Source: Phyllosticta citribraziliensis (lineage: Eukaryota). Taken from it: DNA of 64,000 bases. Of this stretch, positions 1 to 64,000 are shown one piece after another; positions within the stretch are counted from its first letter, which is position 1; every line of letters begins with the position of its first letter. Location: the NCBI RefSeq assembly GCF_038025025.1, contig NW_027117340.1, forward strand, positions 124,001 to 188,000, given 5' to 3'. The notes below the pieces were generated by a model that searched no databases, was not told the origin of the DNA, and worked only from the letters and a program-made list of their open reading frames with translations. A program made the position numbers and the translations under genes.

Positions 1-854
1 GGCACAGTCGGGATTGACGGTTGAGGTGGTGTGCGATGCGTGGTTCTTTGTTGTTGTTGGTCTTTTGTCGTTTGGATGCTTGCGTTGGCCGACTGGCTGC
101 TTCTGGCAGCTCTTACCTTCTTTGTCTGCATAACTTTTGACAGCACGTCGCAATTGGTTCTATGTCAACAGAGTTCTTCTTGTTAGCGAGACGCCACCTT
201 GGTCGGATACCGCTGACATGCCTTGCGCCCTGTTCTCATCGTCATCCTGGTCAAAATGTCACCACAAGTACGGATGCCAAAAGCTGTTCCCATCCACCAC
301 CATCACTTGAAAGCCACCTGCCATCACATGCCACCATCACTCCGCAGTTTCTGGCCCAACAAGCAGCAGCCTGTCTATTCTGAACACATGGCACCAAAAT
401 ATCCACGTGAAGCCGTTTCTGCAGCGATCTGGTTTCGCGGATCGCTCCCGTAGTTCAGTGTCCCTCAGTAAGTCGCCAGGCCCAAAATCACCGAGCTTTC
501 TCTCCTCGCGATGGCCATGGTATCGTGCGCCACAGCACCGCCAAAGCGTCTCTTCACAAGTGAAGCGGCGTTTCGGCGACGAAAGCACCGCGATGCGAGA
601 AGTGCGGTTCAGGGACACTGCTAAACCCTGGACGCGAGTGCAGTCCAGTCCAGTCCATCCCTTGCAGAACATGACTTCAGGGTCTTGTGGTACCGCTGCG
701 CCAGTCTGCGACAATTCGGGGAAAAGGGGGGTGTTGAGGGAGTGTAAATTTGGTCGAAAGGGTCTCATGTCAGTGAAGCCGATTCCTTCAGGGGCACGGA
801 TGGGAGGCAACGGGGCCTTACACGACGAGGGGAGGTAAGTAGTCTTGCCCATTG

Positions 855-934
855 GGAGCATTCGTATACTCTAACAGGCGACTGGTGAGGAGCATTCGTA
901 TGCTGTGACAGATGGCTGATAGGGAGCATTCAAG
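855..934. repeat. Decayed 34-bp tandem repeat (about 2.3 units)
   Basis: GGAGCATTC recurs at 855, 889 and 923, an exact 34-bp period. Units 1 and 2 differ at 9 of 34 positions, 8 of them transitions. Confidence 0.6.
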
Positions 935-1299
935 TGTCGAGCATCGTGATCGAGAGGTCGTGTATGCCACGGCTTTTGCTCCAACCCTCGTATCCTGGGT
1001 CAAAGAAGTGCAACCAGGGACCAGCAACGCCATTAAGGGCGTGATTCCCCGGTTGACTGTCTCCGGTTAAGGGGCCGTAGGGCAAGTTAACATGCCAATC
1101 GGCGGCACCGGAGTCTTGACTACCGACCAACACCTCAACCACAGACCGCGAAATCGTGACCACATATCGCGCATTGTACCACCTTTACTCTTGCATGTGG
1201 TCCGAGTCACTCAAGGTGGTTGAGGTTAGCTAAGTAGGCCAGTGCTCGTCGGAAGGGAGGGTATAAGGCTTGCGCTCCCGCCGCTCAGCTTCTCTCTAC

Positions 1300-1960
1300 T
1301 TCATTTCTCGACATCTATCGCCATATCTTCCATCTTCCCCCGCCTTATCCGCCGCCTCCCATCTCTTTCTCTCTTTCTTGTCTCTCTCTCGTCTGTCTCT
1401 TTCCAGTCTCTGTCTTTCTTTCCAGTCCCTGTCTTTCTTTCCAGTCCCTGTCTTTCTTTCCAGTCCCTGTCTTTCTTTCCAGTCTGTCTCTTTCTTTCCA
1501 GTCGCCTGTATATCTTACCATATATCCCATCTACTGTTTCCCACCATCTTCACCATCTCGCGCCATCTCTGCCATCTCCTCCATTTCTTAACATTACCGC
1601 CATCTCACCGCAATCTACCCCCATATCTTCCATCTTCCCCCGCCTTATTCGCCTTCTCCCTAGTCTCTGTCTTTCTTTCCAGTCAGTCTCTTTCCAGTCG
1701 CCTGTATATCTTGCAATATATCCTATCTACTCTCCATTTCTCAATATTGCTGCCATCTACCCCCCCATCTACCGCCATCTCACCTCTCATCTTCCCCCGC
1801 CTTATTCGCCTTCTCCCTAGTCTCTGTCTTTCTTTCCAGTCAGTCTCTTTCCAGTCTCTTACAGTCGCCTGTATATCTTACAATATGTCCCATATGTCCC
1901 ATGTCAACGCCATCTATACCGCCATCTCGTCTCACATTCCCCCGCCTTATCCGCCACCAG
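1300..1960. repeat. Pyrimidine-rich composite direct-repeat block: 3-4 degenerate copies of a ~150-300 bp unit with an internal 19-bp minisatellite
   Basis: ATCTTCCCCCGCCTTAT(C/T)CGCC at ~1332, ~1632, ~1789 and a variant at ~1935. GTCGCCTGTATATCTT at ~1501, ~1697 and ~1864. CCAGTCCCTGTCTTTCTTT repeated about 4 times at ~1403-1480. Confidence 0.85.
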
Positions 1961-2597
1961 GTCGAGTCGCTGCCTGGCTAAACAAAGCACTGGGCGGGTG
2001 GGTATCTCCAGTCCGCAAGGGCTGGGGGGATTACACCAGCAAACAACATGTATTTGGTAAGTCAAACTTCCTTCCCTCGTTTGGTTCCGCTTTTGTGGCG
2101 TTGGCATCGCTGCCGTCAGTCCTCCTCCTTCGTTCATTGTCAGTACGGTCTTCCCGGCCGGCCCCTTCATCTCGTCGTTCGCTTTCAAGTCGCAGGGCAA
2201 ATCGACTGCCTGCGGAGTCTGCTACAGGGAACACACTGGCGACACAGGAAAGGCCAGTTGTTGGAAGATCGATTCCTCAATTCCACTACTTGTTCGTCCG
2301 TGATTTGATTATTCTTCCGCTTGCCGCAGCATCGGCAACAACAGTGGCGGAGGAAGGAGAAAAGAGACGGGACAAATTGACCAACGACCGACCGACCGAC
2401 CTGCTCACCGACACTACTTGGAAACACGAGCGAGCAGACAGACTCATGACGCCTTGTCCGAAAGATCGACTACTGGACGACGCCTGTCGCCAAGACGAGA
2501 GAACAAAAGACCGCATCACGACAAATTCCCCTCGACACAGCAGCCATCGCAAACCCACCTGTTGCCTATCAGCCTACCTTGCGTCTGTCGGCTTTGT

Positions 2598-4149
2598 CTA
2601 CTTCGCAGCGACGCCGTTGCCAGCGCCATTGTGAGCAGCGCCGTCCTGAATCTTGAGCGCCTTGACCCCGCGAGCGAGAATTTCGTCGACCTCGTCCTTG
2701 TGCTTGCTAAAGTTGTCGACCAGGTTGTCCCACATGGCCGGCTCGTGTTCGTGCAAATTTGGGCTCTTCCACGCGTAGTCGGTGATGGTGAACGGGCGGC
2801 TGGACTCAAACATAAAGGCGATGCTGCCTTTGGAGATTTGGATCTGGGGCTGCTCCTCGGCGCTGGCGCCGCGGAACTGCTCGTAAGCGACGCCGTGCGG
2901 CACCATGCCGCACTCGAAGCTGATGCTGCCGGGCTCGAAGCCGTCGCTGCGGCCGCCGTAGACGCCGTAGATGAGGCCCATGAGCTCCGACGCGACGTTG
3001 CGGTGGTAGTACGGCGGACGGTACGTGTGGCTGGCGACGTCCCAGCGGGGGCTGAAGATGAGAAAGTCGGCCAGAGGCGCGGCCGGGTCTCGCGAGCGCG
3101 CAGTCAGCACGCAGAAGATGGACGGGTCGATGTGGTCGACGCTGATGGAGCCCACGTTGACAAACTTGGTCAAGTCGTACTTGTACGGCACATAGTTGCC
3201 GTGCCAGGCCACCACGTCGAACGGGCAGTGGTTTTGCCGCGACGCGAAGAACTTGCCGCCCATCTTGTACGTGATGCCCCAAGGGGCTGCGTCGCCCGTG
3301 CTGCGGTACGCCGCCTTGGGATGCAAGAAATCGCGCACGTTGGCGAGTCCGTTGGCCCCCAGTGGCCCCAGCTCTGGCAGGTCCCAGTGCGATCCCCAGA
3401 TTTCGAGAATGTAACCCCGCGTGGGTCCGTCAACGGACACGCGGATGCGCTGACCTCGTTGGATCACGCAGATTTCGCCCGGCTGCACATACAGCGGCCC
3501 GAACTCCGTCTCAATGTCGAGCGCGCCTTGCTGCGGGACGATGAGCATTTCGCCATCACTGTTGACGAACGCGGTGTTATCCATGCTCTTGTTGGCCACG
3601 TAGACGTGCGTCGCGAGGCCCTCGCGCAGGGTGGGGTCTCCGCTGCCGGCGATGGTGCGCAGACCGCGGACAAAGTCCGTCTCCTCGGAGGGAACATCAA
3701 TGGGACGCCAGGCTAGCTGTGTGGGCGAGATGTGCACGCGGGGATTGATTGTGAGAAAGTTCGCCTCGGTATCAGGGTTATCGGGCAGGTCAGTCTGAAT
3801 TGTCAGTCGGATTCTCCATCAAAAGCGGTCTACTCACAAAGCCCTGATGCGCCACGGCCGGCCTCGCTCGATACAGGTATGAGCGCTTGTTCAATTGGCG
3901 CGATGCCGTAAAGGCGGTACCCGTCATTTGTTCGGCATAGAGCCCAAAGCGTACAGCGCGTGGGTTGTTTTGGCCGCGCGGAATGGTGCCAGGAACCGCC
4001 TCCGACTCGAAGCTGTTGCCAAAGCCGGACTGATATTCGTACGGATCATTCTTGCGAGTCGCAAATGACTGGATTGAGCCATCCTTTTGGGTCTCTGCCC
4101 AGTGGAAGATGTCCTGGTACTCGGTGGGGTTGCTCAGCTGTGCGGGCAT
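2598..4149 (-). CDS. Homogentisate 1,2-dioxygenase-family enzyme (non-canonical paralog), 502 aa; exons 4149-3838, 3794-2598
   Basis: HGD-family motifs: YQSGFGN, GLYAEQ..GTAFTA, NSDGEMLIVPQQG, LPELGPLGANGLAN.RDF, PFDVVAWHGNYVPYKYDL, DHIDPSIFCVLT, RPPYYHRN..SE, PHG, AFMFES. A 43-nt GTGAGT...CTGAC...CAG intron joins the two ORF-track pieces in frame. Confidence 0.95.
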
Positions 4150-4518
4150 GATTGCGGTGGTTTCGAGGTCTCAAGGTGTCGAGATTTGAGTAACAAAGAC
4201 GAAGAGAGAGCCCGCTGGCTCAATTCTAATATAGTGGAAGCCATGGCTGCAGCGGCAGTTGTTGTGAAGAGCGAGGGTGGTGAATGCGGGGTACTGATCT
4301 GATCTTGGTGAGACTTGGCGGCGCCAACTGACGTGCAGGCGACGAGATGGTTACACGCGCGCGCTGACCAAATGTTGACTAAACTCATTCTCAGCCCTTG
4401 CTTGACGATTGACTTTGCCAACCAGCCTTGCGACTCGCCCAGCCCGTCTCTCTACGCTCGGTTAAAAGGGTCCCGAACACATCGCCAACTCTGTCGCTAT
4501 CAGCTCGAGTCTCTTGCC

Positions 4519-5487
4519 ATGACGCTGCTCCCTCCGAGCCAACCGAACCAATCCTTCGTCACAGTCTCTCCAATCGCTGGCGGTTACTTTACCCTTCCCG
4601 AGCGCTTCTTCGTTAGTCCTGCGCTTCACGATGCGAGACACTTCAAGCCGTCGCTGTCGTTTTTGGTAACTCACTCCGGCTGTGAGCTTTTGAATCATGG
4701 CAAACGCGCCTCGTCTCCGTCATTCCGCAAGCCCTTCAAACTGCTATTCGACCTTGGCTTGAGGAGTTCCAAAGACCGCTACACGCCACCACAGCAAGCA
4801 CACTTGGAAACCCGTCAGCCATACCGACTGGCTGGCGTCGCCGAGCAGCTCAGGTCTGGCGGAGTTGACCCTGCAAGCATTGATGTCGTCGTGTTGAGCC
4901 ATGTCCACTATGACCACCATGGGGATCCGGAAGACTTTCCCAATGCTCACTTCATCGTTGGTCCAGGTTCTCTCGACGTGCTCCGGAACGGCGTGGCAGC
5001 CAAAGGCTCACACCAGCATTTTGACCCCAACCTGTTGCCCGAAGACCGCACAGAGGAGCTTCCAAGCACGCTACCAGTCGCCAATGAGTTTAGCAACAAA
5101 AGCCACTGGAACTGGCAACCGATTGGCCCGTTTCCCGCCGCGCTCGATCTCGTAGGCGATGGCTCGATGTATGTAGTAGACGCTCCAGGCCATCTCCCTG
5201 GACATTTGAACCTCCTGTGTCGAACCGGACCGTGGTCGTGGATGTGTTTGGCAGGCGACGCCTTTCACGACCGTCGAATCTTGACCGGAGAAAAGGACAT
5301 TGGCACATGGGAGGACGAGGCCGGGCATACCAATTGCATCCACTTTGACAAGAAGGCGGCCATGGAGTCGATTGAAAGACTGCGCAAGCTGATGGAGGAT
5401 AAAAACGTCGAGGTCGTCGCTGGCCACGATGAGGAGTGGCTCGTAGAGAATGAAGATTTGTTGTTCGGCGCCGACGAGAATCTGTGA
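4519..5487 (+). CDS. Metallo-beta-lactamase-fold hydrolase (AHL-lactonase/fungal lactamase-like), 322 aa, intronless
   Basis: HxHxDH motif SHVHYDHHG plus LLFDLG, DAPGHLPGH, LAGDAFH and VAGHD metal-ligand motifs. The first in-frame ATG is at 4519. Confidence 0.9.
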   Translation: MTLLPPSQPNQSFVTVSPIAGGYFTLPERFFVSPALHDARHFKPSLSFLVTHSGCELLNHGKRASSPSFRKPFKLLFDLGLRSSKDRYTPPQQAHLETRQPYRLAGVAEQLRSGGVDPASIDVVVLSHVHYDHHGDPEDFPNAHFIVGPGSLDVLRNGVAAKGSHQHFDPNLLPEDRTEELPSTLPVANEFSNKSHWNWQPIGPFPAALDLVGDGSMYVVDAPGHLPGHLNLLCRTGPWSWMCLAGDAFHDRRILTGEKDIGTWEDEAGHTNCIHFDKKAAMESIERLRKLMEDKNVEVVAGHDEEWLVENEDLLFGADENL

Positions 5488-5618
5488 TGCCGGTCTGGAG
5501 GACAAGCCCCACGTGATGCCAGGTACAAAGTTACTTTTGAAGCTAGACGTCACCTCGCCCCTCTTCGTGCTGGGCTGATCTCGGACAGGCAACATACCCT
5601 CTTCATACAACCGACAAA

Positions 5619-6636
5619 ATGTCCTTCTCGTACGACACCATTGGATTCATCGGGGTGGGAAGCATGGGCCAACACATGGCTGACAATCTGCTCCAAAAGT
5701 TGGAAAGCGTACGGCTCTACGTCCACGACGTTTCTCGGGCCCCCGTCGATGCTTTGTGCTCGAAGTATCCGGAAAGAGTCGTGGCCTGCGCCAATTCCCA
5801 ACAGGTGGCAGAACACTCGGTAGTATCTTGCGCCGCTTCAGCAGCCAGGTGAACTGAACTCGTGCCTTCAGTCTCTAATCTTGTCCATGGTACCAGAAGG
5901 CTCGCACGTCCGCGACGTATACCTGGATCCCTCGACTGGCATTCTCGTCGCCGATGCGTCCAACAAGATACTGATAGACTGCTCAACGATCGATGCCGCA
6001 ACGTCTCTTGCTGTACGCGAGCAGACGCGATCGCTCTATCCCACCGCGTCCTTTTACGACGCTCCGGTATCTGGCGGGGTTCTCGGTGCGCAGCGGGCCA
6101 CGCTCACATTCATGCTTGGCTGCTCGCCCACAGATCCCAACATGCCGCTCCTGCGGGATCTGCTGGGGAAAATGGGATCCAACATCTTTGCCTGCGGCGG
6201 ACCGTCTCTGGGACTGGTTGCAAAGGCGTGCAACAATTACTGCAGCGGGCTCATTGCCATTGCGACGTCGGAAGCCATGAACATTGGCATGGCGGCGGGA
6301 ATGGATCCACGGCTCCTGAAGCAGATTTTCGACTCCAGTACCGCTCAGAGCACCATTCTAGACAAGTGGTGTCCGGTTCCGGGAATCCTGCCCGAGGTCC
6401 CCAGCAGCAATGGCTACAAGGGGGGTTTCAAGGTGCAATTGATGCGCAAGGACTTTGGCCTGGCGGTCGACACGGCCAAACGGCTGGGTGTGCGGCTTGC
6501 ACTGGGAGACGTGGGCTTGGAAACGTACACGGCAGCCATGAACGACCCGCGATGCAGAGACTTGGACTCGAGAGTGGTGTATCGGTTTCTGGGAGGAAAC
6601 GAGGACTGGGAGAAGGATTTTGAAAACGTGGACTGA
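5619..6636 (+). CDS. 3-hydroxyisobutyrate dehydrogenase / beta-hydroxyacid dehydrogenase family, 321 aa; exons 5619-5819, 5872-6636
   Basis: Rossmann motif FIGVGSMGQHMA, IDCSTID, DAPVSGGVLGA..ATLTFM, catalytic Lys in AKACNN, and VPSSNGYKGGF..LMRKD. A 52-nt phase-0 intron links the two ORFs. Confidence 0.92.
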
Positions 6637-7516
6637 GATTCGGCCCCACTCGACAAATACTGCTTTACTCGACGCAAACCTCCGATTCATACAGTCTACC
6701 TAAACCCATTCTTCGCCCGTCTCTGATGCCGACCGGACATAGCATCGACAGCTCTGCCGGTATCTACTTACAAATGTATACCTCGAATCACCGCCACGAG
6801 CCGTTGTCTCGTTAAGTGCCACAGCTGCTGCAAGCAAGCATGCAAGCAAGCAAGCTTCTCTTCACCCCACCTCCTCAGGCGCCCCGCACGCCCTGCTACC
6901 CCACATTTCATCGCGAAAGGGATCCCTGCATGAAGACCATCGATGGCAGCGCGAGCCGAACCCAAGCAACTCTCTGAAGCTCGACAGACTGCGTTTTGCG
7001 CGCCAGCCCCGCCGGCGGCAAGAATTGGCTAAGTGGCAGGATTCTGTCCCGGCGCTGCGGGTCATGATGTCGAGGACTGTGGGGCAGGGCCATGGGTTCC
7101 TTGCGTCGGAAGGGGAGCAATCCGACGTCGGTGGCATGCATGGCGTCAAGCACCGCAGACAGCGATGGGACACCCCTCATCTTTCTCTTTTGCAACTTGC
7201 GGGCGCTGCCGAACACGAACGACTGTGAGGGGCTAGGCTGATTGACGGGTGTAGAAGTAGAACCGCTGCGCTTGTTGGTATTTGTAGCTTACTCGCTTCT
7301 AGGTTTGGTTTTGCATCTGAGGCAGTTTCGTTTGCTTGTGGATAAGAGCTAGGACGATTTCATCTTGGATTGGGAAGCATTGGCTGATTAGTTGACGAGA
7401 GTTTCGCAAGTGTTCTTGCCGCCACCAGCCTACGACATTCGACCACCCGGCTCCGTTGGTCAGACCTGCTATTCACAGTCTTCCGACTCGACACGCCTCA
7501 ACCCACGGCAAACGCA

Positions 7517-8994
7517 ATGCCCATCAAGGACATCACCATCGTCGGCGCCGGGCCGTCAGGCCTGCTCCTGGCCCTCATGCTCCTCCGCAACCCAAACAAC
7601 CCCTCCATCACCCCGCCGCGCATCACCATCATCGAAGCGCTAGACCTGCGCGGCGACACGCGCCCGCGCGCCGCGTACTACGGGCCGAGCGCCGTGCCCG
7701 AGATGATGCGGGCCGGCATCCTCGACGAGATCAAGCGCCGCGGCTACGTGCCGCGGTGGATGACGTGGAAGAAGCTGTGGAGCGCAGAGCGCGCGGCGGC
7801 CGTCAAGGGCACGCCGCGCGAGGCCGAGGGCGGCGCTGAGCTGTTGGGCACGCTGGATTTGGATTGCGGGTGGGATCGGCAGGCGTGCTTGCCGCTCGAT
7901 GCGCTGAGCAGGCTGATTCGGGAGGAGGTCGAGGCCGAGGTGGCTCGGGGCCGTGGTGAGTGCAAAATTCGGTGGTGCGAGAAGGTCGTCGCGATTGGAG
8001 AGGAGGGCGAGAGGGCGTGGGTGGACACCGAGGCGGTCGAGGGGGAGGGAGACGCTCAGGGGGCCGAGAAGCCGCGAAAGCGGTACTACTCCGACTACGT
8101 CGTTGGCTGCGACGGGGCGAGCAGCACAGTCCGCCGTCTGATGTTTGGCGAGAACAACTTCCCAGGCATGACATGGGACAAGCAAATCATAGCAACCAAC
8201 GTGCGGCGCCCCTCCATTCGTCCACGCATCCACTGACACGCCCTAGGTCCACTACGACTTCTCGCGCTGGGGCTACCACGACATCCAATTCTTCATCCAC
8301 CCCGAGCACTGGCACATGGTGGCGCGGCTGACGGCAGGCGAATACTGGCGCGTATCGTACGGCGAGCGCAGCGGCCTCTCGCACGACGAGCTCGTGGCCC
8401 GCTGCCCGGCCAAGTTCGCCGCCATGTTCCCGGGCCACCCCTCCCCCAGCGAGTACAAGATCACCGGCTTCAGCCCGTACAAGGTGCACCAGCGGCTGGC
8501 GCCGGCGATGCGGCGCGGGCGCTTCGTGCTGGCGGCCGACGCCGGGCACGTGTGCAACCCGTTCGGCGGGCTGGGGCTGACGGGCGGCATCGTCGACGTG
8601 GGCGGGCTGTACGACTGCCTCGCGGGCATCCACGAGGGCGTGGCCGACGACGCCATCTTGGATACGTACAGTGATGTGCGACGGCAGAAGTACCTCGATG
8701 TGACGGACCCCGTCAGCCGCGAGAATATTCGGAGGCTGTTTGATCAGGACCCGGAGCAGGCGAGCGAGAAGGATGAGTTTATCAAGCTGATCAATCGGGC
8801 GGCGGCGGATAGGAAGACGCAGGAGGAGCTGAACGACGTAAGTTTCTTCCCCTTTGTTCGTCGTTTGTCCTCTCTTTTGGCATGCGTACACGATGACTGA
8901 CAGCGCCTCGCAGTTCATGCGCGCCATCAAGTACGACTTTACGCAGCACTACAAACGCAGCAGCGGGTCAGGTGCGAGTGCTGAGAAGCTCTAG
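7517..8994 (+). CDS. FAD-dependent aromatic monooxygenase (group A, FAD_binding_3 type), 451 aa; exons 7517-8200, 8247-8837, 8914-8994
   Basis: Fingerprints IVGAGPSG, VVGCDGASSTVRR and FVLAADAGHVCNPFGGLGLTGGIVD. Two introns with CTGAC branch sites close the frame. Confidence 0.92.
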
Positions 8995-10598
8995 ATCCGC
9001 GGCGTTGTATATGCATTAGTATATATCAGCATCTTCTTCCAACATGCCTAGACCGCGTCAAGTCATCCACCATCAACGTGCAACGCGTAGAAACTCGTCG
9101 AAACTGGAGAGTGTTTGGGTCCTGCGAGCCTAGCCACGGCATGAAAACAGCGTGCAGAGCCTGCTTGACCGTCTCAGCAGACGTCGGACGAGGTGGTGAC
9201 ATCATTGCCCAGGTACTTACCATCACCACTCACTCACTTCACGATTCTCCCAGCAACAGCTGTTTCTCGCACGCTGCAGTGCCCCTCTCGAGAGCAGTTC
9301 CTCTCCTTTGCACGCAGACTCCAAGACCACATCCGTGACATTCAAGGAAGTGACGTCGAAACAGAGGTCGTCGTTCGTCGTTCGTGTCGCGCCACCCAGC
9401 CCGCACGCACGCACGTCCCAGCCCTCTCCTCCCCCGGACACGACACGCCACACCACACCACGCCACCCCCTTCCAGCGACCCGACATGTCCCGACGCACC
9501 CGTCCTGCCACACCACCACCTCAATCAGCGCTCCCGACCGTTCCCGACGCGCATGGAAAAGCTGGAGACGAACAGCGGAGCAGACTAGAGACGCGATGAG
9601 TGAAGGAGCTCGTGCGGCAGCGGCGGCGGCGGCGGCGGACACAGACGGGGTGTCTGTCTTTGAGTGTGGATCTTATCTGCGCAGATCGTGTATGCTTCTC
9701 GCACAAAACCATGAAGCAGTCGGCGTGCGGCGTGAGGCTCAGGCGCAAGGAAGGTATGAAAGGAAAGTGCGTGCAGCAACACTACCATCACCATTCACTC
9801 TCCGTCCCTCGTCTTCTACGCCGCCGTTCTGCTAGACATCGTAGGAGTGAGAAGATGGGACGGCAAATAAGGCGGTGATGGTGGTGCTGTATGTAGTTTG
9901 AATTGCCGTTTCAGACTGCGCAGCAGCTGTGCTCGAGTGAGCTGATGCTGGTCCCGTCCTCACTCTGCCCTGTGTCGTGATTGGCCCGACACCGAATACA
10001 TGTAGGCTCTGCTGAGAGTCACGCGAGCGAGGGCTGCGCTGCGCCACACCCAGCCAGCCCTATGCACGCACGCACGCACGCACATTTTCAGCGTGTGCAG
10101 AAATCAGGAGGCGCGCGTGTACTTGCTCGGAGCATATCGGAACGCGTGCGTAGTGTGCTGTCTGTCTGCTGAGGTCCGAGGCCGACGGGACGGGACGGGG
10201 GGACGACGAAAATAGACGATGTGTCGAGTTCGTGCGTGCGTTATCGGTGTGGACTCGCGTGTTGTCGTTGCCGTCGTCTCGTTTGCGCGCGCGTGTGGGG
10301 AGATGCGTGAGTGATGCGCGTGTGAGATGGAATGACGCTGGCTGCTGCGCTGGCTGCGAAGGAAGAAAAGGAGGGAGGGTCGAGGTGCCTTACCGCCCTA
10401 CATATGTACTCTATATAACCACACGCCAAGTACCTACATGACTCTCTGTTCTGCATCAACACACAAACACACGTCTATTGAGAACTTACCTACCTACCTT
10501 ACGCGCACGATCATCATCGACAAACGACCTGCTCCTGTCGGTCAATCAAATCCACACCAAATCCAAACAAACCACAAACCACAAACCACACCACCAAC

Positions 10599-11004
10599 AT
10601 GGCCTCAACACCGTCAACCGCCTTCATGGCATGCAGCGAAACAGGCCACTGCCGCGCCCAGCGACACGACATGGACATTGAAACGCTGACGGCGCGCCTG
10701 ACGCAACCGCAACACCAACACCAACACCAGCACGTGGTACGTTTCTCCTCTCTCCTCTTTCCAGCCCATCAATCCATCCTACCTCTCTCCCTCTAGCATC
10801 AGCCAGAACAGAGCAGAGCAGCCAGAGCAGCCAAAGCTAACAGCACACTGCTAGCACCCCGCCAACACGCACTCAACCACAGCCTCAACCACGTCATCAA
10901 GCGCCGTCGCGTCAGGCGCGAGCACGCCGTCCGCTGCCAGTCTGTGGATGAATCCGCGCGTGTGCAGGCGCTGCGGCAGTGCGGGGGGTGCGGTGTGTTT
11001 TTAA
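10599..11004 (+). CDS. Putative microprotein A, 95 aa, Ser/Thr-rich, C-terminal CRRCG..VCF; exons 10599-10736, 10855-11004
   Basis: TATATAA at 10412-10418, CA-rich leader ending CCAAC-ATG, GTACGT donor, GCTAAC branch, TAG acceptor at 10854. The spliced frame is open to TAA at 11002-11004, and the C-terminal motif is shared with the 13582 gene. Confidence 0.6.
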
Positions 11005-13581
11005 GCGGTCGTTCGACGTGGCGTGACATGACACCACACCACACCCCGGAGAGAGGGAGTCAGGGGGGGAAAGAGGGGGAGGGGAGAAATGGATGGGGAG
11101 AGAGTGAAAGACGGCGGGGAGGAGTGGTTTTGATTTTGATCTGGTGTTTTTGGAGTTGAGTACGCATGAATGGTGCGACGGCGTCGGCGTAGAGCGATGG
11201 AAAGAAGAGAAGGACAATCTGTCGGTCGGTTGGTCGACGCGTCGATTCGAATCGGGCGACAGCGACAGCGGCGTTGGATTTATATGGTATGGGACACGTT
11301 TTTTTTGGATATCTGCTTTTAGCTCTGGGTGCGGTAGGATACCGCTTGGAGAGAGAGAGAGAGAGAGAGCACAGCTAGCTCACAGCTCCTGGGATAGAAA
11401 ATGCATTCTCATCTCTTGCGGTCTCTTTCCTCTTTCCTTTTCTCTTCCTCTTCTCTTTCTCTTTTTAACTCTTTCCCATTTTGGAAGAGCATTTTATTGT
11501 GCTTGTCTTTCTTCCAGTGCGTCTCTCACCTAAGGGCTAGCCAAAAGACTCAGCCAGTACGCGTCCAGCCGGAGACTTTTGACAACCTTAACCGCCACGA
11601 GCTGCAGCATCTCGGCAGCAAAGTCGCGCACTTGAACCAAGAGAAGGATAACAGAGCTGACTTCGTCGGCCAGTCGCGGTACTCGGGCGCCGAACATGCA
11701 AGTCCTCTAGCTGCTCACCTGCTGGCATCTCGTGGACGGTTCCAGCCGACCAGCACAGCTGCAGCGGTGGCGGAATGGGCTGCGAGAGGCGCTGCCACCA
11801 CGGCCATCACTGCCGAAACAGAGCGGCATGGCTTGCGCGCATGGCGCGTGGGGTCTTTTGCTACCAGCTAGCCAGCGCGCGTCGGTCTAAAAATACCGCG
11901 TTTGTTGTTTTGGGTGGTTTGCCAAGCTTGGCGGAGCGGCAGGTGGCAGGTGGAAGAATGGAGAAGGCCGCATTTGGCACGAAACGTGATTTGCAAAGTC
12001 GAAGACTGCGGAAGACGGGGGAAGGAAGTGGGTCGGCGTGGCGAGAGATGTGCAGACGCAGGACGTGGAGAGACGGCGAAGCAGGAAAATCAGAGGGTCT
12101 AAGAATGGGGGTCGGGAATGCAACAGTGGAGTAGGTTTGAGCAACGGAAACAAACCTCGCGCAGCAATGGAAGCATATCAGGTACCAACCTGCGCGCGTG
12201 AGCACAACAGGATCTGGTGTTGAGCCGTCTCACTCGCAGCGCAGCACAGCGCAGCGGCAGAAGCAGAATTTTCCGAGCGGCGGGGCCCCGCACAGCAGCA
12301 GCAAATGGGATTTGCAGACTCGACGATGTGAGACGCCGACGTTGCACGGCAGCCGCCAGGGCCAGATCCGAGCGTTTGGCTTCTGGAGACGGGAGTCGAG
12401 GCCACCAAATCGGGAACTCCACGATGGACAAGAGTAGCGCGGGCTGGGGGGGCAGCCCACGAGGCCCACTCCCCCATTGCCGCAGCGCCGCCGCCCGCCG
12501 TCTCGGATGCGGGGGAGCAACCAACACAGCAGCACGCGGCGCCCGTGGCTGAAGTCGAGTGAAAATGTTTGGGTCTGGGTGACAATGGCATTGTGACTAT
12601 GCATCGGCTTGGGCCAGTAGCTTGCCGACGCAGCGACGCGTGGCCGCGCGCGGCAAGCTTCGACGAGCGTCTAGATGATGGGACAGGACTGGACAGGCCA
12701 TTTCTCAGCGCGAGAGGTCGGGGACCGAACGAGACCGAGTCGTCCAGGCGCGGGGGTCGTCTGATCAGTGGTGGCGACTAAAAATGGCGACGGAGCGAAG
12801 GTGCAGGAACAGTAGAGTGCAGTCTGGATCCGGTGGAGCTTGAGGGGTGGCGAGACTCCTGCTCCTGACAAGGCTGGCACGCGGGGCTGAGAGGCGTCAA
12901 GGCGTCGGGATGCGGTGAGGATGGGCCAGGCGAGGTGGCGGCGACGTGAAGATGGAGTAGAGTAGAGAAGTGGAGGTCGAGTTGATGGTTGAGGATGGGA
13001 TGCAGGGTGCCGGCTGCCGTGTGCGACGTCGGTCGTCGGTCTGCAGCTGCGGGCAAGCCAACGACATCACATCTCCACCACGTCCCGTCCGCAAGCAGCA
13101 GGCCGAGGGCGAGGCGAGGCGAGGCGAGGCGAGAGGGTGGCGTCGGTCAAGGAACGGGACAAAATCCTTCTGGAACAGGGCCTGACGATCAACCACGGTC
13201 GGGCAACGGCAGTGGCTTCATACGGGCGTCGTTCGGGGCGGTCGGAGACGTCGCCACCAGGAACAAAGACCGGGGGAGAGAGAGAGACAACCAATGGACC
13301 CTGTCTGTCTCTGGCTTGGTCACACTCAGATCTGCGAAGCCCTCTCCACAGAAAATCTCTGCGCCTCTACCACTCCTACGCAGCTCTTCCAGGCTAGGCC
13401 CCGGGCTGACATGGTCTCGCAATCCTATATAACGCTGGCCGCAACTCGGTCTGGAGCTGCATCGACATCCTCTCCACGCTCACTCACTCTTCAATCAAGC
13501 AAAGCAATCACTCCCGCTCCCGCCTCCAGACTCCACATTCACTCGCTTCGGCCAGCAACAACAACAACAATAACCGCAACA

Positions 13582-13951
13582 ATGAGCGCCAACACCTCCT
13601 TCAACAACGCCGCCTTCGAGGCCGAAAAGGCCGCCATCACCTCCTACGAGGAGAACTGGGTACGTTCTTCCCTCACCCTCACCCTCTCTCCTCAACCCCA
13701 ACTAACAACCCCATCAGGACTCCTGGGACGGCCCCGTCTGGGACTGGCGCAGCACCAACGTGCCCGCCGTGGCCCCGGCCGCCAACAAGGCCCTCGACGC
13801 CGTCAAGCAGCAGCAGCGCCCCGGCCTCTCGCGCAACCCGTCGTCCTGCTCGTCCATCGCCTCGGTCAAGAGCGACGACTCGGACTGGTACGCCAACGCC
13901 ACGCCCGCCTGCTCGCGCTGCGGCCATGGCTCCGCCACCATGCACGTCTGA
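13582..13951 (+). CDS. Putative microprotein B, 103 aa (MSANTSFNNAAFEAEK...WYANATPACSRCGHGSATMHV); exons 13582-13659, 13718-13951
   Basis: TATATAA at 13426-13432, ACAACA-ATG context, GTACGT donor, ACTAAC branch, CAG acceptor, and very strong C/G third-position bias typical of real genes in this window. Confidence 0.8.
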
Positions 13952-15202
13952 GCGTGTCGCGGCGAGTCGACGAGAGTCGCTGCCTTCCTTGTGCTCCCCT
14001 CGTTCTCTGTCTTGATTGATGATGAGTGAGGGAGGGGAGCAGTGGAGTGGCGCTCCACGACGACGACGACGACGACGAAAAGAAAAAACACTTCGCGGCA
14101 TCGGGACCCCCTCTACTTCTCCCCGGTGCCGCGACAGTGCCCCGATGATGCCGACCCCGTGCGTGGCATCAGATGACGAGACGAGCAGCAGCAGCAGCGT
14201 CAGCAGCGGATTCCCAAACCCAAAAACCCCTATCATCATCATCATCATCATCATCACCTGTTTTTCAGCCCGATGATTTCCGCATCGCATTGCATCGCAT
14301 CGCATCATTTACAGTCCGCGAGCACTTTGTTGCTATTTAGACCATTCAGAGTCAAAAACCACACGGGGCGCTACCTAAAAGAAGAGACGATGAGCGGTCC
14401 TTTTCTTGCTTTTTTTTTTGGTTTTGATGTTCTTTCTTTACTATGAGTACATACATATCCTGCATATACCTCGCTACTACTACTACTACTACTGGCACAT
14501 GGCATTCCTCTCTGTTTATATCAATCCATCACTTCATCACTTCACCAACTACCTCAAAGCGTGCTACAGAACTTTTCGTGAACTGTGACTTGAGCCGCTT
14601 GTTGGTCTTGCCTTGCTGGATGGCTGAGTGATGTCGGCAGCTGGCGGGAGGGTGGGCAGGCAGGCAGGCAGGCAATCAAGATACAGGCAGCAAGCGTGCC
14701 ATGAATGCTTCACTGCACTCGCCTTTCACAAGTACGGCACCTGCCTAGTTGGTTTGCACCACCACCGTCTGAGAACAGAATTGAGAATTGTCGTCATGTC
14801 ATGTTTTCTATCCTCACGGCTGGTTAAGCAGCCCACTGCCCATCCTCCCACGTCCACACGCTCAACGCAATCAACGAGGATATACGCGTGCATGCTGCAT
14901 GTGCTGAACCCACAGAATCACACAAGAAAAAGCAAGCCATCGAGAATCATTTCAATGACAACAAGACTGTTTGTTAGATGAACGCCAAAAGATCCCCCTC
15001 CTTGTTCCGCCAATTGTACTCCCGTAAATGGACGTTGAAGCCACCATCAATCATCTCGCTTGATCGGTCGTCCAGCCCCCCTTTTTGTTGAAACACACCC
15101 ACTGCCTGCCTGCTTGTCATGCCATCAAAACCGACTCTGCTTTTTGCCCCGTGCGAGTCGGAACTTTTTTTGATGTGAAGGAAATTGTTATGGGTACAGA
15201 AT

Positions 15203-16759
15203 TTACACGGGAAGGGGGAAGGTGACGGCCCAGGCGGCAATCTCCTTCTTGAGGTTGTTGATGTCGTCGACCTCGTGCGACGCCACCCTGGCCTTGAAGT
15301 CCTTGAGCTTGTTGGCCTCCTTGGGCAGCTCCGCCTGGATCTTCTTGCACAGCTTGATGCACGTGTCAATGTACTGCGCAATCTTGTTGAAGTCCTCCTC
15401 GCCGAGGCCGCGCGAGGTCATGGCCGGCGCGCCGATGCGGATACCCATGGGCGTCAGGGCCGACTTGTCGCCGGGGGTGGTGTTCTTGTTGCAGGCAATG
15501 TTGACCTGCTCGAGGACGGCCTCGACACGGGCGCCGTCGAGGGCGACGGGCTTCAGGTCCAGCAGAACCATGTGGTTGTCGGTGCCGTCGGTGACGAGCT
15601 TGTAGCCGAGCTCCTTGAACTTGACCTCGAGCGCCTTGGCGTTCTTGATGACCTGCTGCTGGTACTGCTTGAAGTCGTCGGTCTGGGCCTGCTTGAGGGC
15701 GACGGCCAGAGCGGTGATGGTGTGGTTGTGCGGGCCACCCTGGTGACCGGGGAAGACGGAGAAGTTGATGGGAGCCTCGAGGTCGTAGAGGACGTCCTTG
15801 CCCGTCTTGGCGTCAGTCTTCCTCACGCCCTTGCGGAAGAAGATCATGGCACCGCGGGGTCCGCGGAGCGACTTGTGGGTGGTGGTGGTGACAATGTCGC
15901 AGTAGGGGAAGGGCGAGGCGTTGACGCCGGCGGCGACGAGACCGGAAATGTGGGCCATGTCCATCATCAGGTAGCAGCCAACCTTGTCGGCAATCTCGCG
16001 CATGCGCTTGTAGTCAATCTCGCGGCAGTAGGCCGAGGTGCCGGCAACGAGGACCTTGGGGCGGTACATGAGGGCATTCTGCTCGAGCTGCTCGTAGTCG
16101 ATGAGGCCAGTGTCGAGGTTGACGCGGTAGGGGAAGGTCTCGAAGTAGGTGGAGACGGCAGAGATCCTGACTGGTTAGCTTGGAAGGATTGGCGGGTCGA
16201 GCGACTTGCTTCTTCTGGGGAGTCTGGTAGCCGTGGGACAAGTGACCACCGTGGGGCAGGTCAAGACCCATGAGCCTGTCGTGCGGCCGCATGATGGCCT
16301 GGTAGACCTGGAGGTTGGCAGGGCTGCCAGACAGGGTCTGGACGTTGACGCCCCACTTGGCGGGGTCGAGGCCGAAGGTCTCGAGAGCGCGCCTCTGGCA
16401 GGTGAGCTCAATCTCGTCAATGTGCTCGTTGCCGCCGTAGTAGCGGGCGCCGGGGTAGCCCTCGGAGTACTTGTTGGACATGGGCGAGCCCAGAGCATCG
16501 AAGACGGCGCGCGAGGTGACGTTCTCGGAGGCGATGAGCAGGATGGACTCGCGCTGGCGCTGAATCTCCTTTTTCTGCGGGGTGTTAGAGGCATCGAGGC
16601 GAGCGGAGGGGTGGTGGTCGTACCATGATCTCAGCAATCTCGGGGTCAGTCTCGACCAGAGACTTCTCCATGAGCTGCAACGACGAGTCAGCGGGGTGCG
16701 TGGCAATGGCGCGGGACACTCACGTCCTGGTGGGACTTGGGCAGAGCGTAGGACGACAT
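15203..16759 (-). CDS. SHM2: Serine hydroxymethyltransferase, cytosolic, 471 aa; exons 16759-16724, 16674-16624, 16574-16210, 16166-15203
   Basis: [44 protein letters not shown]-Lys motif [24 protein letters not shown]. No mitochondrial presequence. Confidence 0.97.
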
Positions 16760-17786
16760 GGTGGGCGATGGATTCAACCTGCGGAAGCCGAGTTGAACAG
16801 AGGGGTAGGGTATGTAGTGTTGGTGGTGGAGAGAGAAAGAGAAGCTGCGGCGAAATATTTCACGCTGGCGTCGCGCTAAGCCTGGCCGGCAGCCGATCCC
16901 GGATCTACCCCGGGCACTCGACTCGACTCAGGTCGCTGTCTTGAGATGCTGCTTGCAGCAGTCGGGCATTGAATCCATTGTACTGACGACAATATCAAGA
17001 ACTCGACAGCCCCAGATTTCCCCGCAATCAGAGCTTCAACTGGGTGGAGTGGGCGAGATCTGAACGGTGATCAGTGCTCTGCGGCATGGCGGCCACCTCC
17101 GAGCCGAGGTGTCGACGCAATCTGCACTATACACGCTATAGCAGCCGTCGTCTCTGTTGTAGACGGTCAGCGGACAAACCATTTCTTTATACACATGGTC
17201 ACCTTCTACTGCATGTGCGACTCCAAGCATGCCTCTCGCGGCGAACCAAGCAGCGTCCATCACCCGTGGATCCGCTGTCGTGCTGCAAGTAACATTGAGT
17301 ACCTGACCATCCGTCGGCATGTCCGTCCACGGTGCAACATGACGGGCTCAGCTGCTCGCCTGTGATGAATTTTTGGGCCCAAGTAAGGTGCAAATACTAT
17401 TGCCTCGCTTGTGCGTGCGGCTGGAAAGCCAAGGGCGTTCCTGGCTGATAACGGTCCAAAGAGCAAAGAATGTAGCGCTCGCCATTCTCGTCTTTTAATA
17501 AATCTACCGTCAATGGGTGGTTGGTACCGGAGATCGGAGCCGGCATTGGATCCTGGTCACCTCAGTCAGCCCTACCGCGGGGTGTTCATCACTGCCGCTG
17601 TCCCGGCCACCTTCTTCTTCCCCTCCTCAACCTCTTCAACGTCCCTCTCTCCCTCGATTTGCCCTTCGACACGCCTACGACCGCATTTACACCCTCGACA
17701 TCGCTTGAAATCGCCCTCTCCGCGCCTTCCTCGCCCGTCGTCTCCTCGTCAAGCCCGCGCAAGAAACCACACGGCTGCCTGTCGCC

Positions 17787-19317
17787 ATGTCGCAGTATCC
17801 CGGCCAGCAATACCACGGTGGTTATAACGCGCCCCCTCCCCAGCAAGGGTACGGCGCTCCTCAAGGCTATCCGCCGCCACAGCAGTACGGGCCGTACGGT
17901 CACCTCCCCTCATCGCGACCTCACTGACAGCAAGCAGCCCCCAAGGACAGTACGGATACCCTCCGCCCGGCCATTCGCCCCAACCCTACAACTACGGAAC
18001 ACCGCCGCCTGGTCAATTTGGGGGATATCAGCAGGTATGCGTCGAGAGCGCAAAAGGTGGCTGTACACTCGGTGCTGACGCGGCCTAGGGACCACCACCG
18101 CCCCAGCCAGGATATGGCGGTGGATACGGTGCTCCACCGCCGCAACAACAACAATATGGAGGGCCTCGTAAGGCACAATCGTTCTTCACGCCTCCCGTTC
18201 GGGTAGCTAATGTCCCATAGCCCCCAACAACTACGGCGGTCAACCTAACGCTCCGCCTCCACCTCCACAGCAGGCTCAGTCGTTCGGCCATGGTGCTCCG
18301 GCCGGCTACTCGTTTCAATATTCCAACTGCACCGGTCGCCGCAAGGCGTTGCTCATTGGAATCAATTACTTTGGTCAGCGCGGACAGCTGCGTGGGTGCA
18401 TCAACGATGTTAAGAACATGAGCGGTTACCTCAACCAGCACTACGGCTACAAGCGCGAGGACATGGTCATCTTGACCGACGACCAACAAAATCCCATGAG
18501 CCAGCCTACCAAGGCCAATCTCCTGCGCGCCATGCATTGGCTGGTCAAGGATGCCCAGCCCAACGACTCACTCTTCTTCCACTACTCTGGTCAGTCTACC
18601 TACTCAATGTCTAAACACATCTAACAATTGTAGGACACGGTGGCCAAACCAAAGATCTCGACGGCGACGAAGAAGACGGCTACGACGAAGTCATCTACCC
18701 CGTCGACTTTCGCCAGGCGGGTCACATTGTCGACGACGAAATGCATCGCATCATGGTGGGGCCGCTCCAACCCGGCGTGCGCCTCACCGCCATCTTTGAT
18801 TCCTGTCACTCGGGCTCGGCTCTCGACCTGCCGTACCTCTACTCGACACAAGGTGTGCTCAAGGAGCCCAATTTGGCCAAGGAAGCCGGCCAAGGTCTTC
18901 TCGGCATTGTGTCATCATATGCACGCGGCGACATGGGCGGCATGGCAAGCACGGCTCTTGGCTTGTTCAAAAAGGCAACCTCTGGCGGCGAGACGCGGGA
19001 ACGCAACCTGCGGACCAAGACGTCGCCGGCCGACGTCATCATGTGGAGCGGGAGCAAGGACTCGCAGACGTCGGCGGACGCCAGCATCGCGGGCCAGGCG
19101 ACGGGCGCCATGAGCTACGCCTTCATCAGCGCGCTCAAGAAGAACCCGCGCCAGAGCTACGTCCAGCTGCTCAACTCGATACGCGACGAGCTGCTGGGCA
19201 AGTATGACCAGAAGCCCCAGCTGAGCTGCAGTCATCCTCTGAGTAAGTCTCGTGCCAACACAACGAACTCGCTTACTGACGGCGTCGACAGACACGAACA
19301 TCTTGTACGTCATGTGA
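17787..19317 (+). CDS. MCA1: Type I metacaspase with Pro/Gln/Tyr/Gly-rich N-terminal prodomain; exons 17787-17893, 17938-18034, 18089-18167, 18221-18589, 18634-19242, 19292-19317
   Basis: [19 protein letters not shown], catalytic His (FHYSGHGG) and Cys (FDSCHSG), [22 protein letters not shown]. Confidence 0.96.
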
Positions 19318-20212
19318 TGTGGGCGAACAGCTCCGTCGCTGGTTACTATCCAGGTTCCTCGCCTTGTTTGCGCTGCAGACTAATTCCCTGGGTGTGCTAG
19401 GTTTGTCATGTGAATGAATCACCCTGCACGTTGCGCGTACGCGTTCAAAAGATTTTTCGTCTGCTTGGTTTGGTTGGTTTGGTTTGGTTTGGCACTTTCT
19501 TCGCTTCCGGTCGATCGATCACCGCATGTTTGCATGTACAGAATCTAAAAGAACAGACGACACTACACTACACGCCGCAGACTGACTCGCGGCATTATTG
19601 GATCGAGTCTCGCCGTCTCCTCCCGCACGGGTTGCGGAGTGGACGGCGGCGTAGTGGATATGCGAAGGATGGATGGATTTGGTATTGCGTTGGTCGTTGT
19701 TTGGGAAGAAAGATCTGAGTGGAGTGGACAGACAGACTGGACGGGCGGACGGGCGTTCTTTGGATTCAACGCTTCCACGGGCGTTTTCTTCCTCTCTGTC
19801 TTTCTCTCTTGCTGGGATCTTTGGTCTTTTGTTACTTTGTTTATTGGAAGAGCAGAGCGCGTGCGTATGAGATGGGTGGGTGGGTACGTCGCCGTCGCCA
19901 TCAATACAAACAAACGTACGTACGTCTGCGCAAAGCCACGTTGATTTTTCTGAGAGGTGACGGACTGTGCGCCAACATTAAGCAATGCAGAAACTCACCG
20001 TCTTCTTGGGTTGATGATGAGACCGCGTGGCATAGTACAGCACAACCCGTAAACCCAACTAACACAACGCAGCACGATGCAAAAAAGACAGGCAGTGTAG
20101 TACCCTTCGCCACCGTGTCGGACAAACAAACAAACACCAAGTGCCACTCGGGGGAAACCCACTGTTCTTCCGCACAGACATACACAGGCGAAGCTGCAGC
20201 ACGGCGCGGCAC

Positions 20213-20243
<31 letters not shown>

Positions 20244-21077
20244 AGACGGGGAGGCGCGTTATATACCCACGAGAAACTCCGACGTCGCTCGCCAGACCGC
20301 TGACAGTCGACTCACTCGCTGCTCAGCTGCTGCTGCTGCGAAGAGCCGAAGACGGCGACGCGTGGGAGGGGGAGGGGAGAGAGTGACGTACGTGGTGACT
20401 TGTTGTGTCGTGCTGGCTCGCGAAATGGCTGACTGTCTTTCTTATCTTGTCGCGTGGCACGTGTGAGAGCAGAGCTCTGTCGAGCGAGCTGGGTTTATTT
20501 ACATACATACACACATGCGCGCGCAATGGGAGCATCTATATGTTCATCCCTCCCCCTCCCCTCTACTTCTCCTCCTCGCCCCCATCCCAGTAAAAAGCCG
20601 CAACATAAACACCACAATCAAGACTTTCATACCATGGTTTGCTCTATCCTACGCTATCTGATGCTATACCATGCAAATGCAATGCTATTGTCTCTATCAA
20701 GTATGCATTATGCCGTATCTAGTACTCAATACCTCATGATCCATGATCGATATCCCCAATATTCTCCACGCCCATACCCCTTAGCCCATAGCCATACCAT
20801 GCCATGGCCACACCATACCCATACCCAGCTAATCATCAGCCAATACCACCACCAATACCACCACCACCTCAACCTCTCCCTCCATCACATCTCCAAAGAA
20901 AAACCAAAGCGCAGAGAAAAGAGAAAATGCTGACCGTAAAGAAACCACTCCGTAAACATGCAAGCAAGCAAGCAAGCAAGCTAACACAGCCAACGACAAA
21001 CTCGTCGTCCGTCGCCACAACAAAACAGAAAAGGAAAGGAAAAGGAGAGAAACCACACACCACACACCACACAAAAC

Positions 21078-24000
21078 TCAACCCACCATCTCCTTCTCCT
21101 TCTTCTCCACTTTCTCACCCACACCCACACCACCCTCCTCCTCATCACCATCCCCATCAACATCAACGGCGCCAACAAACTTCAGCGCCGCCAAGTGCGC
21201 CGGATCCAGCGACGCAACCGACGAATCGGTATTCGGCTGGCCCAGGCGCTTCGACTCCTGCTGGCCGGGAGCGCACGACGCCTCCGCCTGCGTCTCGTGG
21301 TGGGGCGTAGACAGCGTCGATTGAGTCGACCGCGTCAAGCCATCGGCCGCGGCAGCAGCAGCACCACCACCACTGCTGCTCGCCTCCTTCTCCTTCTCCT
21401 TCTCCTTGGCACTTACACTTCCACTCGCACTGCCACTCGCACTCTGCGCCACCGTCGCCGTCTGGGTCGTAGAAACAGTGACAGTTCCCGACGGCGTAGC
21501 GTCCGCAGCCGCAGCATCGCCATCAGCAGCGCGACCGCGGCGCGAAGGCGGGCGAGAGCCCGGACACGACGACGCGCGCGGGCGCACCGAGCGGCGCGAG
21601 CCCGCGGCACTGGCGTTGGCCGTCGACAGGGGGACGAGGCGCGTGGTGCTGTTGGCGCTGGCGCTGGTCGTGTACGTCGAGGAGCGGCGGCTGCTGCGCG
21701 CGGCGGCGTTGCGGCTGGCCGTGGTGCTGGGTCTGCCCCTGGCGCTGGCGGCGCTGGGCGCAGTGTGAGGAGGAGCATGGACGAGGTTGGACGGCTCGGT
21801 CGTCGAAGAGGTCATGGTTGGGACGATGACTGTCACCGGCACCTTGGTCGGCGTCAGGTGGTGGAGCTTTGCAGGAGAGGCGCTCTTGTCCCTCTCGTCC
21901 ATGTGGATGTCGACATCGACCTCGCGGACGCGCTCGAGCTCGACCTGTCGCTGGACATGATTGCCGTCACGAAACACCAGCTCTTCCCTCTCCCTCTCCC
22001 GGACAACCAAGACGCTGTCCCTACCATTGCTGCCCCTCCTCTTCTCCCTCTCCTTCTCCGCCGCCGCCGCCATCAGCAAGCTGCGGCCGAGACTGAACCA
22101 AAAGCTCTTCAACTTCTCGAGCATGCGCTTGGTGCGAAACTCGACGCGCGACATGCCCAATCCGCCGGGGCCGCCAGGTCCGTCGACGCCCCTGTTTGCA
22201 CTCTGTCCAGCTGCGGCTGCAACGGCAGGCTGCACGGCCGACGTGGTGCCAAAGCGAGGACGGCTCATGACCACGCCCGCGTCGCCGGCTCCAGAAATGC
22301 TGCTGCTGTCGCCAGTCTTGCCACCACCACGGAGCGGAAGGGGCAACGAAATGGGAATCGGCAACAGCGAGAGCGTACGACCGCTGCGAGTAGAGGGCTC
22401 CTCCGTCGTGACGGCTGAAGGCGAATCGCGACGCGTCGACGGCGAAAGAGTAGGTAGTGGACTCAGGGGCGTGAGGTAGGACGTGCTTGCACCGGCACCG
22501 CCAGCGGACGAGCCACCACCAAGCGGAATGAGGCTTGACGCCGTGTCAGTCACTGGAGTGGGATTCTTGCTGTTGGCATTGTTGCCATTCTTTGCGGAAG
22601 TTGCGGCGATGGAAGGCCCGGCGCCGGCCAGCCTCAAACGCAAACCAGTCAGCCGCTTCCTCAGACCACCCGCGCCCTTGGTCTGCGAGCTGTCGTCGGA
22701 GAAGAAGCTCCGCACGTCGTCAATATTGATGTTGAAGCGACCCTGCGGAGGAGTGAGGCCCGTAGTGGGATATCGATCACCAGGGTCGACCGGACGCGTG
22801 TCTTCGAGCGAGATGGACGGATGCGTCAACGTCGGATTGGGAGACAAGGTGCGGCGAGCCAAATAGACGTGCGAGTGCGAGTGATTCGGGTCCGAAGGGT
22901 TGCAGACATTGTGTGAATGAGAATGGTGCGAATGGTGCCGATGCGACGACTTGATGCCCATTCCCATTTTGCGCGTCAGCGTTCCCAGCACACTCGTGCA
23001 AGGCTTGCTGGGACCAGCTGCCGACTGCCTGCGGCTGTTTTGGCGACTGTGCGTGTTTTTGAAGGTGTCGTGTGTCGACGTACTGTCGGCGAGCGTGCTG
23101 TGCGACTGCGCCGTGACCGTCGTCGTAGGATTCACATCACCATGGACGCCAATCGCATCGGCCGCATTCTTGATTGTCGCATTCGTAAGGCTGTACTCGG
23201 AAGCAGATGACGATGCCAGCGTCGAGCGATCGCCATCGCGGACGTGAGCTTTGATGGGGAAGCTAATGTCAATGTCAATGCCCGAGGGAAACTTGACATT
23301 GGCCAGGTCCCAAGCAGAGCCGTCGTCCGACTTTTTGGCGGTGTCAATCTCGTTACTGCGGCGGAGGTGGACCGGGAGCGGGGCCTCGAGCTCTGCCATG
23401 GGCGTCTTGCGTCTGGCCTTTTTGTCGTCATCGTCGGCCATGGAAATTTTGCGCTCCTCCTGAGCACTCTTGTAAGAGGCCGACGAACTGCTCATTTCCT
23501 CGACACGATGGCAGCGAAGCACGTGGCCATCTCCTTTCTCCCTCTTTTCCTTTTCGCGCATGGTGAGCTCCTCGTAAATGTCATCGTCAACCAACACGAG
23601 CGAAGTCTTGCCCGGCAGCGGCCGCAGCCTCCGCGACGACTTCATGTTGTTCAAGAGTCCAGGTCGCTCGCCGACATGGCGCACGTCTTCGACATCAGCC
23701 TTGAGCTCATCATCTTCAATCATGTCCTCCACATCCTCGTCGACATTCTCGGAGCTGCGGTACTTTTTGAGCGACGGAATCAGCTCAGAAAGGCGCGCAG
23801 TGAGACCGGCCAGGGACGGAACAGAAAGCCTCTCCACCTCCTCAAGCACCTCTTCTGGGGAATATGGCCTAGAAATGTCGCGGGCAGACATGGCCGTTTC
23901 GCTGCGCATAGACAGCACCTCCGCCTCCGTCTGCTGCTCGGGCTCGGGCTCAGGCTCGGGCTCGGGCTCCTTTTCAACCTCAACATCTGGTTCAGGCTTG

Positions 24001-26885
24001 GCCACCTCGGCCGTCTCGGTGACAGGAGTCTTGGGACGAAAGTCGGGTACGCGGTCCGTCGAATCCAAGCTGGCAAAGAAGCTGCGGTACTTTTCGCGAA
24101 TGGGACCCAGCGAGGCTGGCCGCTCTCGCAGCAACTCAATCTCGACGTCAAAATCGGGTGGAACACCGTCCAGCGACAACCTACCGCCGTCTCCAAACGC
24201 TTCGCTCAACTTCTCCAAAAGGTCAATCTGGCTAAAGTGCATGGACGGAATCAGTCTCGACTCGACAAGCGCAGTCTTGGGTCGCTTGGGTGATTTGAAG
24301 ACTGGCGCAGACGCTCGAACTGATGGCGTGCGAGACACGAACAGCTCCTCGATCGAGGTTCGGCGCGCGGAGCTCCGTCCAGGCAGAGGAAATTTGAAGC
24401 TCATGGAGGTGCGCCGGCCCAGATCAACCGAGCTTCCAACGTCTGTAGCAGTAGCGGAGCCGCGAGAGTATGGAAACTTGAAGTTTTGAGACGCTCGAGT
24501 CGATGCTCGTTTGCTGAGGTCCGAAAAGCTCTCCTCGCACGATTCCTCCTTGACGTCCGACAGCTGGCTTGGGTAGCGCGGAGGGTTCGACAGGCGAAGA
24601 TCTTTGGCAATCGAGATGGTCTCGTTCATCAGTGAGCCGCGCGACGGGTACTCCTCATCGGCTTGGAAAGCCGTGTTGTTGACCGTCTGTCGCCTCAGAG
24701 GCCAAACCAAGTGCGTCGTCGTGTTGCTCTCACGGGAGCTGAAAGATTTGGCCGGAATGGACGCCGGGCTGCTCGACTGCTGGGTGGCGCTCACTGGCGT
24801 ACCCTCATCGCTGTACATGACCGGACTGGGATCTGGAGTGTCATACTGAATGTCAGGCTGTGGCGTGAGAGCCTTCGCAGGCTGAGCTGGAAGGTCAACC
24901 ACAACGGGCGGAGAGATCTCTACATGGATCCTGCATTCTGGTGCTTGGTCCTCGACCTGGCCAGAACCGAGCGTGGGCGCAGAAAATCTAGCCTCGACGT
25001 CGACTTTTGGACTCTTGGGAACTGACAAAGACTTGGCCCGTCCAAAAAGTGAACGTCCAGTAGACTCCTCCGTAACAACCACGTCTTCATCAGGACTGAC
25101 ATTTTCAGGGGTAATGTCCAACTTGACCTGAGGCTCCGAGTCGTCGACGCTGAAGCTCTCAGTCGAGTCGATCGACCCCTGCGTGACTGGGACAGAGTAT
25201 CTGACGTGAAAATCGACAGCCGAAGCACGATTGTCGTCCTGCGGTCCAGACGAACGAGTCTCGGTGCTGTGACGCAATGGGGCATCGTCGCCATCCGACG
25301 AGGCAACACCGGGGCCGACTTCTGGCTGTTCCTGTGCCGTTGACATGGTGCCATCAGATGACACGCTGGGTGCGGGACTGGACGGAATTCGGATAGGTTC
25401 CACCTTGGCTTCCACGGTAATTGTCGTTTCGTTACCGTTCGTGGTTGACGACGGTTCGATGACAGACAAAATCATCTCTCTGGTAATTCTCTTGGGAACC
25501 GGCTCGGCAGGCAACTCGACCGCCTCGCGCGGAGGTGTGGGCACGGGTGAGCCAGGCAGCTCGAATATTTCAGGTCCGAGTTCCTCGATGGGAGTCACTG
25601 GATTTGCAGGAGTCGAACTTGAGGACGATCCGCCACGGCCTTCAAGAATGTTCTTGACATGGTTGACGAAGCCGCCAGGTATCACGCTCGCCGCCTCTGC
25701 GGGGGCCTGACTGGGACTCTTTGGTTCTTCAACGGCGAAATGCTCACTGTAGTCGTAGTAGATGAGCTCCTCGCTATCCGCGTGCTCATCGACTGGCGAA
25801 TTGGGGGTGTTGACCGTGTGCGGGCTGTTTGGTTGGATCGTAACTTGGGCCTCATGTTGAAGCTTGGGAGTCTGAGGCGCCAGTGAAGCTCCCGAAGACG
25901 GAATATCAGACTCTGTGCTCTGACTGAGCGAGGTGCCTGGTCGTATGGCCATCGGCTTCAGCAGCATAGGGTGCGATCCGCCCGGAACAGGACGACGGCG
26001 GGGCACAGCATCATTGATGGGTGAAACACCCATAATGGTTGGAGTCGATCGGTTGAAGTGAGCATGCTGATATGGCATGTGGGCCAATTCGTGCGGCAAA
26101 GGCGAGAGTTGGATTGCGCCCTGGAACGCTGCAGGCAAAGGCTGCATTTGGCCCATCTCGAGTGGCATCATGGGCGACACCGGAGAGTTTCTGGGTCTAG
26201 GAATCGACGAATGGTGGCGAGGCCTTCTGGACTGAAGACCGGTGACGTCGCTCATTGCAGGTGACGGAGAGCGATATCCCGGACGCTTCAAGCGAGTAGG
26301 GTAGCGGTAGGGAGAGCGAGGCCGCTGACCAAGTTCAGGGTGCCTGAGAGAGGCAAAAGAGCGAGGCTTGGACAGCTTGTGGGCCGGTGCGTAGTTTGAA
26401 GTCAGGGAGAACGAGCGGCCATCTTTGGAAAGACGAGCAGGAGGAACGAGTGGCGAAGCTCCCGGAATGTTCATCTGCGTGGGAGACAATGTATCTGGAA
26501 GGAAAACGGGGGCATTGAGACTGTTCGTCATGGAACGTCTGGGAGCCGAGGAGGATGAGGGACGCGGGTGATGACTCGACATGCCATTCGTAGTTTGCGT
26601 ATGAGAAGAGCTGACAGATAGACGCGAAGAGGCATTGTTGCTGCGTCGACGATGGGCTGGACGCATGTGCGAGGTCCTGGACCCCTTTCCAAACGTCATG
26701 CCAGCAATGTCCCCGAGCTCGGTTGAGGTACGAAGCATGCTCATGACGCCAGTCGATGAAAGCAGGTCTGATTGTGCCGAATGTGCGGCCTGCTGTCTGC
26801 TGCGTTTGTCTCTAGAGCTGACCGAGGCGTTGGAGGCCCGGCTCGCGCGTCCGGAGACGTTGGGGTCGAGTTCGGTGAGAGGCAT
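21078..26885 (-). CDS. Large Ser/Pro/Arg-rich, largely disordered protein of unknown function, 1935 aa, single ORF
   Basis: 5.8-kb uninterrupted ORF with coding-like codon bias. Short motif islands (RPRSPYRYPTRLKRPGYR, YYDYSEHF, DPGDRYPTTGL, DVRSFFSDDSS, GMSRVEFR..RMLEKLKSFWF) lie between low-complexity tracts. Confidence 0.85.
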   Translation of the reverse strand: MPLTELDPNVSGRASRASNASVSSRDKRSRQQAAHSAQSDLLSSTGVMSMLRTSTELGDIAGMTFGKGSRTSHMRPAHRRRSNNASSRLSVSSSHTQTTNGMSSHHPRPSSSSAPRRSMTNSLNAPVFLPDTLSPTQMNIPGASPLVPPARLSKDGRSFSLTSNYAPAHKLSKPRSFASLRHPELGQRPRSPYRYPTRLKRPGYRSPSPAMSDVTGLQSRRPRHHSSIPRPRNSPVSPMMPLEMGQMQPLPAAFQGAIQLSPLPHELAHMPYQHAHFNRSTPTIMGVSPINDAVPRRRPVPGGSHPMLLKPMAIRPGTSLSQSTESDIPSSGASLAPQTPKLQHEAQVTIQPNSPHTVNTPNSPVDEHADSEELIYYDYSEHFAVEEPKSPSQAPAEAASVIPGGFVNHVKNILEGRGGSSSSSTPANPVTPIEELGPEIFELPGSPVPTPPREAVELPAEPVPKRITREMILSVIEPSSTTNGNETTITVEAKVEPIRIPSSPAPSVSSDGTMSTAQEQPEVGPGVASSDGDDAPLRHSTETRSSGPQDDNRASAVDFHVRYSVPVTQGSIDSTESFSVDDSEPQVKLDITPENVSPDEDVVVTEESTGRSLFGRAKSLSVPKSPKVDVEARFSAPTLGSGQVEDQAPECRIHVEISPPVVVDLPAQPAKALTPQPDIQYDTPDPSPVMYSDEGTPVSATQQSSSPASIPAKSFSSRESNTTTHLVWPLRRQTVNNTAFQADEEYPSRGSLMNETISIAKDLRLSNPPRYPSQLSDVKEESCEESFSDLSKRASTRASQNFKFPYSRGSATATDVGSSVDLGRRTSMSFKFPLPGRSSARRTSIEELFVSRTPSVRASAPVFKSPKRPKTALVESRLIPSMHFSQIDLLEKLSEAFGDGGRLSLDGVPPDFDVEIELLRERPASLGPIREKYRSFFASLDSTDRVPDFRPKTPVTETAEVAKPEPDVEVEKEPEPEPEPEPEQQTEAEVLSMRSETAMSARDISRPYSPEEVLEEVERLSVPSLAGLTARLSELIPSLKKYRSSENVDEDVEDMIEDDELKADVEDVRHVGERPGLLNNMKSSRRLRPLPGKTSLVLVDDDIYEELTMREKEKREKGDGHVLRCHRVEEMSSSSASYKSAQEERKISMADDDDKKARRKTPMAELEAPLPVHLRRSNEIDTAKKSDDGSAWDLANVKFPSGIDIDISFPIKAHVRDGDRSTLASSSASEYSLTNATIKNAADAIGVHGDVNPTTTVTAQSHSTLADSTSTHDTFKNTHSRQNSRRQSAAGPSKPCTSVLGTLTRKMGMGIKSSHRHHSHHSHSHNVCNPSDPNHSHSHVYLARRTLSPNPTLTHPSISLEDTRPVDPGDRYPTTGLTPPQGRFNINIDDVRSFFSDDSSQTKGAGGLRKRLTGLRLRLAGAGPSIAATSAKNGNNANSKNPTPVTDTASSLIPLGGGSSAGGAGASTSYLTPLSPLPTLSPSTRRDSPSAVTTEEPSTRSGRTLSLLPIPISLPLPLRGGGKTGDSSSISGAGDAGVVMSRPRFGTTSAVQPAVAAAAGQSANRGVDGPGGPGGLGMSRVEFRTKRMLEKLKSFWFSLGRSLLMAAAAEKEREKRRGSNGRDSVLVVREREREELVFRDGNHVQRQVELERVREVDVDIHMDERDKSASPAKLHHLTPTKVPVTVIVPTMTSSTTEPSNLVHAPPHTAPSAASARGRPSTTASRNAAARSSRRSSTYTTSASANSTTRLVPLSTANASAAGSRRSVRPRASSCPGSRPPSRRGRAADGDAAAADATPSGTVTVSTTQTATVAQSASGSASGSVSAKEKEKEKEASSSGGGAAAAAADGLTRSTQSTLSTPHHETQAEASCAPGQQESKRLGQPNTDSSVASLDPAHLAALKFVGAVDVDGDGDEEEGGVGVGEKVEKKEKEMVG

Positions 26886-27415
26886 GGTGCCTTGCCAACT
26901 GCGCGGGTATCCAATTCAAAATCAAAACGCCGCAACGAGGTGACTGGAACGAGCGACGAAAGGTAACGAGTGAGAGTGGATGGTGTTGTGTCGAATGCCA
27001 GGGCGAGAACACGAGGAGGTCGTAGCATCCCAATGAAGAAGGCGTGATCTCAAACTAACGCAAGTCAGCTGCGGCCTCACTCGTGTCATCTGGAGCAGTC
27101 GCAAAGCGAGGCGGCTGAGATCGGGAAGGACTCCACGGTGTTGCGAGATGGAGGAAGGGTCTACCGTCACTCAAAGTCATCTACAAACAAACCGTCTACA
27201 TTTCCGCGCAAGGATGCTACAAGAACCGAACCAGCTTTTGTTCCTTTGCTCGGGCCCTCAAGAATGTTCAGACGCCGTCTAACCCCGGGATGTGAAGTTT
27301 GGATTACAGAAAAACTCGTCGATTCATAGACACGAGAAATGAGACGCCGCTACCAGTAGGAAGGGGTATCCAAAAGATGTCGACATGTAAATAAACGCCG
27401 GATACTACTCGTTGA

Positions 27416-29382
27416 TCATTCAGCTTCCTCCAGCGTGGGTCCAAGCCTATTTCCACCGTGCCTAGATCTGCGGAAAATGTTGCGAATGGATTTCAAACTG
27501 CCTCTCTTTTGTTTGGCAGGGGAATTGGACCCAGATGTGGTTGGACGCGTCATTTCACTCAGAGTCGAATTGGTGGCGTTTGTGTTTGTCGTCGTTCTCG
27601 AGACAGTCGCACTGATTCCTGATCGTATCGAGAGCGCCGGCGGCGTGCTCCGCGGCGAGCTGGACGGGAAGAGGGCGAACCTGGGCGTGTTCGAGCCGCT
27701 ATTTTGATACCCTGTGCCAGGCCTCGATGATATGCTGGCAGGGGCAGTGAGCAACTCGGGCTTGCGCTCATCTGAAGATCTTGAAGATCCCGACGATCCT
27801 GACGAGTAGGCCGAGTCGACCTTTGGTGAGCTGGGCTTCTCACGTGAGAAGCGCTTTCGGAATGGATTGCTTGATCTGTTGGAGGTGGGTCGTTGCGGCG
27901 GCGGCTGTGCTTGCGTGGATTTGGGGCGCAAAGACGAAGGTTGCTTTTGCGAGCGGGCTTGCAATGACGGAGATGGCGAAGACGAGAGCTGCGAACGAGG
28001 CATGGGCGCAGGTGATCGAGCTGGCGAGCGCGATCTCGGCGTAGTCGCTCGCGAGCTTCCGGCCGAAGAGTTGATGGCATAAGGCGGAGGGATGGGCGTT
28101 TCTAGCCGCGGCTCCGGCAGCTTCTGGCGCCTCTTGTCTCGATGGGGCACCGACGGGACATTTTCAGAAGACGCCACGCTGTGCATGCTGCGCGCCGGAC
28201 TCCTTGGTGGTAGGCGAGGATTTTCGAATCGCTGTTCAATCGGGACCATATGAGCCTTTTGCGGTGGCCTCGATTGCGACCTGCGAAGCGTGGCTTGGAC
28301 GGCGGGACCTGGGCTGACGGAATCTGGAGCACGAGGCAGAGGCTTGTCTCCGGGAATCGGGGTCGTCCGTGGAGTAGCCCAAGCAGAAGACGGGGGACTG
28401 GCGAGCCGCGGTCTCGAGTCGTTTGACCGCGAGCTGGTCGTCGACCTCGAACCCGGTCTTGCATCCGGATCATGTGACCGGGCCGCGAGCTGGGGTGTTT
28501 GGTTAGCTAGTGTTGAAACATGCGGGTAAACAAACGTACCACGCTTCTCCTGCTCGCGACGCCTGCTCTCTTGGATATCTCGTTGAGAATGCTGCCCAGC
28601 TGGACCAATGCGACGCCCAGATCGTTGCCCTTTTGCTGCAGGGTCCCCAAGCATTCCAGCCAACCCTCGGAATTCTGGCACATGGCCATATAAATGCCCA
28701 TGATTTCCTCGTCGCCGTCTGCCCACCCACATCCGATGGTCGCGAGGTATTTGGACAATTCTCGAATCGCCTCGATGCCCTTTTCGACGTCCATCAACGA
28801 ATCGTTCATGGCCCTGGCGGTCCGTTCGACAATCTTCTCAATCTTTTCGTTGCCATCGACGATGCTCGTGCGGAACTGGAGGTCGTCGAGCATGATGTCG
28901 AAGATGTTGACGTGCTCCAGCGGCAGCTTGAGGTGACTGATGCGCTCCTTGATGTCGACCAGGGCCAGGTCAAAGTCTTCGGTGGTGCGCTCCAAGAACA
29001 TGTCGAGCTCTTGCACGTGCCTCTTGAGGATGTTGCTGACCTCCTTGTCGCTCTTTGCCAGTTGCTGGTTGAGCAGGTGGACGCCGAAGCTGATTTGCGC
29101 GACCAGCTTCCACAGCGGGTGCCACTTGGCGGTGGGGTTCTTCTTGCGCCATCGGGCGGTATACGAGTCGCTGTAGTCGTCGTCCTCAATCAGGCGTTGC
29201 CTCCTCGCCTTTGCGTCATCGAGCGTGTCTTGGTCGTCGCACTCGACTGCACGATGGGCCTCGACGATGGACTCGTCAAAGGCGCCCTGCATGCACGCGA
29301 TGGGGTGGCTGGGGGCGCGGTCGAGCATGGACGAGTCGTCGCAGTCGTCGTCAGGGTCCTGGGAGCCATGGTTGTAGACCAT
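27416..29382 (-). CDS. Hypothetical protein, 638 aa: N-terminal helical/coiled-coil domain plus Ser/Pro/Arg-rich tail; exons 29382-28540, 28489-27416
   Basis: KWHPLWKLVAQISFGVHLL followed by heptad-like helices. A GTACGT...CTAAC...CAG intron (28539-28490) joins two ORF-track frames. Strong GC3 bias. Confidence 0.85.
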
Positions 29383-30347
29383 GGTCGACGAGAGGGGCGG
29401 GTTGAGGGTGGCAGCTCAATGGCAGTCACAGAACATGAATCATGTCACAGAGGAGGGAGGAGGGAGGAGGGAGGGGGAGAAGCGAGAGTGGAGAGCCACG
29501 ACGACAGGACAGGCGGAGATTAGGAACACAGGATGGAAAACATGTCGCGGGCGGGGGGAGAAGATGAAGGGAGGTTATCGTGAGGTTGGTGTCTGTCTGC
29601 ACCCGAGTGAAGGAGCGGAAGATGATGGGTGGATGGGGATGGGCGTAGCCAGGCGTGGGCTGGTGTGGCCCTGGCGGGATGGGATGGACAGGGCAGCGTC
29701 CGTGAGAGGGCTGGGTCTATTCGTGGAAGGACCCCCGCCGGGCCCCAGGGCGCCTCCAGCTCGTCTCTCGGCTCGCCTCGCGCTTAAGAATCGTCTTCTG
29801 TCGCCCGTCAAACTAACACGGCCAAAAGCCCTTCCGCTGACGTCCGAATCTTAATTCCCACCGGCACCGTTTCACTGCGCCCTCGAAACGCTCCTCCAGC
29901 TCCTCGTCCATCTCCCTGTCCATCTCCCACCCTCACTCGCGTCTGTCTGTCCGTGCACGTCAAAACATGGTCGAACCAATGCGCAATGACAATGTTCCCG
30001 CCAAACACCAAGCCATGTATATATATCGAGGGCCTTCCCTTGTCCATACAATCATTGTGTAAATAAAGAAACAGGAAAGAAGGAAAAAAGAAGAGAGCGG
30101 CGCCCACACATGTCCGCGCTTGCCAGCATTTTCCCGGCCCAATCAACAAAAAAGACTGCCAAAAGAATAGACTGACTCTGCTCCACCCCCTGCCAGCTCA
30201 AACCCGCCCGTAACACAAACCTTGCTGCTGCCCGTCCCGCCCTCCGGAACCCCGGCCCGCCTTGCGCTCCCAACCCTGCTCAACGCCTCGCCAAATCACA
30301 AAGCAGCCCTCCAGAAGAATGAAAACTATGTGTGAGGTACATAGATC

Positions 30348-30372
30348 AAAAAAAAAAAAAAAAAAAAAAAAA
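30348..30372. repeat. Poly(A)25 mononucleotide tract
   Basis: 25 consecutive A, read directly. Confidence 0.95.
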
Positions 30373-30647
30373 CACGTGTCTCGGCTAGACCTTCTAGTAG
30401 TAGTCGAAAATGGGTATCGAGGGAAGCCACGTCGGCTTCATGAACCACGCAACAGTACAATCCACATGACTGGTCGTAAAAGAGAGATGGAGACGAAGAG
30501 ATGGCCGTCGTGTGTCGTGGTAAAGGGAAAAAAGAAAAAGAAAAAAAAAAAAGGGACAGACGATGGGAAATAAATCATTCCTCTTGGAAGCTTCGACTTC
30601 CCGCCAAATGTCGTCGAAATGGTCGTCTCAATGTGATTCGGTCGTCA

Positions 30648-33600
30648 TTACTCCGTGCCTTCCTTCTCCTCGTCGATCTTGGCTGGACGGCCAGACGTCC
30701 CGGCACTCAGAGGTCCGAGGCCTTGCGATGCTGCCGCCTCCGTCTTCGCAACCTTTGCCGGTTGAGTGGGACGGGGCTTGTCGAGCGCCGATGTATGATT
30801 TGACTCGTTTTGCGCCAGGTGCGACTGAGCAAGAGGCGACGCACTGGCCTTGCTGGCCTTGTCGCTGCCAGCCGACTGGACAGAATGTTGAGAAGTTGTT
30901 CGAGGCGATACACGCCCGTTCTGCCTTTTGTCAGACATTGTGACTCTGTAAAGACGTCGATCACTTTACCTGCTTGGCCCAGCGGAGCCCACAGCTATTG
31001 CAAAGATCTCTGTTGCCACTGGGTCCTCTCCGCCACTCGGGCGTCACCATGGTGTGGCAATTGGCACAGTCTTTTTGGAGCTGGCCGGCTCCCTTTCTCC
31101 GCTTGCGTTTCTTCTTGGCCGCCAGTAGGCTCTGCACTTCTTCGGCGAGCAGTCGGTTGCGCTTCTCCATTTGCCGGAGCTCATATTGCCAGCTCGTGCT
31201 CCTCGTCGTTCGGAGTTCGTCGAACAAGTTTTCTTCTGCGGCCAGACTGGCGTCTTGGTGGCCCAGTTTGAGCCCGTTTTGCCCGGCATATGTCATGGCA
31301 AATCCATCCGTCGTCTGGTATTTGCTGAGGGTGGTCATGTGCGAGCTGACAGTCTGACCAGACGCCGTGCCGGGAGTGCTTCCTGCACCACCGACCGAAT
31401 TCGTCGTCGCTACTGAGCTGCCAGAGTCGCGCTCGTGTTTGGGGTAAATGCTCGGTCGGTTGTTGTTGGTGGAGCCACCGCGCGTAAACTTGAGAAGCCT
31501 GGTCTGCGCAACGAGGAACGTAGGCTTCTGTCCCTCTTGGGCATCTCCTGGATACAATGTCGTGAACGCTTGAAGAACCTGGCCTCTCCGGTTGATCATT
31601 TCGTGCTTGACCGAAGCCTTTTTGCCGGTTCGTGCAATCTCGAGGATTCGGTAAAATTCTTGCTTGGACTCTTGCCGCATGAACGATTGAATGCTCGTTC
31701 CGATGAGATCCTCGGGTTGTCGGTCGAGGAGGGATCTCACGTTGGAGGCAACGAACAAGAACATGCCAGACGTGGACATTTTCGTCCACAATTCATTGTC
31801 TCCAATGCCCCCGGCCGCTTCAATGTCGCGCCTGCTCAAGGCGTAGACGGGCCTTTCTCGTCCAACAAGGATGATGCACTTGCGCCCTTTTCCTTGTTCC
31901 GTGTGCAGGGATCCATGTCCTTCGAACCACATGTAGCCGCTAAGCTTTCGCCTGATGCGAAACACGACGTTGACCGACGAGCCAGTGGAGGTGTCCTTGA
32001 GCTCGCGAGTGACGGGGACGATGTCGGACGGGTGGCAGACGGACGAGAGAGCGGTGCCAACCAGTTCCGACGCTTCGTACTCCAAAACCTTTGCCGCAGA
32101 TGGCGACAGATAAAGGAACAGACCCTTGAGAGACAGCACATGGATGACGTCGTCGGTGTTTTCGAGTAATGCCTTATCCCACATGCGTTTAGAAGCGTCG
32201 CTTTCTCCATTCACCAACGTCTCCAGTAGCGCGGAAACGTCGTCGCGCGGAATAGTCTGGCCCAGATCCATGTTGTGACTTGTGTCAGGCTTATTGAAAA
32301 CATATCTTGGCAAGCCCATAGACCGCTGGTAGTTGATGTTGTACGAGCCATCTGCAACAGGGATTAGCAACCGTCCAAGGCGGGGCAGACTTAGCGCACA
32401 CACCGGGATTCTTGTTCGTCACCGAATTCGGCTGCTCGACCAGATCGACCTGGAAGCCCACAAAAAACTTGACGACCTCGCTGTCGTCCCAGGTGATGGG
32501 AATCATGGTTAGCAGATTCATGAATGGCTGGCCTCCTCTTCTATAGTTGATGAGGCTGACTTGTGCTTCTTTGCGGCCGTTGATCATGTTTTTGAGGTAG
32601 AGGACGGCGTCGTCCTCGGTGTATTTGCGCTTTATTCCAGCCTCGACCTTGCCGTCAGGCGACTGGAGAAATCGACAATTCCGTCCCAGAATCATGTGCC
32701 TCGAGTAGCCAGTCAGGCGCTCAAAATTTTCGGAGCAGTATACGATGGGAATGTCGTCCTTGTCCGCGTCGCACACGACGAACGCGCACGAAAGATCCAC
32801 GGAGCCAATGTTAATCTCAGGCTTTGGTCTCGTAGCCACTCTCATGAGAACTCCGAGCATGTCGAATCCTGTTGATGAATAGACATTTTTGAACTGTGTC
32901 TGCATGTGTGGCCGGTTGTGCATCGTTGACGGGAACCCGCCTGTTGTTGGAATCAGTCGTTGGTCGTTGTGCTGTTGTTGGTAGTCCGCCGTCATACCTG
33001 TTGAAGCCCAGGACATTTGCGTAGGAGGTTCTGGACCGAATGGAGCATTCGAGGTGGGGGCGTCTGGTAATGTCTGCGGCTGAGACGTTGCGGGTGGCGG
33101 CCTTGACGAATGTGCGCCCTTGGGGACGCTCTGTTCTCTCGAATCCCTTCTGGGCAAGTCTGGAGACATGCTGTTGTGTTCTGAGCCGACGTTAAGGTCC
33201 ATGCTTCCAGGTCCAGCGCTCCCCCCAGGGTCTTGCAAGGCTGCCTGCATCGAGTCGTTCATGTCCTGGCCAATGGGAGAGCCCATCATGGGCGACGCGA
33301 ATTGAGGACCTGAAAACATGTTCATCGGCGTACCGTCACCCGGCATCATGGAGTTGAGGGTCGGATCCGCCATGTCCATGGACATGGGCATTCCAGACTG
33401 GACGTATGGGCTGGTCATGTCCATGTCGAGTCCTGCGGGAGAGGCGTAGGAGCTCGGAGGGCCCATGGACGTGTAGGTTTGCTGTTGACTCTGATATCCC
33501 GTGTCGATGTTCAAGTGGCCTGCGGAGGGTCTGCGGCGCTGGAAAGGGGCGGTTCTTCGATAGGCGTCGCCGACGCTCTCCATTGACGGCGCCGTGGTCG

Positions 33601-33880
33601 CGGGGTCGAACTGGTACTGGTCCAACTGGCCCGAAGCTTGACCGCTGAATTCCATCATCGAGACCCTCCGCAGGTCGGCCTCTAGCTCGGATTGGCGGGT
33701 GTTGGAGCCATACTGGACGGGCACGCTCTGGCGGCGTGCCACCTTGGAGTTTTGGTTGACAATGTCGTCGAGAGATTGGCCGCCGACGATGCTGGGGCTG
33801 ATGCCGTCTTGGTTCATTGAGCTTCCGCCCATGATGGTGTCCCCGGTTCCGCCCTGATCGATCGGATAATAACCGTTCAT
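30648..33880 (-). CDS. wc-1: White collar-1 blue-light photoreceptor / GATA transcription factor, 1024 aa; exons 33880-32998, 32940-32404, 32351-30970, 30920-30648
   Basis: LOV domain with photoactive Cys ([10 protein letters not shown]), two further PAS domains ([33 protein letters not shown]), basic [15 protein letters not shown] finger [32 protein letters not shown]. Confidence 0.97.
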
Positions 33881-34281
33881 CGCTGCGCTGCGAGTGGGAG
33901 ATCGATAGAGCTGGGATGCGAACGACCGAGGATCGATGGAGATCACCCGCTGGTCCGCCGCATGAAGGATCGGAGCGGGCCGTACGGCCAGAGTGATCGC
34001 GTGCAGGAGGTTTTTGGGAGGAGTGGCCGGGGTACACGGGCGTGCGGGCGGTTGTGAGATCTCGAGGTTTTTGCGGGGCGTAGGAGGTTCTCAGAGTTAT
34101 CTTGTCGACCGTCTGGCGGAGGTTCGGCTTGCGCGTTGGGTAGGAGTGACCTAACGCCCAACACGGCTTAGCACTAGGGTTGCCGCGGCCTTTCCAACTT
34201 CTGCCGTGTGCCGTCCCGGCCTTGCCATGGCCAGCCCAGGGCAGACAGGCTTCAAGCTATCAATTCAACTCCACCGCCGCC

Positions 34282-35638
34282 ATGATAGTCAGACAGCTGG
34301 CCCGCCGCCAGGGTGAGTGTGCTGCTTCCTGTCGTGTCGTGCTCCCGACTGACCCTCGCCAGCCCGCTCCGCCTTTGCTCCCGTCCGCCAGTGCAAGCGC
34401 TTCTTCGCGTCCGAGGCCGACCTCGACTTTGCCCAAGCAGACCACTCTGCTGTGCCCGCCAGGGTCGAGGAGCCCGTCGACGATGGCGTCGACCGTCGCT
34501 CCACCAAGGAGAAGATGAAGGAACTCGAGCGCCGCCGCAAAGCCGCCGCCGAAGACCCTACCGTCGCCCTCGACTGGGAAGCCAAAAAACATCTGAGTAC
34601 GTCGACCGACCACACGCGCGACCCGCACTGACGGACGCTTCTAGAAAGCGTCATTGCCAACGTGGGCTACGACCGCCAACCCTTTTACCAGCCGCACAAG
34701 CTCCTCACCAATCCCCCAAGGCCGTCCGACGTCACGCTCGAACTCTTGCTAGCATCCCAGGCCCACATTGGCCACTCGACCTCTGTATGGAATCCCGCAA
34801 ACGCCCGCTACATTTTCGGCGTCAGGCAGGGCATACACATCATCTCGCTGGACGTGACGGCTGCTCATTTGCGTCGCGCCGCCAAGGTGGTCAGCGAAGT
34901 CACGCGAAGAGGTGGTACCGTCCTGTTTGTCGGCACCCGCACCGGCCAAGACAGGAGCGTAGTGAGAGCCGCGCAGCTCGCACAAGGTTGTCACATTTTC
35001 GACAAGTGGATACCCGGCTCCTTGACCAATCGCCATCAGCTTCTCAACAAGTGTCCGACCAAGCTGGTCAACGAGTTTGACCAAGAAGTCCCAGGCTACG
35101 AGGATCAGCTGACAAAGATGCCGGCCCTCATGCCGGACCTCGTAGTCACTCTCAACGTTCGGGATCACTACATCTTGCTCAAGGAGTGTGGGCAGAATCA
35201 CATTCCCACCATTGGCATTGTCGACACTGACGCAGATCCTACGTGGGTGACGTATCCCATTCCCGCAAACGACGACAGGTAAGACTCTCGATCCATATGT
35301 CAGGCCCGTGCTGACTTGACAGTCTTCGCTGTACCAACGTGATTGCTGGAGTCTTGGGAAGAGCTGGACAAGAAGGACACATGCGGAGAGCCGCCGCGGC
35401 CAGACAAGGCACAGTCACGTACACGTCGACGGTGGACCTCAACCCCATCGAACGGGGTCAAAACGATGCGCAAGATTCACAGTACGAGGTGCAATCCGCC
35501 AATCCCCAACAACCATTCCCTCGGCCATCATTGTCGGCAGCGGGTCTGCCGCAGCCAGAAGCGACAGAGTCGGCTCCATCTGACGGATCAAAACCAGACG
35601 AGGCTTTTTTGGGGTTTGAAAGGGGAGATCTAACCTAG
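34282..35638 (+). CDS. MRP4: Mitochondrial small-subunit ribosomal protein uS2m, 404 aa; exons 34282-34312, 34363-34596, 34645-35278, 35323-35638
   Basis: Arg-rich presequence MIVRQLARRQARSAF. S2 motifs LLASQAHIGH...WNP, GIHIISL, VLFVGTR, WIPGSLTN, PDLVV, IPTIGIVDTD.DPTWVTYPIPANDDS. Confidence 0.93.
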
Positions 35639-36496
35639 TTGAATCAAGTGTTTACTTTGAATCCACATGCACGTGGGGCACTGCTTTTCGACGACGATGA
35701 TGCTGTCAGGAATCTACCAGGGTGTCGCCTATTGCGTCAGCGGCACGAGACGAGCAACGCGGAGGCGCTTCCGTCGCTCGCTTTTTACATGATCTAATAC
35801 CCAGTGCTACCCAATGTGCAAGCAAGTCACCTCGGAAGTCAGACCTCGACGACCAACACACCGTAAAGTGAGGTGACCAAGATGGGCTTTCTCAGACATC
35901 GATGAGGAAGTAGCGTTGACTCGCTGGGTCATGCCAGCAGCTGGAACTCGTATGTTCTGACACCAAGACAACTCAACCCCTGTCTAGTAATGGTCTTATT
36001 CTTTCCCCTCCTCTGTCTATCCTGTCCAGATGGCAGAGTTTGGCCCCGCTTGGTTAGGTTTTCCCGCTTCCTCTCGTGCCATTTACTCCTAACCCACGCC
36101 ATCCGTCGGCTTTCCCGAGCACATTATTCTCAAGTCTACGCACATCTTCCTACAAGCCGTCCATTCATATGTACCTGTTCCGCTTACAGGGAGCAGCTGG
36201 ACGTCACACCGTGGCTTACACCAAAGGCAGGCGGGCAGGCAAGCCACCGACGCGTCCATTTGGAACCTTTTGCTGGGTACAGGCGCGCAGACACGCGGTA
36301 GGTACCTGACGGCGTCCCGAATAGGCAGTCGTGCCGGCATGTTGGACGGACAGGGCGTGCCCGCACGCCCGCAAGGTTGAGAGCAGCACCCAGTGTCATG
36401 GCCCTCGACGGTTGCATTGCGTGCTCCGCTCCAACTGACCTCTTTTCATCCAGTAAGGGCTCTTGCTGAAACACGAAAACAATTCATGAGTTCGCA

Positions 36497-36528
36497 GGAG
36501 GAGGAGGAGGAGGAGGAGGAGGAGGAGG
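36497..36528. repeat. (GGA)n microsatellite
   Basis: About 10-11 consecutive GGA units, read directly. Confidence 0.9.
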
Positions 36529-38302
36529 ATATTTTGGTGTAGACAAACCAACGTTGGGTCGCCACGCTACGTGCCCATCCTCCACCATCACCTCCTCTCC
36601 GAAAGCTAGTTATTCTTAACTGCACGTCAATGGAGCAAGCAGCAAGAGGAGGTGAGCTGTTAACCCCTCCCCCCGCGCTCGTCACACAAACCACGGTCCG
36701 CACCACGGTTGCAAGCAAAGTCAAAAAGCCACCAGCGAGCAACGCGGACCCCTGCCCAGACACGGACACATCCCCATTTGCAGCAATGCTGTCCGACACT
36801 CAGTAAAGGCCGGGCAGTCGGAGAGTCGGCGGCATGAGCCGTCGCAATCGTCGACAGACAGAGACTAAAGGAAACGAAACGCTGCAGCGCCCCTCGTTTG
36901 GCAGCACTGGCTACTTAGTTTCGCTTCTGTATCCGTGGGAGCGGAGTGTCCGCTGCGTTCACCACCACCGACGCTTGGCTGTCAGCCAGCGGTAAGTTAC
37001 GGGGACGGGACGCTGGCGGCAGGGCGGCAGGGCGGGCGGGCAGCTGGCAAGGCCCGCTGTGGCATTTAGCCTACCTAGGCGATGGCCCTGCTCCGCCCTA
37101 CCCTGCCATACATATCCACCAGTCCATCCTTTATCATCCAGATTCTTGGTGTTTGGTTTCCGGGATAGCGATTTGGCAGCGAGCGTGATGTGACAATTGT
37201 GTAGACGGTCAATTGGTTCAGCGCAAGTCTGAAGCAGCCGACAATCATCGGGTCCGAGACGTTGACAGACCGACTGTTAAACGAGAAGCTTGAATGGTGA
37301 GGACGGTTTGATATCTGCGGAGTGCGGAGTACCCAGCTGCATGCAAATCCGACACGAGCGAGCAAAAGCCAAAAGCGGATTAGAAATCGCAGCCCGAGAG
37401 CCGACGCGCAGAAGCTACCCGACGAGACTTTGCCCTGCGTGCCCTGAGCCCCCGCCGTCGGCATGGCCTCTTTGCCGATCCCGGAGACGTGCAGGCACTC
37501 GTTCGGATTGTTGTTCGTGCCTCGTCGGTCTCGTTTACTTTGGCTTTTTTGTGTCCTTCCTTTGACTTTTTTTCCTGGCGAACCCCACGTCCGTCGTCTC
37601 GTTTCGTCTGCCTGTCACTCGTAGCACCACCGCTCGCCCAACCATCGACGCCCTCGGACTTGCCCTGGCCCTGTCTCTCCAACCGTACTGTACCTCGAGC
37701 CGAGACTCACGTCCGCCAGCAGGGGCACGCAGCCAGCAAGCAGCAACGTGAGTCGCCCATCCGTCCCTCCCTCTCCCTTGTTGTGCGCCTGTCGACCCAA
37801 ACAATAATGACCCCGAGGCTTGAGCGCGGTGGTGCGATTGGCCATGATGGCGTGCTACTGCGCCGCTCGCGCTTTGTTGTGCACTATCGCGCCTCGCGCC
37901 TTATCTAACCTTATCTAATCTTTTTCTTTGACGACGTCGCAGGTCGGCCAACTTTTTTTTTTTTGTTGCTTCTCCCCTGTCACGTCTGCGCCCTATCGCA
38001 AACAAGGGAGCCCAAGAGGAAAAGAGAGGGCTCTGGTTGGTTGGTTGTTTGTTTAGCCAGACAGACACTGCGCAGAGGTGAGTTGAGAGCGTGGCATTGC
38101 GTCGGTTGGCCAGGAACCTATTCGGCATCATCCCATCCGCACGACATTGAGATTGAACACTCGTCTCGTCCCGTTGATGCCCGGCTTTACAGCTATTTGG
38201 GAAGCACCCGCGCTGACGCCTTGATGGCAGGAGTAAAGCTGCGTGGCCGCTGTACGGACTGCACTGGATTGCGCCAAGCTCAGACTCGCCCGCGATATCA
38301 AG

Positions 38303-39507
38303 ATGGGTGTTGAGAAGGAGCTCGAGGAGACGGGCGGCTTCGCCCGCACGGCCAAGGATCTGGTTTCTGGTGCCGCCGGTGGTGTGGCGCAGGTATTGCT
38401 CGGTACGTCGTTTTTCGTTCTATTCCGTCCTGTTCCTGAAGAAGTCGGGGGGAGCACGTGGTTCCAATCCTCCATGAGCAACCCCCCGAAAAGAGATGGG
38501 CAAAGCGACAGGCTCAAGGACTGGCGTCGTCTCCAATGGAATACGTGCTAACATTGTCCGACAGGCCAGCCATTCGGTGCGTGAACAACAGCAGTCGCTG
38601 AATTCGTACATGGGAGAAAACTGACACCAGGCAAAAGACATCATCAAAGTGCGCCTGCAGACGTCGGAAGAGTACAAGAGCGCCGCCGACTGCGCGACCA
38701 AGATCTACAAGAACGAGGGCCCGCTGGCCTTTTACAAGGGCACGCTGACGCCGCTGCTCGGCATTGGCGCATGCGTGAGTGCTTCCATTCCTTTCCCCAT
38801 CGCATCTCCATCAACCAACACTCCCGCAGGTCTCGATCCAATTCGGCGCCTTCCACTACGCCCGCCGGCACCTCGAAGCCCGCAACCAAGCCTCCGCCGC
38901 GAACCCGCTCTCCCCCGGCGCGGGCACGCTCTCCCTCCCGCAATACTACCTCGCCGGCGCCTTCGCCGGCGTCGCCAACAGCGTGCTCTCCGGGCCCATC
39001 GAGCACGTGCGCATCCGGCTGCAGACCCAGCCGCACGGCGCGGGCCGCCTCTACGCCGGGCCCATCGACTGCGTGCGCAAGCTGTCGGCGTCGTCGGGCG
39101 TCCTGGGCGGCGTGTACCGCGGCTCGGCCGTGACGGTGCTGCGCGAAGCGCAGGCGTACGGCATGTGGTTCCTGGCCTTCGAGTGGATGATGGCGGCGGA
39201 CGCGGCGCGCAACGGGGTCGAGCGGGCGGCGATTCCGACGTGGAAGGTGGCGCTGTACGGCGGGCTCGCCGGCGAGGCGCTGTGGCTGGGGAGCTACCCG
39301 TTCGACGTGGTCAAGAGCAAGATGCAGAGCGACTTGCTGGGCGACAAGGCGCGGTACAAGAGCATGCGCGACTGCTTTGGGCAGACGTGGCGCGCGGAGG
39401 GCGCGAGGGGGTTTTGGAAGGGGCTGGGGCCCACGCTGCTCAGGGCTATGCCGGTGAGCGCGGGCACTTTTGCCGTGGTCGAGATGACGATGCGCATGTT
39501 GAATTAG
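38303..39507 (+). CDS. Mitochondrial carrier family protein (YMC1/YMC2-like), 308 aa; exons 38303-38402, 38565-38576, 38638-38774, 38830-39507
   Basis: Three carrier signature motifs, P(F)DIIKVRLQ, PIEHVRIRLQ and PFDVVKSKMQ, plus FYKG/VYRG/FWKG motifs. A 12-nt micro-exon supplies GQPF. Confidence 0.93.
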
Positions 39508-39522
39508 ATGTGATGGATAGCT

Positions 39523-39555
39523 TGGTGGTGGTGGTGGTGGTGGTGGTGGTGGTGG
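39523..39555. repeat. (TGG)n microsatellite just after the carrier-gene stop
   Basis: About 11 TGG units, read directly. Confidence 0.9.
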
Positions 39556-41957
39556 CGATGGTGGGTACCCGCCCTCCACAACGACGTAAACCAAAACAGC
39601 AAAGACAGAGAATTGAACCCTCGCGCGGCAGTCCCCGTCACATGTCCTCCAGCTACGACTGGGCATCCAAGCAATAAGACGAGCGTAATCTGCGCCGCCG
39701 CGCGTAGATGAGGAAGAGAAAGAGAAAGAGAAAGACGTGACATGATACAAATCTCGACGCGGCCGTAACTGCGCAGGCTACTATCTAGAGCGGTGGTGCA
39801 TTGGCATCATGGTACATAAGCCTGAGCACAAAAAATGAAGGACATGTGTGTATATATAGAGATACTGCTTTGCCTCGCTTCCTCTCCCCTTCCTCCTTCT
39901 CTTTCTCTTACACCCACCAACCTGCCTGCACAAAAAGGACAGCATACCACCCACCACGCCAGTAGAGGCGACGAAGAAAGAGTAAACCACAAGAAAAGGA
40001 GCAGAAGGCCAGCTACCTATTCAGAGATGAGAGTATCATATCTATGTGTGTGAGTAGATAGAATAGAGAGAATAGTCCGAACAGGGAGAGTTAGCATGCA
40101 TAGACAGACCCCCATCTATCCACCACCGACACTGCTGCCATCAAGACTCCGATCACTTCCTTTTACGATGCTAAGCTGGCTGGCTCATCACGACAGTCGA
40201 GCAGACCGACCAGACAAGTGCAAATAAAACCATCGGGACGAAAAGTTAACTGCTAGCAAGTACAGCAAGCGGACATACTTAGTACATACACGACGGCACC
40301 ACCGCCTTCGAGCTTCAAACTTGAACGTTCAACATTCAATGGCTTCTTTTTCATTCGCTTTCATTTTCCACTTTCATTTGTGTTTTTTTAACCCAACGTG
40401 CTATCGTCACCGCCATCATCCTTCGGCGAACCTGTCCCCTGGGCTATCCCTTCTGCTATCGGCCATCGAACACGTCCACCATATCATCCCGCAAAAGCCC
40501 GGTTGAGTGGCTGGATGGACTGCACGTGCCGGCGACGACGTTCGACTCTCGATGACAACAACGCATGGCTCGTGAGCGGCGCTCGACTGAAGCAAATGTC
40601 CATTCTTCGTGGAAGCAGCAGCAGCAGCAGCAGTAGTGCAGCAAAAGAACTTTTCTGTTTTTTGATTCCGTGCCTGCACCGCGCTGAGTGGGTAGTCAAC
40701 GACGGGGACGAATGAACAATGGCCTGGCGCAAGTCATGAGACAAACGCTGAAAGGACGTCAAACCCTCGCTGACATTTTGTAGAGCGTGCCCGCAGCACC
40801 AACGACAAACTAGACGTAAGTAATAGTCAGGATCGCTCGCTCGCTTGCTCGCTTCCAAATCGTGACATCGACCGTCATGAGCGTCAAACACTACTACCCA
40901 CTTCTTCCGCCGCGCAAAACATAGAGCTGTAAAGAGGGGAGAAGAGAGGTGGTAGCCAGTTAAAAATCGCGCCAGGCGCCGCAAAAACAACAAAGTTCCT
41001 CCAAAATCAAAAGCACAAATACTTAGTTGAGATCGTGAAGAAGCGCACCAACAAAGAAAAGAAGAACAGAAGGCAGCGGCAAAAAGAGAAATAACAGAGG
41101 CTGTAGCAAAACACATCGTCAACATAGGTCGGCAGCCGTGAAGAACAATCAATCGTCAGGACGGATGGCGGTTTTTGTTTCCGAGTCCACAACAAGACGA
41201 CAAAATAACGGGACGAAGAAATGACAGGAGGATGAAACAGACAGATAAAACGCATAGAATAGAAGAAGAAGAAAAAGGCGCTTGCCACGTTACGGCAGCT
41301 CAAGCCGCCTCAAGGTGCTGTGTTGAAAAAAAATATATCGAGCACCTTGCGAATAGAGCAGCAAACAAACAGAGACGTGTAACACGAAAACGACCAAAGA
41401 AGAATAGGAAACAGACGCCAGTGAAGAGCCAATCCGCGCAGACGCCAGACAGGAGATGGGATAGATGATGCGCCAAAGAGGTGAATGAGGTGAGGGGCGA
41501 AAAGCACCGCGTGGTACGAAGATACGGCCGGAGGAAACCCCGATCGCCCAAAGATCAAACCAAACCAAACCGAACCGGGGGCGGCGCGGCGGTGTACAAG
41601 GCAGACAGGCAGGCGAAAGGGGGCTTGAGAAAAAGAAAAGCAAAGAAGAAGGTCGTACAGCAGCAGAAGCAAAGTGGTGCGGCCCGAGCGGAGTGGGTGC
41701 AGCAGATTGGCAAATGGGCCAGCAGCGCAAAGTGCAACGAAGCACGACAGCAGTAGCAGCAGCAGCAGCAGCAGCAGCGAGAGTCGGGTCATCAGCCAAC
41801 ACCTCACGACGGTCGCGCAAGATCGACGCGAAGGCGGCGCATCAAGGGCGGAGCAACATCCGGCGGCACACACGGCGCGCGCGCAAAGATCGGTGGAGCT
41901 GAGTGGTGGCCGCGTCCAGTGGTGGCCCCACGAACCGGCGAACCGACAACGCCCGTG

Positions 41958-41980
41958 CCCCCCCCCCCCCCCCCCCCCCC
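41958..41980. repeat. Poly(C)23 tract (G23 on the minus strand)
   Basis: 23 consecutive C, read directly. Confidence 0.95.
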
Positions 41981-42180
41981 ATCACGCCCATCCCATCGCT
42001 GCCGACCGGCCAATGAGCCAGGAGAAGAATGCCACAGGCGCGGGAAGAAGCAAATGGAAAGATTCCCGCACACGGGCTTGTCCTCGCCTGCTGCGTACGG
42101 TAAAAGACGGTCGCGCAAATTTACTGCTCCTGCGGCTGCGCGCGCAAGCCACGTGCAGATGAGACGACGCGTCTGTCGAA

Positions 42181-43555
42181 TCAAGGCTGTGACGACGAGA
42201 GCTCGTCGAACATGGTGCCATCAATAAACTTGGCCCACTCGTTGCCCGGCGTCAGCAGGCCCGAGTTGCTTCCTTGCTGGCTGTCGTCGCGCGACATGCC
42301 GTAGCCCAAGCCCGAATTCATCGCATCGTACCCGTACAGCGAGCTCGAGTAAGCGCCGGGAGCCATCGCGTCTGCACCCGTCGTGCCGAAACTCAGGCTC
42401 TCAGGGTTGATGCCCATTTCGGGTGCCGAGCTCGGCGCTAGCGTTTGGTTCATGCCCTGCGTCGCAGAGTTCATGCGTGCTTTGAGATTGCTGAAGTTGG
42501 GGTTGTACGTGTACTGCGAAAACTGCGGCAACATGTCGCTATTGGCCATGAACAGGGCCGTCTGCGGATCGTTGGGGTCGAGCGTGGGGCCCAGCATCTG
42601 CTGCGTCTCGGCGGGGAGCGCCATGCTGAACGGACTCGTCGACGGCATGTGCGGCATCGAGGTCGGCTCCATGCTAAAGGGCATGCTCGGGCTGGAGAAG
42701 AGGGGCTGCTGCGGCGTCGCAGGTGTCGAGCTTCCGGTGGGGTAGGACAGGTTCTGTGCTTGGTCCTTTGAAGTGTCGGGCGACGACGTTGGCGGTCGCG
42801 AGACATTGGCCTGCGTCTGAGGGGCATTGGAGGGCATGGACGGCGAGCGGACGGACTGCGCTGGCATCGACATGCGGCGCTGCTGTTCATCGCGGTCCTG
42901 GGCGGAATCACTGCGTCCCGGCGGCGGGCCCGTCGACTGCTGGTGGCTGGCATCCTGGGGCGTGGCAATGGAGGCTGCTCGTTGCTGGGGCTTCTGAGCA
43001 GTCTGCGGCGAAGGGTAAGGGGCCTGGCGGAAGGACTGGGGCGAGCGGTGAATCATCTGAGGCGGAAGCATCTGGTACGGCTGATACATGAACTGAGGAG
43101 CAAAGTGAGGGGCATTGGGGTAGGGCTGGCCGAAAGCGCCCATCATCGAAGGGTCCATCAGAGCCTGGCGGCCGGCCTGGTGCGTGGCGAGGTAGGCCTG
43201 CAGCTTGCGGTTAAAGTCGACCGAATTGGTCTGCAGGTGGGCAGTCAGGCGGCGGTACTGGGCGGGCAAATCGTCGTCTTCTTCCTCGTACATTTCCTCG
43301 TTGACGACGTCTTGCTCGGTGACGCGCAGGGCGCGGCCGGTGCGCTTCTTGTGAATCTCGGAGGCCCGACGGGCTGATTCGATCCTGGCTTCGAGACTGC
43401 GGTCGCTTCTCCGCGAAGCGGCAATGTAGGCTCTGAGGGAGGTCAGCGGAGAGCGGGTAACGTTGGCACGCGGCGACAGACCTCTCTTGGTTCTCCTCGT
43501 GGGTGCGCTCCGTCTTGACGGGCTTGGCCGTGGCCAAAGTTCGGACTGGCGGCAT
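42181..43555 (-). CDS. Hypothetical protein, 441 aa: basic/charged N-terminal domain plus Gln/Pro/Ser/Met-rich tail; exons 43555-43482, 43432-42181
   Basis: The spliced N-terminus reads MPPVRTLATAKPVKTERTHEENQERAYIAASRRSDRSLEARIESARRASEIHKKRTGRALRVTEQDVVNEEMYEEEDDDLP. The intron is 49 nt, GTCTGT...CTGAC...CAG. Confidence 0.88.
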
Positions 43556-46330
43556 GGTGGGTGATGATGGAACGATGGAAAAGGGTTGTTGAGCGTCGAG
43601 GAACGACTGATATCGAACCCGAGAGCTCCCAGGTTGAAGATGACGGGTGGCGAAGCTTTTGGAAGCGGGGGCGCGGGTTAGTTGAGGGCGGAAGAGTAGA
43701 GTTTTGGGTTGCCGGCGGACCAACCAAATTTTAGGGGCAAAAGCAAAGGCGTCGGAGTCGGCGTGGTCGGGTGCGATGGGGTGGGTGGACGAGTATTTTG
43801 GGGGGAGGCAGCTGGAATTCCAAAGAGGCGACGGGGCGATGGAGACGACTGGCGGGCGACGGGGATCGAGAAGTGGTGTCGACCTAACGGGAGGGCTCTG
43901 GCGCTGGCGCTGGCGCTGGCTGGCGCTGGATCGGGCGGAGTTAAAGGGCGTGGCGTGGTCCGACGCCCGGCCGTGCGGTTTGGGCGATGCGGGGAGCAGA
44001 CGTGACGGCCAACAGGACAGGACAGGACAGGACGGGACAGGGGGCGTGTCGGAGTGAATTGGACGGCTTCGACCATGGCAATCTTGCCCACTCAGACGCA
44101 GCCACAGACAGCCAGAGATTCGAGGTTGAGATGAGGCGCAGAAACAACGCATCTCTCGACTTCACAGCCGATCGGCGTCTTGGCTTCCCAAACGGGCGTG
44201 GACGGCAGATTAGCGAGCAGAGGCTATCTAGACCCAAGATCATCTAAAGTTTTCTCCCAGTCCTCACTCATAGTCAGCCTCTCCAGCTTTCTCTTCACAA
44301 CATGCCCTCGACGTCACCCTTACACTCCCATCCGCTGACGCACGTGGTGTGGTGGCCGTACCCTCCCCTACCTCACCTCCCGCTACGCGACGTACCAGAC
44401 CGCTGCTGGCCTTCCTCCCACTACGGTAGGGCCCTGCATCCATCACCACCATGACGGAGCCACAACCCCCCAGATCGCCCTCTCCCACCACAATCCCCGA
44501 TTCACACCACAACCACGTCGTCGCCAACTACGACGCCCGCCCGCCAAAATAGCCCGAAACACAGCAACAACAATAACAACGGCGACGACGATGGAGGTAG
44601 TCAGTCAGCATCGACTAAGCCCGCCCGCCCATTGATTCCCCATTGATTCCCCTCACGCCGAGACCCAGAGCCTTCTGTTTGCTTCCCTCCGCCCTCCTCC
44701 TGCGTCCGAGGCACCCGGGACGAACCGCTCCTCACCCACCTCCGGCCGCTCAGCACTCCCACATCCAGGGACACCGCCGCCACGCTGCTGCAGCATGTCT
44801 CCCTACTCCATGCTAGCCCAGCCTCACTAGCCCGCCTCCGCGCGCGCTTGCCCCGACGAGGAATCGCCCCGCCACATGTGACGCTGCAGGCGCGTTTGTA
44901 ATAGGGAAAAAGTCCAGACCGTCCAGCGGACAGAGAGGATCTGCTGAAAAAGCTGTTCTGTTTACCTGTAGTACAGCATGCGCTGTTCTGTCGCGGCTGC
45001 GTTGATATCCGTCTGCTTCCAACACTCTGCGTTGCGTCCACCCATCACCGCGTTTCGGCCAAGCGCCAGCGAATCGCGAGTGCGAATTTCGGTACGGACA
45101 TGCCTCTCCATCTTCTGTCCATGCACTGCCCACCCTCCAGAGCACACACTGGTGGAAACTAGATACGGTACATACATACGTACATGGCGGGCGAGCGAGC
45201 GCGTTGGCACTATAGTACAGTACAGTGCCTACGTCGTTGGCTGGCTGGCTGGCCTAGGTCCAGCCTAGACCTAACCCTAGGCCCCGACGCGATATGCCAC
45301 GACACGCGCTCTAGCCCCCCCTCCTCCCCCCACCACTTGGCTAGCGGCCGTTAGGGAGGCACTTCAACGTGGCGAGCAGCGCCGTCCCACCCTGCCTCGT
45401 GCCTCCTCCGTCTGCCTTCCGCCTCGTTCGTCAGTCAAGCTTCTACTAACATGCGTGGCGGACGGCATTTGGTTGGTTGGCTGGGTTGAAGAAAAAGGGG
45501 AGTTGGCTGTTTTGCTGCTGTGACGAATGGGGAGCGCACAATTTTTCATCCTTTCTTTTCGTCCCTTCCCTTCCCTTTCCTTCCCTCTTCCTGCCGCCGG
45601 AAAGAACCGGATTGTTGGGCCGTCCCTCGTATAAATGTACGAATACCGGTAGGTAGGGCAGAGCAGAGCAGAGCAGAGCAGAGAAGCGCGCTGTCACTCT
45701 TAGTTAGTGCATGTAGGTATCGGGCAGGTCGTCTCGGCAAATTCAATTTCCTATTCCTATCTTCCTCGTCGTCACGGACACACACCTTTGTATCTTGCAT
45801 ACCTACTACCTGTCGGTCACGCTCGCGCCCGGCTTCGGCTGCCGAAACAGGCGCACAAAAGCCGCGCCCTTATTGTGCCTTGAATATTGATGATTTGATG
45901 GTTCGTTGATGATGACTGATGCGAGCCAGCGGCGACTGTGAATAAGGCAGAGACATGTAGGCACGTTTGTATACGGCTGTCACGGCACAGACGGTTTGGG
46001 GGGGGGCGACGATGAAAAGGTGAAGGAGGTCATTCAGTCCTTTAGTTTTTCATTCTTTTCTCTTCCTCCGCCAGTCTGTCTGCCTTTTCTCTCTTGCTCT
46101 CAATTTTTCAAGTTTATGTTTGGTTGAGGGGGTGAGGGGATGCGGGGATGGCGTTGGTCATGTATGATGTGCATGACGAACGGCTGCCACCATAGCTTGA
46201 CGATGATCAAGAAGTTGAGCAAATCGAAGACCCCCACCACCAACCTCACTCAACCAACAAACCCATCTCTCCATCCATCATCCAACAACTTCCACCTGTC
46301 CACCACGGTCAACGACAACGACAAAAAAAA

Positions 46331-48801
46331 TCAGCCAGAGAAGCCCAGCCCATCCAACTCCTTACGGATGCCCTCCTCAGTCTGAATCTTCTTGACCTGC
46401 GTGTCCTCGAGCTTCTCGCCGCCCGCCTGCCGCATCTTGAGGTCGTCGATGGCGCGCAGCTTCTTGAGCAGGCTGCGCACCTTTTTGTCCTGGCTGTTGC
46501 CGCCCGCGCCGTCAGGGCTCGTAACCATGACGTCGGGCGTCTCGACGGGTGCGGGTGCTGCCGCCGCGGGTGCTGCTGCTGCTGCTGCCGGAGCTGCCGC
46601 TGCGGGGCCTCTGTTGGGCGTCAGGATCTGCGTCGGCGCCTGCTTGTGGCCATTGGCGTAGCCGCCGCCGCTCGAGTTCTTGTGGTGATGGTTGCCGCCG
46701 CGAGCATGGTGGTTGTCGCCTCGCGGGTAGTTGTCGCCGCGCGGGTGGTTGTCGCCGCGCGGGTGGCGGTGGTGAGAGTGCGAGCGGCCGTCGGGCGAGT
46801 TGCGCGTACGCGTGCGCGAGTTGCTGCGGCCGCCGCGGTCAGGGCTGCGGCTGGGGTTCTTGTGGCCGTGGCCGTGGCCGCCCTGAGCTTGGAGACCACC
46901 AGCCTTTTCGGCCGCTTCCCTGGCCTTCTTGGCCTCGCGCTTCTTCTTGTTCTTGAGCGCGGCCTTGGAGAGGTCGGTGTCGGCGCCTTCGCCCGTTCCA
47001 GCCAGGCTGACTCCGCCGCCGGGAGCTGCTCCAGGCGGAACGTGCTCCTCGGCTCCAGGGACTTGACGGCGAGACCTGCCAAATCCGCCTCCATTCATGT
47101 TGCCACTAGTAGAGGAGATGCCAGAGTTGACAAAGGCCGCGCCGCCCTCGTCCTCGCGCTTGAAATGGAGGGGCGTGCTGCTACCACGAGCACCCGGAGG
47201 CCGGTATGCACCAGCAGGCTTGGTCGGAGCCTTGACAGTGCTGAGGTACTTGACGGCCGATTCGTGCGGGGCCGGGACGGCGGTCAAGGCATTTTCGATT
47301 GGGTGGGCCGAGATTGGCTGAGGACGCCAGCAGACGTGGTACAACTCGGTCATCTCTTCAAAGTACATCAGAGGACCGCTCACGTGCCATGTCTTGATGC
47401 CGTTGTCGACACGAAGGCGAGGGCTCGTCGTGGCAGTGAGAATGTGCTTGCCGTCGGGGCTCCACTCGCAAACCGAAGAGTTGCTGGCTTGGATGGTGGT
47501 AACCTTGGTATAATCCTTTTCAAGGTCGTAAATGTCCATCTGACCAGCCAAGTTTCCAAAGCCAGCCACGAGGACAAAACGACCATGAGGGGAAAAGAGA
47601 ATCGTGTTACGAGGTCCCAAGGCAAAGTTGTGGGTTGCAACGGCGCGCTGGTTGAAAATGGTCGTCTTGGCAGGCATGTAGCCGTAGACGACACCAAATT
47701 CCTTGGAGTTGGGAGACCAGGCTACGTCGTGGATAGGACCCTCCTTGTCTGGTTAAGTTAGCATTTTCATTCGAAAAATGGCCATGATGCTTACCGAGTG
47801 AGATTCTGGCGTCAAAGCCTCCGCTTGCGCTCAGAATATACATGTTGGTCTCTCCATAGTACGACTTGTTGGACTTGTCCACGTCGGTTTGTGCGAGAAC
47901 GATGACGCTGGTGCCCAAGTTGTTCCACTTGAATTGAACCTTGTCTCCCTTGAAAAAAGTCTTTTGCGACATGGGAGCGTTGAACTGCGGCACGAGGAAA
48001 ACTTTGACGGAGGCGGGTTGACCCTGAAAACTGTCAGCGAGCTCTGAGACTTTTTTTTTGGCCTTCTTACCTTGCGCTCCGGCACGAAAACTGCAACTGA
48101 ATGGTTTTTGCCGGGAGAAATGGCAAAGTCCGACACTCCTTCAACCCTGAGGTTGTTCCAGACGGTGCTCAAGTCATCGCTCTTGTAAAACTGCACCACG
48201 TTGGTTACGCAGCGGGCGCAGAATTGCTCGTCGGCGGTGTACTGCAAGTTCCAGCCAGTCTGGTTCTTTTGCACAAACTGGCCCACAACATTCCTCTCAG
48301 CGCTGTCATCAATCGTCCTCCAGACCTTCAAGTTCTTCGTGGCGTTTCCAGTCTCGTCCTTTGTAGGGCGCTGCCAGGTAATAATGTACGTGCCCAGCGG
48401 GGAGAAGCCCAGTTCGAAAACATTATCCGCGGGGAGCGTGGTAACGACGGCTCCGGTCGACGCGTCAATGACGGAGACGCTGCAAATTACGCGTCAGCAG
48501 TCTGTTGAAGGAAGACGGGGGCTGCAACATACTTTTCGGGCGATGCCCATGCGAAATACTTGCCCTCGGGGGAGTAGCAGCAGCAGCGAAGGTTTCCTTC
48601 GGGCCTGTCGGCAACGGTCAGCAACTTAAACAACGGGTTGTGTTTGGAGTACGCACTTTTCAAATCCAGGCAGATCCTCGTAAACGGGAGCGGCGTTGAA
48701 AACGCCAATGCCCTTCAAAGTGCGGTCTGGCAAAACGCGTCAGTAGGCACCCGACGAAAGTTCAAGGGAGTCTGACAAGCCAACTGCGTCGGTTCAGCCA
48801 T
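46331..48801 (-). CDS. eIF2A: Translation initiation factor eIF2A (WD40 beta-propeller), 740 aa; exons 48801-48777, 48726-48657, 48604-48533, 48479-48071, 48023-47795, 47748-46331
   Basis: KSYYGETNMY, DKEGPIHDVAWSPNSKEFGVVYGYMPAKTTIF, FSPHGRFVLVAGFGNLAG, TATTSPRLRVDNG, AYRPPGARG, C-terminal KKVRSLLKKLRAIDDLK. Confidence 0.96.
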
Positions 48802-49856
48802 GACTAGCAAAAGCCACGGGCAGCGAGGCAAATAAAGTCGCGGAGAGTTGTCGGAGCAGCGCTAGAGAGCGGTGGTTGTGGAAGAGAGCGGGCAGTGATT
48901 CCTTTGTTCTGGAATCAAAGTGCCTTTGCGCGTCACGCAGGGCTGATCGGAAGGGCCTGCAAGTTTTGGTGGGGTGCGCGTGGCAGTCTCGGTCGCTGCG
49001 CAAGATAGTCAAATCCGCGCAAGCACTGCTCGATTGGCTGAAGGGCGAGTCGTCGAGGTGACGGGGCGGGGGACACGGAGTGAGGTTGACGTGGGTCAGA
49101 GAGCCGACGAGGATGGAGGCGAAACGGATGAGGCTCGCTTGAGCCTCTTCTTGGCTGGACTTGGCAAAGCTTCTCGGCGGGACGGGAGCGCTGCATCTTC
49201 ACCACCCACATCATCACTTGCATCATCGACAGGGGCAGCTCACCCAGTTTGGACGGCTGCGCTCACTCTGATCTAATCGTGACATTCCACAGCTCTTCAC
49301 TTTCGGGTTTAAGTCTTCGCTTTCTTCGACAACAACACCCAAGTCTCAGAGGTCAATTTTTCAAAGATCTTGTTCACGTCGCTTCTCCACATGTGCGGTC
49401 TGGAATCCTCAAGAATGGCCATCTCGTCGAAGCATCTGGAATACAAGACCCTCAGTGTGGGCTGCTGAGTCAGCATGCTTAAAATGCGACCGCTAACTCC
49501 TCCATCAGTTTCGAAAAGTGCCCTGACTCTGTTGAATGTCTTCCACGCAAGATCAAAGCGTGTTGCTGCGATGGTCAAAATGCAGCTACATTCGCTGATG
49601 CTTGAAAGGTCAATCGAGAGCCTCTGATGGCTCGGAACACTGACATGTCACTTCACAAAACAAAACCAATGTTGGAGCTGCTAATGATATTTGCTCCTAT
49701 TTACATGTCCAGTCATTCCAAACAATATGCTTCGTAAAATACCAAAGGACGCCGACAAGACGATTCTCAATGGTCACCGAGAGAAAAAGAGCGCAGCAGC
49801 TTCAAAACATGCCGGCGTTTGCGGACAGATCCGCTTTGGGTATCTAAGCGCAGTAC

Positions 49857-50375
49857 TTAAGCGCAGTACAGGTCGGAGGTCGACGAGTCGAAGGTGCACT
49901 TGCTGGTGTCGTAGTAGGTGGCAAGCTGTCAAATTTGTTAGCCATGGCCGATCAAGCTGAAACGAATGTCAAGACTTACGTTGATGTAGCCACCGTCACC
50001 CTGCGAGTTGAAGTGGTTGTCCGGGCCGGACATGAAGAAGCAGTCGTAGCTATTTCCCAGGTCAGTACTTTCCCCATACTCTTTGAACGTGTAAACTTAC
50101 TCGGTGTGCAGGAGGTCCTGCTTCAGGTTGACGCTGGTCTTCTCGTACATCTGGGCCGTGTTGCTGACTTCGTAGCCCATGTTGTAGCAGACGGCAGCAT
50201 CGTAGTTGGAAGACCTGGCATCCCACATGGCCTTGACGGTCTTCTGGGTGAAAGCCTCACGGGCATCGTCCCACGAGCCAAGGTTGGCAATGGTAGGAGC
50301 AACCTGGTTGATGGCAGCAGTCATCAAGGCCGTGGCGGCGGTGGTGAGGATGGTGACGGCGACGGCGGAGGCCAT
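49857..50375 (-). CDS. Small 4-Cys fungal protein, 137 aa, effector-like; exons 50375-50101, 50049-49980, 49925-49857
   Basis: TATAAA at 50480-50475, ATCACA-ATG context, two perfect GTAAGT introns with CTGAC/CTAAC branches. The product reads MASAVAVTILTTAATALMTAAINQVAPTIANLGSWDDAREAFTQKTV...AVCYN...LHTDYDCFFMSGPDNHFNSQGDGGYINLATYYDTSKCTFDSSTSDLYCA. Confidence 0.88.
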
Positions 50376-52702
50376 TGTGATTGTGGTTTGTTGGTTGGGT
50401 TGGAAAGTGGTGTTTGGAATGAGGAGACTGTGCTGAAGCTGATGATGTCCTTTCCCTCGACCACGGGGCGGCTCTTTATATGGCACGTTTGAGGTCTTTG
50501 AGCGGTATCGCCAGAGATTCAGTACCTTGGTGAGTCTCACCGCGACCTACCGGCACCGAGCGTCGCCCTTCTCGATGACCCGCCAAACCAGCATCGCTTC
50601 TACAGAATCGAGGTCCCATCTGGCCTCGTGGTCTGTGTATACGAGGCACGGCGGAGGCACAGTGTCCCTTGAGACCTACCAAACCTCCAAGGTACTCCCG
50701 TCTCGCAAAGGGACCTTACCAATCACTGCCCGCCCAACGACCTTGGCGCTCTGAGGACGTGTATTCAGAGAGCGCGTGCACTGTCCCTCCAATGAGGCTG
50801 AAGGACAGGCACGAGTCAGCCTGCTCGCTCGGTCGTTCGGAGAGGGGCCGAAACGGCGGCCGGGTAGCTCCGAACGACTGTCTGGTTACCTGATGCGGCT
50901 AGGGGACGAGGATTTGTAGCGAGAGTGGACTCCGTCCTGACTCGATCCTGCAGCAGACTCTCCTGTACCTGCATAAACACCTCTACCAAGCGAGCGGTCG
51001 TTTCTCGCTGAAACAAAAGAATAATGGATAGGGGCGGAGACCATTTGGCAGGCTGCTTCGGCATACCGCTTCCAATCCACCGAACGTCGAGTCCTTGGCG
51101 CCTGTCACGCCCGGCGAGATATCTCGAGCGACTCGGTCCCGTCGTATCTCGCCCTGTTGGGCGTGCCAACCGCCGCACGCCTGTTGGGTCGACTGTAATA
51201 TGACCTCTTGATGGCCTAAGGGTCGGTTTCCTCCACACTTGGCTCGGTGGTGTGCAGCTCTGGATCCTAATTTCCCTAATTCCACTACCAAGGAACGTCC
51301 ATGAAACAGGAACGAGTTTTCGCCGCGTCTTGTTCACCTGTTTCCGTCCATACATGGTTGGCGCTGTATTTTCTTGCCCAAACCAAGACGCCATGGCTCG
51401 CCGCGGCCCAGCAGACTCCACCAAACGGGCAGGTGTTCAACAAACGGTCTGCGGGGAGAACATCGACGACGGCGGTACGTAGCCAGCAGGCAGCGCACGG
51501 CTCGGTTATCCCATCATGATACAGCGCCTAGGGACTCACGGTCCAAGCAATGGCGAGGAGTCCACAGCGACTCACAGACGCAGAAACCACATGACCCAGC
51601 CTGCTTCCCCTACCATTGGCCAATCCTTTACTGATCTCTCGTGAGGGCGTCCTTTTTTTACCCCATGCGCATCGGCCGTTGGCCCGCAACCATTTTGCGG
51701 AGTGATCCACGGGACGGCATAAACCGCATGGGCCGTGGAAGAGGTGTGGTTGCGGGCCTTTCAAAGTGGACTGCAAGGCTGAGCCGAAATTTGAGGGTAT
51801 TAAGACGTTGGATTGAGTTCAATAGTGTCTCTCGTGGACGTCACGGTCTCCTGTGGTCTTTCGACCCGGTCTCGGCAGCCAAGTTGGCGGTTGGTCTTGG
51901 TTCTCATCACGCTGAAAAGACGCATTCCAATGACTGATTCATTCGTCCAGAGCTTTGAGGTCATGACGCACCGCAATTTGATGTCCCATCTCCCGGTGAC
52001 CGAGTGGCCGAGAGGAAGGACTGCAGAAAGAACAACACAAACTCTATCTCGCGGGGCCAGACGATCCTGTGGGGGAGGGCAGTGTCCAAGATGAACATCA
52101 TTGCCGCAGAAAGGAGCAAAAGACGACGCTGGCGCTTGCCGAAGGGACCGGTACTTCCCGCACAGGACGATCTACATTTTCACTCAATAAAGTCTACAGA
52201 CGACATCGAGTTGTCGACTCATTTGTCGTGGAAGCAGACACCGAGCGCAGTGGAAAGAACGACGTTGCTCTCTTTTTATTTTTGTACTCGCGACAACAGC
52301 TACTAATCGGTTCAGAGAAGCGGTGACAACATACGGCCGAAATTGATGATGCACATTCTACCTGCAGTACATTGGAAAGAGAGTCATACATTTTGCTTTG
52401 CCTCGCAGAGTTCCAGGCGCCATGACGTGGGGGATGATCCACGAGACAAAGCTCGAGAATGAAGAGGCTGTGAGAAGAGATGGAAATTGTCGCAACTGCA
52501 AGAGAAGAAAAACACAAAGCGCGGACCCTTCCACCCGAAGTCGGTCATGACTTTTCCTCGTCGGTGCCCATCATGGTACCAATGGAGTAATATTGGCGCG
52601 TTCCTGCCAAAGTCCATATGGCGGCCTTGAAATGGGAACCTTCACCGCCAGTCCGCGAAACCGCCTTTAAAGGCTCCATCTCTTTTCAAACCACCACCTT
52701 CA

Positions 52703-54157
52703 TCACTGGACCACTTCCCCTTCCCATCGCTCCTTACCTCTCGCCATGGAAAACATCGGCCCTGGCGGCGCTGCATAAGTCGGGGATCCGTATGACGGCG
52801 TTTCCGTCGACCACGTGCTGAACGGCGGCCCAACCACAGACGACGGGGTTGGAGTCGGGGTCGATGTCAAGCCTTCAACACTACTCACCGTCGAGCCCGA
52901 GGGCGTGGGGGTCGGAAGCGTTGTTGTCGTGCTGGTGTACGCCGTTTCTGTCGACACGATGGTGGTCTCGCGACTGGACGGTCCGCAAGGAGTGCAAAAG
53001 GGCGGCGTGGGCCAGAGGGCTGCGGTCGTGGTGGTCGTGGTCGAGTAGACCGTGTATGGGGAGTTGATAATACGGGTCGACAATACCGTAGCCGTCCATG
53101 TGACCGTGGTTGGTGGCGTTGCCAAAATGCTCGTCTTGACGCTCGTCTTGATGCTTGTTGTCGTCACAGTGACGATACTCGGAGGAGCCGGTGTGCCGTA
53201 GTAGCGCGTGGTGGTCAAAGTGAGCGCGCTGGGTGAAACGACAGGACAGGAGCTTCCAGCGCTCACGCTCGACGAGATGTTCCATGGGGTAGAAGATGAA
53301 GTGGGCGGCAGATACGAGCTCGTGTACGTTGGTGTGCCTACACCGCCGCTGACGCTCGAATCGATGCTCTGAGTGTCGGTTGGAGTTGACGGAGGGAAAC
53401 TTTTCGTGAGAGTGCTAGAGAGCGTGATAGTACGAGTGCTTCTGTAGGTCGAGATTGAGTCGCATGGACTGCACCATCATCAGTGTGCCACGCTTGGAAT
53501 TTCCAAATCCCTCGGGAGGTCGATGCTTACATCCATTCTCTCTCACCCGGACTCCAGCACATGCCTACGATTGCTGACGTAGTGCATGTCCAGTTCGCAC
53601 CCGAGCAGGTTGAAACCACGTTGGGAGTCGTTCCAGGAGACAAAGTGAGACTTGGGGTGACAGACGGGAATCCGCTGCCTCCGTTCACACTCGAATCAAT
53701 GGACGTCGGTGGAAGCGAAGCTGATGGCGTCGAAGTGAAAGGCGGGTTCAAAGTATAGGTCGTTGAAGAGCTTGGGTACCGATACGTCGGGGTGCCCACG
53801 CTTGGTGGTGGAGCATAAGAGGGCCCTTCGTGAGCATGGCGGGGGACATTGACTTTTGAACGTTAGCGGACGGGGCCTTTTTGAGAGTTGGAGATGGAAG
53901 AGCAGTCTCTGAAGAACAGGGGAGAGACAGTAATGCTGTGCAGGCGAGGGATGATGCAAAGCAATGTGATGGGCAAAAGAGGCCACCAAAACCCCACCAT
54001 CGTATCCTAACCGAGAAATGACAGTCTTGTTGGCAGCATTACAGGGAAGGACAGAATTCTTGTCCGTGGTCGTCTGTGTGGGATTCAACTTACACTTCAC
54101 AGGGCCGGCTTGTCCGAGAGCCACCAAAAGAAGAGCAGTAAATCCTTCGACCAGCAT
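52703..54157 (-). CDS. Secreted Ser/Thr/Pro-rich (mucin-like) protein, ~383 aa; exons 54157-54094, 53852-53531, 53468-52703 (3' end uncertain)
   Basis: Signal-peptide-like MLVEGFTALLLVALGQAGP. Introns GTAAGT...GCTAAC...AAG and GTAAGC...CTGAT...CAG join the S/T-rich frames in phase. TATAAA at 54392-54387. Confidence 0.7.
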
Positions 54158-56225
54158 GGTGCGCTGTGTTCAGGTACAAATTCTCCGAGCAACGCGCTTC
54201 CTTTCTTGAGAGGACAAGTCTTCAACGCGCGCACCGAGGCTCGAATGATGAGGCGAGGCGGCACAGAGGATGGAAAATGGAAGAAAAGGGACAACGACGT
54301 ACTGTAGCAGTGAACGACAGTAGCAGTGAGCGTGGCAGATGTAGATGTTGGACCTGTCAATCCAACTTGTGTTTCTGAAGGTACACTTTATAGCTGCTTC
54401 TATTGAGATGAGGTATGTATGGACCCGTTCGTGCTCTGAAAAACCCGTTGGCAAGTTGGAAGCGTGCGACATCGTCCCAGGACATGGCGCCCTGAGATGA
54501 GGAAAGGACGTCAGGATTGATGCTTGTGTCGTCCAGTTATGATGCAGGTGGTACTGTTACCACCACAGAAGCAGAGGCGGGTGTAGCGGGGTACAGCGGG
54601 CTTGTTTGTGGTAATATCTTGTAGTACCGGCGGGTAAATGTAAGCAGATCTGCAGAAGTAGTATGTGACGTGCTGGCGTGAGGATGTATTGTGGTCAACT
54701 CCATTGACGGCATCCCGCTTGCTCTTCCGCCTCCGGATCCTGAAGACATAGATACAACAATCAAACATTTCCCGAAAGTTAGCATTTGGTCAGGGATTCG
54801 TACTCTCAAATTTGACGTGCTGTGTGTGATCCGTGACACCCGCCAGACCGTGCTCTTGCTGTCTTTGTTCGCATATCTGCTGTACTTGTGCCTTTCCTCC
54901 GGGGCCTGACAGCTAGACGGTCTCTGTTCTGGGAGAGTTGAACGACAAGACGTTCATTTGATGGTAAACCGTACCAACTTAAACGGTACAGGCTCAACAT
55001 AGGACGCAATCGCTCCGGTGTTTCCTCCCGCAAATGCGTCGGTAAGACTGACATAACTTGCATGCTTCTGAAGGCTCCATTGACTTCTGTCTCTCTCTGA
55101 TGTCCATTTCCACTCTTCTTTGCTTCTGAGTTCCTCCATCTCTTACCAAGCTGACTCTTCCCGTGCCGTTGCAGTATCGTCTCCTGCCGCACAAACAAAG
55201 CGCCACACGGCAAACCACTCATTCCCTGCTGCAAATCGGTCCAGATGTGAGGCCTCGGCTTAGTTCGGCGTCCTCCACCAAATCACCCAAGGGCCGTTGC
55301 ATGCATAACGACTGTTGTTCCGACCCGTCCGTTCTCAGCCATGCTGCACTTTGTCAAATCGAGAAAACGTGGAGTCAAACGTGTCGCAATGAGGCCTGGA
55401 AGCTCTGGACACGCTGCGCGTACCCGTCAGGTGGAACACGCCATCGGCCCGGTCCGGCAGTCTGTGTTGTGGCGGCCTGGTGGCTGGGATAGAAAGCGAA
55501 TAGGGCGGAGGTGGGTGCGACATGGCCTGCGTGTTTGCATGGAGTGTGCTTCCCAGATGTTCCTGTGGTGCGTCTAGGCAGGAGAGAGAATGGCGCAGAT
55601 GAAGACGCGGTCAGTGTGCAACTCTCACGACGTGGTACGTGGGTTGGCGTATTTCGAGTTGTTTTGCGAAGAACGACATGTCAGTTGTCAAATTGAATTT
55701 TGATTCTAACGGCATTTGAATTGTCACGTATGTCGCACGACCATCCAACGCTCAAGACCCACGGATAGCTGCTCGCTCCCCTCGAAAGAGGAGTAGACAG
55801 CCAGTGATCCAAGCGCGCACACCTTCACCACCGCAGCAGAGCTGACAGCAGCAAACATGTGCTGGGTCGACGACGCCGCGCCATTTTCCAAAGGAAAGTT
55901 TGGGCAGACGGTCGCCGGGTGTTGTGTGCACGAAGCCGGTTCCTTGCTGACTCACTGCTGACCTGGCCACTCGAACCGCTGTGCAAATGGCCGAGGGGGA
56001 GGCTTGACAGATTGTCACAGGGGAACCAGCCCATTTGATTTTCCGCGAGGAATACTGAGCAAGAGGCGCGTAAGTCAGGCCTGGGCCCCACCTTGCATCG
56101 CGGGTGATGATTTGAAGTGTGTGCTGTGACATCATGAGCAACGACAAAATGGACAGGGAGAAATGAACCGGCAGACCGCGCCGGCCTGTGGGGTATATTT
56201 GCTTTTCAGTCGAGCTCCTTCGACC

Positions 56226-58317
56226 CTACCTCGACGACCCCAAACCTGCAAACCCAACCTTCCTCGTGTTCGCAGCTGTGGTTGTGTTCCCCAATCGCAG
56301 CATTGGGTTGCGATTGTTGGGAGCTGCCTCACCAGACATGCCATTGAGAATGCGGTCCATGCCACCAAGATCAAGTTCCCCCCTCTTGAGCAACTCGTTG
56401 TCGACTTGAACGTGTCTCTCTGCTGAGTCCAAGTTGGCAAACAAACCACCGCTCGTCTTAGTGTGAGGCGTCGCGTGGACCAAGAAGAGCAGCCTCGTGC
56501 TGCCTGCAATCAGCAAGTCGCGCGGCACACCCATTCGAGCAGCCGTGCCATCTCGGGCGAACTGCTCGATGCCATTGATCGGCTCGCCATTGAGTGTGAT
56601 GCCTTCTACGCGCGTCAAGCCTGGGCCGTACAGAGATCCACTGCTGCTGGAGCCGCTATTCCGTTGCCAGAACTGTTGGAAATTGGGAATCCGAAAGACC
56701 TCGTTACCATACCACAGGACTAGGGCATCTTCTGTCTGCCCACTGGACTTGTTGATGGAGCTTGCAACAGAAATGCCACCTCGAGGGATGTCGGAAGTAG
56801 CTGATGTGACGGGGCCGTGGAAGAGGGATTCCTCGCGATGGCGACGTGTGTTTGGGGTCATGGGGGCAAGCGCCAGACCTCTGCTCCCCGTTTTCGAGGG
56901 TACCATAGGGGCCGACGACGTGGTTTTCTGTTCGGAACTGCTAATGTAGCCACGGATAGCGAAATTGAGAGTCTTGGTGACTCCAGGACCAGAGCCGTCA
57001 ACGTCCCAAGCGCCCCATTCGCCATCAACTAGCAAAGCCACGATGCTACGACCATCCGATGCCCACTTGGCATCCAAGATGCGTTTGCGCTGCGCGAGGC
57101 CGGGATGAGCGGTTTGGTCCTTGACCGACTCGAAGCTTGTCGAAAATGAAGCGACCCACGCGCCCAGCCTTTTTGCTTGTGTCATTCCTGGACGTGCGGA
57201 TCGTGGTCGTGCCCTCGGAGCAGCCAGAGGGTTGTAGACCTTGACGTAACCTTTGGAGTCGGCGACAAGCAGGTGCAAATGCCGGCGGCTTGGGAAGCGA
57301 GATGGGGTGAATGAGACGAGCGTTGCAGGAGCGGGTAGATATTGGGTCTGATAGGGAAAGACGGGTTTGGCGGTGAGGGAAAATCGATCATCTTTGGAGA
57401 TGATGGGGATCCGGAATATGTGCAAAACGCCGGTAACCTCTATGGAGTGTGAAGCCACGACCAGGTCCCAGTCTTTGACGTCCACCATGGCGGTGCGCTT
57501 CCTGGGCCGGGGCTCGCTCTCATCGTCTTCAGCGTCTTCATCTTCCTCCATGTCAACATCCTCGGTGAGCGAATCAGCATCGTTGGGTGTCCAAGTCATG
57601 GTGATGCCGCTCGGAATGGCCTGATGTCCATGTTGTCCCTCGATGCGCAACACCTGTTCTCCGTAAGGGGCCTGTACTTTGCTGCGGTCTGCAGCCTTGC
57701 GTGCGTCGGACGGCGGTGTCAGCGGCAGGGTAATGACTCGCACGCTTGTGTCGGCGCAGGCGGCAGAGACAACAATCTTTTCGTTGAATATGGGCGGTAT
57801 GACGTCTACGGGGTGCGACGGCTGATGGGGGAGCTGCGGGAGAGCGAGGGAGAGCACCTCGGTGCCCAGTGGGATGTCCAGTTGCTGGACAATGTGCGTA
57901 TGCTGCTCAGACTCGTTTTCTTCGTCTTCAGACTCGAATTCGGCGTCATCCTGTGCGGGTGGCGGAGGCGCTTGCGCTGGACTTTCATCGTCGCTGGTAA
58001 GGTCAATCATGACCACATCTGACGACGTCCCGTTTGTGCCGTTGACCTTGGGCTTGCCGACTTCCTTCGCCACAGCCTTCTTCTTCAGAGCCCGGCCGCC
58101 TCTCCAGATTATGCGAATGCCGTTGGTATGGCCGTATACGAGCACGGTAGAGCCATTTGCAGCCGTCTTCGGGTAGATTTTGGCAACGTTGACGCGGTGT
58201 TGAAGATCGTAGCTGGCACTTGTCAGCTAACTTAGGGACGCTGAAGAGGCTGAGAACAAACCAGAGATGAGTCTGCTTGCCATGGCGCGTCGTGCGCGGC
58301 TCGGTCCAAGTCGCCAT
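56226..58317 (-). CDS. NUP37: Nucleoporin Nup37-like WD40 protein, 680 aa; exons 58317-58262, 58212-56226
   Basis: N-terminus YDLQHRVNVAKIYP...NGSTVLVYGH.NGIRIIWRGG, RKRILDAKWA.DGRSIVALL.DGEWG.WD, LAPMTPNTRR, C-terminal LKRGELDLGGMDRIL. These match my recollection of fungal Nup37, so the family call rests on recall. Confidence 0.8.
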
Positions 58318-58488
58318 GGTGTTGTTGTGGTGTTGACGCAGGAGCAGCGGAAGCTTCGCTAGAGCTTTGAAGTTTCCCGCAAGTCGCGTCTCCCCGCGAT
58401 GCGCCCAGGTGAACAACAAACACCGAACACCGCTCCGCGACTATGCCACGACGTCGCCAGCCGCTTCCATGTCCCCTCTGCACAAACA

Positions 58489-61400
58489 ATGGCATCCATT
58501 CGCTCATTGGGTGTCCACTCACCCGCCGCCCTTCCCTACCTGATCGCCGAAGGATACCTGCCTGAGAATGCGCCGCCCGAGGCCTACACCTGGGACACGT
58601 ACAACGACGATGGCGGCGACGAGGAAATTACCTACACCGACACCTGCGTCGTCTGGGCCCGCGGTGGCATTGTTCGCAAAACCTTCAACTTCTCCGTCGA
58701 ACGGGAAAAGGTGCTGCAGGCCGTCTTGACCTGGTTTCCGTCCGATGAGACGACCTCGAAAAAAGATGGACAGGGAGGCAAGCTTTCCAGAGCTTTGGCA
58801 GTCTTTCTCAAGACTCAGGCGCATATCTTCTTCCTGGCTGGCTCAGCACATGTCGTAAACCTCCCGTTTGAGGTCGAGCGCGTCTTCCCAGCGCCCCGCG
58901 GCCTTTTGATACAGAGAAAGATTTCGACTTTGGATCTTTCTCCTGCCAGTCCGCCTGCACCCACGGCTCCCCCGAATTCCTTCTTTACAAGTCAGCCGAC
59001 CCAGTCTCAATCCTCCCAATTCGCATTCGCCAACGCCTTGACACCTCGACGCTCCCGATCAACCAACTTGACTTCTCTATTCGGCGACCTTTTGAAGTCG
59101 GGAACGAATCCGGTTGCGGATGGCCTTCCCCGTCTTTTCTCGTTTACTGATCCCTTCTCGGAGATGGGCTTGGTGGTAGCAGCTCAGTCGACGTCTATGC
59201 GGGCTTCCTTTTCGGCCAGAAGGTCCGGTTCGAAAACGGTCGAACCGGTAGACAAGGCGGAAGAAGTTCTCTACGTCACGAAGCAGAATGAAGTGCAAAA
59301 CACTGAAGGTTCCACCGACAAGCCTCTCATCTTGGTCGTCACCGCAAACTATGACAAGAGAGCCTATTCTGTATGGTATGCGTCGTACGTTGACCCAAAG
59401 CCTGCATCTGCCAAAAAAGGACGTCGAACTTCCTTCTCCGCAAGCAGGTCGCGGCGTCGAAGTTCTTACAATCCCGGGACCGGTGCTACAACTCCTTTGA
59501 GCACCAGAGGGGGTTTTCGGGAAAGCTTTGGTCCTGGCCGCAGCCAAATGGCCAGCTCATTCAACGGCAGCCAGACGAGGGAGCCCAGTGGAGAGCAGAC
59601 TGCCGAAGAAGCGTTCGCATCGCAGCTTGACCCAGAGACGGATCTCGCCAGCCAACCTAGCAGGGCCTCCAGAAGAGTCAGCTCCTTGATCTCACGCGCA
59701 GACTTGTCTAGCAGTTTTGACAAGTCGGCTTTCCAAGACCTCGCCACCCATCGGTCTGGTCTTCGGGATAGCCTTGGAGTCCATGGGCGAAGAGGCCAGT
59801 CTTTTGGTGGATTTGGCAAGACGAGTATAGGCCCGAGTTCTCGGCCTGTATCGCGCAAGACCAGGGCGTCGACGCCGGGAGACGTGTCCCAGATTAGTCT
59901 GGTCGCAGTATCGCTGGACGACAATCTCGATGACGACTTGGATGACACTTTGGACGACTCTCAGATTCCCGACGAAATTCTGATCGACGACGAGAGCGGA
60001 ACCAGTGGGCTTCAAGAGCCCGTGGCCGGCTTGCGCCGAGAGCTGGTCTTGGTGAAGTTTTCTGAAATTCCTTTTGGAACTTCGGAGAGCATCTTCCGCT
60101 CCTCTGTGAGCTTCAAATTGTCGGTAGGTTGAAGCTCATCGCCTTGGCTATTCTCATGTTGACAACATCTAGGACCAACCTAAGATCTTCACGTTGAGAG
60201 CACCGCAATCCTTTACCGAGTCGGCGACGAACGACGGACGCTTCTTCATCTACATGATGCAAAAATCAAAGGGTGAGCTTGTTGAGCATGAGTTTATTGT
60301 GCAAAGAAGACGGCTCCCTTCGCATGGTCCTGACGGCCCTCGTGGCAAGGCTGACGAGTCATCAATGTTGATTCCGATTGGGATCAATACCCAGCGCCAA
60401 TTGAAGTACGCAGACGCCACAAGGATTTACGACGAGGGTATTGAAAGAGTCCTTGCTCTGAGTAAAGATGGCCCGCTCACCCTTTTTGCCGGCTGGTGTC
60501 CCCGAGCACGTGCGACGCTGGCTCTGCCTGCAAAGCTCAGGATTGTCGATCCTGATGATCTTGGGCTCTCCACAGAGCTTGAGAGCCGGTTGATAGATAC
60601 GCCCAACTTTCAAGAGTTTGCGCATCCTACCTCGACTGGAATCTTCTGTCTCCGCGATGAATCAGGCCACTACCATCGCCTCCAGACGCAGCTTTGGCCT
60701 AGAAATGACATTGTTTTGAGAGTTCTCCGAGTGTGCCGACTCGTGCTGCCGTTCCCACAAGGAGAACACATCTTGGCGATATGGTGGGACATTTCTAGGA
60801 ATCTGCAAGGCGAGACGCGCTTCGACATTGAGTGGGCCTCCATAGTCTCTGCTCTCTTCACATTTGCTGTCAGCAGTATCGATCCACAGTCTGTCCGCCT
60901 CACAGACACATTGCACTCTGTCGACGCTACTCCGAGCAGGCGATCCCACAAGAAAAATAGCTCCGAGGAACCGTTTGATCTCATGTGGCGTTATGTAACC
61001 CAAGACCATGCCGCCAGAACTTGGGACGGCCCAGCATGGGCGTGGGTCGAACAGACGTTGGCGAATGCCTCCACCGGTTTCAAACGAAAGAGCGATTTCA
61101 TACCTTTCTGTGCCAAAACTGCCCGCGAATTTTTGCATCAACCTCTCGGACAGTCTCTCATCTTTGATGCGACCGGTAGGTCAACAAGATCGAAACATTC
61201 AGACTCTCACGCCACTCATCTCCCATCGCTCTTGGTCGCCTTGCATCTATTGCGAGAGGAATCAAAGCTCGACCTCTTGACCAAGGACTTCAAGTCTTCC
61301 GAGACGGGCAATCTCGCACCGGTTCTGGCGCAGTTGGGCAGATGGCTTGATTGGGATTTTTGGGATTGGAGAAATGGCAACTTCTTTGGTCTTGACGGTG

Positions 61401-64000
61401 GAAGTCAAGATCACTGGGTATATGAAGACGGTAGGACGTTGCAGGCCCGACAAGAATGTTGCTGACTTGACCAGATTCAATCACGACCGTTACGCTGCCC
61501 AACTCGCCGTGGGAGAAGCCACCTTCGATATTTGAGTGGCTCGAATCCACTCTGAATCCCCAAGGCTTTCAGAATTTCCCCACGCTCGACATGCTTGTCG
61601 GACAAGCCGACAAGTCCACGACTTCGTTCGCCTCCCAGACCCTTGCCCGGGTTGTGACTGAATTGACGCCTCGCACGGTGGCGCTATGTCTGTACCTCGC
61701 AAAGGTTCGAAAGAGGGACAGGACATCGAGCGCCAAAGTCGAATTGATGATTGGTTCTGGAATCAATCACGGCATGCTCGAGACATTTCCTGCAGCGGTC
61801 GTGGCTGGTATGCACGAGGCGATTGTCGAGTGTCAGGCAAGTCCGCCGACCACGTGGAACGACACACTGCTCGAGATTGTGGGCAGAGAAGACTTGCACA
61901 TGCTGCTGAAACCCCACGCCGAGTGGTCACCAAGCCAGTCGCAGCCGACCAATGCCGTTGCAACTCGCGATGTCCATAGCATTTGCCAGACGGCAGAAGC
62001 AACCGACTCCGTTCAAACATCTTCAGAAGCCGACAGGCACATGATTACTCGACTCATCTTCAGTGAAGACCGAAGATATATCGAAGCACTCCGCTTGCTG
62101 GAGCCCCTGCGACCCGCAGTAGCCGAATGCACACCGGATCCGTCGTGGACAGAAGCACAGCATTTGGACGCCCAGCAGAGCGTCATGCAGTGGGTTATGC
62201 TGCGCACTTTTGCCTTGCCACCAGGGCATTCCATGCTCCAATACGACAGCAAGAGGCCAATGGTGACGGAAAAGTATCCTTTGCACGGATTTACGACGCT
62301 GTGCATAATGAAGCCATTGAACAACACCGTCAGCGCAGACAGGACCACTTATACCGAAGAGAAGTTTGCCTGGGCATTTTTCCACGCCGGCGTCTCTGCT
62401 GGTCTGAGTATCTCAAAGCAGGCCGACGGCATCGACACCTCTTGGATTGCCTTCAACAAGCCACCCGAGCTCAGCAATAAGCATGCCGGTCTCTTGCTTG
62501 GACTCGGCTTGAATGGACACCTCAAGAAAGTGGCAAAGTGGCTCTCGTTCAAGTACCTCACCCCCAAGCACAGCATGACGTCGATCGGTCTGCTTCTCGG
62601 CCTTTCCGTATCGTACATGGGCACCATGGATACGCTCGTCACGCGGCTATTGTCTGTTCACGTCACTCGAATGCTGCCTCCTGGCGCTGCCGACCTGAAC
62701 CTTCCTCCCCTCGCGCAGACTTCAGGCCTCATGGGCATTGGGCTGTTGTATTTGAATACACAACACCGTCGGATGAGCGAGATTATGCTTTCCGAAATCG
62801 AGCACGTCGAGCTTGAAGATCCGTCAGCGCCGAGGTACAACGTCAAAGACGAGGGCTACAGGCTGGCAGCTGGGTTCGCGCTTGGCCTCATCAACCTCGG
62901 ACAGGGCAACGATCTGAAAGGTCTCCACGACATGCGCCTGGTCGAGAGATTGCTGACGGTGGCGGTCGGACCACGTCCAGTGGATGTCGTCCACGTCCTC
63001 GACCAAGCAACAGCCGGAGCCGTCATTGCAGTTGCTCTCATTTTCATGAAGACGAACAACTGGTCCGTGGCTCAAAGAATTGATGTTCCCGACACGCTGC
63101 CCCAGTTCGACTACGTTCGGCCAGACATGTTCCTTTTGCGCACATTGGCGAGACACCTCATCATGTGGGACGACATTCGAGCAGACCACGCATGGATTTT
63201 GAAGAACCTGCCGCCAGAGTACGAAGTCAACCACACTCTGAAGCAGATCAAGGTGCTCCGCAGCGAGTACCTGCCTTTCTACAACATCGTGGCTGGCCTT
63301 TTGTGGAGCATTTCCCTCAGGTACGCAGGCACCGGAGACGTCCAGGTCCGCGACTTTCTCGTCGAATATCTGGACCAATTCATCCGCATCTGCCACCTCC
63401 CTGCCATGCGGTACGACGCCCGCCTGACCCGCCACACAGTCCGTAACTGCCAGGACCTGATAGCACTGGCAGCGGCCACGGTCATGGCCGGTACAGGAGA
63501 CATTGTCGTCTTTCGACGGCTGCGTCTGCTGCACGGCCGCATCAGTCCCGACGTGCCGTACGGCTCGCACTTTGCGGCGCACATGGCCATCGGTGCCCTA
63601 TTCCTAGCCGGAGGCAGCTACACATTCGGGACGACGAACCTGGCCATCGCTGCGCTCGTGTGCGCCTTCTACCCGCTCTTCCCGACCGACGTGCTCGACA
63701 ACAAGGCGCACCTGCAAGCGTTCCGGCACTTTTGGGTGCTGGCATCTGAGCCGCGCTGCCTCATCGTGCGCGACGTCGAAACGCACCGCGCCATCTCGCT
63801 CCCCTTTGTGCTGCAGCTGCGCGACGGCAGCGTCGAGGAGCGCACCGCGCCCTGCCTGCTGCCCAACCTCGACACCGTCGCCAGCCTGCGCACGGCGTCG
63901 CCCGACTTCTGGCAGGTGACGCTCGACTTCGCCGCCAACGCCGCGCACCGTGGCGCCTTTGGCCGCTCGCAGACGATCCACGTGCGCCGGCGCCCTGCGC
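58489..64000 (+). CDS. APC1: Anaphase-promoting complex subunit 1 (BimE/Cut4/APC1), 3'-truncated by the window; exons 58489-60123, 60173-61430, 61475->64000
   Basis: MASIRSLGVHSPAALPYLI, VVNLPFEV..VFPAPRGLLIQR, LLVALHLLREESKLD, WAFFHAGVSAGL, HAGLLLGLGLNGHL, PC-repeat region (GYRLAAGFALGLINLGQG), YGSHFAAHMAIGALFL, HLQAFRHFWVLA. Confidence 0.96.

Follow-up and report, generated by a model that had tools for sequence, protein, structure and literature searches.

Four catabolic genes of Phyllosticta citribraziliensis, lying together in the 64,000-nucleotide stretch of contig NW_027117340.1 analysed here (the window), encode a predicted ring-opening enzyme of a known type, that of the MhdA clade, beside a trio that appears to be new. 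In the reading that we favour, tentatively and somewhat short of calling it probable, they form a conserved cluster in which the MhdA-type dioxygenase would open methoxy- or dimethoxyhydroquinone, and the three other enzymes would make this compound from an acyl-bearing guaiacyl or syringyl phenol. The features of the locus are as follows.

2598..4149, minus strand: HGD-fold dioxygenase, MhdA clade; 502 aa; exons 4149-3838 and 3794-2598, intron 3837-3795; Pfam HgmA_N/C
4150..4518: divergent spacer between dioxygenase and MBL, 369 bp; presumed shared promoter
4519..5487, plus strand: metallo-beta-lactamase-fold (MBL) hydrolase, lactonase/esterase-like; 322 aa, intronless; PF00753
5523..5588, plus strand: GT..AG intron of 66 nt within the 131-bp MBL-dehydrogenase spacer; GTACAA...CTGAT...CAG
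5619..6636, plus strand: beta-hydroxyacid dehydrogenase (HIBADH-like); about 322 aa; one intron, most likely 5823-5871; PF03446 and PF14833
7517..8994, plus strand: group A flavin monooxygenase, PnpA/HspB family; 451 aa; introns 8201-8246 and 8838-8913; PF01494

All four predictions are borne out as real, intact, spliced genes. Gene models and Pfam domains agree with the original prediction as to their positions and families, and the lengths it gave for the dioxygenase/MBL (369 bp) and MBL/dehydrogenase (131 bp) spacers are exact; the third spacer measures 880 bp. Removal of the 43-nt dioxygenase intron, for which spliced joints were present in public contigs from 4 of 4 runs, yields a protein matching database entry P0242 at 502/502 residues. 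Public contigs also showed monooxygenase intron 1 spliced in 3 of 4 runs and intron 2 exactly in 2 of 4. A spliced joint across the spacer intron was found in run X1, with a matching joint in X3, and the ends of the dehydrogenase intron were hinted at by runs X3 and X2. MBL and dehydrogenase may be carried on one shared transcript. The partners of canonical hmgA, described earlier as missing, were indeed not detected: the window and the 20 kb upstream of it gave neither a fahA match nor a Zn2Cys6 motif, and no hppD- or maiA-type domain came up when 48 long frames of the window were scanned with Pfam, a scan that short exons could escape. Neither of these two stretches contained a match to the omeA carboxylesterase, the neighbour in the Aspergillus niger arrangement.

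The dioxygenase shares 75-79% of its residues with Eurotiales proteins from the clade that includes A. niger MhdA, a characterised methoxyhydroquinone 1,2-dioxygenase of vanillate catabolism (PMC8336404); identity is 75% to protein P0099, versus 48% to the hmgA product of its own genome. The placement is indirect and passes through P0099, which is P. chrysogenum 147053, A. niger MhdA being reached by description rather than by sequence: Fig. S4 of PMC8336404 (leaf order from the PDF text) groups 147053 with MhdA as a methoxyhydroquinone dioxygenase, and its sequence in Table S5 equals P0099 by eye except for an 8-residue stretch. MhdA is reported to be 50.8% identical to HmgA, with a mass of 55.5 kDa including the tag (PMC8336404), and five Aspergillus clade members are of 54.3-54.8 kDa. 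The clade is separated from canonical and bacterial HGDs with a support of 100 and a branch of 1.03, and its Dothideomycetes members split into at least two subclades. By presumed orthology, the window enzyme is likely a methoxyhydroquinone 1,2-dioxygenase. Cleavage of a substituted hydroquinone by this HGD paralogue, as originally proposed, is most likely, given its clade; the accompanying view that the step was undescribed and its substrate wholly unknown was not supported, since methoxyhydroquinone is a known substrate of the A. niger enzyme (PMC8336404).

The window dioxygenase agrees with MhdA-clade proteins in all the substrate and iron residues that were checked. The iron ligands His368, Glu374 and His404, which align with human His335, Glu341 and His371, are intact, His325 is also kept, and Glu398 occupies the position of human His365, in the second shell. 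Glu stands there in 89/89 aligned clade members and in 49/49 readable sequences among 65 metagenome loci; His is found instead in both the C7 and the C1 copy of the genome and in 76 of 80 bacterial HGDs, the remaining 4 being unread. A separate canonical locus, whose presence elsewhere in the genome the original prediction had proposed as a check, does exist on contig C7, where hmgA adjoins fahA and a P450. No fahA was linked to any of the 65 fungal MhdA-clade loci (many of them short), against 51 of 80 bacterial loci. Compared with the canonical hmgA-fahA-maiA cluster of tyrosine and phenylacetate catabolism (PMC3914699), the window clade has the same dioxygenase fold and iron ligands but lacks an adjoining fahA and carries Glu for His365. 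The TIGR01015 (hmgA) model does not separate these paralogues: at a cut-off of 510.75 bits, the window dioxygenase passes with 551 and the C7 copy with 670. HGD-fold enzymes that cleave lignin-derived methoxy- and dimethoxyhydroquinones are also described from the basidiomycete Phanerochaete (PcHGD1 and PcHGD2, 10.1128/aem.01753-23); they were compared by description, through Table S2 of PMC13094099 and passages of PMC12420386, which mention no similar cluster.

The best PDB matches of the monooxygenase (query P0279) were PnpA (6ain, E 9e-55) and HspB (7da9, E 9e-50), the next one being at 1e-13. This clear gap to other group A enzymes sets the predicted protein in the PnpA/HspB family, similarity to both being only moderate. 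PnpA and HspB attack para to the ring hydroxyl, and the substituent is lost. The earlier proposal that the monooxygenase makes a hydroquinone is supported at the level of the family. A 61%-identical database match bears the name TerC, a link by name only. TerC performs ipso hydroxylation with loss of CO2, does not turn over the 6-methoxy analogue, and takes the intact lactone as substrate, no lactonase being involved in the reaction as described (PMC8453496). These three enzymes, the closest characterised, act in contexts different from that of the window, namely nitrophenol for PnpA, nicotine for HspB and polyketide biosynthesis for TerC (PMC8453496). No other close copy of the monooxygenase was found in the genome; its family has many paralogues per genome.

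The MBL hydrolase carries HxHxDH at 128, GHLPGH at 224, GDAFH at 246 and GHD at 302, motifs kept across 14 aligned homologues, and no signal peptide was seen by eye. Its nearest characterised relatives, all weak and below cut-off, are gamma-lactonases (AHL lactonases and 4-pyridoxolactonase), and the AHL-lactonase metal ligands (HxHxDH plus distal His, Asp and His) are present. In the AHL-lactonase motif, a Tyr lies three residues past the bridging Asp. His replaces this Tyr here, and the score of 67.5 bits falls short of the AHL-lactonase (AiiA/AttM) family cut-off, 390 for AttM. The dehydrogenase retains DAPVSGG and the catalytic KxxNN but does not show the marks of a mitochondrial 3-hydroxyisobutyrate dehydrogenase: the protein begins at the Rossmann motif without a mitochondrial leader, it belongs to a clade distinct (support 97) from the C5 copy, which bears a targeting-like leader, and its Saccharata orthologue scores 244 bits, below the TIGR01692 cut-off of 292.

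The four-gene grouping is more than chance, because it recurs in other genomes; linkage in named species was judged by accession order. The co-occurrence proposed at the outset was recovered, the gene set being conserved across the Botryosphaeriales, in part in the Mytilinidiales, and reshuffled in a Eurotiales-type contig, L014. HGD and MBL accessions are consecutive in 4 other Phyllosticta species, Saccharata and 3 Diplodia species, and a search of 1.84 billion proteins gave, as best dehydrogenase match, the accession that follows in Saccharata; this gene is directly seen in the window, Saccharata and L014 only, and deduced elsewhere from the accession gap. HGD and monooxygenase are 2-3 accessions apart in 7 Botryosphaeriales species (a single order), 7-8 in two Mytilinidiales with the MBL in between, 5 in Halenospora and 1 in Lithohypha and Sporothrix, such pairs being found in four fungal classes. 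In Halenospora, a FAMeDB OmeA orthologue lies 3 accessions from HGD, and FAMeDB holds no VhyA orthologue for this fungus. Seven species with matches to both HGD and monooxygenase have them on different contigs or at distant tags.

Around a Eurotiales MhdA-clade gene, L014 contains all four families in changed order and orientation; its trio is 33-45% identical to that of the window, dehydrogenase and MBL being distant paralogues, not orthologues. It seems that the module arose by assembly of paralogues on more than one occasion. Linked monooxygenases occur at scattered places in the tree of their family, with at least 10 label changes, which, with the distant L014 paralogues, suggests that different clusters may handle different substrates. 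The arrangement is a minority among MhdA-clade loci, and most members lack the trio: all four genes were together in 1 of 49 metagenome groups (1 of the 11 well-flanked ones), and the monooxygenase adjoined the clade dioxygenase in 2 of 49. The A. niger mhdA-omeA-MFS neighbourhood repeats in 4 clade locus groups, with the esterase alone in a fifth.

An MhdA-type dioxygenase beside an MBL hydrolase, a non-mitochondrial beta-hydroxyacid dehydrogenase and a PnpA/HspB-family monooxygenase was not found in the published literature, and the MBL and HIBADH InterPro codes that were looked for do not occur in the FAMeDB supplement. The Pseudomonas fluorescens ACB hap cluster for 4-hydroxyacetophenone combines monooxygenase, esterase and hydroquinone dioxygenase on an aryl ketone, with protein families that, as far as is known, differ from those of the window at every step, an analogy rather than a homology. 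The A. niger locus (MhdA, NRRL3_10111, with omeA and MFS; PMC8336404) is closer: the dioxygenases share a clade and are both about 50% identical to HmgA, a hydrolase gene adjoins the dioxygenase, and a flavin monooxygenase supplies the hydroquinone. The hydrolase is there a type-B carboxylesterase instead of an MBL fold, the monooxygenase is the salicylate-hydroxylase-like VhyA instead of a linked PnpA/HspB-like enzyme, and the route as published has no role for a beta-hydroxyacid dehydrogenase (PMC8336404).

Our proposed pathway builds on the observed gene structure, splicing, clade, active-site residues and linkage, on orthology for the dioxygenase reaction and on family chemistry for the other steps, including the substrate ranges generally ascribed to HspB, PnpA and beta-hydroxyacid dehydrogenases. 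The starting compound would be a guaiacyl or syringyl phenol with an oxygenated acyl side chain, its exact identity being a guess. The monooxygenase would oxygenate the ring carbon para to the phenolic hydroxyl and expel the substituent, as in PnpA, HspB and TerC. With hydroxypropiovanillone or a similar aryl ketone, the outcome would be a hydroxy acid esterified to the hydroquinone, or both pieces directly. Hydrolysis of the ester, or of a lactone, would fall to the MBL. The hydroxy acid so released, of the 3-hydroxypropionate, glycerate or 4-hydroxybutyrate type, would be oxidised by the dehydrogenase. The steps would also fit in the opposite sequence: lactone opening first, then oxidation to an aryl ketone, and HspB-like cleavage last. 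Ring opening by the dioxygenase would yield a methyl maleylacetate-type product, destined for an unlinked reductase and an OmeA-like esterase. Such an esterase is encoded at G000:C7:1116206-1117166 and is 40-49% identical to esterases beside MhdA-clade genes; several Fe-ADH-family genes are present, none assigned as maleylacetate reductase.

The trio could instead comprise alternative vanillate/syringate enzymes, the monooxygenase decarboxylating in place of VhyA, and MBL and dehydrogenase handling a lactonised or methyl-ester product once the ring has been opened. TerC is a decarboxylating hydroxylase (PMC8453496), Halenospora, for which FAMeDB lists no orthologue of VhyA, has OmeA, HGD and monooxygenase in a span of 8 accessions, the MBL combines gamma-lactonase relatives with a spacer shared with the dioxygenase, and lactone formation from a product of fungal ring fission is known from the gallate pathway (PMC10832562). 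We nevertheless hold this to be rather unlikely: VhyA is of the salicylate-hydroxylase type, the published route offers no step for the dehydrogenase, and the genome already has the unlinked OmeA-like esterase and Fe-ADH-family genes, so that replacements for the lower steps are not obviously needed.

Conserved microsynteny without a shared pathway, an ordinary mhdA lying beside three unrelated catabolic genes, would accommodate the single order of the seven linked species, the paralogue-rich monooxygenase family and other stable neighbours without metabolic link, such as the tRNA ligase TRL1 in 11 of 49 groups. It is improbable in view of the recurrence of the four families in L014 despite changed order and orientation, of HGD-monooxygenase proximity in four classes, of a Halenospora/Lachnellula/Aureobasidium subclade common to the HGD and monooxygenase trees (support 98 and 99), and of very short spacers, one containing an intron. 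About as improbable is the original suggestion, in which the MBL would open the ring of a lactone or lactam from plants, of coumaranone, dihydrocoumarin or benzoxazolinone type, and the substrate of the dioxygenase would be an alkyl-carboxylate hydroquinone near homogentisate. Domain content is consistent with it, the dioxygenase exceeds the hmgA cut-off (551 vs 511 bits), and Mbl1 (FVEG_08291), a PF00753 enzyme with HxHxDH in the Fusarium FDB1 catabolic cluster, is required for benzoxazolinone breakdown (PMC4726666). However, nothing was found in favour of such substrates, and the checked dioxygenase residues, including Glu for His365, are those of the MhdA clade. Mbl1, compared by description, has orthologues reported from few Fusarium species, and its partners, an amidase and a dienelactone hydrolase, are unlike those of the window; homogentisate, monooxygenase and dehydrogenase are absent from the main text of PMC4726666.

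Of the eight central ring-opening routes known in fungi, the one through methoxyhydroquinone was characterised only recently (PMC13094099), and the way in which Aspergilli break down syringyl units is described as unknown (PMC12388069). The MhdA clade includes many proteins that carry the annotation homogentisate 1,2-dioxygenase, one residue telling them apart. The conserved three-gene module tied to MhdA provides concrete candidates for unassigned steps in the way fungi associated with woody plants use lignin-derived phenolics, and perhaps a C-C-cleaving flavoenzyme useful in lignin valorisation. A bolder and rather doubtful version is an uncharacterised intracellular route of ascomycetes in which aryl ketones or aryl lactones from lignin would be split at their aryl-alkyl bond by an HspB-like flavoenzyme, supplying methoxyhydroquinone to MhdA and bypassing vanillate, while MBL and cytosolic dehydrogenase would salvage the side chain. 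If true, this bypass would be a second entry to the methoxyhydroquinone pathway, independent of vanillate, in many ascomycetes.

Four intact genes lie where the original prediction had placed them, and sequence and Pfam checks assign them to the families it described:

4149..2598, minus strand: homogentisate 1,2-dioxygenase (HGD)-fold dioxygenase, 502 aa
4519-5487, plus strand: metallo-beta-lactamase (MBL)-fold hydrolase
5619-6636, plus strand: HIBADH-like (beta-hydroxyacid) dehydrogenase
7517-8994, plus strand: group A flavin monooxygenase

The tight spacing described for them also holds in the window sequence, with intergenic spacers of 369, 131 and 880 bp. The closest named homologues are from Phyllosticta (88-96% identity), which places the source in this genus of Botryosphaeriales. 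In public contigs, spliced joints were found for the dioxygenase intron in all four of four runs, and for the monooxygenase introns in 3/4 and 2/4; the RNA nature of these runs is only guessed, none being recorded as RNA, and contig depth cannot rank the genes. An extra 66-nt GT..AG intron (5523-5588) is spliced within the 131-bp spacer between the MBL and dehydrogenase genes, in runs of two organisms, and the gap between dehydrogenase and monooxygenase is spanned by unstranded contigs, the covered region, with the MBL side, being 4445-7775. Either the MBL and dehydrogenase genes would be transcribed together, or the promoter of the dehydrogenase gene would fall within the MBL gene; the contigs are compatible with both.

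Just beyond the monooxygenase stop, a 60-nt minus-strand intron (~9161-9220) is spliced in 2 runs, implying a transcript that overlaps in antisense; no clear coding gene was found at 9.0-13 kb of the window. At 1300-1950, 3' of the dioxygenase gene, lies a pyrimidine-rich, imperfectly repeated tract, into which contig 1 of the public sequencing run X1 reaches. The rest of the window includes a gene with PAS and GATA zinc finger domains (30964-34090, minus strand), which we take to be of the White Collar-1 type, a 1945-codon open frame matching no Pfam family (21081-26915, minus strand), and other housekeeping genes (SHMT, a metacaspase-type peptidase, ribosomal S2, eIF2A and APC1). A carboxylesterase and an arylsulfotransferase gene found 8-16 kb before the window were not counted as members: identity to their counterparts beside other genes of the dioxygenase clade is just 28-34% for the first and 31% for the second, and a desaturase and a kinase lie between them and the cluster.

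The window dioxygenase is 70-91% identical to 120 proteins, the named ones coming from across Pezizomycotina. In a tree including the other two HGD copies of this genome (contigs C7 and C1) and 14 bacterial HGDs, this clade forms a single group on a long branch (support 100, length 1.03). Dothideomycetes fall into at least two of its subclades. His292 and the iron ligands are retained, but the position of human His365, a residue with a proposed role in proton transfer (10.64898/2026.06.02.729205, PMC4019311), is occupied by Glu in 89/89 aligned members (the window protein and 88 of the 120 matches). A bacterial origin of the clade was rejected: the clade motif has 0 matches in the genome contigs searched, and the best 80 of at least 600 bacterial relatives share 45-50% identity, with His at this position in 76 and the residue unread in 4. 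No bacterial operon was thus found from which to infer function. The best structural match is PDB 9pz4, which has Gln at this position. This 496-aa protein, deposited as a homogentisate 1,2-dioxygenase, is nearer to the clade than human HGD is; a literature text search for the entry gave no match.

Three of the six HGD-domain entries in FAMeDB Table S2 are methoxyhydroquinone dioxygenases (PMC13094099). One such enzyme, Aspergillus niger MhdA, cleaves methoxyhydroquinone in vitro, and the compound builds up upon deletion of the gene; MhdA is 50.8% identical to HmgA, and its gene has the esterase gene omeA and an MFS gene as neighbours (PMC8336404). The tree published in that work places Penicillium chrysogenum 147053 in the MhdA group (PMC8336404). 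By eye, the supplement sequence of 147053 agrees with our clade match P0099 and carries the Glu; P0099 and the window model share 75% identity. A clade-specific motif retrieved 65 metagenome loci (49 groups once near-copies were merged); an omeA-type esterase adjoins the clade gene in 5 groups, with an MFS gene as well in 4. Because of the grouping of 147053, the identity of P0099 and these neighbours elsewhere, we read the window dioxygenase as probably MhdA-type.

The case in which it would be the only HGD of the genome, raised with the original prediction, is ruled out by the presence of three copies, and a separate canonical hmgA does exist: the C7 copy, 48% identical to the window HGD, stands head-to-head with fahA and adjoins a P450. 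Next to the third copy (L009:4500-5980, ~1,567,500-1,568,980 on C1) are genes for a GH3 glycosidase and a sugar transporter. This HGD is fast-evolving, on a branch of 1.18; it has both His365 and the iron ligands, and is altered in the loop after the Glu ligand. The canonical locus (L005:1754-8150) adjoins TRL1 and THOC3. The MhdA-clade gene lies beside the tRNA ligase gene TRL1 in 11/49 metagenome groups (L013, L018, L024-L026, L032, L035, L042, L043, L059, L063, L064), with THOC3 close by in some; this gene and canonical hmgA may once have been at one locus.

Linkage in named fungi was scored with accession order as a stand-in for gene order. The HGD and MBL accessions directly follow one another in Saccharata proteae, in three Diplodia species and in four Phyllosticta species besides this one, and the best dehydrogenase match among 1.84 billion representatives, Saccharata KAF2085409, adjoins the MBL (410) and HGD (411) of that species. 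The distance between monooxygenase and HGD is two accessions in Botryosphaeria dothidea and Macrophomina; it is three in Neofusicoccum ribis, P. capitalensis and three Diplodia species. HGD, MBL and monooxygenase fall within 8 accessions in Lophium and Mytilinidion, MBL and monooxygenase within 3 in Glonium. In Lithohypha (Eurotiomycetes) and in Sporothrix (Sordariomycetes) the HGD accession stands right beside that of the monooxygenase; the two are 5 accessions apart in Halenospora (Leotiomycetes), where the OmeA orthologue listed in FAMeDB is 3 from the HGD, and 14 apart in Pseudogymnoascus, on the same 58-kb contig. In seven species (Rhizodiscina, Pyrenochaeta DS3sAY3a, Neonectria, Dactylonectria macrodidyma, Exophiala sideris, Cylindrodendrum and Penicillium verhagenii) the two matches, which may be paralogues, are on different contigs or have distant tags.

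Among the metagenome loci, L014 carries all four families in changed order and orientation, plus two P450s and a transcription factor, its MBL and dehydrogenase genes being distant paralogues of those in the window. In L067/L070, HGD and monooxygenase are head-to-head, with MFS, P450 and Zn2Cys6 genes. The P450s of L014 and L067 were of no help as a clue, with no informative PDB match and no closeness to the C7 P450. An apparently decayed L014-type MBL gene (L020:4376-5150) sits between MFS and omeA-like genes in a Eurotiales-type mhdA locus. Linked monooxygenases are dispersed over the monooxygenase tree, and a Halenospora/Lachnellula/Aureobasidium subclade is recovered in both this and the HGD tree; in both, the label "unlinked" means linkage unknown, not absent, and the HGD tree tags Saccharata as monooxygenase-linked, only HGD, MBL and dehydrogenase being shown there.

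The nearest solved structures to the monooxygenase are PnpA and HspB, far above other group A enzymes, and one 61% match carries the database name TerC. TerC hydroxylates a carboxyl-bearing carbon with loss of CO2, and does not turn over the 6-methoxy analogue (PMC8453496). The group displaced is nitrite in the case of PnpA and succinyl in that of HspB, both para-ipso like TerC. By this likeness, para-ipso chemistry on a guaiacyl phenol would yield methoxyhydroquinone, the substrate of MhdA. The MBL has a complete metal site, scores far under AHL-lactonase cut-offs and has His in place of their Tyr. The dehydrogenase keeps its catalytic Lys, is devoid of a mitochondrial leader, and clusters with the L014 enzyme, separate from a housekeeping-type copy on contig C5. 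A search of the ESM Atlas returned family names only.

We tentatively favour a route in which a guaiacyl or syringyl phenol is turned into a hydroquinone by the trio of MBL, dehydrogenase and monooxygenase. The monooxygenase would remove an oxygenated acyl side chain from the phenol, the MBL would hydrolyse the ester so formed, or a lactone, the dehydrogenase would oxidise the hydroxy acid, and the dioxygenase would open the ring. This gives every gene a step, all but the last drawn from family chemistry alone. The MBL need not replace OmeA, since an OmeA-like esterase gene is present on C7, unlinked to the window, which weakens the idea of a necessary substitute.

That the cluster provides other enzymes for the breakdown of vanillate or syringate is a rather unlikely reading. 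The lactone or lactam substrates first proposed appear quite improbable. Co-occurrence across genomes holds in part: the linkage recurs, and the complete set is found in 1/49 metagenome groups (1/11 of those flanked by 6 kb or more at either end). That the genes are mere neighbours sharing no pathway is improbable.

As for novelty, the enzyme that opens the ring belongs to a known type; no description of the linked trio was found in the literature searched, in which few searches were aimed at the combination (one paired dioxygenase with lactonase) and most subscription journals lay outside, and the FAMeDB supplement contains none of the InterPro codes searched for MBL and HIBADH. Work on PcHGD and PDB 9pz4 may bear on the novelty of the trio. 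Across the fungi compared, the cluster is a module that recurs in a minority of cases and is stable within Botryosphaeriales.
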